Origin: a virus
Reading direction: 5' to 3' (one strand)
Virus record (IMG/VR): IMGVR_UViG_3300037042_003896
Span: 35,684-99,683 of that record
DNA: 64,000 nucleotides
Made by a program: the position numbers and the translations under genes. Of the stretch, positions 1 through 64,000 are shown one piece after another. Under the pieces are notes generated by a model. The model worked only from the letters and a program-made list of their open reading frames with translations. It was not told the DNA's origin and made no database searches. Numbering within the stretch: position 1 is the first letter of the stretch; every line of letters begins with the position of its first letter.

Positions 1-3000
1 TCATCAATTTGTGTTGCTAAGATTTCTGCATTGGTATTTCCTCTTCCTATTCTTGGTTTACCACTTTCATCAGATACTATATTTCCTTTTTCTACAATGA
101 TATGGTCTTTGTTTCTTTCCACTTCTAACAATGTTAAAAGAGGAAGTTCCATATCTACAGATGCTTGATATTCATACAATGATTTTATCCATAGTGGCCC
201 CACCATTGTAAGATCTTGTGAGAGTTGATTAACAGCTTTATCTGTTCTTGTAAATAATTTAGGTATCACCCTCTTTATTTGTCCTGTCTCCTTGTCTAAT
301 TTAGAATAAGAATGCTCCTCATTTATCCTTACAGAATACAAATCCTTAAACATATCAGAAGCCTCTTCCAACATATTATCAGAAGCTCTTAACTTTTGAA
401 TCATTGTAGCTTCTATTAAAGCAAAAAATGAAGACTTTCCATAGGACAAATATCCCATTTCAATAGCTTTCTGATTTAACTCTGTAAGAAATTCCCACAT
501 ATCAAGAATAGCTTTATCCTTTGCCATTTCCTTATAGCTCTCTGAAAGATGTTCATCAGCTTTCATTGTTAGGCGATATATCCTGTTGAAAGTACCATTG
601 GTATATCCATTAAAAGCTTTACTTTCAATAGAAAGAGCATTCTTTATTTTCTCTTTTTCATATGTCTTTCTCTCTTCATTATCTCTGTCATCAGAAGAAT
701 AATGTGTGTCTTCAATTATTTCATTCTGTTTTGTAATTACCTCTTGTGCTAATTTCTTATATGCTTCAAGGTTTAAATTTTCAAGGAGGAATGCTTTATT
801 CTTCTCCTGTTGAGCTTTTGAGAGCTCATTTAAAAACTCTTTATCAACCTTTTCATGTAATAAAAATTCATTATCTTTAATTTTTGCTATTAAATTGAAA
901 GCACTTTTTCCTTTTGCCCTGGCTACATTCTCTAAGGCTAACAGTAATGTTCCAAATCTTTTTGTTTCTTTCTCAACAAGAATATTAGTTTCCCCTCTTT
1001 TATTCAGAATATAATTTGTAGCTATGTTTATTATTTTTGAAGAAAGGAGAGAAGCTTCTGATAGCATTCTGTAAAATCCTCCTATTTCTTTCTCTGGTTC
1101 AAGAATATTTAATTTATTTTCTTCATTTGTTATACCTTCAATAAGAGCAAATTGAACAGCATATTCCTTCTGTAAGTCTACAATATCCTCCAACATTACA
1201 TCTGTTGCTCCTGCAATACTTCTTAATGTAGTAAGGATTTCTCTCCCTTTCTCATCAAGTGTATTTTTAGGGTAGTAAGAAAGAAATACCTTATCCAAAG
1301 AAGCAAACTTCTCAGCACTCTTTTTAAATTCAAGAAGTTCAGCTAATTTTTTATTAATATCCTTTTGAGACATAGTAGAATAATCCACATTACTTAATGT
1401 ATCTAACACTTTCTTGGCATTTTTCAGAAATGTTATACCAACATTAGCTAATGGTTCAAAACCCATTTTCATTCTTAACACCCTAATAGCTTTTGAGAGT
1501 TCTGTTAATTGCCCTTTCTTTATATCCTTTTCTAAAGGAGAAACAGGCATCTTTGCAAGCTTCTCATAATACATATCAAGAGATGTAACAAGAGCATCTA
1601 TCTTCTCACTTCCTGTAGATTCTATATCTGTAGGGACAGGAAGTAGGTAAAGATGCGTTTCTTTCATGTTATCCAAATCACCTATTTCAATAGATGTAGC
1701 ATACAACACCTTTTCTTTACTTTTGGTCTTCCTGTATTCATAATTCATTTGGAAAGGAATCATCCTGGCTTTCCTAATCTGTTTAGAGGTAACTCCATAC
1801 TCTCTATCCATTTTAGAATACTCACCCATTTGCGGTTTCCAATCCTTTTGTTTATACCAAGGAACATCTTCTTCATGCTCTTTATTAATATTCATGAATT
1901 TCCAATCAAGAGTATCAATCCTAAAATCTTTTCCATCAGGTGTGGGTTCTATTGCTTTAAAATCCACTGTAGAAGCTAATAGTCCTTTTTCTTTTTCATT
2001 TATCACCTTTAATTCAACAAGAAATCTTGTTCCCTTTGGATAACTTCTTATTAATTCTCTGTTAAATGCTTTGAGTTTATCCGTTATTTCTTCATCCAAA
2101 GGACTATTAATCTTTTCATCCAAGAACACTTCCCTTGCATATCCATCCTTATCAATAAGATTAACAGCTATATCATTCTCAATAAAAGCATGTCCTGCTA
2201 ATCCCCAATCTCTTTTTTGATTATCATCTAATAATTGAGCGGGAGTTCTCTCAGGCATTTTATTACTTGCCTTAGTTTTTTCTGTTACACTTCTTGCTAC
2301 TTCTTTACCATCAAAAGTATAATGTCTTTTTTTAATCACCTTACCTGAACTATCTGTTTCTTCAAGAAAAGGACCACCTATTCTCGCTTCCTTCTCCCTA
2401 TAGATATTATACATCCTATCTACAGCTTCATTCTTTTCTATTTGGTAATATATTCCTTCTTCTTGTTGCTCCTTTGGAGCAGTTGGTTGAAATGATGTTC
2501 TATTTTTCCATATATACCCACCACTTTCTGATTGATTATATCCTTTATCTTTTGAATTTATAATAGGCAGTTGTAATTTATCAGCAATAGCCTGATAAAT
2601 ATATTTAGTTAACCCTTTACCTTGATATTCTTTAGGGAGTCTTATGTTTCCTACTATAATTTCATCATTATTAATGACAATATTCATTTCTCCTAATCCA
2701 GGAGTACCATCTTGACTTGTTATTTCTTTTCCTTTATAAGAAATAATAATATTTTGTACTAACCCAAACTCTCTTTGAATATTTCTTCCAAGTGAAATTG
2801 TTATTCCATTATATTTATTAATATTACCTTCCATTACTCTTTCAGCAGCAACATTAAATATGTCAATGTTTGTTTTCCTATATTGTCCTCTAAACCAATC
2901 AAGAATATTCTCCCACCATTGTTTAACAAGGTTTCTGTTTTGTTCTTCCATTAACTCAGGAAATTCTGTTGTATTTTCATTGTTATTAATAATTAATTCA

Positions 3001-4235
3001 GCAATGAGTTTATCCACTGCTTCTTTTTTTATCTTTCTTATATCAGGTTTACCATCTATTGTTTTATATTTTCCTTTATACGCCTCATACACTTGTTTGT
3101 AAATAGCAAATCTTTCAATTTTACTAATCATTTCTGTCACAAATTTAGGAGATATTTGTTCCAAAATACTTGTAGCAATATGAACCATTTCCTCTGTTAA
3201 GGTTGTATTCTCTCTTCCTTCTGATAGAGCAATTATTCCTTTAACAATATCAGCCAAACCATTAATTCCCTTTGTATTAACATTAGGATTATTTTTTACA
3301 TATTCAGAAAGTGCTTGAATACTAATACCCATTTTAGCACAGGCTTCTTTCACCTTTGCTATTGTATCAGGAGAGGCTATAGAAGCAGGAACATCCTCTG
3401 CTTGATTATAAATGTTATTATCTTCTTGAGAGTATGTTCCTTGATTAAATACAGATTTTATTTGATTAGGGGAAAATACAACATAACTTGTACTACCAGG
3501 GTCTTCTGAAAAATTAATATAAGAATACCCATAATTAGCAATTCCTTTTTTACTTAATAGTTCTTTTACATAACTATTAAAAATTTCTTGAGCATAATCT
3601 AAATAGTATTCTAATCTATTTATTTGTGTTGCAGCATTATAAACAGCAAGACTACTCTTTACTTGTTGAATTACTGGAATTTTTAACCATTCACTACTAG
3701 GTAAAGTTTCATTTGCTTTTCTTATTTCTGCAGTAATTCTATTATACTCATCATCTATTGAATCTACTCCATATATTTCCTTTTCAGTTACTCTTTTATT
3801 TTTAACTAAATCATCTGCTATTTTACCAGCAAAATGCATGTTATCTGTATTAATATCTGTATTACGAGTATTTAAAAACACAGGATGAACATTTGATGAA
3901 CCTCTTTGTGTTGCTGCAGCTTTTGTTCCAAAATGAAAAACAGGTTCTCTTCTAATTTCAAATGTAGTAATAGGACTATCACTACCATGATAAACTAATA
4001 AAGGTTCTCCATTTTCATCTACCACTTTACTTGCATCTGAAGGAGAATTTTCCCAATCACCAAACCATTCTTTAAAAGAAGGAGTGTACACTTGTGCCCA
4101 AAATTTTAGTGCCTCCTCTTTATTTGGCTGAAGAGCAAGAATACTATTATAGAGAAAACTTTCTTTTCCATTAGGAGCATTTACTCTTTCTATTTCTTGT
4201 GTTTCTTTATTCCTGATGATAGAACAATGTGCCAT
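1..4235 (-). CDS. Large virion cargo polyvalent protein, truncated by window start (>1400 aa): ART-PolyVal-like ADP-ribosyltransferase, degenerate zincin, GNAT, PD-(D/E)xK nuclease-like domain, helical region
   Basis: Not in ORF track because it has no stop in the window. Translated by hand from ATG 4235 (TAATG overlap with RNAP stop): MAHCSIIRNK...TPSFKEWFGDW..SKVVDENGEPLLVYHG..FHFGT..SYVVFSPNQIKS; TLTEEMVH; PKEYQGKGL; TVDF..TLDWKF..QMGEY; frame still open at position 3. Confidence 0.85.
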   Translation of the reverse strand, partial: MAHCSIIRNKETQEIERVNAPNGKESFLYNSILALQPNKEEALKFWAQVYTPSFKEWFGDWENSPSDASKVVDENGEPLLVYHGSDSPITTFEIRREPVFHFGTKAAATQRGSSNVHPVFLNTRNTDINTDNMHFAGKIADDLVKNKRVTEKEIYGVDSIDDEYNRITAEIRKANETLPSSEWLKIPVIQQVKSSLAVYNAATQINRLEYYLDYAQEIFNSYVKELLSKKGIANYGYSYINFSEDPGSTSYVVFSPNQIKSVFNQGTYSQEDNNIYNQAEDVPASIASPDTIAKVKEACAKMGISIQALSEYVKNNPNVNTKGINGLADIVKGIIALSEGRENTTLTEEMVHIATSILEQISPKFVTEMISKIERFAIYKQVYEAYKGKYKTIDGKPDIRKIKKEAVDKLIAELIINNNENTTEFPELMEEQNRNLVKQWWENILDWFRGQYRKTNIDIFNVAAERVMEGNINKYNGITISLGRNIQREFGLVQNIIISYKGKEITSQDGTPGLGEMNIVINNDEIIVGNIRLPKEYQGKGLTKYIYQAIADKLQLPIINSKDKGYNQSESGGYIWKNRTSFQPTAPKEQQEEGIYYQIEKNEAVDRMYNIYREKEARIGGPFLEETDSSGKVIKKRHYTFDGKEVARSVTEKTKASNKMPERTPAQLLDDNQKRDWGLAGHAFIENDIAVNLIDKDGYAREVFLDEKINSPLDEEITDKLKAFNRELIRSYPKGTRFLVELKVINEKEKGLLASTVDFKAIEPTPDGKDFRIDTLDWKFMNINKEHEEDVPWYKQKDWKPQMGEYSKMDREYGVTSKQIRKARMIPFQMNYEYRKTKSKEKVLYATSIEIGDLDNMKETHLYLLPVPTDIESTGSEKIDALVTSLDMYYEKLAKMPVSPLEKDIKKGQLTELSKAIRVLRMKMGFEPLANVGITFLKNAKKVLDTLSNVDYSTMSQKDINKKLAELLEFKKSAEKFASLDKVFLSYYPKNTLDEKGREILTTLRSIAGATDVMLEDIVDLQKEYAVQFALIEGITNEENKLNILEPEKEIGGFYRMLSEASLLSSKIINIATNYILNKRGETNILVEKETKRFGTLLLALENVARAKGKSAFNLIAKIKDNEFLLHEKVDKEFLNELSKAQQEKNKAFLLENLNLEAYKKLAQEVITKQNEIIEDTHYSSDDRDNEERKTYEKEKIKNALSIESKAFNGYTNGTFNRIYRLTMKADEHLSESYKEMAKDKAILDMWEFLTELNQKAIEMGYLSYGKSSFFALIEATMIQKLRASDNMLEEASDMFKDLYSVRINEEHSYSKLDKETGQIKRVIPKLFTRTDKAVNQLSQDLTMVGPLWIKSLYEYQASVDMELPLLTLLEVERNKDHIIVEKGNIVSDESGKPRIGRGNTNAEILATQID

Positions 4236-7200
4236 TAGTTACATTTTTTAGATTCTACAGTTTTTTTAGCAATTACATTCTCTATTTCATTTGTATTCCA
4301 ATCATATTTATTAATTAGATAGTCTATTGCTGTTGCATGAGAGGGTTGATTTTCCTTATTAGCTTGTGTATTACCATAATAAATAGGTTTTCCTTTAAAT
4401 TCTCCTGACATTGCTTTTGCTCTCATCCAGACAGCTTGTGGCTCATTACTATTTAAGAAGAAATCAATAAAATCAATTACATTTTCTTTAGTAGTTTTAC
4501 CACTTGTATGAAAAGGATTTTCAAAAGATACTGGCATTTTAGTAGATTTATATGCTACTATAGCCTTTCCCCTCTTTTGTTCATCAGAATAAAGATAAGG
4601 TTTATCAACTATTTTAACATTTTCTGAAACTGTTTTATTCCCTAATTTAGAATATACTTCTTCTGCTACTCCCATACCTATTTGTTTTGGTTTATTTACT
4701 GAATTAGAATTTGATAACACCTTATCCAACTCTTGTCTCCAATTAGGATTAGCCATATTAATTGTAGGAATATTTTTTCTTCTTGCCATTTCTACAGCTT
4801 GTCCTGTACCTCCTTCTGGTCTTATACCTTTTGTTTCCTTAGCATAGAACAATACAAAATCTACAGGAGCATTTAAATTATCACCAAATACCTGATTAGT
4901 ATTTCTTGCCATAAGTTTTAACCCTCCCCCTTTTAAATATTCAGGAGCAGGATGTATTTCTTTAGCTATAGCTTGTTCTTTTGCTCTTGATCCTTGTTTT
5001 TCAGGAGAAAATAAGTTTTTCTTTTTTGTTCCATCATCAAATGCTTTATCAGCTCCTTCTTTTTTACCATAAAAAGTTACACCTGTATTCAATGTATACC
5101 CTTTACTTTCTAACTCGGTAGCTATCTCAGTCATTTGTGATAATACATTTTCAGGAGTTTGTCTGCTTCCTACTCCTGCATATGTCATAGTAGGCGTGTT
5201 GGATTTAGATGGTAATGCATTAAATAAAGGCATTCCTTCATATTGTGGATTTTCCATATTAGTTTTATTTTCATATAAAGGTAAGGATTTATTTGGATTT
5301 TTCCTATCATTCTTAGCAGCATAATCAAGAAACAAATCTATTATATCATGATTATCATGAGGATTGCTTTCCACCTTTATAAATCCATTATCAATAACAG
5401 ATTGTCTATCCTCTGTATAGAATTCGTTTGCTTTGTTTCCATTACCCCAAGCATTTGTTGCTTTGTATACAAAATATTCTGTACCCTTGTAATCCCTATG
5501 TATTAAAGCTGTACCAAAATCATCATACACTTTTTGAAATAGTCCTTTTTGTATATAAGAAAAGTCTCCTATTTTACGCATATAGGCTTTTTTCTTTGCT
5601 ATAGTGGAAAGTCCTTGCTTCTTATCTTTATTTGAAATAGAAATATCTTCCCAAGAATAAACAATAAAATCTGATTTAGCTTCTTTTGTTAATGTGGATT
5701 GTGTAAGCATTTGTGGAATATTTCCTGCTGTTGTAGCTTTCTTTACATTATCAGGAAGGAAAGCCATAGAAGGATTATATTTACCACCCTCTGTTTTGTA
5801 TTTAATATATTTTGCTTTAACGTGTGGAACAACATCATCATTGTTCCAATTGTTTCTTTGAAATACACCTAATTCATAAAACTGTTCCAGATTAGGAATC
5901 TTTTCTAAAGAAGAAAGTGTTTCATTATATATCTCTTCAAAATCTTCAAAAGGAATTACAGATGTAAATGATAACGTAGATTTAGAAAGTCCTGACTGTA
6001 ATACAGCAAGTCTAATAAGTCTGTCATAAAGTTTACTATCCTGGCTTTTTAAATAATCCCTAATCTCTCTGAATGCAAAGATAAGATTATTTTGGTCATA
6101 TACCTTATTCTGTAAACTTTTCACCTTAACATTTGTCACAGAAGCATTTCCTGCTTTATCTGAAGGAACAATTTGCATAAGATTAATAACAACATTATTA
6201 TGTAAAGAATGCCCTTTATGATCTTTTACATGCTGTATAAATGTTCCCACCTCTTTTGCTGCTCCTCCATTCTTAATAAGGAGGTCTGTTATTTCTTCAT
6301 TTAAAGCTGTATCTGTTTGAAGAGCATAATCAAATAAATCATTAACAGCTTTCTGAGCAAGTTTAACAAAATCATTATCATTCATTTGTATATAAGGGGT
6401 AATAACCTTTTCAATAATTCCTCTTACCCTTGGTTGATCTGATTTTAATATTTCTGCTAATGCATCTCTTAATGATTCTATTCTTGTTTTTAATGCCCCA
6501 ATAAATGAATTATCTAACAAGCCATCTACACCACTTATTATATTTCCATCTTTATCAACACTGCTTATAATAGTGCTCTGTGCTTTTTCAAGTTGTTTGA
6601 ATTTTTTGAACACTAAATAAGGATCATTAAATGTAGCTGTATCAAAGTTACTGCCCTGTGTAACCAAGAACATATGTTCAGCCATCTTAGCATATTTCAA
6701 AAACTCATCTAATATAAGCCTTTGATTAACTAATTCACTACTGTTCATATTAGCAACCTTCTTACCTACTAAATTCTTCAATGCACTCTTAGAAGGAATA
6801 GTAAATCCTTCTTTAGGAATTGTAATAGAAGAAGCATATTCACCTTTTACAGCTTTCACATATTTATCAATGAACAACCATGAATATCCTTCACTTTCAA
6901 TTGTTCTTAAATAATCCTGAATAATAGGTTGATTCATAAAGTATGCAACAGTATCTACAGGAACTCCAAGTTTAATAAGAAACAGATATGTGGAAGCAAC
7001 ATTAGGTGTAGCTCCAAGTTCCATAATCCAAGGTCCTTTTGATATATCAACATATCCATCAATAAACTGCCCTATAATATCAGATATATCCTGCCCATCG
7101 GCATTTTCTATCATAGACAATGTAGGAACAACTCTACCATCAACTGTAATTTTATTGTATTTATCAAATTTAATTTCAGCATCCCCTAACCAATGTCCAT

Positions 7201-10200
7201 CCTCTTTTACTAATGTAAGTTTGTTCTTATCAATAAAAATAGGTTGTCTTTGATTTAAGGAATGATTAGTTTGATTAACAGCAGCAATACCAATAGCATA
7301 TTTACCTGTTACAAAAGCATGTCTAAGTCTTGTCATAAAACCCATATCAAGCATATTATTGATATTGGTGTAATCAAACTTATGCCCAATAACTTTAATG
7401 GTAATTTCTTCAGCAAGGTCTTTTAATTGTGTTGCTGAGTTAGGTTGAATAAGCCTCTTATAATTCTTAGGATGAAGAACAAGAGTTTCACTACTTTCTA
7501 TGTATGCATTTTCAAGTGCTTTCTTTGTATTCTGTTTATTAAGAGAAAATCCACCAAATTCAGATAGAGAAGGAAGTCCTTGTATTTCTGCCATTTCCTC
7601 TGCTGCCTGTACATTTATTGATTCTTTTTCAGAATAATAGTCAGCTTTAACATTTGCTGATATCTGTTTTGATTGTTCTCCTATATCCTGTATAGTTTCA
7701 TTCTTACCTTCTCTAAACACTCTTAATGCTTCTTCCTTATATTCTTTAACATACTCTGAGGTTGCTCCTAACACTCTTAATTCTTCTTCATACAAAGAAA
7801 CCATAGATAATAAATCTTGGGTGTCATTAGGATGTTCATTTCTCTCTAATTTACGAAGTGTAAGAGCTAGATAATTTTCTATTTCTTGGGGGCCATTAAT
7901 ATCATTTATTAACATTGAATCTTTAAGTTTCCAATAATCTGTCTTTGTTTCTTTTGGAAGAACTCTAAAAATTTTACCACCTGCTTTAAACAGTTCTAAT
8001 ATATAATTATTCTGCATCTGAACATTCAGAACATAATCTACATCATTAAATAGTTCTGTATATTGAGAATACAATTCTTCTTTCTTTTCAGAAACAGCAG
8101 TTTTATAATTATTATTTATTTCATCTAATGTATTTTTAAAAGCATCTCTTAGTTCCTTTACTGCTCCTTTGGATAGGAAATTTTTATATTTCTTAACATC
8201 CTTCTCTACATTCTCTTTTACCCAATTATAATACCTTTTACCTACAGTAGAGTTTGTATCTGTTAGATAGTTAACTAATTCTAATCCATTCTTACCCTTG
8301 ATAACATTCTTTAAATACATAAAGAGTTTATCAATGTCAAAGTCAGCTCCTGTTTTCTCTACAAGAGCAGCAGGAACAACAACACTATCACCAAATTCCT
8401 TTGGAAGGAATTGTTTAATAACAAATGCTTCAATGGAATTCTGCTTCTGTGTAGGAATTCTATATGCCAATCCTGAAAGAATTTTCTGCCCTTCAGGTGT
8501 ATTATTTAAATAGTTTAAGAGCTCTTCATCTGAAAGGGGGCTATCAAACCATCTTCCTATCATTATCTCACATGTATTAGTTTTATTCTCTCCTTCTGAA
8601 TAGAATCTTAATACATCTGATGTATATCCTTTTTTACCTTTTATCTTAGTTAAACCAAATCTCTTTTCTTCAAAGAATAAAGAAGGAATTTGCACCTTAG
8701 AACCTCCTGGCATTTTCTGTGAAATCACTTCCCTATCTGCAATAGAATAAAGAATATTCCTTATTTGCTGATAAGCAGGTGTAGCTTCCAATACTGATTT
8801 CCCTTCTAAGAAAGATGTCAGTGCTTTACTGATATTATCAGTTACCTCTCTTTTGAGAATTTCATCCCTAAGCATCTCTCCTGTTTTGGAAAGATCAACA
8901 ATAGTGAATGTTCCATTCTCTTCTTTTATACCAAGAGTCTTTAGTAAGTTCTCATATCCCTTTTGTGTTAATTCTTCAAGAAGATTCTGATTGTTTATTA
9001 TTTCTTTATACAAAGGAGAAGCTTCTTTCTTTGCATCTTCTGAAAGTGCATACCAAGTTTTATATCTTTTATTAAAATTCTTTTCACTCTCATTAAAATC
9101 AACAGGAACTCCTGCTTCCATATAATCCATTGTAATAAGTTTGGTAATCTGACTACCTCTTGTTACAGAATTATCATCATGAGAAGGAACCTCTGCCTGA
9201 ATACTTAATATCTCAAAAGGTATCTTTACTATTCCTTTATATACTGTAGTAACAAAATTGCCATTAGCATCATATACAGGAGATAATTGTTCTGCTCCTA
9301 CCTTTCTACCTGTTTCAAACACCATATAATCTATCTTCTCATTTTGCATTTTATTATAGAGAGTAATAGCATTTGAACTTTCTTTACTTCCAGCTTTATT
9401 TACACTCTTCATCATCCTATAAGAAAGAGGATAGAGAGCGTATTTATCCATTACTACATCATTGTAATTCCTCTTATTAGCTTTGTTACCCCTGGCAATA
9501 GGTTTTAATGGTGTATAAGCACTTTGTATCATTGGATTTCCTTTATCAAGAATATCATTCTCTTCTAAAGAAAATTCTAAACCTTTATCATTCTTCTCCC
9601 AAGCAACATCATACCTATATTGAGCTTCCTCATTATCGTTCCATTCTCCTGCTCTTATCCTGAAATTCCTGTAAGCACCAAAAGTGATAATACCACTACC
9701 ATTTGTTTCTTCATATTCCTTATAATCAGGAAGGTCTATTATACCAATAACATCAGCAAAGGTTCCTGTTGAGAAATAAGGTTTTGTAAAATCTGTATAT
9801 CCAATATCCCCTTTGTTAAATCCTTTATTCCACACCTTATTATAAGCTGCATTCATTTTAGGATCATTTACCAAAGGTTGTGCAGGAGAATTAAATGGTT
9901 TTACACGCTTTAGTTCATCCCAATATTGATAAGGATCTGAATAAATAATTTTATGCATTTCAATATTGGCAATTATGAAATTAATAGACAATGCTTTTAA
10001 ATGTCCATTTAATTCATTTTCTGTCATGTTTTCAGGAAGATTGATGTTTTCAGCAACCCATCCTGTTTCCTCTTGTTTAAGAATATTAAACCTTTCTAAA
10101 AGCCATTTTAAATTGTTAGTTTTCTTAGTGATGTATTTATCAAGAGCAGTGTTAATTCTGCTTTCATATTTAGTATACACATCTTCAATAGATTCTGTTT

Positions 10201-13200
10201 CAGCTATAATATCATTGTGTAATTTCTCCCCAAGGATTTCTTTGAAGAAACGTAATTCCTTTGCTAATTTTTTATCCCTATGTCTATCAAGAGGTCTTTT
10301 ATCTCTTGCAAGTGCAAGTTCTGCTTTGAAATACTCACCAAATATTCTATTAACACCTACCATTCCTTTTGATAGATTTGATGTTGTAATAGGATTGCCC
10401 ATATTAATCATCCATTCTGTTGTAGCATCGGCAGGAATAAGATTCAAAAACCAACCTTTAAGGTTTAAGTTTATTCCCTGTATAATTCTTTCAGGATAAG
10501 AGAGTTTAGAGGATTGTTTTTGTTTTCCTTTTACACTATTAATAATACCACTAACATAGCCCACTTTCAGGAGATTCTCACTACCTATATCTGTTCTTCT
10601 TTCTCCACTAGGCTTAAACATTCTTTTTAACACATCAGAACCCTGTGCAAAAACATCTGTTAATAAATAAGCATATTGTGTTCCTTTAAGTTCATTAAGA
10701 TTATCTATTTGTGAAAGCACATCATACAAATCACTAGGAGCATTAGTTCCTATGAAGGATTGTGTTCTATCTCCTGTTACATTGAAATATGTACTATCAA
10801 ATTCAGGATGTGTAAGAGAAGCTTTCAATAAAGCTAATTCAAGAAGTCTGTTATTGATTTCTAACACCTTTCCTGAGAACATAGCAATTTCATCTGTATT
10901 AGCTATACTAGCTTTTATGCCATCTACAGTTTCTTTAAACTGTTGGAATTTATTTAAATTCTTTGAAAAGCTGTTTATCTCTTTTAATGTAAATGATATT
11001 CCCAATTTAGAAAGAAACATCACTCTCTTTTCATTTGTATTTAAATCAATATCCTTTACCTTAGCAGGAACACCTACATATTTCTTCTTAGCTTTATCAT
11101 ATTTATAAAATCCTTTTCCCTCTTTAGCGAAAAGAATAATAGAATGAATGTATTCACTTTTTAATTGTGCTGCTGCTGTTGAAAGATTTGCATCTCCTAC
11201 AACCACTTCACCATTCTCAAGAATGAATACATTTTGTACAGAAGGATTCTGTTTCTTAAATGTTTTCCAAAAAGTGCTTATTAATTGTAATCCATGTGTT
11301 GTTTCTATTTTAGTGAAATCAACCCCTTTATCCACCCAATCGGTCTTAGTAAGACGTTTGTATAGAGTGCGGTAATTGGGATTAACTACAGCCATATCAC
11401 GCAGTCTGGAAAACATTTCTTCAAGTCCTCTTGATGTATGAACATTATTCATTATAGCAACATAGGTTTCACTCATAGGAATAAGTTTATACCCTCCTAT
11501 AGATGATAATTCTGCTACCTCTTCACTATTTTCATCAAGATATACCTTTGGCATTGTAGCCAATAATAGTTTTATAGCTGCATTAGTTTTCTTAAAATTA
11601 TCAATTTTTGTTGCATCCTGATAATTATCCCTTCCTGTATTATTTTCATCAGTAAGCTGAAGGGTATCATTCTCATCAAATTCAATTGAATAGCCTCTTA
11701 AGAATTCTTCATGTTTTGCTACAATAGACTCCCACTGCTTATCTACAAGCTTCATTAGGTTGGTATACTTATCTATTGTAGGTTTTGCTTGTTTTAATGT
11801 TAATGTTTCATTTTCAACAAGACCATAAGCAGCCACCACCTTATTTGCTATTGTCTCAAGGATTTCGTTTTTAAGTTTTGAATAAAGTTCTGTTTTATTT
11901 AATGTAGGAAGTGTAAAAAGTCCTTTATCTGTAGCCACTAAATCAACTAATGTTAGATAGGTCATTTCTTCCACTATCTCCATTTTTTCAATATCTGTTA
12001 TGGCTACAACACTTAATTCATCAGCTTCTGTAAAATAAGCATCTTCTATATCTATTATTCCTTTTGATGCATATGATAATGCTGTTTCTAAAGGAATATT
12101 GTTTTTATATCCTCCTGTGTTTATTTTATTAAATAACTCTTCTGTAAGGGAAGAGAAATTCTCTTTTCCAAACCAGCCTTTTACTAAATTAACAATATCA
12201 GAAAACAGCTTTAGAATAAATGGTCTTCCATCAACAGGTTTCTGAGGAATCTTTTTGTTAACCCTGTAGTCTCTAAATTCTTCTGCAAGTTGTTCTTTAA
12301 TTTGACTTGGTGTTGCTTCAGAGTATTTAATAGTCTTTCCTGTAGGTCTATCAGTGAATGTACCTTTTCTACTTTTAAATTCATTTTCAATACTTGCTCT
12401 TTCTTCAGGAGAAGATATTAACTTCCAAACAGCTTCAAATACTTCATGATATACTGTTCCTACTTCTGCTTGCTCATAAATATATAATGCCCCATTCTTA
12501 AGCATTCCCCAGGCTTTTCTGTCTCCACCTATTTCACTGATAATATTTTTTACTCTATACAGAGGAAGATTAGGAAAATTAGTTTTAATCCATTCTTCAA
12601 TTTCTGCCCAATTTTCAATTTTAATATCTTTAATTTCCTTTTCTAACATTTCTCTTAGAATAGGTTTTTGCTTATTCTTATTCTTTAAAGCATTATTAAT
12701 TGCTTCATTTACAGCATCACTATTTTCTTCATCATCTGGTATTTCAAATGCCTCTTCATCTATTTTCTTCTCTACATTAACAATAGCAGTTTCTTCAGCT
12801 TCTTCATCTTCCTCACCTATAACAAACACTTCTTCACTTTCCATATTAGATGCTTTTCCTAATTGAGGAACAATAGCATCATATATAGTGCGTTTAATAA
12901 GTTTCTGTGCTTCTTCTGTTACTTGTTTTGGTGTAAATTTAGGATTTGCTTCCTTCACCCTATCAGAAACATTTGCAAAAATAGTTTCAAGATCTGCTCC
13001 CTGTAATACAGAAATAACCTTCATGAAATTACTTTCATTTATATTAGCAGGAGCTCCAAACAATATAGACAATCCTGTTTTAGGAGATGTGTATGTATTG
13101 GTAGTTTTACCATCTAATATAAACTTTCCACCTGTGAGTTTTACTGTAGCTTTAGTGTTGTATTTTGATGGAATTAAATCAGCAGCTTCTATAAATTCTT

Positions 13201-16200
13201 TTGCTGAAAATGATGTAATCCCAAGTATACCTAATTGTTTTTTAATATAAGATTCTTCTACACCTGTCCATACATCTGAAGAAGTTAGTGATCTTGATAA
13301 TATAACACTATTACTATTTTTATTAAAAATATAAAAGGTTATCTTATTTTGTGATTTTCCTTTAAATCCTATAGTATAGAACCCATTACCTAAATCATGT
13401 GCTTGTAATCCCTCAGCACCTTCATTTATCATTGCATCAATGGTAAGATTGTAGTCTGCTTCAGGGGTTCCATATATACCCTGTCTTCCTTTTAATTCAT
13501 TTAATTTAATACCTAATTTATTTTCAATAGCTTTTTTTTCTTCTGCTATAGAACTTACTACTGTTTTAGTTACAGGTTTAGTAGGAGTGGTAGATTTTAC
13601 AACAGGTTTTGGTTTTTCAGAAATAGGAATTACAAAATCATCTGCTGTATCTGTTGTATAGAAATACACTCCTGTAATATTTGTATCTCCTTCAACATCT
13701 GTTTTTATTGGTCTTGTATTTGTTGTGAGAGGAATATCAGTTCTCTTCTTTCCATCAGGTGTTTTATTAGAAAGCAGGTAGGTTTGGTAATTAGGCCATA
13801 TAACACTCTTTATTTCTCCTGAAGATGATATGCTTATTATTTGCTCATACTCACTATTGAGGTCTTTTACTAATGTAGAATTGACATTGTTATACATATT
13901 ACTTATCAAGGTGATAATCTGTTCCTTGTTAAGTTGTAAAGAAGAAGGTGTAAATGGATAGTTTTTTCCATTACCAGAAATAGAGAGTAGAAATTGTCCT
14001 GTCTCACTATCTTTTTCCCAAAAGATACTATTGTATCCATTAGGTTTTCTTTCCTTGGTATTTGGGTCTCTTGGTATTCCCCAATATATAACAGATTTTA
14101 AATAGTTTACAAGTCTTACAGAACTAGGGTCTTTTATCCCTATGGATTTATCCATCATCTGTTTAGCCACTTGCATAATAGTATCAAATATACTCTCTGC
14201 TTCTGCTCTTGAATGTTGTTTATTATTTAATTTCCTGTATCCATTAGGAAGCTCAAGAAATATTCTACCTAAAGGTGTGAGGAAAGATGTAGTTCCTTTC
14301 TCATGTGTATTATTCAGATTAGGAATACTAATGAGTAAATCTCCTTCTATCTCTTCTTCAGAAACAAACTCACTATCTTCAACACTTACCCTTGCATTAT
14401 AATCAATCACTTCTTTACCATTCTGATCAGTGGTAGTAACAGGCATAGCATGTCCAAGAGAAGCATTGATTTCGTGCACTTCACTAAGGTCTTCTACCTT
14501 AAGGATTTTCTCTCTCCATTTTTTATATTGGTCTATAATACTATTCTTAACTTCTTTTGATGTACTTTCTCTGAACATTTTGCCTGAAGTTAATAGCTTA
14601 TCAGGCATGATAGTAAATATTCCTTTAGATAAGTAATCTGTAGCATTCTCTATCTTTACACCATTCTCATCAATAAGAGATAAATTTCCCTCCTTATCTT
14701 CTTCTACCATTACCATAGCAATGATTGAAGATTCATCCACACCTTCTTCATCATTTTTTAATAAGGACATTAATCCTTTAAGACCAAGAGTTTCTTCATT
14801 CTTTAAAGTAATGAATACTCCTTTTATCTTTTTCCTATTAGGAAGTTTATTAAGAAGAATACCAAATTTATTAGCTCTTATATGATGAGGAACCTCTGTA
14901 TCATCTAAAGGAATAGTTGATATGGGAACATATTCATCAGCTTTCTTTGCCTCAGCTTCAAACTTATGTGAATAGGGTAATTGAATAATTGTATCATTAT
15001 CCTCTGTTCCTAGTGCTTCTTTAATAAGCTGTTCATCTTTTGCCAATTTATCTTCTTCTTCTTTCTCCTGTAGATACTTATTAGCAATAGCTTCAAATTT
15101 AGCAAGGATAGCACTCTTAGCTTTTAATTCTTTTTTATATTCAGGAAGAGCTTGTTGTAATATAGCAATTCTATCTTGAAGTTCTTGTAAGGTACGTTCT
15201 CCTGGAACAATATCAAGATCATCAACTTGAGCAACCATTTCCTCAAGTTGTTTAAGTTCCTCTTTATAAGTAGGTTGACGTTTTAAGAAATTAGGATTAG
15301 CTTTTAGAAAATCAATCCATTCTTGTCCCATTATAAATGTGGGAACTTTTGGAAACTTTTGTGCAAATTTATCTAATAAATCTGATAGAAATGCAATTGC
15401 TTGATCTAACGCATCTTGAATTTTTGGAAGTACACTATGAATAATTTTAATTTCCTTTTCTGTACTATCAATTAATTCTTCCATTATTTTTTGTTGATCT
15501 CTTAATTCTTGTAAGAAATCATCTTTTCCTTCAGGAAGTTCAACTATATATTGAGCTGAATCACTAATATAAGAAAGATCAATATCAAGTTCATCTTTTC
15601 GTGCTTCAAGAAAAGCAAGTTCTTTTGTAAGATCGTCTTTCATTTTTTCAAGACGTTCTGCAGCTGCTAACATCTTTCTTGTAGCAGATTTAAATTGAAT
15701 CCTACCTTTAATACGTTTATCTACATCATTTTCAGTAGTAAGTATTTTTTCCTCAAGGGCATTGAGGTCTTTTATTATATTTTCAAGTTCTAATTGTTTT
15801 TTAGCAATTAACTTTTCTGTAGATTCTTGTTCTTCTACTATTTCTTTTGCAAGATCAGAAAGAATAACAATTCGTTTATTCCTATTTTCATCAATTGTTT
15901 CCTGTTCTTCTTTAGTTTTCTTTTCTTCTATAAAAGCTTTATTTGCAGCAAGCTGTTCTTTTGTTAATGCTTTTTCCCCTGTAAGTGTAAGTCTTGCTTT
16001 ATTAAAACCTTCTTGTGCTTTAAAATATGCATTGTCACTAACATCTTTACGAAGAAGTTTACCATTAGCTCCTATATATACAAAGAATAGTTTGCCATTT
16101 TCATATTGGAGTCTTCCTTTTTTCTCTCCGCCATAACCTTTTCCAAAATTATAACTATAAATCTCATTCCTATGTTCATAAAAAAACTTAGCAGTCTTAT

Positions 16201-18664
16201 TCTTTTCTAATACATCTGCTTTAGTTAACTTATAATCTTTTAATCTATCTTTAGGAATATCAAAAATTTTATTTCCTGTTTGAATTTTAATTGTACCATC
16301 TTCATTTTCACCTAAGATTTTAAGTTTATGTAAATCAATAGCTGAATTAATACCATTTGTTTCATAATCTACAGTTGTACCAAGAAAATATTCTACTCCT
16401 ATTTCAAATTCAGTTGCAACATTTTTAGTAGTGAGAGTAATAGTTTTTTTGATTGGCTCACCTTTTTCATCTAATTCAACTTCAGGTAAATCTTCAATTG
16501 TTTGTTCTTTATATTCTTTAGGATTGTTTTTTATATCAGTATATTCCTGTAAAAATAAATTCCTACGAACAGTCATTTGACCAACACTATATAATGCTTC
16601 TCCAACATCTTCCTGAATAGTAGAATCAAGAGTCTTGACTTTTTCCATAGCAGCATTATAACTTTCGAAATTTCCTGCTATAAGGTCTGCATTAACTGTA
16701 CTAATATCAATGCCTGCATTAACAAGAGTTGCTTCAACAGAAGGAAGCCTATCATCATAATCTGCCACCTTTGCTGCAGCATAGACCATCTTATCCATCA
16801 CTGCAGAAGTGTAGAGAGGTTTTTTATTCTCATCTACTTTTCCTCCATAGCGAAGATTGAGTGATTGATATAATGATTTTGTGTTTTCTGCAGTGGCTTC
16901 AAATTTCGCAAGTCTGGTTAAATATGCTTCTCTTGTATCTGACGCAAGAGCTTTTCCTTCAGCTTGAAGTTGTGCAAATCCTTCTTCAGTACTAGCAAGA
17001 GTTCTATATTCAGCAATGTCTGATCTTACAAGATCAAATCTACCATATTTAATACGAGGAGATAAATAATTAATAATATAATCAGCTTCTTTATCTTTAC
17101 TATCAGTAATTTTTCCTGCTTTTAAAAGTTCTTCCCTATCTTCTTGTAAAACAGTTCCTCTATTAACAGAATCTATTGTGTCACTTGTAAAATCAGAAAG
17201 TTTAGATTTATTAAAAGATTCAATCGCAGCTTTGGTATTTATATCTTTTGCAGAATTTTCTTTATATCTACCTCTGCCTAACATCAATGCTCCAGAAAGT
17301 CCACCAATAAGAATATTTTCCATACCCTCATCTGTACCAACTGTTTCTTTAATTCCTTCAAATATACTACCTATAGCACTTGTAGCACTATTATCATACT
17401 TCTTATCATAATAATCTTGTGTGCCAATTTGAATAGCATACTGCGCACCTTCTTCAAATCCTTCAGGTACAGAAAATGTATATGGTCTTATTTTATTTAA
17501 AGCAGATAAAAATTTATTACCAGTTACAGCTTTTTCTATAAATTTACCAGTGGTATCTGTTGTTACTTCTCCAATTTTTCTACTAACACCATTAATTATA
17601 TCCTTTTCTGCACGATAGGAAGATCCTAATATTTTTGGAAATTGAATATAGTTAGTAACACTTAATAGTGCTACGTTGGCTAAAAAGGAACTATTACCAA
17701 CAGACTCAGAAGCCTTATTAATTTTATCTAACTCTGCACCAATAGGATCAAGACCACCATGAGTATTTTTATATTCTTCTATTTTATCATCCCTAAATTG
17801 ATTCAGATTGTTAAATGCTTCAAATCCAGCTTCACCAGTTGTAGCAAGTCCTGCAACAACTGCTCTACTACCAGCATTTAATGTTTTATATGAACCTAAA
17901 AATTGATTTGATATAGCTTTTAACTTACCGTATCCTTCAGCAACTTTTCCTGCAGTGGCAGCAGCTGCTACAGCTTCTTCTGTACTAGCTGCTAACACTT
18001 CTGCACCTTTTCCTATAGATACTAATTTTGCTAATCCTGGTAAAAGACTTAATGATTTTAATCCTGTAGCAAATACACCTCCTGATAAAGCAGCTCCAGC
18101 AGCAAATCCTAAGTTTTTAACAATACCGTCCCAAAGAAAGTTTGCACTAAATAATTTAGAAGGAGAATACCACCTAGAATTTTTCTCAGCATCTGAATAA
18201 TAATTTGGTAAAATATCTTCTGCTGCTTTAGTAATTTCATCAATCTTACGATTAAAATCATTATCATAGAATGATGCAAATCTACCATCATCTATCATTT
18301 GATATACACCATTCAATAATCCTGCTGTAGATTGTACAAAGGTAGTACCAGTTAATAGTAAACCTTTACCTACACCATTAACCATTTTAGAAGTCCATCC
18401 TTGTCTTTGTGCAGCTGCGTCCTCATTATTATATCCATATAATACATTATTGTATCTTCCTGTTCTAAATGGCGCAGCTTCTTCCATAGTTACAGAAGAA
18501 GCATCATAAGATCTTGTGGGGGCAGAAATATAATTTAACGATGTATCATTCAATGGATTATATTCAGCTTGAACATTATTAAAAACAGGTCTTGCTGAAC
18601 CATTCGCATTAACTAAATCAGGAACTTCTGGACTACCAGAAAGATTAACTATAGGGTCTTGCAT
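4235..18664 (-). CDS. Giant virion RNA polymerase polyprotein (crAss-type two-barrel RNAP) with N-terminal ejection region, degenerate zincin, C-terminal SLOG and DUF4326-like domains
   Basis: 4809 aa; YRIPTQ and GADFDIDKL catalytic motif (DFDID at 8330-8344); HEVFE near 12440; YAGVGSRQTP..GADKAF near the C-terminus. Confidence 0.9.
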   Translation of the reverse strand: MQDPIVNLSGSPEVPDLVNANGSARPVFNNVQAEYNPLNDTSLNYISAPTRSYDASSVTMEEAAPFRTGRYNNVLYGYNNEDAAAQRQGWTSKMVNGVGKGLLLTGTTFVQSTAGLLNGVYQMIDDGRFASFYDNDFNRKIDEITKAAEDILPNYYSDAEKNSRWYSPSKLFSANFLWDGIVKNLGFAAGAALSGGVFATGLKSLSLLPGLAKLVSIGKGAEVLAASTEEAVAAAATAGKVAEGYGKLKAISNQFLGSYKTLNAGSRAVVAGLATTGEAGFEAFNNLNQFRDDKIEEYKNTHGGLDPIGAELDKINKASESVGNSSFLANVALLSVTNYIQFPKILGSSYRAEKDIINGVSRKIGEVTTDTTGKFIEKAVTGNKFLSALNKIRPYTFSVPEGFEEGAQYAIQIGTQDYYDKKYDNSATSAIGSIFEGIKETVGTDEGMENILIGGLSGALMLGRGRYKENSAKDINTKAAIESFNKSKLSDFTSDTIDSVNRGTVLQEDREELLKAGKITDSKDKEADYIINYLSPRIKYGRFDLVRSDIAEYRTLASTEEGFAQLQAEGKALASDTREAYLTRLAKFEATAENTKSLYQSLNLRYGGKVDENKKPLYTSAVMDKMVYAAAKVADYDDRLPSVEATLVNAGIDISTVNADLIAGNFESYNAAMEKVKTLDSTIQEDVGEALYSVGQMTVRRNLFLQEYTDIKNNPKEYKEQTIEDLPEVELDEKGEPIKKTITLTTKNVATEFEIGVEYFLGTTVDYETNGINSAIDLHKLKILGENEDGTIKIQTGNKIFDIPKDRLKDYKLTKADVLEKNKTAKFFYEHRNEIYSYNFGKGYGGEKKGRLQYENGKLFFVYIGANGKLLRKDVSDNAYFKAQEGFNKARLTLTGEKALTKEQLAANKAFIEEKKTKEEQETIDENRNKRIVILSDLAKEIVEEQESTEKLIAKKQLELENIIKDLNALEEKILTTENDVDKRIKGRIQFKSATRKMLAAAERLEKMKDDLTKELAFLEARKDELDIDLSYISDSAQYIVELPEGKDDFLQELRDQQKIMEELIDSTEKEIKIIHSVLPKIQDALDQAIAFLSDLLDKFAQKFPKVPTFIMGQEWIDFLKANPNFLKRQPTYKEELKQLEEMVAQVDDLDIVPGERTLQELQDRIAILQQALPEYKKELKAKSAILAKFEAIANKYLQEKEEEDKLAKDEQLIKEALGTEDNDTIIQLPYSHKFEAEAKKADEYVPISTIPLDDTEVPHHIRANKFGILLNKLPNRKKIKGVFITLKNEETLGLKGLMSLLKNDEEGVDESSIIAMVMVEEDKEGNLSLIDENGVKIENATDYLSKGIFTIMPDKLLTSGKMFRESTSKEVKNSIIDQYKKWREKILKVEDLSEVHEINASLGHAMPVTTTDQNGKEVIDYNARVSVEDSEFVSEEEIEGDLLISIPNLNNTHEKGTTSFLTPLGRIFLELPNGYRKLNNKQHSRAEAESIFDTIMQVAKQMMDKSIGIKDPSSVRLVNYLKSVIYWGIPRDPNTKERKPNGYNSIFWEKDSETGQFLLSISGNGKNYPFTPSSLQLNKEQIITLISNMYNNVNSTLVKDLNSEYEQIISISSSGEIKSVIWPNYQTYLLSNKTPDGKKRTDIPLTTNTRPIKTDVEGDTNITGVYFYTTDTADDFVIPISEKPKPVVKSTTPTKPVTKTVVSSIAEEKKAIENKLGIKLNELKGRQGIYGTPEADYNLTIDAMINEGAEGLQAHDLGNGFYTIGFKGKSQNKITFYIFNKNSNSVILSRSLTSSDVWTGVEESYIKKQLGILGITSFSAKEFIEAADLIPSKYNTKATVKLTGGKFILDGKTTNTYTSPKTGLSILFGAPANINESNFMKVISVLQGADLETIFANVSDRVKEANPKFTPKQVTEEAQKLIKRTIYDAIVPQLGKASNMESEEVFVIGEEDEEAEETAIVNVEKKIDEEAFEIPDDEENSDAVNEAINNALKNKNKQKPILREMLEKEIKDIKIENWAEIEEWIKTNFPNLPLYRVKNIISEIGGDRKAWGMLKNGALYIYEQAEVGTVYHEVFEAVWKLISSPEERASIENEFKSRKGTFTDRPTGKTIKYSEATPSQIKEQLAEEFRDYRVNKKIPQKPVDGRPFILKLFSDIVNLVKGWFGKENFSSLTEELFNKINTGGYKNNIPLETALSYASKGIIDIEDAYFTEADELSVVAITDIEKMEIVEEMTYLTLVDLVATDKGLFTLPTLNKTELYSKLKNEILETIANKVVAAYGLVENETLTLKQAKPTIDKYTNLMKLVDKQWESIVAKHEEFLRGYSIEFDENDTLQLTDENNTGRDNYQDATKIDNFKKTNAAIKLLLATMPKVYLDENSEEVAELSSIGGYKLIPMSETYVAIMNNVHTSRGLEEMFSRLRDMAVVNPNYRTLYKRLTKTDWVDKGVDFTKIETTHGLQLISTFWKTFKKQNPSVQNVFILENGEVVVGDANLSTAAAQLKSEYIHSIILFAKEGKGFYKYDKAKKKYVGVPAKVKDIDLNTNEKRVMFLSKLGISFTLKEINSFSKNLNKFQQFKETVDGIKASIANTDEIAMFSGKVLEINNRLLELALLKASLTHPEFDSTYFNVTGDRTQSFIGTNAPSDLYDVLSQIDNLNELKGTQYAYLLTDVFAQGSDVLKRMFKPSGERRTDIGSENLLKVGYVSGIINSVKGKQKQSSKLSYPERIIQGINLNLKGWFLNLIPADATTEWMINMGNPITTSNLSKGMVGVNRIFGEYFKAELALARDKRPLDRHRDKKLAKELRFFKEILGEKLHNDIIAETESIEDVYTKYESRINTALDKYITKKTNNLKWLLERFNILKQEETGWVAENINLPENMTENELNGHLKALSINFIIANIEMHKIIYSDPYQYWDELKRVKPFNSPAQPLVNDPKMNAAYNKVWNKGFNKGDIGYTDFTKPYFSTGTFADVIGIIDLPDYKEYEETNGSGIITFGAYRNFRIRAGEWNDNEEAQYRYDVAWEKNDKGLEFSLEENDILDKGNPMIQSAYTPLKPIARGNKANKRNYNDVVMDKYALYPLSYRMMKSVNKAGSKESSNAITLYNKMQNEKIDYMVFETGRKVGAEQLSPVYDANGNFVTTVYKGIVKIPFEILSIQAEVPSHDDNSVTRGSQITKLITMDYMEAGVPVDFNESEKNFNKRYKTWYALSEDAKKEASPLYKEIINNQNLLEELTQKGYENLLKTLGIKEENGTFTIVDLSKTGEMLRDEILKREVTDNISKALTSFLEGKSVLEATPAYQQIRNILYSIADREVISQKMPGGSKVQIPSLFFEEKRFGLTKIKGKKGYTSDVLRFYSEGENKTNTCEIMIGRWFDSPLSDEELLNYLNNTPEGQKILSGLAYRIPTQKQNSIEAFVIKQFLPKEFGDSVVVPAALVEKTGADFDIDKLFMYLKNVIKGKNGLELVNYLTDTNSTVGKRYYNWVKENVEKDVKKYKNFLSKGAVKELRDAFKNTLDEINNNYKTAVSEKKEELYSQYTELFNDVDYVLNVQMQNNYILELFKAGGKIFRVLPKETKTDYWKLKDSMLINDINGPQEIENYLALTLRKLERNEHPNDTQDLLSMVSLYEEELRVLGATSEYVKEYKEEALRVFREGKNETIQDIGEQSKQISANVKADYYSEKESINVQAAEEMAEIQGLPSLSEFGGFSLNKQNTKKALENAYIESSETLVLHPKNYKRLIQPNSATQLKDLAEEITIKVIGHKFDYTNINNMLDMGFMTRLRHAFVTGKYAIGIAAVNQTNHSLNQRQPIFIDKNKLTLVKEDGHWLGDAEIKFDKYNKITVDGRVVPTLSMIENADGQDISDIIGQFIDGYVDISKGPWIMELGATPNVASTYLFLIKLGVPVDTVAYFMNQPIIQDYLRTIESEGYSWLFIDKYVKAVKGEYASSITIPKEGFTIPSKSALKNLVGKKVANMNSSELVNQRLILDEFLKYAKMAEHMFLVTQGSNFDTATFNDPYLVFKKFKQLEKAQSTIISSVDKDGNIISGVDGLLDNSFIGALKTRIESLRDALAEILKSDQPRVRGIIEKVITPYIQMNDNDFVKLAQKAVNDLFDYALQTDTALNEEITDLLIKNGGAAKEVGTFIQHVKDHKGHSLHNNVVINLMQIVPSDKAGNASVTNVKVKSLQNKVYDQNNLIFAFREIRDYLKSQDSKLYDRLIRLAVLQSGLSKSTLSFTSVIPFEDFEEIYNETLSSLEKIPNLEQFYELGVFQRNNWNNDDVVPHVKAKYIKYKTEGGKYNPSMAFLPDNVKKATTAGNIPQMLTQSTLTKEAKSDFIVYSWEDISISNKDKKQGLSTIAKKKAYMRKIGDFSYIQKGLFQKVYDDFGTALIHRDYKGTEYFVYKATNAWGNGNKANEFYTEDRQSVIDNGFIKVESNPHDNHDIIDLFLDYAAKNDRKNPNKSLPLYENKTNMENPQYEGMPLFNALPSKSNTPTMTYAGVGSRQTPENVLSQMTEIATELESKGYTLNTGVTFYGKKEGADKAFDDGTKKKNLFSPEKQGSRAKEQAIAKEIHPAPEYLKGGGLKLMARNTNQVFGDNLNAPVDFVLFYAKETKGIRPEGGTGQAVEMARRKNIPTINMANPNWRQELDKVLSNSNSVNKPKQIGMGVAEEVYSKLGNKTVSENVKIVDKPYLYSDEQKRGKAIVAYKSTKMPVSFENPFHTSGKTTKENVIDFIDFFLNSNEPQAVWMRAKAMSGEFKGKPIYYGNTQANKENQPSHATAIDYLINKYDWNTNEIENVIAKKTVESKKCN

Positions 18665-21054
18665 TATTTCTGTAAGTTTAAATTTTTATTGATTTGTGCT
18701 GTAATCATTGATTCACTCAATAAAGCTAAATCTGCTTTAGCAATATCTTCATTCAAATAAATTCTATCAAATTCAACATTTTCAACTTTTTTAGTAGTAT
18801 TATTTTTAACATATACACTAGCGACATATCCCCCCCCTCTTGGCATAACTACTAAATCTGCACCAAGTGGTATATATTTAGTTGATGTACGCAATTGATA
18901 AAGTTCTTCAGAAGGAATAGCTGCAGTTTGCCAAGCATCAGGGTTTGTAGTGTATGCACCTAAATTTGTTGAACCATATTGACTAGTTGCAGCTCTTACT
19001 TGTAATGGATTAAATTTATAAGCATTGAAAGATTGTCCTGTTAATTGTTCAAAATCATTTTGTGAATCTATATTAACTTCTCTAACTTTTCCAGTATCAT
19101 CAGTTATTGTAGCAACACCTTTCCAAGTTCCACCAACTTCGTAAGGAGCACTTGCTTTAAATGATACCTTTGAATTAGGATCGGTTAAAGCTTTTAATGC
19201 AGCAGTTTGATCATATCCTGCTCCAGCTAAGTTTGTTGCATTAGAAATAAATGCACTCACTCTATTTTTTACAATTTTCATTTCTTTCTCATCTGTAGGA
19301 GTGAAAGAAAATACATCATCTGTTGTTGTAAATTTACCTAATCTTTCTTCTATCTGTTTACTTGCTACTTCAGGGGATACTCCTGTTTGTGCAACTTGTC
19401 TATAAATATCTTCTCTTGCTGCAAGTAATGTGGTATAATTATAATGACTTGTTTTATAGTCTGCCACTGCTTGTTTATCTGCATGAGTTAAGGTTACTCC
19501 CAGATCTTTAGCTTTATTATCTAAATTTAATATCCATCGTGTAACAAATTGTTGTGGAGTTTCATTAGTTGATTTTGACCAACCTTTTATATTTTGTAAT
19601 ATATCATTCTTAGTTAAAGGTTTACCGCTTTGAGTTTTACCATTATTACCTTTACTTAATAATGTAAATATTACATCAACACCATTAGCATAATTAGTAG
19701 CTTCCCAGGATGCTAATTGTTCCGTAGTTCTTTCCACTGCAGATTTTCCCATAGTTCCAGGAACATCAGCACTTAATCTCAATAGTTCTCCAGAAGCCCC
19801 TTCTCCTTCTTTTGGTTTTGCTTTCCATTGACCTGTTGCTCTATCAAATTCATTTTCCGCTGTAAATTTTAAATCTGCTAAATCAGCAGCTCTTAAAGCC
19901 ATTTTTTGATCAAATGCTTCTTGTCCTTGTTTAAATCTAAAATCTCTTTCGTTATTAAGTTGTTGTGTTAAAGGATTTGTAAGATTTGTAATCTTCTTTG
20001 TAGTGTCTGTAAATTGTGTAACTAAACTATTTTGAAAATTTGTTCTATAATAACTTTCTTTAAATGCATCTGGAGATTTTGTAGCTAATTCTGCAAGATC
20101 TGTATATTGTTTTTCATAAGTAATTCGTTCATCAGATAACTTTTTCTTTTGAGCTTCCAGAGCAAGTTTTTGTTCGGGAGTAGTTTTTCCTGTAAGTAGA
20201 GTATTTAATTGCCCTAAACTTTGATCTATTTCTGAAAAGACTCCTTCATATTTGGTAGCAAATACAGACAATATACTTTCCGCAGGAACATTTTTTGTAT
20301 TTGCCCAAGCGTCAATGTGTATTTGATTTTGAACATTCCCTTGTTTTAACACATTATTAATAATTGCCTGAACTGCTTTTGCATTGCTACTTTCTTCAAC
20401 ATGTGTCATAGTTCTTGCAGGAAGTGCTTCACCTGTTGCAGGATTAAACTTTATGTTGCCCTGTGTATCAGTTTGAAACATTTGTTCAAGAATTGATGAT
20501 TCTATTCCTGCATCTTTAACTTGTTTCTGTATTTCTTCTGTTATGTTTACATAAGGAGAATATTCTCCTGAAAAAGCAACTGGTGCTCCACGATCATCTG
20601 TTAAACCACTATTTAAATAAGGGTTTACAAATTTTTCATAAAAGAACTGTTCATTGTTTTTATCAGATTTACCTTCTTTTTTGTATCTATCCATCTCAGT
20701 TAATTGTTTTCTGAGTTTGGCAGTTGATGATACAGCATTTTGTATAAAGGAATCTTTTCCAATTTGACTAACCATTCCTCCTACAGAGGTAACAAGTTGC
20801 GAGTTAGAGAAATCTCCACCTGCAACTCCTCTAAGATTATTACCTAATGCGTTGAGTTTAGACTGTAAATAAGTTTTATCTACATCTTTATAAACATCAA
20901 GTCCAGCAACATTGTTAATTTGGGTCTGTATTTTTTGAACACCCTCATCATATTGCTTTTGTTTCTGCATACCCACTTCAACCATTGCCTGAACAGGTAA
21001 TTGTTGTACATATGGGTTGAAAGTTGGGATCTGTTTATCGGTAAATGAAGCCAT
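18664..21054 (-). CDS. Virion cargo/ejection protein
   Basis: 796 aa, helical; lies between the cargo genes and RNAP as in crAss-like genomes. Confidence 0.55.
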   Translation of the reverse strand: MASFTDKQIPTFNPYVQQLPVQAMVEVGMQKQKQYDEGVQKIQTQINNVAGLDVYKDVDKTYLQSKLNALGNNLRGVAGGDFSNSQLVTSVGGMVSQIGKDSFIQNAVSSTAKLRKQLTEMDRYKKEGKSDKNNEQFFYEKFVNPYLNSGLTDDRGAPVAFSGEYSPYVNITEEIQKQVKDAGIESSILEQMFQTDTQGNIKFNPATGEALPARTMTHVEESSNAKAVQAIINNVLKQGNVQNQIHIDAWANTKNVPAESILSVFATKYEGVFSEIDQSLGQLNTLLTGKTTPEQKLALEAQKKKLSDERITYEKQYTDLAELATKSPDAFKESYYRTNFQNSLVTQFTDTTKKITNLTNPLTQQLNNERDFRFKQGQEAFDQKMALRAADLADLKFTAENEFDRATGQWKAKPKEGEGASGELLRLSADVPGTMGKSAVERTTEQLASWEATNYANGVDVIFTLLSKGNNGKTQSGKPLTKNDILQNIKGWSKSTNETPQQFVTRWILNLDNKAKDLGVTLTHADKQAVADYKTSHYNYTTLLAAREDIYRQVAQTGVSPEVASKQIEERLGKFTTTDDVFSFTPTDEKEMKIVKNRVSAFISNATNLAGAGYDQTAALKALTDPNSKVSFKASAPYEVGGTWKGVATITDDTGKVREVNIDSQNDFEQLTGQSFNAYKFNPLQVRAATSQYGSTNLGAYTTNPDAWQTAAIPSEELYQLRTSTKYIPLGADLVVMPRGGGYVASVYVKNNTTKKVENVEFDRIYLNEDIAKADLALLSESMITAQINKNLNLQK

Positions 21055-21071
21055 GTCTTTTATAAAGTTAA

Positions 21072-21102
21072 CAAATGTAATAGAAAATATTATACAATCA
21101 AA
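21072..21102 (-). promoter_or_regulatory. Bacteroidota housekeeping-sigma promoter (-33 TTTG, 19 nt, -7 TACATTTG)
   Basis: Perfect match to TTTG-N19-TAnnTTTG, ending 17 nt upstream of the ATG at 21054. Confidence 0.75.
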
Positions 21103-21143
21103 GAATTATAATATATTCTGGTAATTTTATTTAATCAAATTAG

Positions 21144-24100
21144 TTATAATGCTTTAATAGCTTTAACGATTGAACCATTTCTTGAAGTTTTATCTTTTGG
21201 TTTCTTTTTGTAACTTTCAACTTCATAAGTACCATCATCATTCTTTTTATATACAGCATCAAATCCTGTAGGTATTCCAGAATTTGACGCTGTTGCACCT
21301 GCTCCACTAGTATCAAATTGTGCAAAAGGATTGTAATTCTGAGCTTTCATTTGATCGTTGTATCTATAGTTATATAGATTTTCATATACACCAAGTTGTC
21401 TATTTTCTAATTTATTCTTAGCATATTTATCACTAATAGAATTTAAAGCAGCAAGTGTTGTAGCTTTAGTATTTGACAATGCTTCTTGTTGTCTTACGTA
21501 CTGTTGATCAAGTCCTTGCAGATTTTTCAATTGAGCATCATTGAGAATATTTCTATTTTCACTATACACTTTATCTTTCTCAGCTTGATTTAATCTAAAC
21601 TGTTCAGCTAACACTTTCTGATTAGCTCCATATTTCTGTGCATTTAATGATGCAAGAGCAGCAGGATTATATCCTGACATTCTTTGTGCACTTCTATAAT
21701 CAGCTTGGTTCTCATTCATTATATCTTGCAATGATATATCATAAGGAACAGTTAACTCAGGTTGATAATTTTGATATTGAACAGGTTCCACTTTATTATT
21801 AGACATAGCATACATTTCTCCTGCTAACTGATTAGGATCTAATTGTTCTTGATCTGTTGGTCTAAGATAAGGAATCAATGTATTTAATGCAGGTATCCAA
21901 GGAAACTTGGGTTTATCTTCAATAGGAGGAGTGTATGGAATTCTTGTAGTTGTGTTATCTGTTGTAACAGACATTCCAGGAAGTTTAGTAGTTTCTTGTG
22001 GAGGAGGAATAAGATTTAATAGTTCTTTAGAAGCCCAACCATATCCAAGTTTTTTATCAATGAACGGTGTTTTTCCATAAAGTTCTTTATGCCTTGCTTC
22101 AATTAAAGGTTTAGATTGAGGATTATTTAAAAGAAACTTTTGAAATTCTTCATTTCCTTGTCCTGTAAATCCAAGATTTTCTGCAATTTTATCCCATTCT
22201 TCTCCAGTAAAACTTGATTTAGTTTTCATCCCATAACGATCACCAGGACTAGTGTTTCCTTTCCAAGGAACTAATCCATATTTACTTATATATCCAGATG
22301 GTTGTGCTATAGGAGGTTGTCCTGAACTTCTTATTGCTGCTTCACGTTTTGTAGCATTATCACCAGCAAGTTTTGTAGTAGATTTACCAGTAGTTTGAAC
22401 AGGAGATGGACTAATAGGTTTTCCTGTAGTCTTACTATACCATTGTTTAAATTCAGGAGTTTGAGCACTTTCTATTCCATAATGAAGAATATTTTTTACA
22501 AAATCATCATATGATAAATTCATTTCACCGAGATATTTATCTTTCAAATATTTATTATAAATATCTCGGTGTACATTACGATTTTTTTCTAACTGAACAT
22601 CTTTACGATGACTTGTTCCACTTTTCCATTTTTCTTCAAAAATTTTCTTATTTTGTGGAGTATCTATATTATTTTTATTACTTCCTGTTCTACTAGTAAT
22701 TTCATTAAGCCAATTACTATATGCAGTTTCTTTTTCAGAATCCCAACCATGTTGTGCTTTAGGAATACTTGTACCAAATTCAGCAGAATTTGAGAAAGCA
22801 TTTTTATCTATCTTAACTTCACCACGAGCAAGATTATCAGCTATAAATCCATTTTCATCTGCTGTTGCATTTAACGCTTCCTGATAGTTAGCTAAGTTTT
22901 GTGTATCTGCTGCATATTTTTTCAACTTCATATTTCCACCATCAATAGTTGCCTTTAATGATGTAAGTTTAAGTTTATCAAAAGATGTAGTTGAATCAAG
23001 TTCATTTAATTCATTTGTAGCTTTTGCAATCTTTTTATTCTCACGATTAGTTTTATTAGCTATATGGTGTTCTATTCTTTTGAATTTCTTTCCACCATAT
23101 TCATCAGCAAGTTCTATGAGTTCTTTATCGTTAGTTGCCATTGCTAATTTTTTATCAAATTTAAGATTACCAAATACAACAAGACTATCTTCTTGTCCAC
23201 CATTCTGTAATTTAACAGCAGGTTCACCTCTCTCTACTTCTACATTAGCCTCAGCATTACCACCTGTTTCAAATTTAGAATATGATGGTTGTGTATTTCC
23301 ATATGATACACCTATTCCTGTATTACCCTGACCATCAGTTTCTTCATGTGAGTTTCCTTTAAACATAACAGTTTCTCCACCATCAGGTAGATATGGATTA
23401 TAAGAAATAGGTTCAGCATATCCACCCCAATGAGTTTGTAATTCTCCACCCATTGCCATAGATTGTTGTGTGAATAGATTTTGTCTTATGTTACCTCCTG
23501 TTCTAAGAGAATCCATTCCTTCGTGTGCAAAATCATAAACGTCTTGTGCTGTGTGGTCTCCAAAATAATTAATAAGTTGTGGATTAATATTTCCACCATC
23601 TCTTACATAAGAATTATATTGAGCGTGAACACCTTTGCCAAAGTTTGCTCCTGCTGTTCTTCCAATATTTCTTGTAGTAGCAGCTTGGGCATTTTTAATC
23701 TTTTCAGGATTTGTATCAATTAGATTTCCACCAACTGTACCTACAGTTTTACCAATAAGTTGTCCTACAGGTCCCCATATACTACCAATTGCTCCACCAA
23801 CTTCACCTCCAATATCAGCACCTGCACTATCACCACCACTAAGTTGTGTAGCAGCATTTCCTACTGCTTCTGTACCTCCTGCATTAGCAAATTGTCCAAC
23901 TCCTCCCCCTGCTCCTCCTGCAAATTGTGAAGTGCTTCCAAATTTTCCTTTTGATGCTGCTGATATAAGTTCTCCCCATTGTGCTTGGCGAAGATTTCCT
24001 CCCATTCTATATTGTTTAACTATATCAGAATCATTAAGAGGTTCAAATCCAAGATCATCATATAATGTATTAGGAGCATACGTATTCTGTATTTCTCCCC

Positions 24101-24980
24101 CACCTTGTAACATATATCCATTCCTTGCAAGAGGATTTGTACCCACACCATATATAGGAAAAAATTCTTGACCTGTATTAACAGGCATCATTGCCTCTCT
24201 TTTTTTATTTATGTTTTCAGATAATTGTCTTTGAGAATCAACATCTACCTGTTCAGTAGCTTTAGCAGTTGCCTTACTAACACCTTCTGCTTGTCTAGCT
24301 TTTCTTACTGCTTCTTTTTCATCTTGTACTTTTTGAACTAGTCCTACCACTTTTTCAACAATAGGAAGTCCTTGTGCCCAATTAACTTTTGTTCCAGGTT
24401 TATTTTGACCACTACCAGCAGTTTGATTAAGCAAATTAGAAATATTATTATTATCCCCCTCCATAGTATATTGATCAACAGGGACAGCATTTGGACTAGT
24501 TGCATATGTAGGAGGAGATGTACCATTAGGATTCCATTGAGTGTTCATAGCTGAACCAAAATTTACTTCAGTTCCTGGATATGCTTTGGGAATATTTATT
24601 CCTCTTTTCCCCGATGACATACTACCAGCAACTTTAGCAATATCCCCTATAGAGGATGCGATTTTTCCAAGATCAAATCCTCCACTACTTCCAGAAGTAG
24701 CTCCTTGTTGTGTGGCTTGAAGCATAGCTTGTTGATATGTTTGCTGTTGTCTTTCTGCTTCAGTAGACCCTGTAACAGATTTATCAGCTTGATTATAATA
24801 TTGACCATAGTCAAGTGGTGCAAAACCTGTAGTAGGAGAAGATTTATCCATAGATACTCCCACTTGAGCTTTTTTAAATTCTTTTCCATGAGCCTTCATA
24901 AAGGCTGCTTCTGTTGGGAATTTTTTGTAAAAGGATTTTATATCCTTAACTTTAGCAATTTTTAAAATCGTGTCTATCAT
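21144..24980 (-). CDS. Virion cargo protein (Gly/Ala-rich, modular)
   Basis: Likely start 24980 (ATGA overlap); GNSHE..G and ANVEVERGE motifs that I recognise from crAss-like cargo proteins; repeated xxxGG motifs. Confidence 0.6.
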   Translation of the reverse strand: MIDTILKIAKVKDIKSFYKKFPTEAAFMKAHGKEFKKAQVGVSMDKSSPTTGFAPLDYGQYYNQADKSVTGSTEAERQQQTYQQAMLQATQQGATSGSSGGFDLGKIASSIGDIAKVAGSMSSGKRGINIPKAYPGTEVNFGSAMNTQWNPNGTSPPTYATSPNAVPVDQYTMEGDNNNISNLLNQTAGSGQNKPGTKVNWAQGLPIVEKVVGLVQKVQDEKEAVRKARQAEGVSKATAKATEQVDVDSQRQLSENINKKREAMMPVNTGQEFFPIYGVGTNPLARNGYMLQGGGEIQNTYAPNTLYDDLGFEPLNDSDIVKQYRMGGNLRQAQWGELISAASKGKFGSTSQFAGGAGGGVGQFANAGGTEAVGNAATQLSGGDSAGADIGGEVGGAIGSIWGPVGQLIGKTVGTVGGNLIDTNPEKIKNAQAATTRNIGRTAGANFGKGVHAQYNSYVRDGGNINPQLINYFGDHTAQDVYDFAHEGMDSLRTGGNIRQNLFTQQSMAMGGELQTHWGGYAEPISYNPYLPDGGETVMFKGNSHEETDGQGNTGIGVSYGNTQPSYSKFETGGNAEANVEVERGEPAVKLQNGGQEDSLVVFGNLKFDKKLAMATNDKELIELADEYGGKKFKRIEHHIANKTNRENKKIAKATNELNELDSTTSFDKLKLTSLKATIDGGNMKLKKYAADTQNLANYQEALNATADENGFIADNLARGEVKIDKNAFSNSAEFGTSIPKAQHGWDSEKETAYSNWLNEITSRTGSNKNNIDTPQNKKIFEEKWKSGTSHRKDVQLEKNRNVHRDIYNKYLKDKYLGEMNLSYDDFVKNILHYGIESAQTPEFKQWYSKTTGKPISPSPVQTTGKSTTKLAGDNATKREAAIRSSGQPPIAQPSGYISKYGLVPWKGNTSPGDRYGMKTKSSFTGEEWDKIAENLGFTGQGNEEFQKFLLNNPQSKPLIEARHKELYGKTPFIDKKLGYGWASKELLNLIPPPQETTKLPGMSVTTDNTTTRIPYTPPIEDKPKFPWIPALNTLIPYLRPTDQEQLDPNQLAGEMYAMSNNKVEPVQYQNYQPELTVPYDISLQDIMNENQADYRSAQRMSGYNPAALASLNAQKYGANQKVLAEQFRLNQAEKDKVYSENRNILNDAQLKNLQGLDQQYVRQQEALSNTKATTLAALNSISDKYAKNKLENRQLGVYENLYNYRYNDQMKAQNYNPFAQFDTSGAGATASNSGIPTGFDAVYKKNDDGTYEVESYKKKPKDKTSRNGSIVKAIKAL

Positions 24981-27892
24981 GATTGAGAGTATTTTGATAA
25001 CCAACCACCAACGGTGGGTTTATTATAATTTGTAAAGTTAGTTAATTGATCAAGATGTTCAGTAGTTTTTTCATCTAAATTATTTATGCCATTGCGAGCC
25101 ATAGGATACTCTGTAACAGACTTTCCTTTGAATCTATAATCTTGTCCAGGTTCCATGTATTTAGTGTCTCCTGTGTCAGATATACCCCATAGAGGTTGAT
25201 CTACACCTTCCATTGTAATATTATTACTGTTTATTCTAACAGGATGCCCCCAATTTTTAGGATTCCAATATCCTCTATTATCAGTTTTTATTTGTCCGCC
25301 TGATTTAAGGGTATTGGTTCTTTCTCCATTTATTGTATATTCTCCTGGTTTAAGCCCCACATATTTACGTATTAAGTCAAGATTATTATTAAATGCTTTA
25401 TCATAATTTGAATTAAATGTTTTATCATTATTATAAAGAATTTTATTTACATAATCTTTTGTTTCAGTAGGAAGTTGTTCTATCCATTTAGAATCATTAT
25501 AAATATCATATCCTGAATCTTTTAATTCTGTAAGTTTTTTTGAGAGATTTCCTCTTCCCCAATTATATGCTGCAAGAGTTTTAGCTTGTCTTATTTTATC
25601 ATCTTGATTTGGTTTATTAATAAAATCAGCATTATAAAGATTATTCATGTACCATTTTTGTACAGCAATAGCATCATCAGAATTAAGAGGATTAATAGTT
25701 TTTTTACCACTTTTTCCTTTTTCTAAATAATCTTTTATAGCATCTTCTTTTAACTGCACTAATCCTTTTGCGTTAGATTTTTTATTTATAACATTTGAAT
25801 TAAATCCAGATTCTTTATAAGCTTGCCTTGCTAATATATCTAAAGGAATTTCTATTCCATCTTGACTAATGTTATTTGGTTTCCAATCTAAGCCGTGTTG
25901 ATAGAATTGCATTTCTTTTCCATTCTGTGCAGAAGGCATTGTTTTCTTTGCATATTTTCCTTCTGAAGGAATATCTCCTGTTCTTACAAATGCACTTGGG
26001 AGAACTCCTCCCATTTGCATATCTTTTCCTTTTGTTCTTATTGGGAAAGGAATGGCTTGATTCTTTTCCACATAAGGATGTCTAACGTTTATATCCCAAT
26101 CATCTGCTTCTTGCCATGTTTTAAAAGGTCCACCTAAATAATCACCTGTTTCTCTGTATTCTTTTAAAGGATCTTCAAGAGGTTGTCCATATTTAAATGA
26201 AGGAATTAAATAAGCAGGTTCTCCATCTTCTCCTCCTATAGACATAGCTAATTCAGAACTTGGATCTCTATTTGGTATTTTATATCCTGTTGGAAGTTTT
26301 TCACTATTTGGTTGAAGAAATTTGTCTTCTGATATATATTTACTTGTCCATCCACCATTCTGAAACTGTCCTCCCCAAGCAGGACTATAATTCCTTCCTG
26401 ATGTGTCATTACCTATTCCTACAAATCCTTCAGGTAGAGAAACATTGCTATTGTTATAATTTACTTCTCCTCCATTTTTATGTATTGTTTTATACGCATC
26501 ATCAACAGATAATCCTATATCACTGGCAAGTTTACCTGTTATAGGTGTTTGAACTCCTCTTATGTTTAATTTATTATTAACAAATGCATTTAACGCAGGA
26601 TTTACATATTGAGTAGAAAGTCCTAATCCTCTATTAGCATAATCAATTAAATTTGGTGTAATAGTTGTAGGTGCTACTAAAGCACTTGGATTATTTTTCC
26701 ACCATCTTGCAGTAGCATAAGAATTTGTTGATGGAGTAAAAGACCTTGTGTTTAACCCTAATGTTTGTGGAAGTATATTTAATAAAGCTCCCGTAGCATT
26801 ATTCATTGCTCCTGTATAATTTCCTTCACTATAATCCATTCCTGCATCCCAAGCATCCATTGCCCCTGCACTATATGCTAATGGGGGTATCGTACCTGCT
26901 GTGAACATATTAGCTAAATTAATTGCTGTTTTAGATCCATAATGTATTCTATCCCATTGTGTGTGTTTCTCTTCTTCTTTTTTAATTCTTTCTGCTAATT
27001 CATTATCCATTTTATTCTCTTGCTTATCAGGAGAAATAGAATATTCTTTTACAGGAACATGATAATTAGGACTTCCATAATAAGGATTCCTTACATCTTT
27101 AGATATTTGTTCTGCTTGTTGTTTAGATATATAAGGTTGTCTATTAGTAGCATCATTGGGGACTTGTTCTATTGGTTGTGGATTATAATTTTCAGAGGGA
27201 TTTCCAAAAATATATTGTAGTGCCTCCTGTGTTAATGCTTGTTTAGGAGTTATATTTTTTTGATTATACTTCTCATAAGGGATTGATGTAGATATTTTTT
27301 CTTTTTTTCCACCAGTTTGCATTTTCTTATATGGAGTTTTTTCTACACTATCGTCATCATAAAAATTTAATAAATAATCTCCTTCAGATTCACCATTATA
27401 TGTATTTTTATTTAACCATTGCTTTTCTGTACGTACAAGAGATTTATCAATAGGTTTACTAAATTGAGGAGTTTCTCTTGGAATTAATTTTTTTTCTGTA
27501 GAAGTTATTCCTTTTGATTTAAGTTTCAATATTTGTGCAATAGTAGGAGGATTTGTTGGTTTTTTATATAAAGGAACTCCTTGTCTATACGGATTATTTA
27601 CATCTCCTATCATTTGATAATCAACAGCATCTATATGAGGTCCTTTATTACTACCTATATTATTTGCAGGATTATTACTAACATATTTATTATTAATTCT
27701 ATCATAATCTGCATTTGTAAAAAATGGATTGTCTCTACCTAATTTAAGTAATTCTGTACCTGCTTTATATAAATTTAAACTATCCTGATATGATTTATAG
27801 GCAAGATCTTGTCTACTTAATATAGTGGGACCAGATATAGTTGTTCCACCATCAGCAATTTCTGTGTATTTATCTAACCAACCTTTTTTCAT
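24977..27892 (-). CDS. Virion cargo protein with lytic transglycosylase (SLT/GH23-like) domain
   Basis: QAYKESGF..AKGLVQL..TLAAYNWGRGN..LPTETKDYV at about 25435-25845. Confidence 0.8.
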   Translation of the reverse strand: MKKGWLDKYTEIADGGTTISGPTILSRQDLAYKSYQDSLNLYKAGTELLKLGRDNPFFTNADYDRINNKYVSNNPANNIGSNKGPHIDAVDYQMIGDVNNPYRQGVPLYKKPTNPPTIAQILKLKSKGITSTEKKLIPRETPQFSKPIDKSLVRTEKQWLNKNTYNGESEGDYLLNFYDDDSVEKTPYKKMQTGGKKEKISTSIPYEKYNQKNITPKQALTQEALQYIFGNPSENYNPQPIEQVPNDATNRQPYISKQQAEQISKDVRNPYYGSPNYHVPVKEYSISPDKQENKMDNELAERIKKEEEKHTQWDRIHYGSKTAINLANMFTAGTIPPLAYSAGAMDAWDAGMDYSEGNYTGAMNNATGALLNILPQTLGLNTRSFTPSTNSYATARWWKNNPSALVAPTTITPNLIDYANRGLGLSTQYVNPALNAFVNNKLNIRGVQTPITGKLASDIGLSVDDAYKTIHKNGGEVNYNNSNVSLPEGFVGIGNDTSGRNYSPAWGGQFQNGGWTSKYISEDKFLQPNSEKLPTGYKIPNRDPSSELAMSIGGEDGEPAYLIPSFKYGQPLEDPLKEYRETGDYLGGPFKTWQEADDWDINVRHPYVEKNQAIPFPIRTKGKDMQMGGVLPSAFVRTGDIPSEGKYAKKTMPSAQNGKEMQFYQHGLDWKPNNISQDGIEIPLDILARQAYKESGFNSNVINKKSNAKGLVQLKEDAIKDYLEKGKSGKKTINPLNSDDAIAVQKWYMNNLYNADFINKPNQDDKIRQAKTLAAYNWGRGNLSKKLTELKDSGYDIYNDSKWIEQLPTETKDYVNKILYNNDKTFNSNYDKAFNNNLDLIRKYVGLKPGEYTINGERTNTLKSGGQIKTDNRGYWNPKNWGHPVRINSNNITMEGVDQPLWGISDTGDTKYMEPGQDYRFKGKSVTEYPMARNGINNLDEKTTEHLDQLTNFTNYNKPTVGGWLSKYSQS

Positions 27893-28758
27893 TATTTATA
27901 AGAGATTTGAGATGGGGTTATAATAAATTGGGAAACTAAATTTACATCAGATCTATCATCTAATATATGTCTCACCTTTAATTCTTTTGCTCTAAGTGGT
28001 TCCTTTTTAAATGATCTTGTTGAATAATCCATATTAGCCTGTACAAGTACTTTGTCTATAGAAAGATTATCACAACTTCTTTCAAACATTGGTGTAGTCT
28101 TATTTTGTAATACTGACCAGAATGTATTATATTGATAGAAGTTATCACTCTTGGTATATGTTATAGTCTTACTATCAACATTATATTTAGGATAGGATAA
28201 ATACTGACTAAGATTGTGTAAAGGTTTTGGAACAAGTTCAAGAAGTCCTGTACATTGTTGTCCATTGTATAGAATAGCTTTATTGAACCAAGCATCGTTC
28301 ACTTCTATTTTATTATAGTTACTTGGTACACCTTCACTGTGATTAAAATATTTATACACCTTTGTATAGTCTTTTACATTCTGAAGAATTTCATCTTGAT
28401 ATGTATAAGCAAATGGGTATTCAATTATATAAGGTGCAATATTTCCATAGAAGGTATTGTATATGGTAGCATTTGTTAAATGTCTCCACGTACAACCAGT
28501 AGCAATTTCTTTAGGTTTAGTTTCAAAAAATTCTTGTTGAGTGATTATAATAATAAATTTACGTTTTTCTAATTTACATTCACCAATAGATATTAATTCA
28601 ATCCATGTTACACTATCATCAACAGTATAACTAATACCGTTAATGAGTGTTTTTTTACTAACACCTTTAGCAATAACATTTCCAAACTGATCATAGATAT
28701 CAAAAGGTCCTGAATTAGGTCCAAATTTTGTCAGTTTTATAGATATAATCTTTGACAT
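27892..28758 (-). CDS. C-terminal part of muzzle/tail stabilisation protein, with an added N-terminal module
   Basis: WRHLTN..YNTFYG..PYIIEY...PLRAKELKVRH resembles the C-terminal part of P22 gp10-like/crAss muzzle proteins; directly follows the 1980-aa gene. Confidence 0.55.
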   Translation of the reverse strand: MSKIISIKLTKFGPNSGPFDIYDQFGNVIAKGVSKKTLINGISYTVDDSVTWIELISIGECKLEKRKFIIIITQQEFFETKPKEIATGCTWRHLTNATIYNTFYGNIAPYIIEYPFAYTYQDEILQNVKDYTKVYKYFNHSEGVPSNYNKIEVNDAWFNKAILYNGQQCTGLLELVPKPLHNLSQYLSYPKYNVDSKTITYTKSDNFYQYNTFWSVLQNKTTPMFERSCDNLSIDKVLVQANMDYSTRSFKKEPLRAKELKVRHILDDRSDVNLVSQFIITPSQISYK

Positions 28759-28773
28759 AGTATAAATTTATTA

Positions 28774-31700
28774 TTAACAGAAACCACCAGTTGTAACAAC
28801 ACCAGACGCTGTACGTACCCAATATACCTGACCACCAGATGGATTTTCTGAAAACCAATGATATCCATCAGTTCCTATATAAGGAGTAGTTAATCCTGCA
28901 TCTGTGTATAATTGATGAGTAATTAATCCTGATGGAGCATAACTTGAATATACGATAGTTGTTACAGGTTCTGATGGCAATGCACATACTGTAGCACTAT
29001 TCAAATATGTAAGTGTTGATATTAAATAGTCATATACAGGAATTGCAGTGGTAGTAGTAGTAGTAGTTGTGCTACTTGTTGTACTTGTTGTAGTGCTAGT
29101 AGTACTTGTTGTTGTACTTGTTGTACTTGTTGTAGTAGTGGTAGTTGTTGTAGTTATTCCTGGACAATTTAACTTGAACGTCCAAGCAGTACCATTCATA
29201 GGTGCGTATACATCAACATATGCATCTGCTGGCGCAGCTAATGTTTTATTAAATGACACTGTACCAATGCCTGGACTTGTAATCCTTGGATAACCATCAT
29301 CAGGATAAGTGATAAGGTCAGGATAAACATTACTCGTAATTGGATCTATTCTACCAAGAAGTGCAAAATTAAATGCGCTTCTGTTTACACCACCAAAATC
29401 AAAATTAACAGTTCCTACATAACCAGTATCTATTTCTACACCAGCATTCCAACTTACAATAAATCTATCAGGAACACTATATGCATCATAATCAAATAAG
29501 GTTATACCTGTAGTAGCATCTAATGTAATTGTTCGGTTAAATGGATAAGATATTCCTCCAGAGAATGTTGTGGGAACACCACAAGGAATCGGTAAAGGAA
29601 TAGTAGTGGTAGTTGTGGTGGTAGTAGATGTAGTAGTAGTAGTAGTTGTAGGTATACAATCTACTATATTTACAATATAACAAGAACTAACTTCCAATAC
29701 TTGACCATCATATGCCATTTCAGGTGTGAAATACCAACCATCAGGAACACATGTGCAATCAGTTGTACCATTAACTAAATAGACTTGGCTATTAATGGAT
29801 ATGCTTGTTGTATCTATATAAATAGAAGCTGGGATAACATTGTCAACAGGTTCATTAATTATAAATGCTGCAGCAACACAAGCATCTTCAGCGTTTGCTG
29901 TTGAAACAAACGTTGTTACAGGAGAAATAGTATTATAACCTATAATAAATTGATATTCTGTTAAACCTAAAGGTCTTTGACACACATACATAGTTGTTGT
30001 AGAAGTTGTTGTTGTACTTGTTGTAGAAGTGGTTGTTGTACTCGTTGTACTTGTTGATGTGGTAGTGGTAGTAGTAGTTGGAGGAACACCAGTAGTTGTA
30101 GTGGTGGTAGTGGTAGGAGGATTTGGAATAATGGTTCCTGCAATAAAATCAAAATCTTCACAGCAACTATTTAGTCCTGAATAGAAGAAGTTATTTTCAG
30201 CTATATACCAATTAGGAATATAGCTGTGGAAGGATATCCAACTTTTTGTATTCATGTTAAAAGAAAGTGTCCAAGACTTATTACAGAAATAATCACGATC
30301 TTTTAAAGAAACAACTGTACGTACTATATAATCTATTTCTGTTTCAGGAAGTCTTGTAGTTGTTGTACTAGTTGTAGATGTGGTAGTAGTTCCATTTATA
30401 ACAACTTCTCCAGCAATAAAACAAGGATCAAGTTCAATAACATTACCTGCTAACTCACATGAATATGAAAGAATAGGATAGATTGTTTCAATATAGAACT
30501 CTTCTGTAATAGGATCATATTTAACATTTGGATCTATAGGAACATAATCAAGTTTAGTTATAATAACTCTATCAAACTTACTATCATATAATCCATGAAG
30601 TCCCACTCCTGTAAAGTTATTATCTGTATTTACAGTTGGAAAAAATCTTAAAATTTCAAATGCTAAATGATCTGTAAAGAATCTGTTCATCCCAGAACCA
30701 AATGCAGAAAGATCATTAGCTTGTTGTCCTGAAACTAAAAAGACTTGTCCTCTCTTTGCATCTATTGTAATTTGTCCTTGTGGAATCTTTAACAACATTT
30801 TATTCTGTGAACCTACATATCCAAGATCTGTTTCAGCAAAATCAACTGGAGGAGATCCCCTAAATAATGTAGGATTCCCCATATAGGCAGCTTGAGGGTT
30901 ACTTGTGTCAATGGTGAGAAGAGTGTTATAAAGAAGACTCTTATTTTCAAATCTGGCAAGTATTGCTCTATTTTGAATACCATCTAAAGATGTAAGTTTT
31001 CCAAAATTTTGAGGAAAATCATAATATGAAATAGCTCTATAAGTAAGCCAAGCATTCACTCTATTATCAGCATCAGTATTTTGAGTGTCTGAATAAATTG
31101 CCCTAAATGGATAATGTGTATAACAAAGTTTATCTTCCCAATCTGGAGGAAGATGTGTAAATGTATTTTCTTTATTCTGTTTGGAAAAGGTTATATTATA
31201 ATAATAAGTATTGTCCTGAATAATTGGTACAAATGTTTCTTGGAACCAATCATCAGGAATAGTTGTACTTACATGAGGAAAGAAATCTCCCTCTCTATTG
31301 TTAAATGCTTGACGAAGATCAGTATTATATGCACTTTCACAATAGAAATTAGGAATACCATATGCAAATAAATAAAAATATCCATCATAATATGTTCTTC
31401 CTGCAGCATTTGTATCAGTAGGACCACCTTGACTATTAGGACAATCAAAGTTATGAGCCTTATAAGATATGATATTAGTCATTCCTGCAGGAGTTTCAAT
31501 ATTACCATTATCGTATACAGGAAATGTGAAATTTGCAAGTATAGATCGTGCTGAATGCCAATATTTAGGATATGCTACATTACCAATTTCATCATAAAAA
31601 ATATCACTATCATCAAGAGCATTAACCCTATTATCAATAAAGAATGGAAGTTTAGTTTTAAATGCAAACCTACTAATGAATGTATCTCCACCAAAAATAG

Positions 31701-34700
31701 TGGAAGAATTAAGATTATCAAATGTTTGTTGAAATCCTGTATCTATTGTATCATATGAATAAATTTGTCCCCATTGGTTAACAAAAAGATTTTTTAATGC
31801 TGCATAATATGAAACAACATTAATTTTCATTTCTTTTTCAGGAGTAGTACAATTTCCAATTTCTGATATTGTAAATCTTGACTTATCAGTTAAGAGACTA
31901 GTTCCTGTAGAAATCATCTCAGGACTTTGATCAGGAAAAGGAAGAGCAGTATTAGTAATATCTGTTCTTAAATATACTGATGTTTCTCTGTGCCAGTTAT
32001 TTATATTAAAATTATCTCCTGTAGAAATAACTCCAGGAATAAGATATTGTTTTAAATCAATATTACGTTGTTTTACTCCTTGATTATTAGGAATACCAAG
32101 ATTATAATTATAATCTGCTATAGAATTAAACGAATAAGCATAATTCTTTCTTGTTATACCATTTATATAAATAGAAAGATATGCTTGATATGCGGTAAAC
32201 ATAGCAATCGAATTAAAATCCGTAGTCATTGCTGCAAGATCAGATGAACTTTTAAGTGCATCTTGTTGCGCTTCCTTTGTAAGCAGTCTATATTTTGCGT
32301 TATTTTTAACTTTAATAAAGTGTGCTTTTCCTGCACCAAACATTACATTCTCAAGTTTGAGTATAGTCCCTAAGAATGGTTGTCCAAAGGATGTTTCAGG
32401 AGAATTAAAAATTTGTCTATATGCAAGATCAGGAACATCCTTAATAGGAAGTAATTCTTGAGCACCATCACAAGTTCCACCAATTACAGTACGTATATAA
32501 TCAATATTAGGATCACCAGGACCTTGAATATAGGATACACCTCCTGTATCAGGAACAACTTGAATAACTGTTACCTGACCACCAAATGGGGATCCATTTA
32601 TCCATAATTCTGTCCATCCTAAGAATCTATCATAATACCCAATTCTATATCCTCTACAGAGTTGGCAATTTTGTTGTGCTTCCCAAATTTCATATGTGGA
32701 TACACCACTTCTTCCTGTGCCACCCAATATTGTAGGTTTGCTTGTTGAACAAATTGTATCTTTAATTCCTATACTATCATATGTTATTTCAGTAATAGTA
32801 TCAGTATTACAATCTGTATATTGAACAGTGCTAATTAAAGTTATAGGATCTAATGTATATATTTCTACATCATAGTTTTTACAAATTTGTGCATATGCAT
32901 TATTTGTACCAGATAAGAATGGGTCTTGATTAAGATCATTATAGGGATAGTTAGGAAAATAAACATCTCTTTTTTCTCTTGTATATTTTCCTACATTCCT
33001 AAGAATGCCTTTAGCAACAATAGATTTATTTGTTCCCCTATCTCCTCTTACTATTTTAAATCCAATAATATCTGATTTTTGATCAACTGTAAGATTGGAT
33101 GAATTAATTAAACTAAGTATTTGTTGATTATTAATTTTAACACCTATAGGAAATACAGCATCATTTCCCATAACCATTGAATCAGTAGTTATAAATAACT
33201 TTGATTCAATTATAGGTGAAACTAATACATCAGGAAATTTATGATGTCTAATCTTTTGTCCAGCAAGATCTCCCCATACGTCTATGTTACAAGGATATTC
33301 TTCTGTTGATTCCCAATATGCAAATTCACCATATTGATAGGGTCCTTTATATGAAGGATTAGTAGAATATGTTGAATAGGTTGCATCAACTGATGCAGTG
33401 TTATATATCTTCCAATAAGGGGCACTTGTACCATCTCCTATGAAATCAGGATTTGTATTAGGTACATTAGGAAAAGATGTTTCTAATAAACTTATTACTC
33501 TTCCAGGAATATGAAAACCATCTGTTTGTTTTCCATTTCTAAGAAGGAATACAATTTCAAATGCATATACTTCATCCCTAAGATAACTTCTTAGATTTGT
33601 AGCATTAAGTTCATCTGAATAATTTTCTGTAGCAGGAATTTTCCAGGTTTCCCATTGTAATGTAATTTGACTAGCAATTTGTTGATAGTTAATTCTATCT
33701 ATAGATGTTAAATTATCCCAGACTAATATATCCTGAACAGCTGTAACATCTTGTGCTATATCATAATAAGGAGTTTTTTCAAATATATCATTAATAGATA
33801 AACGAATATTCTCTTGATTTTGTCCTGTATATGTAATCTGCCTATCAGTTTGATTAATAAAATATGTTCCTATTAATTCTACAGATGTAATGGCATTAAT
33901 TGTTTTAATAACAGCAATGTTAAAATACTGAAATTGTCCAGTAAGATCAAGATTTGATACATTAAAAATAATAGACTTTCCAACAGGATAATTAAAATTA
34001 ACAGATGTAATATGAATGTCTGCTATTGGTGTGGGATTGGTAATTGAATAATATGATGTATAAGGATTTCCTGCAGCATCTGAATATTGAACAGCAAATT
34101 GATATGTTCCTGCAAGAAGATTTCCACCATTAGTAATATCTGTTATATTAAGTTGAGGAATACTAAAATTAGGTTGTAATTTAAGTTGATTACAATCTAC
34201 ATCATCTGTATATATAGGACTACAAAGAGGTGATCCTGATCTTAATATCTTTGGAATATCATTTATATCTAAATACCTTCTAGGATTAAATCCATCTGTC
34301 CAATAAATTTCTGTAGTACAATTACTTATCTTATGTACACATTTATGTATAGGGTGATGTACATTGAAATTTAAACAAGGAGAATTTACCAAAACTTGAT
34401 ATTGGCAATCATTATTGTACATATATCCTATCTGACTATCTCCTGTATTAGGAGAAGTAATGAAAAATATATGTTTACTTTCCTCATTAATGAAATAAGT
34501 GCCAATTAATACATATCCTTCAGGAAATGAAACACAAAGTTCATTCCCTGATTCATTCTGATAATTTACAGAATTTGCATCAAAGTTTTCAACAGCAGCA
34601 TTCAATGCATAACTTAGTTTACCTTTAGGGATTTGATTTAAACTTTGATCTAAATTTAAACCAGTTGTAGCATTATTATACTCTTGTCTAATATTTCCTT

Positions 34701-34716
34701 GTTCCTGATCAGCCAT
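28774..34716 (-). CDS. Muzzle/tail stabilisation protein (P22 gp10-like) with Thr-rich passenger extension
   Basis: TGLNLD, IYWTDGFNPRRY, YLRDEVYAFEI, GGDTFISRF, WISFHSYIP motifs; follows a ring gene. Confidence 0.75.
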   Translation of the reverse strand: MADQEQGNIRQEYNNATTGLNLDQSLNQIPKGKLSYALNAAVENFDANSVNYQNESGNELCVSFPEGYVLIGTYFINEESKHIFFITSPNTGDSQIGYMYNNDCQYQVLVNSPCLNFNVHHPIHKCVHKISNCTTEIYWTDGFNPRRYLDINDIPKILRSGSPLCSPIYTDDVDCNQLKLQPNFSIPQLNITDITNGGNLLAGTYQFAVQYSDAAGNPYTSYYSITNPTPIADIHITSVNFNYPVGKSIIFNVSNLDLTGQFQYFNIAVIKTINAITSVELIGTYFINQTDRQITYTGQNQENIRLSINDIFEKTPYYDIAQDVTAVQDILVWDNLTSIDRINYQQIASQITLQWETWKIPATENYSDELNATNLRSYLRDEVYAFEIVFLLRNGKQTDGFHIPGRVISLLETSFPNVPNTNPDFIGDGTSAPYWKIYNTASVDATYSTYSTNPSYKGPYQYGEFAYWESTEEYPCNIDVWGDLAGQKIRHHKFPDVLVSPIIESKLFITTDSMVMGNDAVFPIGVKINNQQILSLINSSNLTVDQKSDIIGFKIVRGDRGTNKSIVAKGILRNVGKYTREKRDVYFPNYPYNDLNQDPFLSGTNNAYAQICKNYDVEIYTLDPITLISTVQYTDCNTDTITEITYDSIGIKDTICSTSKPTILGGTGRSGVSTYEIWEAQQNCQLCRGYRIGYYDRFLGWTELWINGSPFGGQVTVIQVVPDTGGVSYIQGPGDPNIDYIRTVIGGTCDGAQELLPIKDVPDLAYRQIFNSPETSFGQPFLGTILKLENVMFGAGKAHFIKVKNNAKYRLLTKEAQQDALKSSSDLAAMTTDFNSIAMFTAYQAYLSIYINGITRKNYAYSFNSIADYNYNLGIPNNQGVKQRNIDLKQYLIPGVISTGDNFNINNWHRETSVYLRTDITNTALPFPDQSPEMISTGTSLLTDKSRFTISEIGNCTTPEKEMKINVVSYYAALKNLFVNQWGQIYSYDTIDTGFQQTFDNLNSSTIFGGDTFISRFAFKTKLPFFIDNRVNALDDSDIFYDEIGNVAYPKYWHSARSILANFTFPVYDNGNIETPAGMTNIISYKAHNFDCPNSQGGPTDTNAAGRTYYDGYFYLFAYGIPNFYCESAYNTDLRQAFNNREGDFFPHVSTTIPDDWFQETFVPIIQDNTYYYNITFSKQNKENTFTHLPPDWEDKLCYTHYPFRAIYSDTQNTDADNRVNAWLTYRAISYYDFPQNFGKLTSLDGIQNRAILARFENKSLLYNTLLTIDTSNPQAAYMGNPTLFRGSPPVDFAETDLGYVGSQNKMLLKIPQGQITIDAKRGQVFLVSGQQANDLSAFGSGMNRFFTDHLAFEILRFFPTVNTDNNFTGVGLHGLYDSKFDRVIITKLDYVPIDPNVKYDPITEEFYIETIYPILSYSCELAGNVIELDPCFIAGEVVINGTTTTSTTSTTTTRLPETEIDYIVRTVVSLKDRDYFCNKSWTLSFNMNTKSWISFHSYIPNWYIAENNFFYSGLNSCCEDFDFIAGTIIPNPPTTTTTTTTGVPPTTTTTTTSTSTTSTTTTSTTSTTTTSTTTMYVCQRPLGLTEYQFIIGYNTISPVTTFVSTANAEDACVAAAFIINEPVDNVIPASIYIDTTSISINSQVYLVNGTTDCTCVPDGWYFTPEMAYDGQVLEVSSCYIVNIVDCIPTTTTTTTSTTTTTTTTIPLPIPCGVPTTFSGGISYPFNRTITLDATTGITLFDYDAYSVPDRFIVSWNAGVEIDTGYVGTVNFDFGGVNRSAFNFALLGRIDPITSNVYPDLITYPDDGYPRITSPGIGTVSFNKTLAAPADAYVDVYAPMNGTAWTFKLNCPGITTTTTTTTTSTTSTTTSTTSTTTSTTSSTTTTTTTTAIPVYDYLISTLTYLNSATVCALPSEPVTTIVYSSYAPSGLITHQLYTDAGLTTPYIGTDGYHWFSENPSGGQVYWVRTASGVVTTGGFC

Positions 34717-34721
34717 TTGTA

Positions 34722-35690
34722 TTAATTGTTTCTGCGTCTGCCGTACCTATTAGTACGATTTGGCAATTCATACATATTAAATCTATTCAAGTCTTGTTTA
34801 ATCCTTCGCTGTTTAGCCCAAGGATCTTGTTTCTTGATTTCAAGATCTGCCATAATAAAGGCTTCTTCTGAAAGTTGTTTGTAATAGATTAATTTTTGTT
34901 GTAATTGATTGAATGTTTCATCAGTAATTTGATTGGAAAGAGTCTCGAACACTTTATATTTAATAAAGGCTTCAACATATTCCCTAATACGAAAGTTATC
35001 AGGAATTAATTGATTCCCTATCTTATCATATTCTATGGCGTAAAATATTAAATGTACTACTCCTATTCTGAAATTAGTAACAAATTTATTATCTCTAATA
35101 TCAAATGAATCATAAGTTGATGCTCCTACAGTAAATGTGTTAACTGGAGGAAGTTGTCCATAAGTGTTCCATGCATCTGTATAAGATACATCACAATTAT
35201 GTCTTGCAGAAATATTTCCTGGCTTGAGAAGATATTCCTTTTTATATGATACTGCTACTGAGTTGTTTGTTTTATATACAGCCTGTACAAGATTAGGCAT
35301 ACACTCATCACATCCGTCCACACAATGTGGATTATTACAAGGTTGTCCATCTACCACCATAGGAGCAATCTGTATTGTAGTGGAGGAGGCTGCTTGTGAA
35401 TAGAATGAATTAGCAGACTGATGGGGATATCCATTTACCTCTGTACAAAGCCAAGCTTCCCTTACAGCATAAAAATTATCTGGAAGTCTTGCCTGAAAAT
35501 CCTCAATGTAAAGAACTTCTTCAGTGATTACATAAGTTGCCCTTCCTAACTTCTTTAGACATTTGTCTAAATATGTAGGAAACATTAAATCGTCTACAGC
35601 TCCTGTATCGAAATAACTTTTCAACTCCTCTTTTACAGTGGAGTAAACTACTTCAGGAGTAGTGAAATTATATTTATAATAGTATGACAT
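34722..35690 (-). CDS. Tail ring/tubular protein
   Basis: 322 aa; between IHF-like and muzzle genes in crAss-like gene order. Confidence 0.55.
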   Translation of the reverse strand: MSYYYKYNFTTPEVVYSTVKEELKSYFDTGAVDDLMFPTYLDKCLKKLGRATYVITEEVLYIEDFQARLPDNFYAVREAWLCTEVNGYPHQSANSFYSQAASSTTIQIAPMVVDGQPCNNPHCVDGCDECMPNLVQAVYKTNNSVAVSYKKEYLLKPGNISARHNCDVSYTDAWNTYGQLPPVNTFTVGASTYDSFDIRDNKFVTNFRIGVVHLIFYAIEYDKIGNQLIPDNFRIREYVEAFIKYKVFETLSNQITDETFNQLQQKLIYYKQLSEEAFIMADLEIKKQDPWAKQRRIKQDLNRFNMYELPNRTNRYGRRRNN

Positions 35691-35695
35691 CTATT

Positions 35696-36175
35696 TTATT
35701 TTTTCCATTCTGAATATAACTGCTGATATCTGTCATTGGTTTTTATGTAATGTGATAATAGTCTGGAAGTTGTTCTGGAAGGTTTAAAGTACCAAAGATC
35801 TGAATTCTTGATTCTTGCTGTCTTTTTAAACCACATCCACCCAAAGAAGTATCCTTCTGTATGAAAGTTAAAGTTGTATATAACTTTTCCCTTTTCTTTG
35901 GTTTTCTGCCAATCTATAGGAAGATTAATAAACTCTTTACCATTTACTCCCTTTATTCTCCTTCGTTTTTTCTTATTGATTGAAAATTCACCAAATCCAA
36001 AAGGAAACTTTATTTTTTCTCCTGTTTCTAATATATATTCTTTAAAGGATTCGTTAAAAGAATATATTATGTTTTTCCAATCATCAAATGATAAATGTAT
36101 ACTAGGATGTTTATCGCAAAAACTATTGTAATTTTCTTTACTTGAACTTCTCCAATCAACATGAACTCTACTCAT
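35696..36175 (-). CDS. IHF/HU-like DNA-binding protein
   Basis: Basic; KIKFPFGFGEFSI signature; conserved crAss-like position. Confidence 0.65.
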   Translation of the reverse strand: MSRVHVDWRSSSKENYNSFCDKHPSIHLSFDDWKNIIYSFNESFKEYILETGEKIKFPFGFGEFSINKKKRRRIKGVNGKEFINLPIDWQKTKEKGKVIYNFNFHTEGYFFGWMWFKKTARIKNSDLWYFKPSRTTSRLLSHYIKTNDRYQQLYSEWKK

Positions 36176-36185
36176 AAACTATATT

Positions 36186-36914
36186 TTACTTTAGGGCGGG
36201 AGCATTTGGTGCTTGACCATCTACACCATCTTGTGTAATGTCTGTTTTAAGTTGGAAGTAGGTAGCTAATAATTTTTGAGAAGTTAATTCTAATGCTTGC
36301 TTTTCAAGATAACCAGGAATAGAAAATTCTTTATCTAAAGGATTCTTACAAATCTCATCTAACGTAGCCTGTGGTGTACCACACCCACAATCAGGATACA
36401 TTATTTCATTTGGGATATCTTCTTCAAATAAAGCTACAAATCTTATTGTTGCTACTAACGGATTACTTACATATAGATATCCATTGGCTATCCAATAATA
36501 TTCTTCCTTTTTAATAATAGGAAGTTTTAAAAGATTAATGTATCGGTTAACGGTAATTTCTTTTAATTTCTTACCTTGACCGCTCATTGCATTAATAGAA
36601 TACACTCCTTGTATTACATACTGATAGTTTCCTTCAGATACACGAGGAAGTTTAACTTTAGTTCTTGCTACACTACATTCATCTACATAATTACAGCATT
36701 CAGAAATAGGAACTTCCATCATTTCTAAACAAGGAATAGTTGTAAAAACAGTATCTGTAGCCCAGAGTTTTCTGAGATTGGTTTCTCTCTTAATTAATAA
36801 TAAAGAGTTGTTTCTAATCTCGGATGCAATTGCACGATCTGTTATCAAATTATCAGTTGATAACAGTTTGTGCATTGATCTTATTGATGAAACCAAATAT
36901 CTTAATGTGCTCAT
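36186..36914 (-). CDS. Tail ring protein
   Basis: 242 aa; gene order; YYWIANGYLYV. Confidence 0.55.
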   Translation of the reverse strand: MSTLRYLVSSIRSMHKLLSTDNLITDRAIASEIRNNSLLLIKRETNLRKLWATDTVFTTIPCLEMMEVPISECCNYVDECSVARTKVKLPRVSEGNYQYVIQGVYSINAMSGQGKKLKEITVNRYINLLKLPIIKKEEYYWIANGYLYVSNPLVATIRFVALFEEDIPNEIMYPDCGCGTPQATLDEICKNPLDKEFSIPGYLEKQALELTSQKLLATYFQLKTDITQDGVDGQAPNAPALK

Positions 36915-36917
36915 TTT

Positions 36918-37739
36918 TTATAAATTTATAAGTTCCTTAGTCCAAACATAATCTTTACATATATTATTCTTTCTATTTATTGCTTGCTGAATACCAGTAA
37001 TTGATATTCCTGTATTTCTATGAGCATCACTATATGAAGAATATTTACAGATCAATACGTTATTTAAATTATATTGATATACGGGAATACAAATTTTATG
37101 TAATCTATTTTTCAAACCTTGACTATAATTAATTTTTTCTATTTTATTTCCTAAGAAAGTATAATGCCAAACATATCCTTTAAAAGTTTTTGCACTAAAT
37201 GTAGGTATTCTTTTATTTGGTAAATTAAAAAATCTTCCAACATCTGCTAAACTATCCCATTCTTGAATAAAACTACCTTCTAAATCATATTGATATATTT
37301 TCTTAGATTTAAGATTATTTTTTCCAAATTTCCCTTTAAATATGTTGTTTGCTCCTATTTTTATTTTACTTTCATTAGACATTGAATAACCTACAGTACC
37401 TTCTCCTCCTTCAGTCAAATTAGTTAGTGTTCCAGTTTTTAAATCTATTCTACCATATAAAGATATAAACTCTTTTTCCTTTTCTTTAATAAAACTGTAA
37501 TCATTAGATTCAAAAAGTATATCAATGTTATATTTTGTTTTACTTATTATTTTTCTCCAGATATTATTTCTTCTACTTTTATTATAGGCTCTTGAAAATT
37601 CTACAGAAGTATTAATAAATTTTTTAGGTTTGCTACCTATACCAATATAGAAAGGTTCTAATTTATCAATTCTTATATGTCTATAAATGTAATATTTATT
37701 TTCTGTAACATCTGAAACTAATTTTCTTAAAGTTGACAT
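36918..37739 (-). mobile_element. Free-standing GIY-YIG homing endonuclease with two NUMOD1-type DNA-binding repeats
   Basis: YYIYRH..PFYIGIG; EKEFI..LTNLTEGGEG; KKIYQYDLEG..W.S and PVYQYNLNN..YSS. Confidence 0.85.
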
Positions 37740-38989
37740 TATAAATATTGTTTGAATATATTTGTTATTCCATATGTTTTATCTATTAAGAATCCTGTAA
37801 CTCCAGATTTTCTTCCTGTAAAACCATTCTTATCTTCCCATTTACTTGATACTGTTGAAAATGCAGAGATTCTATAGAATTCAATACCATTATAATCGTG
37901 ACTCATTTCTGTATGTTTATCTCCTGTAAAGATATAGAAGTTCTTATGAAAAGACCAAGCTTCTCTATATTCTATAGGAAACATTGCAGCAAGTCTTTCA
38001 GGTTTAATTTTATCACCATGATTAAACATCATAGCTGATTCACCATAACTTACATACTTTCTATATTCAGGACTAATATCAAAGACTAATCTTTCTTCAT
38101 TTCTAAAATAAACCTTTAGCCAACTAATCATATGCCATCCTGCATATTCATCGTGATTTCCAGGCATAAATACAATTTCTATATTTGTTCCAAGAGTTAA
38201 CATCATTTGTATAACTTCCACCTCATGATTGCATATTTTTTCAAAAGCTTCATGAAATTTAAGAATATTTTCTTGTGGTGTACCTCCTGTAGTTAATCCT
38301 GTATGTTCGCTGTTAAATGCATCAGAACCAAGGATATATAGAATTTTTTCAAGATTGTTTGAGAGTTTTGCTTGTTTTATAATTACTTCTGTCTTATCAA
38401 AAATATTTTTAAAACGTTTATCTATGTCATTATCTGAACCTACACCATCTTGTCTATTATAATGAGCGTCCTGTTTATTAATAAGAAGACAACCAAAAGG
38501 TTTATCAAGTTCGTAAAGTGGAGCAGATATATCTATTGACTTTGGTGTATATGTACTTAAAAAGTCTACAAACGCATCTTGAAGGACTTGTTCAGTAGAC
38601 TTTTTTCCTAACCAAGCTTTCACTTGCCAATGTGGAGTACTTGCATTTCCCCAATAATTTTGAACGTATTTAATTATATCCCATTTAGTTACGTCTATAT
38701 TGCACTTTATTATTAGTTCTTCTAGTGTTTTGATTTCTTCTTTAGAGTCAAAGGTTAGTTCTCCTGTACCTTTTGTTAAATCTTCTGCAAAGTTTATTGA
38801 TAGATCATCAATTTGGATATCTGTAATGTATGTTGATATATTATCATCATACGTTTGTCCTCTAAGTTTTTGCAGTAGTTCAGAAATTGTAGCTTCTGTA
38901 ACAGATAATTTATCTGCATAAAACTTTTTGCTTCTCTTCCAATGAAGCATTTCTTCCAATTGACTTAATAAATCTTGATTTTCAGACAT
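37739..38989 (-). CDS. Calcineurin-like metallophosphoesterase
   Basis: QDAH, GSDAF, PGNHD, NHGD, GDKH motifs. Confidence 0.8.
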   Translation of the reverse strand: MSENQDLLSQLEEMLHWKRSKKFYADKLSVTEATISELLQKLRGQTYDDNISTYITDIQIDDLSINFAEDLTKGTGELTFDSKEEIKTLEELIIKCNIDVTKWDIIKYVQNYWGNASTPHWQVKAWLGKKSTEQVLQDAFVDFLSTYTPKSIDISAPLYELDKPFGCLLINKQDAHYNRQDGVGSDNDIDKRFKNIFDKTEVIIKQAKLSNNLEKILYILGSDAFNSEHTGLTTGGTPQENILKFHEAFEKICNHEVEVIQMMLTLGTNIEIVFMPGNHDEYAGWHMISWLKVYFRNEERLVFDISPEYRKYVSYGESAMMFNHGDKIKPERLAAMFPIEYREAWSFHKNFYIFTGDKHTEMSHDYNGIEFYRISAFSTVSSKWEDKNGFTGRKSGVTGFLIDKTYGITNIFKQYL

Positions 38990-39017
38990 ACGGTATCAAA
39001 GTTAGTTAAAATTTACG

Positions 39018-39048
39018 TAAAGGTAAAAACAATTTTTATATTTTCAAA
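39018..39048 (-). promoter_or_regulatory. Bacteroidota-type promoter (TTTG-N19-TACCTTTA)
   Basis: One mismatch from consensus, correct spacing, upstream of the phosphoesterase gene. Confidence 0.6.
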
Positions 39049-39101
39049 ATTAATTTAATTAATATCGTTATTATTTATAATCAGTTTGGTTATAAACAAA
39101 A

Positions 39102-39152
39102 CTCCCCAGACTTTCGTCTAGGGAGAAATCCTGTAAAACCAACAAAACAGGA
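39102..39152 (-). terminator. Two adjacent hairpins; the second has a GAAA tetraloop and is followed by a U-tract (probable terminator)
   Basis: Plus-strand CTCCCCAGAC-TTTC-GTCTAGGGAG and TCCTGT-N12-ACAGGA, after the stop at 39173. Confidence 0.55.
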
Positions 39153-39172
39153 CCTTTTTGTATGTTTATAAT

Positions 39173-39829
39173 TTATGTAGTACTTGTCATTGTAATTGTA
39201 TCAGGACTTCCTATCACTCCAACACTTGTACTTGTTATTTGTACTTGCATTGTAGTAGAATCACCAGGAGTACTTCCTGCAATTACCATAAAATAAATAT
39301 ATGTACCTCCAATAAAAGTTAATGAATAAGGATTAAATCCACCTGGTCCAATTATTGCATCCCAAACTTTAAGACTAAAATCAGGATCAGGATCTACACT
39401 TACATAAAGTTGACCATTTCCTCCTGTATGAGCAATTTCTGTTCCTGTAATTTCAACAGTGAATTGTTCATCTGGACCTATTATTTGTGATGACCAATAT
39501 TCTGTACGAGGATTACTCCCAGGTCCTGCATCAATTGGAGGAGCTATATTGAATATTACATCAGAAGGTACAAATAAAGTAGTGGTGGTAGTAGTAGTTG
39601 TAGTAGTAGTAACTACATTTAATATAATATAATTTAAACAAATTCCTACAGATTGTACTTTAATACATATAGTATCATCTGGTATAGGGGAGGCAATGTA
39701 TCCTGAGGATAGTGTGCTTGCAGGAATATTTGTAGCGAATATGGTATATATAATACCATCAGGACTTGTATATACATCAAATGGTCCAGCATCAATACCT
39801 ATTGTTGTTAATGTTATTAATATTGTCAT
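39173..39829 (-). CDS. Thr-linker tail/decoration protein
   Basis: Likely start MTILITLTT at 39829; N-terminal module, poly-Thr, beta-rich domain. Confidence 0.55.
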   Translation of the reverse strand: MTILITLTTIGIDAGPFDVYTSPDGIIYTIFATNIPASTLSSGYIASPIPDDTICIKVQSVGICLNYIILNVVTTTTTTTTTTTLFVPSDVIFNIAPPIDAGPGSNPRTEYWSSQIIGPDEQFTVEITGTEIAHTGGNGQLYVSVDPDPDFSLKVWDAIIGPGGFNPYSLTFIGGTYIYFMVIAGSTPGDSTTMQVQITSTSVGVIGSPDTITMTSTT

Positions 39830-39840
39830 AATTGTTAGTT

Positions 39841-40650
39841 TTATAATGTATATGTATGTATTGCTCCTATTATTGTTGTAGACCAATCAATAGGATCTAC
39901 AGGAATATATACACCGTTGGTATATCTACTTGTTCTCAAGTTCTCTGTCATCCACACCTTTCCATCAGGCATCATTTTAGTTGGATAAATATTTCCATCA
40001 ATATCAATTAATGTACCTGTACTTCCTGGAGTATATCCACTAGTATTATCTGTAACAAGTCTAATATCAAATCCATAATTTTTTAAATAATGTATTGGAC
40101 TTGAATACATTGTGTTTCCATTATACCCAAAATTCCTATAATCTCCTAATGTTAGACTTCTTGATCCTGATCCCCAGAAATTTGCATAAGCATGTCGTCC
40201 TGACATAACTCCTGTATTCCCAACAACTCCACTTGGATTTATTTTAAACCCAGAAGTATTAGTTCCTTCCATTGCAGGATTACTTGCTTTTAACCAAAGA
40301 CCTGTTCCATCTGTCATATTTCCTATGGATTTCATAGGAACAGTTGTACTACCAAGAGAGGAAAATAATCCTGTCCAATCTGAATCAGTTGTAACACGCC
40401 ATCCTACAGGTGCTAATAATGGATTACTTGCAGCAAACCAATTATAAAGAAGACCATATATAGATGGAGAAATTGTAGTGGTAGTGGTTGTAGTCACTAT
40501 AGGATAATCACTTGTTGTTGTGGTAGTTGTGCTACTAGTAGTAGACGTAGTTGTTGTACTACTACTACTACTTGTTGTGGTAGTAGTAGTACAATTTGGA
40601 TTTACTGGTAAAAAGAAATCACTACAATCTGCTTTATTTGCTAGTGCCAT
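39841..40650 (-). CDS. Fibrobacter succinogenes major paralogous (FISUMP) domain protein with Thr/Ser linker
   Basis: YGLLYNWFAA, APVGWRV, GTNTSGF, GFDIRLV, DIDGNIY..VWMTENL. Confidence 0.75.
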   Translation of the reverse strand: MALANKADCSDFFLPVNPNCTTTTTTSSSSSTTTTSTTSSTTTTTTSDYPIVTTTTTTTISPSIYGLLYNWFAASNPLLAPVGWRVTTDSDWTGLFSSLGSTTVPMKSIGNMTDGTGLWLKASNPAMEGTNTSGFKINPSGVVGNTGVMSGRHAYANFWGSGSRSLTLGDYRNFGYNGNTMYSSPIHYLKNYGFDIRLVTDNTSGYTPGSTGTLIDIDGNIYPTKMMPDGKVWMTENLRTSRYTNGVYIPVDPIDWSTTIIGAIHTYTL

Positions 40651-40651
40651 A

Positions 40652-41749
40652 TTACGGAATATACATTATATAATAACAAGATAATACAGGAGGAATATTT
40701 GAATGAGCTGTACCACTTCCTGTGAAACTAATTCCTGTAGCTACAGTAATCCCCGTTGATGCAGAAGCAAGTCCAGTAGTTGTTCTGTTACTTGGTTCTA
40801 CTCTAACTGCTCCTTGTAAAGTACTTCCAGGAGCAAATGTCCAAGCAGCACTTCCATATATATAATTTCCTGCTGTAGTAATGTGCGTATGTCCAGGATC
40901 AGTTACAATACTTGATGTAGTATGTTTATGAGAAGCAAGGTTAGCTTCTGTAAGAATTACAGAATTAGCCCCCCATGTAGTATATAATGCATTATAATTA
41001 GGATTATCTCCTCCAGGAGCAACAACAGGATCTACAGTAACTCCTGCCATATCTGTAACACCTACTGGAAGTCTACCTCTTTTATCAGGAGTTCCGTGAT
41101 TACCATTACATAAATATACTTTATCCCAAACACCTAATCCTGCACCCGCAGCATCAAAATTACTTAATGTTCCATAATATTCAATAGCTGTATTAGGAAC
41201 CATTCGATTACTCATTAAACCATTAGTTACTGTAGATGAGATAGCACTGGCTACATATGCTTGTGTTTCAGCAATGGTATAATAATTTACAAAATTATCA
41301 CTTATTGCAGTTACAGTGATTTCTAATGCACAAAGTTCATCTATAGTTGCTTGTAAAACATCATGTGTTCCTGAGGATGGAATTACACCATTAAGACAGT
41401 CTATAGTATAGTCTGCGTTAAGTGTTGCTAAATCATCTTCTGTAGCAATTATCCTATCCTTTAGATCACATATGACTTTTGATATTGCTGTCAAAGTGTC
41501 ATTTAATGTGGCTGGAATAGGAAGATATGCTGCCACAAGATCACATATAGGAGAATCAATAGTTGGGAATATTCCTGTACCATCTAATACTTTTTCAAGA
41601 TATAATAAAATAACTTGTTCAACATGGGATAAAGTATCACCATATTGAATATTTAATGTTTCTCCAAAAGAAAAAGCATTTCCTGTATATTTGACACACT
41701 GGTCAGAGGTTGTTTCTACACAACCGTTAAAGCAATTCGTGCAAGACAT
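40652..41749 (-). CDS. Tail fibre/collar protein
   Basis: LCNGNHGTPDKRGR collar motif, HxH motifs, AHSNIPP..YYIM C-terminus. Confidence 0.75.
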   Translation of the reverse strand: MSCTNCFNGCVETTSDQCVKYTGNAFSFGETLNIQYGDTLSHVEQVILLYLEKVLDGTGIFPTIDSPICDLVAAYLPIPATLNDTLTAISKVICDLKDRIIATEDDLATLNADYTIDCLNGVIPSSGTHDVLQATIDELCALEITVTAISDNFVNYYTIAETQAYVASAISSTVTNGLMSNRMVPNTAIEYYGTLSNFDAAGAGLGVWDKVYLCNGNHGTPDKRGRLPVGVTDMAGVTVDPVVAPGGDNPNYNALYTTWGANSVILTEANLASHKHTTSSIVTDPGHTHITTAGNYIYGSAAWTFAPGSTLQGAVRVEPSNRTTTGLASASTGITVATGISFTGSGTAHSNIPPVLSCYYIMYIP

Positions 41750-41751
41750 AT

Positions 41752-42018
41752 CTATCTGTATTTTAAAAGGTTAACTCTACTTGCAATCATCTCTATTGTA
41801 AAATGGATTGCATAATCTGGATTGAAATATTTATATTGTAAAATCCGTTTGTAATTCAACAGATCAAGAATTGCTCCTGCTGGAATAGGTTTATTCAACA
41901 TAAATACGATATTGTTATATAAATTGCTACCTAATTCTGCTAATTTACAATCTATATCTGCGATTAAGATTGTAATATCAGAACAGTCAGCACAATTTAT
42001 AAGTCTTGGCATTAACAT
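41752..42018 (-). CDS. Small structural protein (tail hub-like)
   Basis: 88 aa; gene order only. Confidence 0.4.
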   Translation of the reverse strand: MLMPRLINCADCSDITILIADIDCKLAELGSNLYNNIVFMLNKPIPAGAILDLLNYKRILQYKYFNPDYAIHFTIEMIASRVNLLKYR

Positions 42019-42019
42019 G

Positions 42020-42175
42020 TTAATATGTCTTTACTTGATTAGGATTTGTTGGTTTTGGTTGAGGAACTGCAAGTTTTGATTGATTGCTTTTACAAGCTCC
42101 ACAAAGTCCATTACTCAACTGACATGCAGGCACATTAGCCTGACATATTTTACATTTTGTTGGTTGACATCCCAT
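42020..42175 (-). CDS. 51-aa Cys-rich putative zinc-binding protein (below ORF-track cutoff)
   Basis: MGCQPTKCKICQANVPACQLSNGLCGACKS...; TAATG coupling with upstream gene; fills the gap exactly. Confidence 0.7.
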   Translation of the reverse strand: MGCQPTKCKICQANVPACQLSNGLCGACKSNQSKLAVPQPKPTNPNQVKTY

Positions 42176-42714
42176 TATTGAAAGTTTATTAAATAGTTAT
42201 TTCCAGAGCATCCACAATTTGTTCTAATAAAATTATTTAACATTTTGTCTGCTTGGATATATAATTTTGTTGATTCAATTGTTGCACAATTATTTGCTGA
42301 TGCAATAGATCCTTGAATAAAGAAGTAGATAGTATTTAAATCAACTTTTGACTGTGTCTTGATTGCTCTATCACATTCCATCATATCAAGTTTCATAAAG
42401 GCTTCATCAAACTTTTCTTGAATTTTATCTGTACGCATAATCCTCTTCTCCACAATATTATCATCTACATCAAATCTGAAACAATATATTCCATCAGGAA
42501 GAGGTTGTATGTCAACTGAAATTTCAAGAATAACCGAATTTAAAATAGTAGTGCCTTCTGTTACAATAGGTATATTGCTTATTGTACCAAATCCTGGAAC
42601 TTCTACTTCAACTACAGCAAATACTGGAGGAACATCATATGTGGATGCATCTACAATAGCTATTGTATTAAGATCATATGTTGGAAGTATCAAGAAATTT
42701 AATATAGTTGCCAT
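42175..42714 (-). CDS. Structural protein (tail hub-like)
   Basis: Likely start MATILNF at 42714; LPDGIYC motif; gene order. Confidence 0.5.
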   Translation of the reverse strand: MATILNFLILPTYDLNTIAIVDASTYDVPPVFAVVEVEVPGFGTISNIPIVTEGTTILNSVILEISVDIQPLPDGIYCFRFDVDDNIVEKRIMRTDKIQEKFDEAFMKLDMMECDRAIKTQSKVDLNTIYFFIQGSIASANNCATIESTKLYIQADKMLNNFIRTNCGCSGNNYLINFQ

Positions 42715-42729
42715 ATTATTTAAATAAAA

Positions 42730-42770
42730 TATGCCAGAGGATTTGAGAGATCCTCTCACCCTCTGGCATA
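42730..42770 (-). terminator. Strong hairpin after the highly expressed structural gene
   Basis: TATGCCAGAGG...CCTCTGGCATA inverted repeat followed by a U-rich tract on the minus strand. Confidence 0.6.
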
Positions 42771-42796
42771 GGTTTATGATTTAATAAATGTTAGAA

Positions 42797-43930
42797 TTAC
42801 ATAACCACCAAACCAGTAGTTGTTGTTGTAGTAGTGATACAAACATTATTATCAGCAACAGTTCCTAAAGCATCTTCAAGAGCATCTTGAAAAGCAATAG
42901 AGGCAGGACCACCCGCAATAGCAGCAATAATAACCATCGAATCTTCTTTAATGTAGTCACCCCAAGCATATGCTGATTTGTCTATCTCATTAAATTTGAT
43001 ATAGAAAGTATCATAAGTAGAACCACTTGATACCCAACTTTCGAAGTTACCATTATATCCTGCCATCCTATAGAGATGTTTCAGATACCCAGCCTGATAG
43101 CTATAGAAGTTCTTCTCAAGTTGTGCAATTTCAGCAGAAGTACCAGTTGCATAATTTGAAGTCTGAACAACAGTAGCTTCTGCTACGATGTTACAAGCAT
43201 CAGCAACAATGAAGTCTGCAGTAGTTGCAGGTCCACTATATACAAATGTACGGAAATACATCCTGTCATATTCAAATGGGAATGCAGCAACGTCACATGG
43301 CTGACCATATGCGGTGAGAGCTTTACCAGTGATACGAAGAATAGTTCCACCAATATTTTCAAATGTATAGAACTGAGTCAAATGAATATTGTCTGAGTTA
43401 ATACCAGGAGCCTGAGCTTCAAGTTTTACAATGAAAAGATCAATAAGAGCACTAAGATCTGCAATAGGATCACAAGGATCAGCACCACAGTCACAACAAG
43501 GAGCCTGAACAGTTACTGAACGTGTAAAACCATTGAAATAAAGAGTGTCAAGATAACTTGAATGTGCACGAAGGGTAAGGGTGATAACATCACCACATTT
43601 TACATCCCAACTGTCAACATCAGTAATCTGAGTTACAGGAGTTGGACATCCTGAAACTTTGTACCATTCTGTAACGTTAGAGTTACATCCCCTACTAGCA
43701 CCACATCCAGCAATTTTATCTGAACGTTTTGATCCTTGTAGATAAGTGTTAGTCCTACCTTGAGCCACATAGAAATATGGACCTGAAGAAGGAGTTGGAG
43801 TTGCTTCGTAAGCGTTATCAAAGATACCCACTTCACCAGCAGTTAAAGCTTGTGTAGCACTACCAGGTGTAGGAAGAGCAATCTGTCCTATTGGCACTAC
43901 GAAAAGCGTGGTTAATGAAAAATCAGCCAT
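42797..43930 (-). CDS. Auxiliary capsid/major structural protein
   Basis: 377 aa; codon usage resembles the capsid gene; gene order; followed by a terminator. Confidence 0.5.
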   Translation of the reverse strand: MADFSLTTLFVVPIGQIALPTPGSATQALTAGEVGIFDNAYEATPTPSSGPYFYVAQGRTNTYLQGSKRSDKIAGCGASRGCNSNVTEWYKVSGCPTPVTQITDVDSWDVKCGDVITLTLRAHSSYLDTLYFNGFTRSVTVQAPCCDCGADPCDPIADLSALIDLFIVKLEAQAPGINSDNIHLTQFYTFENIGGTILRITGKALTAYGQPCDVAAFPFEYDRMYFRTFVYSGPATTADFIVADACNIVAEATVVQTSNYATGTSAEIAQLEKNFYSYQAGYLKHLYRMAGYNGNFESWVSSGSTYDTFYIKFNEIDKSAYAWGDYIKEDSMVIIAAIAGGPASIAFQDALEDALGTVADNNVCITTTTTTTGLVVM

Positions 43931-43957
43931 TTTTGTTTAAGATTAAATTGTTAATAA

Positions 43958-44689
43958 TTATTCATTTGTTTGAATTCTAAATTGTGCGCTTTGTACAGCA
44001 GAAGCATTCTCGGTGTACATTGCTAAGTTTTGTACTGTTAGATCTAATAGTTCGTCCTCTAGATATAATTCTAATTCGCAATCTTGATTAGTTGATGGAG
44101 TTCCATCAAACTTAACATATCCTGCTTTATCAATATAAACTGGATATCTCATATACATTATGTAGATATCTAAAGGAGTGAACGTTCCATCTGTAAATAC
44201 AGAAATTTCATCAGAAGATAAAAAGTTAAACGTTTCTTGATATTCAAAGGACGGTTTGTAATGATCATTATTTAGAATAAACTGAAGATCACCATGTTTA
44301 GCAAGATCTCTATTAATCCAAATTTTTCTATTCTTACATCTTCCTTTATCTGCTAAAATATATGAATCTATATAGAACATATATTGAGGAACTAATGTAT
44401 GCACATTTGCTACCCATTGATTCAACTCTACATCTTTAATTGCTAAAGATAGAGGTTGATGGTTATAATTAATGACTAAACTTTGTAGGTCTTCATAACG
44501 TTTTTTAAACGCATCAAATCCCATACCGCTTACCACACTAATTCCATCAACCTTTTGCTTTATTAATTTAATCTGTGCTTCATTTAAAGCTAAGATTTTA
44601 TCTTCTAGCTGAATCTGTTGATGATCATTAGTAGATAGCTTATTTAGTTTCTGATCTATCTTGTATAATAAACTATCTACAGGTATCAT
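43958..44689 (-). CDS. Head-tail ring protein
   Basis: 243 aa; LNEAQ and YMRYP motifs; gene order. Confidence 0.55.
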   Translation of the reverse strand: MIPVDSLLYKIDQKLNKLSTNDHQQIQLEDKILALNEAQIKLIKQKVDGISVVSGMGFDAFKKRYEDLQSLVINYNHQPLSLAIKDVELNQWVANVHTLVPQYMFYIDSYILADKGRCKNRKIWINRDLAKHGDLQFILNNDHYKPSFEYQETFNFLSSDEISVFTDGTFTPLDIYIMYMRYPVYIDKAGYVKFDGTPSTNQDCELELYLEDELLDLTVQNLAMYTENASAVQSAQFRIQTNE

Positions 44690-44856
44690 TATTTTTTCTT
44701 TTTAGCAACTTTGCCACCACATTTCATAGTCGTTCTTGGGGTTAATGTTGCTTGTTTAGTTTTAGGTAATCCTGCCCCAGTTAAACTTCCAACATCACCA
44801 GGATTCATTCCTTCCGTATACGTTCGTCCTGTTTTAGGTTTAATTCTTGCTCCCAT
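44689..44856 (-). CDS. 55-aa basic protein ending MKCGGKVAKKKK (below ORF-track cutoff)
   Basis: Translated by hand; TAATG-coupled to the next gene. Confidence 0.65.
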   Translation of the reverse strand: MGARIKPKTGRTYTEGMNPGDVGSLTGAGLPKTKQATLTPRTTMKCGGKVAKKKK

Positions 44857-44873
44857 GTTGTTTATTTTTAAAA

Positions 44874-45842
44874 TTAAATAGATGCAATTTTCTTTGTTTT
44901 CAATTTTCCTTCCAATGTAATCAATTGATCTTGATTATCATCATCGGCAAGAAATTTAATAAGGTCATCTTCGTCTTTAGCTATTTCATATTCACCTTCA
45001 TAGACTTTACCACTTGGTTTAACCCTATATACGGAATGAATAATAGCTTGCTTGACAAGATCTTTTATATGGAGTAAATTTTCTTTCATGTCTGCAAACC
45101 TGTTAAACACCTCAACCGTTGAAAGTCCTTGGTATTTACCAACTTTGAATTCAGTCTCTTTCAGAACATTATCTACTTGATTGTATACAAACTCCTCTGT
45201 TGAATTATCTGAAACAGGAAGTCCCAGAAGTCTTGCAACTTTTTTCTTCTTTTCAGGAGTCATACTATCAAACTTGGCTATAGCTTTATTGATTAATTGT
45301 TTCTTCTTAAAGACTATCGCATTTTCTATTTCTTCATCTGCAACATAAAATTGTGTATCTGCAGGATATTCACCACGTTCCCAAGCTTGATAACTAGAAG
45401 CTATAGTAGGATGAACACGTAACCAAGAAAAAGCTAACTCTTGTAATGGAGAAACCAAATCAAAGAAATTATCACCATCAATCAATTTAACAGGTTGTAC
45501 GTGTAATACATCGTCTGTGGAGGTAGATAATCCATAGTTCCAAAAAGAAGCACGAGGACCAAAATCTACATCACCAAGAGCTGATTGTAATTTAGCTCGC
45601 AATGCTTTGATTCTGTCCATCTCCAATTCTCGTTCTATAGGATCAGCAATTCTTTTAAGATAAGCAGCGTCAAGATCTAGTCCTGTTCTATACTTACCAT
45701 CTAATTCTTTATAAGGATACTTAAATACTCCTGTACCAGGAATTCTTGTAAGACCTTTTAACGATAATCCTCCTTGCATTGTTTGTAGTCCAGAGGTACT
45801 ATAATCTCGTTTGATTGTAGAAATTTTTCCTATTTTACCCAT
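44874..45842 (-). CDS. Conserved capsid-module protein downstream of the major capsid gene
   Basis: 322 aa; gene order. Confidence 0.5.
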   Translation of the reverse strand: MGKIGKISTIKRDYSTSGLQTMQGGLSLKGLTRIPGTGVFKYPYKELDGKYRTGLDLDAAYLKRIADPIERELEMDRIKALRAKLQSALGDVDFGPRASFWNYGLSTSTDDVLHVQPVKLIDGDNFFDLVSPLQELAFSWLRVHPTIASSYQAWERGEYPADTQFYVADEEIENAIVFKKKQLINKAIAKFDSMTPEKKKKVARLLGLPVSDNSTEEFVYNQVDNVLKETEFKVGKYQGLSTVEVFNRFADMKENLLHIKDLVKQAIIHSVYRVKPSGKVYEGEYEIAKDEDDLIKFLADDDNQDQLITLEGKLKTKKIASI

Positions 45843-45866
45843 AATGTAGTTATTTGTTTGGTTTTT

Positions 45867-45956
45867 GAGAATTAGCCCCCCTCTAGGTGGGATGGGGCGA
45901 GGGGGGCTTTTCTCGGTAAATTAAATGGCTTAGAGATTTTCAAAATATTCTCTAAG
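45867..45956 (-). terminator. Two hairpins downstream of the major capsid gene
   Basis: AGCCCCCCTC..GAGGGGGGCT and CTTAGAGA..TCTCTAAG inverted repeats. Confidence 0.55.
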
Positions 45957-45964
45957 TGGTATTA

Positions 45965-47518
45965 TTAGAACTGAGGAATCTCTTCGATAAGAACGGTACG
46001 AGACAAATCCTCAATGAATACATCACAACGGTCTTTCATCCAAATCTCATATCCAGGGAACTTATTTGCAGAACTCATACCCTGTGATTTAGCAAAACCT
46101 AAGTGATGGCGAGTTCCATCAATATATCCCCAAGTCATTGAAGGAGCACCTTTCATCCTGACTTCACGAATGTTGTTTACCAATGAACCATCGCTCATAG
46201 GAGAAACATCAAACACCATGAATACAGGAGTTGATTTTTTATTCTGACCAAATTCCAGGTTTGACTGTGGAAGATCAAGTTCTTTCAAGTGAATAAGTTC
46301 AACACGACCAGTTTCACGAGTAACCATTGCATCAAACGCAAAGTTATAAGTGATGTGCTGTCCTTCTCCTTGCATATAACGATTTCCACTATCAGCCATA
46401 AACGTCAACCCTGAATTCAGAGCATCAGATTTAAGAGCCTGTTGAAATACATCAAACCCTGCTTCATTGGTATACATTTTAACCCTACGGTCTTTAACAT
46501 CAACACGCCTGTAGAAAAGATCACCAAATACTGAACGAATCAAATTTGCTGAGAACTCACCACGGTTATACTGAACAAGATTACCGTTATTACGCATACG
46601 ATGATAAACACCAGCAGACGTACGTTTCAGTTCCTGTTTGCTACCATTAGTTTTAACAGTACCAGGTTTGCTCCAAATCATACGCTTAACTTTCAGTTCA
46701 AGCATTGACTTACGCATCCAGAATTCAATAAACGGTTCCCATTTAACATCATTACGAGTTAAAGGAAGTTGATTCCTACGTTGAGGAGCATAGACAAGAA
46801 TATCTAAAGGTTTGCCCGAAGCATCAACCATCATTTTGTCATCAGCCCATTCAGTGATTTTGTGTTCGAAACCATAACCTGAACCCAAAGATTCAAACAT
46901 TGTGATTTGCTCACCCAAACGAGGAAGACCTAAGAGATCCTGATCGAATTCACCAATAGCAGCATCAACCATTTCAAGTTCGATACCTACTTGTAAGAAT
47001 GTAGAAGTTACGAAATCTACTTGTGGATTATCAGTAACCAACGTAAAGCTGTATAAATAACCCATATTCCAAGGAATAGGATCTTTTATAACATACCAAC
47101 GAGGACCATACTGACGTGAACCCACAGAAACAATAGCGTTCTTTGAGAATTCGTTAGTGTCCAATACCACCTGAAATTCCTGACCATCAACACCTGGCTT
47201 TTGTAAAGCGATAGTTGACGAAGGAATGTCAATGATTTTAGGAAATTTGTAAGGAACGGCTACTTGCCATTTCCAAGCATCACTATTATTATCAATGTAA
47301 TAAGGTGTGCTTTTGTTAATCATGTCAAGGAAATCATTACTGTACAACGAGCTCTGAGTATAGAGACTGATAATTTTCTTATCATAGTCTGCTGGCTCAG
47401 TGCTGTGGAATGACTCCAAGTGATTCGAATCTGTAAGTTTCCCTACTGCACGTTTGTCCATAGAGGCAACCCTAGCGTAGGTAAAACCAGTTAATCCTGG
47501 GATAGTTTGAATTGACAT
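45965..47518 (-). CDS. Major capsid protein
   Basis: 517 aa; follows portal and scaffold; biased codon usage; TNEAGF and FAFDAM motifs of crAss-like capsids. Confidence 0.85.
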   Translation of the reverse strand: MSIQTIPGLTGFTYARVASMDKRAVGKLTDSNHLESFHSTEPADYDKKIISLYTQSSLYSNDFLDMINKSTPYYIDNNSDAWKWQVAVPYKFPKIIDIPSSTIALQKPGVDGQEFQVVLDTNEFSKNAIVSVGSRQYGPRWYVIKDPIPWNMGYLYSFTLVTDNPQVDFVTSTFLQVGIELEMVDAAIGEFDQDLLGLPRLGEQITMFESLGSGYGFEHKITEWADDKMMVDASGKPLDILVYAPQRRNQLPLTRNDVKWEPFIEFWMRKSMLELKVKRMIWSKPGTVKTNGSKQELKRTSAGVYHRMRNNGNLVQYNRGEFSANLIRSVFGDLFYRRVDVKDRRVKMYTNEAGFDVFQQALKSDALNSGLTFMADSGNRYMQGEGQHITYNFAFDAMVTRETGRVELIHLKELDLPQSNLEFGQNKKSTPVFMVFDVSPMSDGSLVNNIREVRMKGAPSMTWGYIDGTRHHLGFAKSQGMSSANKFPGYEIWMKDRCDVFIEDLSRTVLIEEIPQF

Positions 47519-47544
47519 TTTGTTACTTTTTGTTTGTTATTAAT

Positions 47545-48789
47545 TTATTGGAACCATGAATTCTGTTTACTCTGTGTATTAGTACTTCCTGTTTTAGATT
47601 TTGTTACTTGTCTGGCTACTTCACCGAAAAGCTCATTAGACTTCTTTGTAACACCTGTCCTTTGGATAGTAGATAATGTGGGATCTTTTTCTAAAATTTT
47701 AAGAAGCAGAGCAAGTTTTACTTTCGTTGCATGATTCTCAGGTCTTTTCATTTCCAAAATAGCACGATCAAAATCGGTCAACGTTTCTCCAGATGCGGTT
47801 TTATATTTATCTACCAACAGGAAGTCTTGTAGTTCACTTGCTAATTTTGGATTGATAGGAATACCATCAAACTCTTTTGTTTTCAGTTTCTCTTGAATGA
47901 TAGACTGAACGTTTTGTATGTATTGATTCTTGTATGTTGTCTTTTGTTGCAATTCACGTTCTGCAACAGCTTCCATTTGTTGAAGTTTAGCAGCTTCTTT
48001 TTTAACTAAGACCTTATGATGTTTTATTGCTACTGTTTCCAGGTCACCATAATTTTTAAGTCGTTCAATTTCTGTTGTAACATCCTCAGGTTCAAATCCT
48101 TGGTCAGTTAATGCTTGTTTCAGAACAATGGTCTGATTCATTTCATCAGTAAGATCTAATTCTGCAAAACTTGTTACATTATTATATACACCAAAATATT
48201 CTTTAGGATTTACTCCTTTAACAAATATGGCATCAAATGCATTTTGATAGTCTTCACCAAATTGTGCAATGAAATTATTTACCACTTCAATTGCACCTTT
48301 TTTCTTTTCTGCATTAAATTTTTCAAGAAAATCTTCAGCAGTATTAATAGGTGTATCTTCTTCCGTATCATCTTCATTAGTGAAGACACCTAGTTTATAA
48401 AGATCTCGTGATAGTGCAGTGAATTGAGAAACTTGTTCTTCTTCTTCTTCAGATTCTTCAGTCTTAGGTAAAGGTTTTGTAATTACAAGATCTTCTTCAT
48501 CTTCCTCATTATCATCTCCTAAGAAATTAGAAATAAGACTCTGACCACTTGTATCTTCTTCTTCACCTTCAATCTTTTGAACAATCTCTTTGCCTTTAGG
48601 GCGTTTATTACTAGGTGGGTCAATTGTGTCTTCCACTTCCTTAATAATAGGTTTTACCTCATCAGGATTACTTGTGGAAGTTTCTGGACTCATTAAGTCA
48701 TTTAAGAGTTCAGCGTTTCCTAATCCCATTTCCATAGTATTTTCAATACTAAAGTTTCCAAATGATGGACTATCTAAATTATCAGCCAT
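47545..48789 (-). CDS. Scaffold-like protein
   Basis: Acidic low-complexity N-terminus and helical C-terminus; between portal and capsid genes. Confidence 0.6.
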   Translation of the reverse strand: MADNLDSPSFGNFSIENTMEMGLGNAELLNDLMSPETSTSNPDEVKPIIKEVEDTIDPPSNKRPKGKEIVQKIEGEEEDTSGQSLISNFLGDDNEEDEEDLVITKPLPKTEESEEEEEQVSQFTALSRDLYKLGVFTNEDDTEEDTPINTAEDFLEKFNAEKKKGAIEVVNNFIAQFGEDYQNAFDAIFVKGVNPKEYFGVYNNVTSFAELDLTDEMNQTIVLKQALTDQGFEPEDVTTEIERLKNYGDLETVAIKHHKVLVKKEAAKLQQMEAVAERELQQKTTYKNQYIQNVQSIIQEKLKTKEFDGIPINPKLASELQDFLLVDKYKTASGETLTDFDRAILEMKRPENHATKVKLALLLKILEKDPTLSTIQRTGVTKKSNELFGEVARQVTKSKTGSTNTQSKQNSWFQ

Positions 48790-48900
48790 ATGTAGTTATT
48801 TTAAAAATATTGGTTTACAATGTAAAAATATAACAATTCTAATTACAATTAACAAATTTGATTGACAAAATGCTTATTTTTGTAGATAATATAGCATTAA

Positions 48901-51495
48901 TTATTTTTTCTTACTTGCAGATTTTGCTCTACCCTTTGCGTTTTCTCTTGCAATAGCAAGATCATTTGCTTGATTTTCACGATCTACTTGTAATCGTTCT
49001 CTTTCTAATTGTAATTTCTGTAGAGCTTGAGAATTCTTTGATTGAATTTCTGACATTTTAAGTTGATAATCTTTCGAAGCTTTATTCAAATCATTGTCAA
49101 GTCTACTCATTTCAAGTACATCAGGGATAGCATTATTATTAGCATCTTCACCTTCCACCTTACCAAATCCTGTAGCCTGAATAATAGCAATTTCTTTTTT
49201 GCTAATTCTATCAAGTTCTTTCTGATAATTATCATTTGCAACTTGCTCCTGATGTTGTTGTGCTTGCTGTTGTAATTGTGCCTGTGCCTGTTGTTGCTGT
49301 TGTTCCAACTGCTGTTGTGCTTGTTGTTGTTGCTGTTCTTGTGCAGCTATCTGTCTGTCTCTCAAACCTTTAAAGGTTTTTTTCATTGCCCTTGTTGATT
49401 TGGTAGAATAAAGTTCAATGATATCATAGAGTGATCCACCATTCTGAATAACAGCTTGTGAGAGTTGACGTAACTCATTAAACATTTGTGTATCTTCAGG
49501 ACGATTTGTTAAGAATACTTTAAGATCACGGAATCTAATATCTGAACCATTCACTTGTACAAATGCAGATTCTCCTTCTGATGTAATATATGAAAGGGTT
49601 GATTGTGGCTTACTACTTTCTACATAAAGGGCAGCATCAATAACTGCCTGATATAATTGCCCTAATACATACTCGTGAGCAACGAATAGAGGCTCTGTCT
49701 GCGAATAACTTTGTTGCATGGCAGTATTGGTCCCTGTAGCAGATTCACTCGCTGAGATGGAGCCCATGCGCTGTTTAGACATACCTACAAGTTCCCAACA
49801 CTCATTCTTCATTTGTTGTGCTAATGTATAACGAGATTGGATTTCTTGTGTTCTGGTTAAATCTATATCTCTAAATTGATTAAACCCTGATGGACTTTTT
49901 AAATTCTCAGGACTATCATCAATAAATACTACTCCTCTATTACGTGCTTCTAATTCCCACATATCTAATGCATCTTGTGCATCTCCATCTTTTGGAACAG
50001 GAATATGTCTAATAGATGTTAAATACACCTTTCCTATTTCTTTTTCAAGAAGTTTGTAAAGTTGATTCATACATACATTATATATCACCTGAAAAGGTTT
50101 CATGAGATCAACAAGACTTCTGGCTTCTGTATTCTTCACTTCATACGTTGTTCCTATAATAGGACAATAGGTTAGAAGTTTAAATGGTTTAATATGATAG
50201 ATATCTGGACCAATTTTAATTCCTTGATACCATTGATTAATCCATCCCCATTCAAGACTTTGTTGTGTTGGTATAGTTCCTGATTTATAATTTTCATCAA
50301 CAAGAATTGATTGCTCATTTCCCATTTCATCTTCATAAATCAATTTACCTATTTTCTTTTTAGAAAGCCAATAGCCTCTTACCACTACATATTTATATCC
50401 AAAGGAAGAAACATTTGATGTTAATCCTAAGAAGTCTTTAAGTCCATCATTGTTCTCTTTCATTTCACTTTCAATCATCATTCTTGTTTGTAAAACAAGT
50501 GGATCAAAAGTATCATACACTACAGAATCTGTACCAGGAGTGACATCTGGATTTCCAAGATTGGATTCACGAACATTTATAAGTCCATAGTCTTGAAGAG
50601 AAGAACGTAAGTGATCTATTTCTTCCTTAGTAAGATCTGGAATACTTTCAATAATTTCTGAAAGTTCCATAACTTGCACCATACCAGCAGCATAGGCTCC
50701 CTGTGCTCTACCTGTTGGATCTGAAATCCATTTCCTATCAGGTGTTGTAAGAAACCAAGTGTTCTTAGGGTTAGCCACTTCTATGTTAAATCCAAGTTTT
50801 GAATTGTCCTCATAGATATGATAAAACTCTCTGGCTGAAATTAGAAGATCCCTAAAGGTGTCTTCACTCTTTTCTTTTAAATTAAATTCAGCTTTCTGAC
50901 AAGTTAAGACATGATTTCCCCATTTTTCTGCAACAGATGTATAAGAATTTAATTCATCCTTAACTTCCTCCATTGTTAGTTTCTGTAAATCTTCTTCTGA
51001 AATTTCAGCTCCTTCCATTGCTGCCTTTTCAAGAATCTTTTGTTTAGCTTCTTGAAGCACATACTCCTGAAGAATCTGTGTTTTAAATTCTAATTCTTCA
51101 GACTGACTATCATCATCAAATGCCTTCACCCTAAATGTATCAGGTCTTTTTGATATTTCCCCAATCAATTCATTTATAGGAGTAGTAATTATAGAATAAT
51201 GTTTTACATATGCAGGAAGTTCAATATCTGCTTGTAACATTTCTGTAAAGCTCTTAACCTCAGGCTCTTGGTAAAAATCTTCCATTCTAAGAATCCCCTT
51301 CATAAGATCGTAATTCTTAACGAAGGTGTCCCTGTTCTTTACATATTCGGCATAAGCCTTATTTGAAAAGTAATCCATAGTGTTTTTCACCCAACTCTCA
51401 TCTTGTTTTTCTTTGTCAGTCTTAAACTGATCAGGAAAAATATTGAGATAGGCATACCGTATGGTAGCGTCTTTTGTATATCTAATGATTGCCAT
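48901..51495 (-). CDS. Portal protein
   Basis: 864 aa after terminase; KHYSII, SLVDLMKPFQVIYN, Gln-rich C-terminal coil. Confidence 0.85.
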   Translation of the reverse strand: MAIIRYTKDATIRYAYLNIFPDQFKTDKEKQDESWVKNTMDYFSNKAYAEYVKNRDTFVKNYDLMKGILRMEDFYQEPEVKSFTEMLQADIELPAYVKHYSIITTPINELIGEISKRPDTFRVKAFDDDSQSEELEFKTQILQEYVLQEAKQKILEKAAMEGAEISEEDLQKLTMEEVKDELNSYTSVAEKWGNHVLTCQKAEFNLKEKSEDTFRDLLISAREFYHIYEDNSKLGFNIEVANPKNTWFLTTPDRKWISDPTGRAQGAYAAGMVQVMELSEIIESIPDLTKEEIDHLRSSLQDYGLINVRESNLGNPDVTPGTDSVVYDTFDPLVLQTRMMIESEMKENNDGLKDFLGLTSNVSSFGYKYVVVRGYWLSKKKIGKLIYEDEMGNEQSILVDENYKSGTIPTQQSLEWGWINQWYQGIKIGPDIYHIKPFKLLTYCPIIGTTYEVKNTEARSLVDLMKPFQVIYNVCMNQLYKLLEKEIGKVYLTSIRHIPVPKDGDAQDALDMWELEARNRGVVFIDDSPENLKSPSGFNQFRDIDLTRTQEIQSRYTLAQQMKNECWELVGMSKQRMGSISASESATGTNTAMQQSYSQTEPLFVAHEYVLGQLYQAVIDAALYVESSKPQSTLSYITSEGESAFVQVNGSDIRFRDLKVFLTNRPEDTQMFNELRQLSQAVIQNGGSLYDIIELYSTKSTRAMKKTFKGLRDRQIAAQEQQQQQAQQQLEQQQQQAQAQLQQQAQQHQEQVANDNYQKELDRISKKEIAIIQATGFGKVEGEDANNNAIPDVLEMSRLDNDLNKASKDYQLKMSEIQSKNSQALQKLQLERERLQVDRENQANDLAIARENAKGRAKSASKKK

Positions 51496-53516
51496 TATGT
51501 AAATAATTTTTGTTTTTTTCTATTAAATAATCCTCGTGATTCTGTGAACAATGGGTTCTTAGCTCGGTTTGCTGATAGAGATTTTATTCGTCCATCACCA
51601 CTCCCCCCTACTCTACCCATAATAGGATCCATCTTAATTGCTTGAGCTATAGCTAGTTCTGCTGCAACAATACGGTCAAAGTTTCCCTGATCATTATACT
51701 GAATGGTTTCTTCTAATAATACAGGATCAAGAATTCTACTCACTCCTATTACCTCTCTTATAACCTTACCATTCTCATCAGTTTCCTTATATACAGTTTC
51801 TTCCTGATATTTTTTATAACAATTGTGCAAATAATCAATAATCTTTTGTGCACTTCTATGTAATCCAAACTCACGTTTAACTGTAGTGTTAGGAACAATC
51901 TCTAATAACCATTCAGGTTGTTTTTCAAGATAGTGAGAATCTCCCTTAGCCTTCATATATTCTATAAAGGAAATATCATCATTCTCACATAGAGTTCTTG
52001 CATTATAATATTTAATAAGGAGTCTTGCCTGTTCTTCCCAAACTTCTTTTTTATCAGGACGTGCACAATAAGATGCTACAAACATATCCTGATACTTTTC
52101 TCCCATTATATCATGCATACGTTTATATATGTATACAGATCCTAAGGACGAACTATATGCAGCCTTTCCTTGTCTATAAGGGTCAACTCCTGCTGTATAT
52201 AATCCATAAGGAGGACTCTCAACAGGAAACTCATAAATCACAATTGGAGCATCCTTATTATCACTATTCTTAAGTGGGAAGTTTGTAATTGGTAACTTGT
52301 CTGTAAACTCATGTGAAACTGCTCCTTCATTTTGAAACAAGATTACAGGAATTCCTGTACGTTCTTGTTGTAACAATTTGGACTTCTGACGTTTAGCAGC
52401 CTCAATATCAAAAATGTTTGTGTCTTCATTTAAAAATATATCATCCACTTCTTTTGGATAGTACATTTTCTCTTTTAAATAAGCTATACGATCTCCAGCT
52501 TTCTTTAATCTTTCCAGATTTGTGTCTGTAATCTGTGTAGCTTTCTCTTCATTAGATACCAACATAGGTACATCATACAAAGGACTGCCTGTATCTGATT
52601 CCAAAAATGTTCCAAGCGTAGAAGGCTCTTTAGCCTCCATCCTATATTTATTCGATAGAAATAATCCATGTACCCTATTTTCATCCTTGCTGTTATTATA
52701 AGTAAGAAAATTAAAATTGTCAACATCGAACATAAGACTCTTAGCATCCATAAATCTCTTCATGTCACCACCTGTTCCTGTAAGGATTGGAGAACATCCC
52801 CATCCATAAGGTGTGGTGAAACCAGGAACAGCAGCTTGGAAACCTCTCAAGAAGTTTCCTTTTCCTATTTCATCTATTATAAGTTTTCTGGGTTTTGTAC
52901 CAGCAATAGCTTCTTCATTATTACCTTCATCAAGATTTCGAATAAGTATCTGTGAAAAAGGAATACGTTCACCTGCTCTTGTTTTAATACCAAGTGTAAC
53001 CTGATTCTTCCAATTATCTTCAACTCTTTGCCATCTCCAGGCTTCAGGAATAAAGTTTAATCCTTTATCAAGTTTGTCTGTAATTAGCTTTATATCAGGA
53101 GCATTCAAACCAGCTATAATATTCTGGGAGTTCTCATCAAACGTGGCTCCCCATCCTATATATGAAGCCTCAATAACGCTCTTTGCAAAACGTCTAATGC
53201 CAAGAATAACTAATCCTTTCCTTTCTTGATGTGCCCTATCTATCTCGTTTGTGACAATCCATTCATTATCTCTTAATAACGGATTTGCATATTTCTGTGC
53301 TATTCTTCCTCGCTCATCTATAATATCAACCTCTGTATGCCAAATATTTAAATGCCAATATAAGAAGGGATTTATATACACCCCATTCATCATAAACCCA
53401 TTTATACATAATTCTTTATGAAATTCAAAGAACGCTTTATGTTCATCTGACTCTCTATCTGGAATTCGTTTTTGATTTATGAACCAATCTTTATAATCTA
53501 TAGTCTCTAATATCAT
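51495..53516 (-). CDS. terL: Terminase large subunit
   Basis: Walker A-like GIRRFAKS, Walker B LIIDEIG, TGTGG, nuclease GVDPY and NFDRI. Confidence 0.9.
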   Translation of the reverse strand: MILETIDYKDWFINQKRIPDRESDEHKAFFEFHKELCINGFMMNGVYINPFLYWHLNIWHTEVDIIDERGRIAQKYANPLLRDNEWIVTNEIDRAHQERKGLVILGIRRFAKSVIEASYIGWGATFDENSQNIIAGLNAPDIKLITDKLDKGLNFIPEAWRWQRVEDNWKNQVTLGIKTRAGERIPFSQILIRNLDEGNNEEAIAGTKPRKLIIDEIGKGNFLRGFQAAVPGFTTPYGWGCSPILTGTGGDMKRFMDAKSLMFDVDNFNFLTYNNSKDENRVHGLFLSNKYRMEAKEPSTLGTFLESDTGSPLYDVPMLVSNEEKATQITDTNLERLKKAGDRIAYLKEKMYYPKEVDDIFLNEDTNIFDIEAAKRQKSKLLQQERTGIPVILFQNEGAVSHEFTDKLPITNFPLKNSDNKDAPIVIYEFPVESPPYGLYTAGVDPYRQGKAAYSSSLGSVYIYKRMHDIMGEKYQDMFVASYCARPDKKEVWEEQARLLIKYYNARTLCENDDISFIEYMKAKGDSHYLEKQPEWLLEIVPNTTVKREFGLHRSAQKIIDYLHNCYKKYQEETVYKETDENGKVIREVIGVSRILDPVLLEETIQYNDQGNFDRIVAAELAIAQAIKMDPIMGRVGGSGDGRIKSLSANRAKNPLFTESRGLFNRKKQKLFT

Positions 53517-53848
53517 TTTCTACTCTTTAAGAAGTCTTCAGCCATAGAACCTAGTCCTACACCACCTCTCACTTCTATCTTTGCTTCTTCCTTCTTACGT
53601 AGATTATCTACCACCTCAAGAAGGGCAAGATAGTTTTTCATTGTTTCCTGTATAAACTTTCCCTGACTCTCAATTGAGGCAATCACCATAGGAAGCAATC
53701 CTCCTTTAGCTGTTGGCTTCCATTCAATTCTATCCTTTAATGTGTGTAATGGATTTGCATCCACATACATTTTCCAAGAGGAGAGTTGTTCTTCAGCCCA
53801 ATCAAGTTCCGTATTAATATATGTAGTTTTATTCGTAGTCTTCGCCAT
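53513..53848 (-). CDS. Hypothetical protein, possible small terminase
   Basis: 111 aa directly upstream of terL. Confidence 0.35.
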   Translation of the reverse strand: MAKTTNKTTYINTELDWAEEQLSSWKMYVDANPLHTLKDRIEWKPTAKGGLLPMVIASIESQGKFIQETMKNYLALLEVVDNLRKKEEAKIEVRGGVGLGSMAEDFLKSRK

Positions 53849-54107
53849 ATAGGTCTTCCTTTAATAATGCATTAAGATTCATTCCATCCTTTATAATAAG
53901 TTCTATGTTGTCTTCATGAGGAATATCAAACTCTAATTCAGCACTATATTTGGTTAGGGCAAACAACATCTCTTTGTCTGATAAAGACCAAAGATCATAC
54001 CCATCCAATGCTGTAGATAAATGTTTTCCCATATTATAACTGGGATATTTAGCATGTAATGCCTCTATCACCTTTATCACCTTATTATAAGGTTGTGTCT
54101 TTTTCAT
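53829..54107 (-). CDS. Hypothetical protein
   Basis: ORF in tightly packed operon. Confidence 0.6.
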   Translation of the reverse strand: MKKTQPYNKVIKVIEALHAKYPSYNMGKHLSTALDGYDLWSLSDKEMLFALTKYSAELEFDIPHEDNIELIIKDGMNLNALLKEDLYGEDYE

Positions 54108-54110
54108 AAT

Positions 54111-54299
54111 TTACAGCATAATTCCTGCACCCTTTGCAGAGAGTTTTGCTACAGCATCCTTTATAATAGAATGTAGAAGCGTTTGAATCTGTGAATTAGC
54201 TATTTTTTGTGTAGTTTCGTCAATTCCTGGTGTGGCACATAATGCTGCCAACCTCTCTATTAACATCATTGCGTCTTGTGTAGTTTGGTTATTTGTCAT
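54111..54299 (-). CDS. Hypothetical protein
   Basis: ORF in tightly packed operon. Confidence 0.55.
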   Translation of the reverse strand: MTNNQTTQDAMMLIERLAALCATPGIDETTQKIANSQIQTLLHSIIKDAVAKLSAKGAGIML

Positions 54300-54541
54300 A
54301 TTAGTTGGTTTATGTCGTCATCTGATAAAATATTTTCTTCGCCTTCAGGAATAAATCCTACCACTTCTGGGTCCATATATTCCACTCTAACAATAAGGTT
54401 CATTACATCCTGATCTTGATTGGCAATTCCTACAATATCAACGTAATTAGCCCCCTCCTGATAGAGTTCTTCGAGCGTTTTTATAAATGGTTCCAAAGGA
54501 ATCTTCTGTAATACCACTTGGTTATTCTTCTTTTTCATCAT
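54296..54541 (-). CDS. Hypothetical protein
   Basis: ORF in tightly packed operon. Confidence 0.55.
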   Translation of the reverse strand: MMKKKNNQVVLQKIPLEPFIKTLEELYQEGANYVDIVGIANQDQDVMNLIVRVEYMDPEVVGFIPEGEENILSDDDINQLI

Positions 54542-54821
54542 CGTCTTGTGTTATTTCGTGTTCCTGTTTCTTCGTTAATACTGCCTTCCAATAATCCATA
54601 GGACATTTGCAAGAAAGACATTTGGTTTTAGCACTCAATGTACATCCACATCGTGTACAATAATCATCTGGACGCATAGAGGATTTTAAATGTTTGGAAT
54701 GATGTTCACACGCATTGCACATTTCCATTCTCTCATTCCCTACAACACCTATTAATTCCTTTATATCAGAAGGAGGAATTAATTTGTTTCTCCACCCTTC
54801 ATATAATTCATTAATCTTCAT
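54522..54821 (-). CDS. Cys-rich zinc-binding protein
   Basis: CNAC..CTRCGC..K..CKCP..W. Confidence 0.65.
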   Translation of the reverse strand: MKINELYEGWRNKLIPPSDIKELIGVVGNERMEMCNACEHHSKHLKSSMRPDDYCTRCGCTLSAKTKCLSCKCPMDYWKAVLTKKQEHEITQDDDEKEE

Positions 54822-55161
54822 GGAGTTTTGATTTTAATAATTCTATATTCTTTGTTGTTGAAATTAGTTTTAATTCTGCAGCCTTTTTCTTCTGGCTTGA
54901 ACTGTCAAGATTTGAAATAACATCCTCACAATTCTTCTTCTGTAAAAGCAGACTCTTCACCTTATATCCTGCCTTCTTCTTATTAAACCAAAACTTCCCA
55001 AATCCAGAAAACTCAAGACTATCGTTTGTGTCCAAAGCACTACGTGCCACGTTAAACTGATGATTAACCACTTCCTCAATTATCCTTTCAGAAATCATCA
55101 TCTTCACAGAGAGCTTACGAATAAGCCATTCCTTAATTGATAGACTTACTGGCTTCTCCAT
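54811..55161 (-). CDS. HU/IHF-like DNA-binding protein
   Basis: SLEFSGFGKF signature. Confidence 0.6.
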   Translation of the reverse strand: MEKPVSLSIKEWLIRKLSVKMMISERIIEEVVNHQFNVARSALDTNDSLEFSGFGKFWFNKKKAGYKVKSLLLQKKNCEDVISNLDSSSQKKKAAELKLISTTKNIELLKSKLHED

Positions 55162-55504
55162 GCGTCAATTTTATTTCTAAAACAACATCCTTTTCAAAAT
55201 CCAGCACTATCACAGGATTAACCCTCACTTTATTCCCCTCCTTAATAAACACACCAAGACGTTTAAGCTTGGAAATAATATTATTTATTGTAGGAGAACT
55301 TGTAGAATACTTCTTACAGAAATCTTCCCTAATATTAGCATAAGAAATATTTCCCCTTATAGCAGCAAACGCCACCAATTGTATTTCTCTCTCCGTGAGA
55401 TGTAATTTATTAAGCACAGAAAGCACACTATAATAATCCTGTGCAAGGGCAAACTTATCTTCTGCCTCCTTCTTTAGCTTCTGTAATATAATCTTGTTGG
55501 TCAT
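55133..55504 (-). CDS. Winged-HTH DNA-binding protein
   Basis: Likely start 55504; LTEREIQLV, SSPTINNIISKLKRLGV, VRVNP. Confidence 0.6.
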   Translation of the reverse strand: MTNKIILQKLKKEAEDKFALAQDYYSVLSVLNKLHLTEREIQLVAFAAIRGNISYANIREDFCKKYSTSSPTINNIISKLKRLGVFIKEGNKVRVNPVIVLDFEKDVVLEIKLTHGEASKSIN

Positions 55505-55521
55505 AATGTAATTAATAAGCA

Positions 55522-55552
55522 CAAAGATACATAAAATTTATTTTATAACTAA
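55522..55552 (-). promoter_or_regulatory. Bacteroidota-type promoter at the head of the virion operon (-7 TATCTTTG)
   Basis: TATCTTTG at 55529-55522; TTAG 19 nt upstream. Confidence 0.6.
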
Positions 55553-55822
55553 TATTATTATTTATTGTGAATGCTATATTATGCCCTAAATTTTTATATC
55601 CTATATAAAGGACATAAGAATCTTTATCAACAAGGAAGACAATTTATCCTTCATATGCAATAAAAAATTTTAAATGTGAGGACGTTTTTATTCCCTCCCC
55701 CCTTTGAAATTTTAAATTTGAAGCCCCCCTTGTATTTGTGAGAGGAGGTTACTACCAATTTCAACCCCACGCAAAATAAAAATAATTGGGGTTACTCCCG
55801 TCACTAAAAACAACACAACATT

Positions 55823-56224
55823 ATGTTAGCATTTCAAAACTATGTTCGTAGCGAAGGTACGCTACAAGAAATTGGAACAGTAATCAGCCAAATTACAGGC
55901 GGTAAATTACAATTCTGTCCAGGAACCATTGACCGTTATAACAGCGGTACAATTAAGGCAATGTCGATTTTACTATTCAACAAAGCAGGCGAGAGCGTTA
56001 GTGTGCCAATGTCCAAAGCATTAAGCACGCAAGTTGCGAAAGCTCTGCAGGGCGGTATGATGAAGAGCAAGATATTGGCAGCTATTTCAAAGCTGCCAAT
56101 GTACGAAGATGAAGATCTTACCGTAATTGGACGTCCACAGGGTAGCGCAGAAGAAGAGTTGGTTTTGGCTGTTGCTGAAGCCAAGAAACTAACTGTCACT
56201 TATGATGAATTGATAGCATTCTAA
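55823..56224 (+). CDS. Hypothetical early protein (first gene after the strand switch)
   Basis: 133 aa; higher GC than flanks; followed by a terminator. Confidence 0.7.
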   Translation: MLAFQNYVRSEGTLQEIGTVISQITGGKLQFCPGTIDRYNSGTIKAMSILLFNKAGESVSVPMSKALSTQVAKALQGGMMKSKILAAISKLPMYEDEDLTVIGRPQGSAEEELVLAVAEAKKLTVTYDELIAF

Positions 56225-56252
56225 AGAAAAGGGACTTTGTCCCTTTTTCTTT
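56223..56252 (+). terminator. Intrinsic terminator
   Basis: AAAAGGGAC-TTT-GTCCCTTTTT. Confidence 0.7.
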
Positions 56253-56646
56253 CATATATAGGGTGGGATGAAAGAATGTAATGGGTGGGCTAATAAAAAA
56301 CACATTACATTCTTTTATTCTACTCCTTATATATATATATACATATTTTTTTAGTGTTTGATATTAAAATGATATCATAATGATGTCATAATAGGTAGGG
56401 GAATAACCCTCTCCACAATAACAACGCTCTTTGAAACAGAGCGTGTTTGAAAAAAGTTGGAAAGATATAGCATTACAATAAGAAAAGAATTTATTCTTTC
56501 TCTCTCTTGTATAATATATTTATATATTCTTTCCTTAATATAATAATGAAATTTACCGCTTGAAACTCTGAATGTTCCTTGAACAGAGTATAAACAGTTC
56601 TAAATACAAGAGGTGCATGGTAGCTCAAACCTAAAATAATAAGATC

Positions 56647-56886
56647 ATGAAAACAACAACAACCCATAAACTCACACCTTCAATGGCGCAGGAATTTGCT
56701 AATGCTTTTGTAACAGAAGAATATATTGATGGTTGGAAAAGTTCATCATTTATGTATTCTCCATTGGACGATATTAATTATTCTAAAACAATTTCACATG
56801 AAATGTTTGATGAATATAAATTTACCGATGGTAGCTCAATAATGATTGTTCCCGCACAAGTAGGGAGTAGTTGTTATGTTATGTAA
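56647..56886 (+). CDS. Hypothetical early protein
   Basis: 79 aa; A-rich leader. Confidence 0.65.
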   Translation: MKTTTTHKLTPSMAQEFANAFVTEEYIDGWKSSSFMYSPLDDINYSKTISHEMFDEYKFTDGSSIMIVPAQVGSSCYVM

Positions 56887-56956
56887 ACTTCTTGAGTTTC
56901 CCCAATATCCTTAATAGGTGAGGGGAGACTATTTAACAAACTAACTTATAGAAATC

Positions 56957-57148
56957 ATATTAAAAATATATACATTTTGGTCAAGGCATTATAATGAAGT
57001 AATTATAATAGTTGCTAATAGTTATGATGAAGCAGCAGTTAAATTACATGAAATATATATGCCAGGTTGTGATACAGATGATTGGATTATTGGAGGCTCT
57101 ATAAATTGTATAGAAGATCAATCTATGTCTGTTAATATACCTAAATAA
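56957..57148 (+). CDS. 63-codon ORF with no ATG (ATA start or decayed gene)
   Basis: ILKIYTFWSRHYNEVIIIVANSYDEAAVKL...; in-frame stop at 56942-56944 upstream. Confidence 0.4.
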   Translation: MLKIYTFWSRHYNEVIIIVANSYDEAAVKLHEIYMPGCDTDDWIIGGSINCIEDQSMSVNIPK

Positions 57149-57437
57149 TATTTAAATGTTGCTTTGATTGATTTTACCCTTTGCTCTTTTAGGGTGTACT
57201 TGTACAAATAATAGGGAGAGCTCTTGTAATTGGATTTATGACAGAATAGGTCCTAACCATTAAGTTTATGGAGAGTCAGAGAAGACTGAATTCAATAAAA
57301 CTCAGTTATATTTAGTAATGATTCAATGTAGAAATATATTGAATCATTACTTTATTCTTGATTTGGAATAGTGCTATATTATATAGCATTTGTTGTTCGA
57401 TTCAACACATAGAAACAAACCCAATAAAACAAATATT

Positions 57438-57722
57438 ATGAATAACGTATATGAAGTTGTATCCACTAATTTAGACTGCAATGATGGCAGTTTTACCAAT
57501 GTATTATTTGCATTGAAAACAGATGCCTTTGAATATTGCAGAAAAAGTCTTTTACGGATAAACCCAACTAATGTTATTGAGGACATTAATGGTGAGTTAA
57601 AAGAATATGACGGTAAGGATTTATATTACAGTCCTTCAGAAGGATTATCTGCTATATATTACCGTTCACATTACGGTAATTATCGTTGTGTCTATTATGT
57701 ACAAGAACGTTGTATTAATTAA
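57438..57722 (+). CDS. Hypothetical early protein
   Basis: Likely start MNNVYEV. Confidence 0.6.
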   Translation: MNNVYEVVSTNLDCNDGSFTNVLFALKTDAFEYCRKSLLRINPTNVIEDINGELKEYDGKDLYYSPSEGLSAIYYRSHYGNYRCVYYVQERCIN

Positions 57723-57723
57723 T

Positions 57724-57951
57724 ATGACAAATATTCTTGAAGTTTTGGTAAAATCATCATATGCTTCTTATACTGAGGCATATGATGATCTTTTCAATCA
57801 AGATTGTATACATCTTGGTTGGTTGAATTCTGGCATACAAATTCCTGATTACTTTATCTTTCAAAAAGCATACAGTAATAGGAGTGGTAGTTCGTGTTTA
57901 TATGTAGATCCTATTTATAGAGTGATGTATTCTGTAGATATGGGAGATTAA
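57724..57951 (+). CDS. Hypothetical early protein
   Basis: Likely start MTNILEV; ends YSVDMGD. Confidence 0.6.
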   Translation: MTNILEVLVKSSYASYTEAYDDLFNQDCIHLGWLNSGIQIPDYFIFQKAYSNRSGSSCLYVDPIYRVMYSVDMGD

Positions 57952-58021
57952 TAAAATATATACAGCCAAATGTCTAAATAATAAGGACATTTGGCTGATT
58001 TAAACTTAAACCCAAAAACAA

Positions 58022-58210
58022 ATGAAAACAGTAATAGCAAATAGTAATACAGGTTCCACGCAAGTGTTGAGCCTAAAGGATTATAGATGTGAAAGTTCAC
58101 GTCTTCCTAAGAAAGAACAATCTCAAGACTTTGATACAAGGTATTGGGAAAGAAAAAGTCACAACGAAAAGAAAATGCTAAAAGCCTATAATAGGCTAAT
58201 AGCATTATAA
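58022..58210 (+). CDS. Hypothetical early protein
   Basis: 62 aa; conserved leader. Confidence 0.6.
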   Translation: MKTVIANSNTGSTQVLSLKDYRCESSRLPKKEQSQDFDTRYWERKSHNEKKMLKAYNRLIAL

Positions 58211-58285
58211 GAAATTTTGGGTTCACCCAATATACACAGACTATGTGTTGAGGGTGAATCTTTTTTAAACTTAAATCAAAAACAA

Positions 58286-58483
58286 ATGAAAACATTAATA
58301 GCAATTCTCTCATTTATATTTATATTTATGGGACTATTTTTCTTATTAAGTCTAATTGGTATAATATGGACAAATTCTTATCGAACTGTACTTGCAGAGC
58401 AAGGTTGGTTCATATTTTACACTATATTTATAGGTTGGTGGTCAGCAGGACTATGTTCACACGAAATATACGAAAAGTTATGA
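58286..58483 (+). CDS. Two-TM membrane protein
   Basis: Likely start MKTLIAILSF; two hydrophobic segments. Confidence 0.6.
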   Translation: MKTLIAILSFIFIFMGLFFLLSLIGIIWTNSYRTVLAEQGWFIFYTIFIGWWSAGLCSHEIYEKL

Positions 58484-58644
58484 TAGAAGAAGAAATCAAT
58501 CATATACATTTCTGTTTAATGGAAGCAGAAAAACATGGATTAATGGCAGAGGTAGTAGCCTCTGCTTTGTTTGCAATAAAAGACGATCCTAAAATTTCCA
58601 TAATTCATGCCATTGATATTGGTATAGATGAATGGATTAAATAA
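58480..58644 (+). CDS. Hypothetical protein
   Basis: Likely start MIEEEINH (ATGA overlap). Confidence 0.55.
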   Translation: MIEEEINHIHFCLMEAEKHGLMAEVVASALFAIKDDPKISIIHAIDIGIDEWIK

Positions 58645-58651
58645 TTATAAG

Positions 58652-58747
58652 ATGAGCAAAGATAGATATGAAGCTTCTGCAGCCTTAACATTTTATGGAA
58701 TGGTTGCAATAATAATTCTTCTCATTGTATTATTAATACTGAAATAA
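58652..58747 (+). CDS. 31-aa single-TM peptide
   Basis: MSKDRYEASAALTFYGMVAIIILLIVLLILK; TAATG-coupled to the next gene. Confidence 0.5.
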   Translation: MSKDRYEASAALTFYGMVAIIILLIVLLILK

Positions 58748-59148
58748 TGAAAAAATTATTGATAATAGCAATGTTTGTTCTCCCGTTAATGGTTGTAGGA
58801 CAAGTAAATAATTACAGAGCCTTTCACGCTACAATTGGAGTGTGGGATGAAAATCGTGAAGAATGGAATTGGGATAATCCTAAAGATATAAATATTGGGA
58901 TTGTTACTAATATTGCGGATCGTTCATATGTAATATATGCAAAAAAGACTATTGCATTAAGCATTATAACGATTGAACAAATTAAAGAAACTGCTAATAC
59001 AGTCAGTTATTTGTTTGAAACTCTTGATCAAAATGGTGTATATGTTGTAGTTACAGAAACCATTCCTAAAATAGAAGGATATGCGTATATAATTACGCTT
59101 ATATATCCTGATTTTGGAATTAGATATGAAGTTGAAACCCTAAAATAA
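58747..59148 (+). CDS. Secreted/periplasmic beta-rich protein
   Basis: Signal peptide MKKLLIIAMFVLPLMVVG followed by Q. Confidence 0.6.
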   Translation: MKKLLIIAMFVLPLMVVGQVNNYRAFHATIGVWDENREEWNWDNPKDINIGIVTNIADRSYVIYAKKTIALSIITIEQIKETANTVSYLFETLDQNGVYVVVTETIPKIEGYAYIITLIYPDFGIRYEVETLK

Positions 59149-59154
59149 TATAAA

Positions 59155-60087
59155 ATGAAAAATTTAATACCGTTTCAAATCCTTGACGAAAAAGGATTAA
59201 CAAGTGTGCATTCAGGTGCAATTAGTAATCTTTGTAATCAACAAGCTCGTGAAATTGACGCTATTATTGCGTCAATTAATAATCATAGTGAGAAATTAAC
59301 TCACAAAGGATCAGATTATAATTTAGTAGATGCATATTTTATGCCTGTTAATATTATAGAATTGATTATTCGTAAAGGAGAATTACATTCTTTACAAGCT
59401 TTCTTAATGGAAGGTGTAAAAGCAAAAGATGCTATGCTGTCTTCATTGAAAAGAGCTCCTTTTGAATATGAAGATAAAGCTCCTGATTATCCTGAAATGG
59501 ACAAATTAATAGAAGGAAAAGAATTTACTGAACAAGATGTACTTGATACATTTAGTAAAGAACAAATTGGTGAATATTTATATAATGAGAGCATTGCTGC
59601 TCACATTGGAAGATTTATTCACGATGGTGGTAAACTTTCTCAATTGAGAAAAGAACTTCCATTAATTCCTCCTACTAAATGGCATTCTATTATTAAGGAT
59701 GAACAAACTCCTGTTAGAGTGACAAAACACCACAGTGCTTCTCAACTTTCAGCATTACATGAAGAATTAGCAGGATTACATAGGAATGCAGAGAAAAGAG
59801 TAAATTATTATAAAGCTCTGATTCTTAATAATGTAGCTGAAATGAATGCAGCTGAAGCTAATCGTGTAGCATTATTAAATTCTGAAATTCAAAAAAGAAA
59901 TCAGAATAAAAATGCAACACATGTAACTAATTGGGATAATTGGTCTACATTTAGACAAATGGCTCAAAATAAGTTTGAGAATGAAAGAGAGCAACAAATT
60001 AAAAAAACTGCTCAATTAAGAATAATGATCCCAGCAGAACTTCAACCTATGGTTGATGAATTCATGGCTAAACTTGAAGATAGATAA
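59155..60087 (+). CDS. Unknown helical/coiled-coil protein upstream of a structured RNA-like element
   Basis: 310 aa; no recognised catalytic motif. Confidence 0.7.
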   Translation: MKNLIPFQILDEKGLTSVHSGAISNLCNQQAREIDAIIASINNHSEKLTHKGSDYNLVDAYFMPVNIIELIIRKGELHSLQAFLMEGVKAKDAMLSSLKRAPFEYEDKAPDYPEMDKLIEGKEFTEQDVLDTFSKEQIGEYLYNESIAAHIGRFIHDGGKLSQLRKELPLIPPTKWHSIIKDEQTPVRVTKHHSASQLSALHEELAGLHRNAEKRVNYYKALILNNVAEMNAAEANRVALLNSEIQKRNQNKNATHVTNWDNWSTFRQMAQNKFENEREQQIKKTAQLRIMIPAELQPMVDEFMAKLEDR

Positions 60088-60098
60088 CATTAATTGGT

Positions 60099-60359
60099 AG
60101 ACAAGAGATAAGCAAACGCTGATTCTCTTGTCTTTTATAGTAAATAATAAGGTCACATAAAAAACAATATCTAAAAAGACAAAATATAAATATAAATTCT
60201 TCTGCTTCTTCACAAAATAATGCCCACGCTTATTCCAGAAATAAATTTCTGGTACAGCAAAAAACAATAGTCGTTGTTTTGGTCTTTGCCTTTGTTGTGA
60301 GGAAGGTCTTTGTTTTTATTTTTGTTTTTATCATTGTCTATATGCCTTATTATTTACTA
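60099..60359 (+). ncRNA. Putative structured non-coding RNA
   Basis: 10-bp hairpin, then a long rod closed by a perfect 15-bp stem with branched apex; G-U pairs favour the plus strand. Confidence 0.6.
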
Positions 60360-60392
60360 ACATTTTTTTAACCTTATAAAACCCAAAAAACA

Positions 60393-60593
60393 ATGAAAAG
60401 ATTACCATTAATTCTCGCAGGAGTAGTAGCAATATGTTTATTTGTATTGTCTCTACCATTTTTAGCAATCCTATATATATTAGGTTGTGATGATGTATTT
60501 AAAAAATATGGAAGAGCTCTCACAAGTATAACATTTAACAAACTAACCTATGAAAAAAGAAATTATGTCTCTAAAGGAATTTCTAAATTTTAG
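60393..60593 (+). CDS. Small membrane protein
   Basis: Hydrophobic N-terminal segment. Confidence 0.5.
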   Translation: MKRLPLILAGVVAICLFVLSLPFLAILYILGCDDVFKKYGRALTSITFNKLTYEKRNYVSKGISKF

Positions 60594-60699
60594 AAAAGAA
60601 GCATTTAAAGCAGAAGAAGAATTTATATGTAAGATTCTTCCTGGAGCATTTTATGAAGTGATAGCAAACGAAGTCTTTTTAACTAAATTAGGATTTTAA
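60550..60699 (+). CDS. 49-aa hypothetical protein
   Basis: MKKEIMSLKEFLNFRK...LTKLGF; ends 2 nt before the next ATG. Confidence 0.5.
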   Translation: MKKEIMSLKEFLNFRKEAFKAEEEFICKILPGAFYEVIANEVFLTKLGF

Positions 60700-60701
60700 C
60701 T

Positions 60702-61154
60702 ATGTATACAACAGCAGAACTTGTATTAGCTAATTATAAACCATTGGTTCTTGAAAAGGGTATGTTATTTATGAATACTATTCATATAGGAACTCCTAAG
60801 GAATGTGTTGAGGTGTGGGCATTAGATAAACTTCCTCAAGATATAGAAACATTTACCATAAAGAATGGATATCCTGTTGAATTTCTAATAATTGATCAAG
60901 AACAGAATATAATGGCTGAACATCATGATATTGGATATTTTGATGAAGGAGATGAACTTGATACTCTTAGAGACATAACATTACGTGATCTAAATGAGAT
61001 TCTTTCTAAATATGGTGGTATGTTAGAAATAGATGCTACAATAGAAGAAAATGAAGTAATTCCTATATTTAGAGAACAAAAAGTTGTTATAAGATTTCCT
61101 GTTGAAGATTATGAGGAATTCTTTGATGATTTTTCAACACTCGAAGAGTTATGA
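60702..61154 (+). CDS. Hypothetical acidic protein
   Basis: 150 aa ORF. Confidence 0.65.
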   Translation: MYTTAELVLANYKPLVLEKGMLFMNTIHIGTPKECVEVWALDKLPQDIETFTIKNGYPVEFLIIDQEQNIMAEHHDIGYFDEGDELDTLRDITLRDLNEILSKYGGMLEIDATIEENEVIPIFREQKVVIRFPVEDYEEFFDDFSTLEEL

Positions 61155-61612
61155 GTATATCCATAATTGGAAAAAATAGTGAGTATGTCTTCAATCGCAG
61201 TTATTGGGATTGGAGACCTATACTCGCTATTTGTGAAAAGGTTATAGAAGATCAAAAGCTTAATTATAACACCGAATATTGGGGATATAATGATGGTGCA
61301 GGTCTTGAAAACCAAGAACAATGTGACAAGTTAGCAAATGGAATGGTAGAATATGTTAAGAATTTAAACTATTCTGATCTTGAACTTGTATATGTAAATT
61401 CTGGAACATGGAGAGATATGTTTAATGATTTTGTTTATGATAATGATATAACAACTAAATTAAACAAGGAATATCCCATAGGACAAGTTTTACTAAATCC
61501 AATTATATGTGAGGATGGAGAAATATATTATCCTTCTCATAAGACTACAATTTTAAATGTAAAACAATTTATTGAATTTCTTCATTATTGTGAAGGATTT
61601 AACATCACTTAA
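61151..61612 (+). CDS. Hypothetical protein
   Basis: 153 aa; W.WRP, NDGAGL, FL..C.GF pattern. Confidence 0.65.
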   Translation: MSISIIGKNSEYVFNRSYWDWRPILAICEKVIEDQKLNYNTEYWGYNDGAGLENQEQCDKLANGMVEYVKNLNYSDLELVYVNSGTWRDMFNDFVYDNDITTKLNKEYPIGQVLLNPIICEDGEIYYPSHKTTILNVKQFIEFLHYCEGFNIT

Positions 61613-61634
61613 AACAAATTCAACTTAAAGCAAA

Positions 61635-62387
61635 ATGAAAAAGAACTCTTGGAAATGGTTAGATGTAAATTCTAAAAAAGGATTTGCAATATTAGCAGGT
61701 ATAAATAGACCAATAAATCCTGCACATGTTAGTAAATTAGCAGAATCTATTCGTGATTTTGGTATGTTTATCAGACCTATATTAGTAGCACATGTAAAAT
61801 TTCTTCCTAGTGGACCAGCTTGGTATATTATTGATGGGCAACATTTGTATATTGCTGCTTTGAGATTAAAACTTGATATTCCATATATAGAAATGGAAGT
61901 AAATTCGTTAGAAGAATTAATTGAACGAATAGCTCAAGTTAATACTACTTCTAAACCTTGGGTATTGGAAGATTATATTACTAGTTGGGGATATTATAAA
62001 CCTTCATATCAAGAATTAAAAAGGTTATATCAATTATATAATATAGAACGATCTATATTAGCAGAACTTTTACATACAGGCATTGTAACAGCAAGTCGTG
62101 CAGGAGGATCATCAATTCCAAAAGTTATAAAGAAAGGACAATTTAAAATCCTTAATTTACAATTAGCTGTAAAAGTGCTGGATTATATTACAGATCTTAG
62201 AGATATTACTAATGATCTTGGTAGACAAGAACAGCGATTGATTATTTCAATCATGATTGAAAAAATTAAAGCTGATGGAGGTTCATATAAACATGAAATA
62301 TATAAAAAATATTTAACTTCTATTAAGAAGGATTTACTTATTGCTTCTAATGATATTGAAACTTTACGTTCACTTTTATCAAAATAA
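61635..62387 (+). CDS. ParB/Srx-like N-terminal domain protein
   Basis: INRPIN..HVSKLAESI..PILV..IIDGQHL. Confidence 0.7.
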   Translation: MKKNSWKWLDVNSKKGFAILAGINRPINPAHVSKLAESIRDFGMFIRPILVAHVKFLPSGPAWYIIDGQHLYIAALRLKLDIPYIEMEVNSLEELIERIAQVNTTSKPWVLEDYITSWGYYKPSYQELKRLYQLYNIERSILAELLHTGIVTASRAGGSSIPKVIKKGQFKILNLQLAVKVLDYITDLRDITNDLGRQEQRLIISIMIEKIKADGGSYKHEIYKKYLTSIKKDLLIASNDIETLRSLLSK

Positions 62388-62391
62388 TCGT

Positions 62392-62399
62392 TATCTTTG
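62392..62399 (+). promoter_or_regulatory. Bacteroidota -7 element TATCTTTG ahead of the hydrolase/polymerase genes
   Basis: Intergenic exact TAnnTTTG. Confidence 0.5.
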
Positions 62400-62453
62400 T
62401 AATAGATCCCTGTTCTTATTTATATAAGAATAGGGGTCTTAATTAAACTGTCG

Positions 62454-62891
62454 ATGAAAGCAATAGTAATAACAATACTGTTTATTCTTTTTTCTGTAAA
62501 ACATTTAAATGTGCAGGAAATAAAGAAATATGAAAATGTTATATTTTCAGAAAATAATCTCTATGCATATATTATTGCAATGGAGATTAAATACCCAGAA
62601 ATAGTTTTTGCTCAAGCTAAATTAGAATCTTCTCATTTCAAATCTAAGATCTTTAGAGAGAACCATAACCTATTTGGCATGAAACTCCCACGTAAGAGAA
62701 AAACTACTGCTACAGGGGAGAATAGAGGGCATTCTGTGTATTCTAATTGGATGAGTTCTGTTCAGGATTATAAATTATGGCAAGATAGAATAATTCATAA
62801 GCTAAATACAAAGAATAAGTATTATGCATATTTAGGAAAGAATTATGCAGCAGATGAAAATTATGTTAAACTTCTAAAACGAATGAACTAA
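62454..62891 (+). CDS. GH73/glucosaminidase-like peptidoglycan hydrolase with N-terminal anchor
   Basis: AQAKLES, NLFGMK, SVQDY, YAADENY. Confidence 0.75.
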   Translation: MKAIVITILFILFSVKHLNVQEIKKYENVIFSENNLYAYIIAMEIKYPEIVFAQAKLESSHFKSKIFRENHNLFGMKLPRKRKTTATGENRGHSVYSNWMSSVQDYKLWQDRIIHKLNTKNKYYAYLGKNYAADENYVKLLKRMN

Positions 62892-64000
62892 TGGACAAAG
62901 TCTTAATTTATGACATAGAGACAATGCAGGAATTATTTCTTGTAGGAGTTTATAATCCTCAACTCAATTTATATAGAGAATTTGAAATAAGTAAATGGAA
63001 AAATGAACTTAATTCTTTTATTAATTGGAGTGATCGTAAAACAGACCATTATTGGGTAGGATATAATAATCTTCGATTTGATGCTCAAGTTATAGAATAT
63101 ATTATTCACAATTACAATAATTGGTATGATTTTACTAGTCTTGAATTAACTGCAATGATTGCTCAAAAAGCTCAAGATGTTATTCATGATTCAAATTATG
63201 ATATATTTCCTGAATATAGAGAGCAAGATTTAAGTTTTAAACAATTGGATCTTTTTAAAATAAATCATTTTGATAATAAAAATCGAATGGTTAGTCTTAA
63301 AAGACTTGAATTTGAAATGGATTTTGAGAACATAGAAGAAATGCCTATACATCATACTAAAGTTGATATGACTCTTGAAGAAGTTATACAAACTAAAAAG
63401 TATTGTAAGAATGATGTTATGGCTACCTATGATTTTTATAACATTACTATTGGGAACACTGAACATCCTTTATATAAAGAGAATGATCAGATTGAACTTA
63501 GACAGAATATAGAAGAGGAATTTAATATTCCTTGTCTAAATTATTCTGATAGTAAAATTGGTGATGAAATGATTAAGAAATTTTATTGTCAGGAAAAAAG
63601 AATAGATTATAAAAAACTTCCCAAAAAAGGAACATTTAGAAAAAGTATTGAGGTTAAGAATTGTATTGCAAAGTATGTTGTGTTTCAAACTCCTGAACTA
63701 ACAAAGTTTTATAAGGATATACAGAAACGAACTATGAAAATGCAAGATGAATTTCTTGAAGAATTACATTTTTATGGTAATACTTATACATTTGCAAGAG
63801 GTGGACTTCATTCTGTTAACACTCCTAAAATATTTAAGGAAGATGATGATTATTTAATCATTGATTGGGATGTAAGTTCATATTATCCTGCTATTATCAT
63901 TAACAATGGTCGTTATCCTGCACATTTAGGGAAAGAATTCTTAAGAGGCTACAAACAAATGTTTGACAGACGATTAGAACTTAAACCTTTGGCTAAAAAG
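62891..64000 (+). CDS. polB: DNA polymerase family B (truncated by window end)
   Basis: Translated by hand: ExoI YDIET, ExoII GYNNLRFD, ExoIII YCKNDV, GGLHS, motif A DWDVSSYYP. Confidence 0.85.
   Translation, partial: MDKVLIYDIETMQELFLVGVYNPQLNLYREFEISKWKNELNSFINWSDRKTDHYWVGYNNLRFDAQVIEYIIHNYNNWYDFTSLELTAMIAQKAQDVIHDSNYDIFPEYREQDLSFKQLDLFKINHFDNKNRMVSLKRLEFEMDFENIEEMPIHHTKVDMTLEEVIQTKKYCKNDVMATYDFYNITIGNTEHPLYKENDQIELRQNIEEEFNIPCLNYSDSKIGDEMIKKFYCQEKRIDYKKLPKKGTFRKSIEVKNCIAKYVVFQTPELTKFYKDIQKRTMKMQDEFLEELHFYGNTYTFARGGLHSVNTPKIFKEDDDYLIIDWDVSSYYPAIIINNGRYPAHLGKEFLRGYKQMFDRRLELKPLAKK

What the first reader, a model, noticed from the sequence alone, without database searches (positions are those of the whole stretch)
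59155..60359. Unknown 310-aa protein followed by a ~260-nt highly structured RNA-like element: candidate protein-ncRNA system
Seen: 11 nt after the stop, hairpin AGACAAGAGA/TCTCTTGTCT (60099-60133) with an inner AGC-AAAC-GCT. Then a rod closed by perfect TAGTAAATAATAAGG/CCTTATTATTTACTA (60138-60152/60345-60359), an A-rich/U-rich imperfect duplex and CTTCTTCACAA/TTGTGAGGAAG (60205-60215/60295-60305). The apex has two hairpins (CCAGAAAT/ATTTCTGG and GCAAA..AAACAAT/GTTGTTT..TTTGC). ACGCT and GGTCTTTG each occur twice. The element fills a 305-nt gap in otherwise tightly packed genes and is far larger than a terminator. Inference: an ncRNA partnering the upstream protein as scaffold, guide or antitoxin. 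Alternatives are a 6S-like RNAP decoy or a sponge RNA.
Basis: partly seen in the sequence, partly recalled or inferred. Interest (0 to 1): 0.8.

Follow-up and report, generated by a model that had tools for sequence, protein, structure and literature searches.

The report
Phage protein with dedicated folded RNA
Directly behind an uncharacterised 310-aa phage gene lies a real, evolutionarily conserved ~270-base folded RNA that follows this gene in every related uncultured phage examined; the pair matches no described protein or RNA family and is probably a new RNA-protein particle of unknown function.

Summary
The 305-nt gap after ORF 59155-60087 holds a structured RNA on the + strand. It has hairpin P1, closing helix P2 and inner helix P3. 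P3's 3' strand is flanked by two single-stranded tracts of 6-nt-phased N3-U-N-G units.

Across 46 homologous phage loci, 30 of 31 base pairs show compensatory changes (90.7% paired, against 45-59% in slid controls). G-U outnumbers A-C 139 to 47.

All 79 homologous protein loci with enough downstream DNA carry the RNA on the same strand. All 35 RNA hits found independently have the protein gene upstream. No other gene is linked.

The protein family has at least 854 clusters at 50% identity. It has no Pfam, PHROG, NCBIfam, PADLOC, PDB or fold match. It is absent from 50,697 isolate phage genomes.

Loci often sit in phage tRNA arrays beside RNA-repair genes. A 98-99.5% identical phage genome lacks exactly this cassette, so it is dispensable.

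The window's A/U rod, the ACGCT repeats and the 6S-like reading are not conserved. Function is untested, and a dedicated RNP is the best reading.

This scan found the same module eight times before in other genomes.

The parts
59155..60087 (+). Gene of the 310-aa partner protein (family of ~300-330 aa proteins, mostly helical with two beta-hairpins, no known domain)
   Evidence: It has 125+ homologues at about 35-45% identity and at least 854 clusters at 50% identity. The AF2 model has pLDDT 85.6. There is no Pfam, PHROG, NCBIfam, PADLOC or PDB match.
60091..60098 (+). 5' flank with the invariant GGU (60096-60098). It is a possible 5' strand of a terminal helix P0 pairing with the AC(Y) tail.
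   Evidence: G, G and U are invariant or nearly so in alignment A2. P0 pairing is long in some loci (L018, L023, L081). It is not distinguishable from chance overall (own 7.13 vs swapped 7.0 of 12).
60099..60133 (+). Hairpin P1 with the conserved apical motif (A)UAAGC-ANAA-GCYGAU
   Evidence: Outer and inner stems covary (for example AGC/GCY, GUC/GAC, GGU/ACC). The outer 3-bp and inner 2-bp segments are 97-98% paired; the middle stem segment is 78%.
60134..60137 (+). Junction UUUA (family consensus CUUUAUG) between P1 and P2
   Evidence: T47-T49 are invariant or nearly invariant in A2.
60138..60152 (+). P2, 5' strand of the long-range closing helix
   Evidence: All 12 scored pairs have compensatory changes, and 86-92% of cells are paired.
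60153..60204 (+). Variable A-rich segment (in this copy it pairs with the U-rich 3' tract; not conserved)
60205..60215 (+). P3, 5' strand (family consensus CUUCCUUUACAAA, preceded by a conserved CGC)
   Evidence: Eight of 9 pairs have compensatory changes, and 94% of cells are paired.
60216..60269 (+). Apical domain of this copy (hairpin 60235-60252 and others). It replaces the ACUGAGAUAGAACUCA / GUUAGAC...GGCUAAC domain of most relatives.
60270..60294 (+). Hexamer tract 1 (GUCGUUG UUUUGG UCUUUG CCUUUG), phased N3-U-N-G units
   Evidence: It is strongly conserved in sequence. Lag-3 autocorrelation of conservation is -0.16 and lag-6 is +0.15, so the pattern is not codon-like.
60295..60305 (+). 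P3, 3' strand (UUGUGAGGAAG)
60306..60344 (+). Hexamer tract 2 (GUCUUUG UUUUUA UUUUUG UUUUUA UCAUUG) followed by the conserved UCUAUAUG
   Evidence: Entropy is lowest at unit positions 4 (U) and 6 (G). A relative carries A>G at 60330, which restores the unit's G.
60345..60359 (+). P2, 3' strand. It marks the end of the conserved RNA and the right junction of the presence/absence polymorphism.
60360..60369 (+). Tail AC + U-run (family: AC, then context-specific sequence)
   Evidence: Homology between near-identical modules in different contexts ends 0-25 nt after P2'.

Best explanation
This is a compact two-part phage cassette. It consists of the gene for a ~300-aa helical protein and, starting about 10 nt after its stop codon, a ~270-nt structured RNA.

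Shown here:
- The RNA has three covarying helices: P1, P2 and P3.
- Two conserved single-stranded tracts of 6-nt-phased N3-U-N-G units flank the 3' strand of P3.
- Structure conservation acts on the strand of the gene.
- Gene and RNA are inherited together, and only together.
- The cassette is dispensable and sits in many genomic contexts, often phage tRNA arrays next to RNA end-healing genes.

Inferred:
- The two parts are co-transcribed. No room for a promoter was seen between them, and where a terminator exists it lies after the RNA.
- The protein binds its own 3' RNA to form a dedicated ribonucleoprotein.
- The helices act as scaffold, and the phased U-N-G units are docking sites for repeated protein contacts, possibly through its two beta-hairpins.
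- The particle serves an accessory function in RNA-centred host takeover or in conflict with host or rival phages.
For: RNA reality and strand:
- 90.7% of cells are paired, against 70.5% in shuffles and 45-59% in slid controls.
- 30 of 31 pairs have double changes. The covariation score is 0.72 vs 0.31, with 0 of 500 shuffles reaching it.
- G-U outnumbers A-C 139 to 47.
- Conservation shows no codon periodicity.

Linkage:
- 79 of 81 protein loci have the RNA downstream on the same strand. The other two run off their contig.
- 72 are adjacent, and 7 have a small ORF inserted.
- 35 of 35 strong RNA hits from a protein-blind pattern scan have the protein upstream.
- Distant relatives at 24-29% identity (L097, L100, L208) still carry a recognisable RNA with P1, P2, P3 and UCUUUG tracts.
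- No other gene family occurs in more than 15 of 63 distinct loci.

Transcription unit:
- A separate intrinsic terminator lies 13-37 nt after the RNA in 16 of 46 loci. In the others the next gene or a tRNA follows.

Cassette behaviour:
- Contig L210 and contigs of runs X6 and X7 are 98-99.5% identical in the flanks. They join 59177-59179 to 60359.
- Near-identical modules occur in at least 11 contexts, with homology ending less than 30 nt from both ends.

Context:
- 55 of 80 loci have a tRNA within 3 kb.
- Neighbours include a tmRNA, a TROVE protein, and a metallophosphoesterase plus P-loop kinase.
Against: - No expression data exist. No RNA run holds this phage, so the transcript, its ends and any processing are inferred.
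- No binding evidence exists.
- The protein is mildly acidic (median pI 6.2), which is unusual for an RNA binder.
- It shows no recognisable RNA-binding fold.
- Co-inheritance would also arise if the RNA only regulated or stabilised the mRNA in cis, or if the RNA acted on a host factor.
- The window's own phage has no tRNA gene, so the tRNA link is a tendency and not a rule.
Confidence: 0.55

Rival explanations
1. Sponge or decoy RNA. The phased U-N-G tracts titrate a host RNA-binding protein or RNase. The phage protein is a functionally linked helper (for example in processing or stabilisation) and not the stoichiometric partner.
For: There are multiple conserved single-stranded repeat units on a stable scaffold. 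The protein is acidic. The cassette shows accessory, dispensable behaviour typical of host-takeover or anti-defence genes. It sits among tRNA and RNA-repair genes.
Against: A pure sponge would not need an exclusively co-inherited 300-aa protein across 24-100% identity. No host factor with this specificity was identified. My recollection that UCUUUGA resembles rrn boxA of some bacteria is from memory only and could not be tested.
Confidence: 0.15
2. Cis-acting 3' UTR. The structure stabilises, terminates, insulates or autoregulates the mRNA of the upstream gene and has no trans function.
For: It always lies within the same transcription unit, immediately after the stop codon. The possible P0 strand abuts the stop codon.
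Against: It is about 270 nt, with three covarying helices plus roughly 90 nt of near-invariant single-stranded sequence. That is far more than stabilisers or terminators need. A separate canonical terminator follows it in 16 of 46 loci. In 7 or more loci another ORF separates gene and RNA, yet the RNA is kept.
Confidence: 0.12
3. RNA-guided nucleic-acid recognition with a non-contiguous code. It would be analogous to VIPR or Cas7 backbones, with the variable positions of each hexamer reading a target.
For: It has 6-nt phasing with conserved and variable positions, a structured non-repeat part, a phage origin and one small partner protein. VIPR shows that such logic exists in phages (bioRxiv 10.64898/2026.04.26.720920).
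Against: Variable positions are not hypervariable among close relatives. There is one RNA per locus, not arrays. The units are hexamers with U-N-G, not YNNGG pentamers. The model of the protein is helical with two hairpins and gave no RAMP hit.
Confidence: 0.08
4. Toxin-antitoxin or abortive-infection pair, in which the RNA neutralises the protein (type III-like).
For: It is a protein plus a repeat-bearing RNA in one small, mobile, dispensable cassette.
Against: The RNA lies after the gene, not before it. The repeats are 6 nt inside a large scaffold, not about 36-nt tandem units. There is no PADLOC or Pfam match. It is found almost only in lytic-looking uncultured phages.
Confidence: 0.05
5. 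DNA-level element (origin, packaging or recombination site) rather than an RNA.
For: Both strands of the window's copy fold well. The right junction of the indel coincides with the end of P2'.
Against: The strand asymmetry of wobble pairs (139 G-U vs 47 A-C) fits a single-stranded transcript of the + strand. Cassette breakpoints fit shuffling at promoter and terminator sequences. The long perfect palindrome is not conserved.
Confidence: 0.03

Closest known systems
VIPR systems (Vipr RAMP protein + vrRNA; bioRxiv 10.64898/2026.04.26.720920)
   Same: Both are phage-encoded minimal loci with one small protein and a non-coding RNA. The RNA combines short phased repeats, with conserved and variable positions, and a structured non-repeat part. 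Both are accessory.
   Different: - vrRNAs are ~100 nt, with 9-16 YNNGG pentamers and hypervariable NN, often in arrays.
- Here there is one ~270-350-nt RNA, with hexamers (N3-U-N-G) in two tracts around a helix.
- Its positions are not hypervariable.
- The predicted protein is helical and is not a recognisable RRM/RAMP.
ROOL (RF03087) and GOLLD (RF01998) large ornate RNAs
   Same: Both are large, highly structured RNAs of phages and prophages, often near tRNA genes, with unknown function.
   Different: There is no Rfam match. This RNA is smaller. ROOL and GOLLD have no dedicated partner gene and form RNA-only assemblies (PMC12286853). This RNA is strictly tied to one protein gene.
TnpB/omega-RNA (OMEGA) architecture
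   Same: In both, the partner RNA is encoded at the 3' end of the protein's own transcription unit. The conserved scaffold ends at the boundary of the mobile or dispensable unit, followed by context-specific sequence.
   Different: There is no RuvC or any nuclease motif or Pfam hit. There are no transposon ends and no invariant Asp. Cassette breakpoints look like regulatory-sequence shuffling.
CsrB/RsmZ-type protein-sponge RNAs and 6S RNA
   Same: They also have repeated short single-stranded motifs on a structured scaffold (Csr). 6S RNA has a rod-like fold, which the window's copy also shows.
   Different: The motif here is U-N-G in linear tracts, not GGA in hairpin loops. There is no Rfam 6S match, and the rod is not conserved. 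Those RNAs have no co-encoded dedicated protein.
Ro60 (TROVE)/Y RNA and SmpB/tmRNA modules of phage tRNA islands
   Same: These are RNA-protein pairs encoded among phage tRNA and RNA-repair genes. A TROVE gene and a tmRNA are direct neighbours in L030 and L053.
   Different: The partner protein has no TROVE or SmpB domain. The RNA has no tRNA-like domain (ARAGORN and Rfam).

Membership tests
VIPR | Partner protein is a RAMP (RRM core, G-loop, thumb) | tested here: inconclusive
   The AF2 model (pLDDT 85.6) has 8 helices and only two beta-hairpins. No Cas5, Cas6 or Cas7 chain appears among the Foldseek or VIA matches. Absence from a list does not exclude the fold.
VIPR | RNA made of 9-16 tandem YNNGG pentamers | tested here: not met
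   The units are 6 nt with conserved U at position 4 and G at position 6. They form two tracts of about 3-4 and 5-6 units.
VIPR | Variable repeat positions hypervariable among close relatives (programmable) | tested here: not met
   Within one clade of 12 loci, the variable positions of the units are largely unchanged. Substitutions are scattered.
6S RNA | Match to the Rfam 6S models; conserved rod with a central bubble | tested here: not met
   There is no hit even at E<=10. Pairing of the A-rich strand with the U-rich strand does not co-evolve.
ROOL / GOLLD / other Rfam RNA families | Score at or above the family's gathering threshold | tested here: not met
   The scans covered window 58000-62000, 20 homologous loci and L014 (4227 models). 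Only tRNAs and one tmRNA were found, and they lie outside the element.
TnpB/IscB OMEGA | RuvC (and HNH) nuclease domain in the protein | tested here: not met
   There is no Pfam or NCBIfam hit for 16 family members, including distant ones. There is no invariant Asp in alignment A1.
IS110/IS1111 bridge or seek RNA | DEDD_Tnp_IS110 and Transposase_20 domains | tested here: not met
   There are no Pfam hits.
Type III toxin-antitoxin (ToxIN-like) | Tandem ~36-nt RNA repeats upstream of an endoRNase toxin gene | tested here: not met
   The RNA lies downstream. There are no long tandem repeats. There is no PADLOC hit.
Ro60/Y RNA | TROVE-domain partner protein | tested here: not met
   The family has no Pfam TROVE hit. 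A TROVE gene is a neighbour only in L030.
Group I / II intron | Rfam intron core; exon-intron boundaries U...G or GUGYG...AY | tested here: not met
   There is no Rfam hit. The junction bases at 59177-59180 and 60358-60360 are A/A/U. No structured RNA lies upstream of the ORF (6-nt gap).
Intrinsic terminator | Compact GC-rich hairpin directly followed by a U-tract | tested here: not met
   No terminator-like site is called in the element. A separate canonical terminator lies 13-37 nt downstream in 16 of 46 loci.

The most novel reading that the evidence does not exclude
This would be a new class of phage ribonucleoprotein. A non-RAMP helical protein, possibly using its two beta-hairpins, docks in 6-nt register along U-N-G hexamer tracts displayed by a three-helix scaffold RNA. 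It would be a convergent counterpart of Cas7/crRNA and Vipr/vrRNA backbones. Aquatic phages would carry it as a shuffled accessory cassette for host RNA takeover or for conflict with host or rival phages.
Probability: 0.3. Interest if true: 0.9.

Novelty: categorically new. Interest (0 to 1): 0.8.

Why it matters
If the pair is a particle, it adds a widespread protein-RNA machine to phage biology. The family has at least 854 protein clusters at 50% identity and spans crAss-like to huge phages. Neither component resembles anything described.

Its position among phage tRNAs, tmRNA, Ro-like and RNA end-healing genes points to an unexplored layer of RNA-level host takeover or counter-defence.

The strict 6-nt phasing offers a second, independent example of phased-repeat RNA recognition besides CRISPR and VIPR. 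The RNA has rich covariation and is about 270-350 nt, which makes it an attractive target for structure determination.

The family is invisible in isolate phage genomes, so it also illustrates what culture-based phage biology misses.

Tried and rejected
Contexts came from the search for related loci and the DNA search instead.
- A single-protein scan of viral contigs found nothing; the alignment was needed.
- No RNA holder was listed for this phage, so there is no expression evidence either way.
- There was no DNA or protein match in 50,697 isolate phage records.
- The loose pattern CTTTGNCNTTG...GGTCTTTG returned about 82 non-specific hits among 120. nhmmer separated the 35 true ones.
- The terminal helix P0 (GGU flank with AC tail) is convincing in some loci. 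It is statistically indistinguishable from AT-rich chance pairing.
- Pairing of the variable 5' segment with hexamer tract 2, the window's 'rod', does not co-evolve.
- A minus-strand or plus-strand small ORF was rejected. Open frames on the minus strand follow from the T/G-rich composition, and conservation has no 3-nt periodicity.
- The intron reading was rejected on junction bases and the lack of upstream RNA.
- A self-mobile IS-like reading is not supported. Breakpoints sit next to promoter -10-like and terminator sequences. The empty variant keeps the first 23-25 nt of the ORF, so it looks like a loss.
- Similarity of UCUUUGA to rrn boxA is my recollection only. Two literature searches by motif gave nothing relevant.
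- The catalogue of 10,006 viral candidate RNAs (PMC10690425) could contain fragments of this RNA. Its tables are not held.
- Alignment A3 of distant proteins was too diverse for a locus search.
- ESM Atlas gave no usable hit.

Full report
**Setting.** The window is the last 64 kb of a 99,683-nt IMG/VR virus record. It carries terminase, portal and major head genes on the minus strand and a block of small plus-strand genes from about 55.8 kb. The finding lies in that block. ORF 59155-60087 (310 aa) is followed by a 305-nt gap before the next ORF at 60393.

**Observation.**
- The gap folds at -76 kcal/mol, z = -7.6 on the + strand and -5.8 on the - strand.
- Rfam has no match, even at E<=10.

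**The protein.**
- There is no Pfam, PHROG, NCBIfam or PADLOC match.
- A word-indexed search found 125 relatives of 300-330 aa at about 35-45% identity.
- A profile search of 1.84 billion representatives found 854 clusters at E<=1e-3 and 607 at E<=1e-10.
- Distant members are also unannotated.
- AlphaFold2 with the family alignment gives a confident model (pLDDT 85.6). Its order is helix, beta-hairpin, long helix, linker, two helices, beta-hairpin, very long helix, two helices.
- Foldseek against PDB finds nothing (best E = 0.09).
- The wide VIA search gives only generic helical-bundle matches with Z<=8.8.
- BFVD returns only a family member from an uncultured phage.
- The PDB sequence-profile search and the ESM Atlas give nothing.
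- Invariant residues include five His, two Glu, Cys27, Arg165, Arg210, Tyr218, Lys220 and several Asn, and no Asp.
- Median pI is 6.2.

**The RNA is conserved.** I fetched 80 viral loci encoding relatives. The sequence after the stop codon shows the same plan in nearly all of them:
- GGU, then a hairpin whose stems differ in sequence but keep pairing, with an apical motif (A)UAAGC-ANAA-GCYGAU;
- CUUUAUG, then a 13-15-bp helix whose partner lies 230-340 nt downstream;
- AC plus context-specific sequence.

A 46-sequence alignment (A2) adds a third helix (CUUCCUUUAC / GUAAAGGAAG). It also shows a strongly conserved 3' half: GAGACUUAGUUUUUGUCUUUGCCUUUG - P3' - GUCUUUGACUUUGAUUUUGnnUUUGAC..GUCUAUAUG.

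**Covariation and strand.**
- RNAalifold predicts 32 pairs, and 30 have compensatory changes.
- On the named structure, 90.7% of cells pair, against 70.5% in column shuffles and 45-59% when partners are slid.
- The covariation score is 0.72 vs 0.31, with 0 of 500 shuffles reaching it.
- G-U pairs outnumber A-C 139 to 47. The constraint therefore acts on a single strand with the sense of the gene.
- Conservation in the repeat region has no 3-nt periodicity. Within each 6-nt unit, position 4 (U) and position 6 (G) are the conserved ones.

**What is peculiar to the window's copy.** The long A/U-rich duplex, its two apical hairpins and ACGCT are not family features. The 5' variable segment does not co-evolve with tract 2. 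Most relatives instead have an ACUGAGAUAGAACUCA hairpin and a GUUAGAC...GGCUAAC helix.

**Linkage.**
- An nhmmer profile of the RNA's 3' half finds it downstream, on the same strand, in 79 of 81 protein loci. The other two contigs end too early.
- 72 are adjacent. Seven have a small ORF in between.
- A protein-blind pattern scan of IMG/VR gave 120 loci. The 35 with a strong RNA hit all have the protein gene upstream.
- Distant relatives at 24-29% identity (L097, L100, L208) and four MAG contigs keep a recognisable RNA.
- No other gene family is shared by more than 15 of 63 distinct loci.

**Context.**
- 55 of 80 loci have at least one tRNA gene within 3 kb, and 42 have three or more. These genes lie on the same strand, on either side.
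- Neighbours include a tmRNA (L053), a TROVE/Ro-like gene directly after the RNA (L030), a metallophosphoesterase followed by a P-loop kinase (about 19 and 10 loci), and HNH and GIY-YIG endonucleases.
- The window's own genome has no tRNA.
- The family is absent from 50,697 isolate phage genomes. Among 185,579 species genomes it occurs only on six MAG contigs.

**Cassette behaviour.**
- Contigs from four DNA runs were laid on the region. Two runs from different studies have contigs that join 59177 to 60359, skipping 1,181 nt. A third carries the module with 12 SNPs.
- A 99,119-nt IMG/VR contig (L210) is 98.2-99.5% identical on both sides and lacks the same segment, with a 2-nt AA overlap.
- The left junction lies 23-25 nt inside the ORF. 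Its first 10 nt match the family's usual start. The right junction is the last base of P2'. This is most simply a loss.
- Among 165 pairs of loci with RNA at least 85% identical, homology stops less than 30 nt upstream of the ATG in 98 pairs. It stops less than 30 nt after P2' in 77 pairs. Otherwise it runs on for at least 145 nt.
- One clade occupies at least 11 contexts. Left breakpoints lie just after promoter -10-like TATATT sequences, and right breakpoints lie before a terminator.
- A separate canonical terminator lies 13-37 nt after the RNA in 16 of 46 loci.
- The cassette is thus a self-contained, dispensable, shuffled transcription unit. Self-mobility is not shown.

**Comparison with known systems.** Earlier reports of this scan on eight other genomes describe the same module and point to VIPR. 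I read that preprint. Vipr is a RAMP, and vrRNAs are ~100-nt arrays of YNNGG pentamers with hypervariable NN that read DNA by a gapped code. Here the units are hexamers, the variable positions are stable within a clade, there is one large RNA per locus, and the protein model is helical. The resemblance is one of logic and not of membership. ROOL/GOLLD, 6S, OMEGA, IS110, type III TA, Ro/Y RNA and introns each fail at least one defining feature (see Membership tests).

**Interpretation.** The reality of the RNA and its exclusive partnership with the gene are well supported. The rest is inference: that the two form a particle, that the phased U-N-G units are docking sites, and that the function concerns RNA-level takeover or conflict. 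I put 0.55 on the dedicated-RNP reading. The rivals are a sponge or decoy, a cis 3' UTR, a guide system, a toxin-antitoxin pair and a DNA element.

Noticed in passing
window 55770-56892 vs L210 (reverse strand) 2782-4931: The near-identical relative without the cassette also differs in a second early-region block. That block is 1,122 nt in the window and 2,149 nt in L210, with only about 280 nt alignable at 96%. This early region is a hotspot of cassette exchange.
   Followed up: partly
L030 4324-5904; L018 is similar: A 526-aa TROVE (Ro60-like) gene starts about 30 nt after the RNA in one lineage. Y RNAs would be expected nearby. Whether the Ro-like protein also uses this RNA is unknown.
   Followed up: no
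L011 4283-4981 and 5181-5564; L002 3282-4022: A calcineurin-like metallophosphoesterase, followed by an AAA_33 P-loop kinase, lies directly downstream of the module in about 19 and 10 of 63 distinct loci. This pair resembles a split RNA end-healing (Pnkp-like) unit.
   Followed up: partly
L053 2415-2857: A phage-encoded tmRNA (Rfam 91.9 bits) lies immediately upstream of the partner-protein gene.
   Followed up: no
L026, L031, L032, L039, L042, L073, L208/L209: In these loci a small ORF of about 70-250 aa is inserted between the protein gene and the RNA without disturbing either. The inserted genes were not characterised.
   Followed up: no
window 60330: Relatives in run X2 carry A>G here (three contigs). 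This turns the unit UUUUUA into the consensus UUUUUG, so the purine at unit position 6 toggles in nature.
   Followed up: partly
window 61635-62387 and 62454-62891: A ParB-like protein (PHROG 12305, E = 7e-13) and a glucosaminidase-type endolysin (PF01832) lie a little downstream of the cassette on the same strand.
   Followed up: no
L041, L028, L007 about 30-70 nt upstream of the ATG; L014-type loci after the terminator: A repeated promoter-like sequence TTTGGAT-17 nt-TATATT flanks the cassette and neighbouring small genes in one clade. It is a likely substrate for the modular shuffling.
   Followed up: partly
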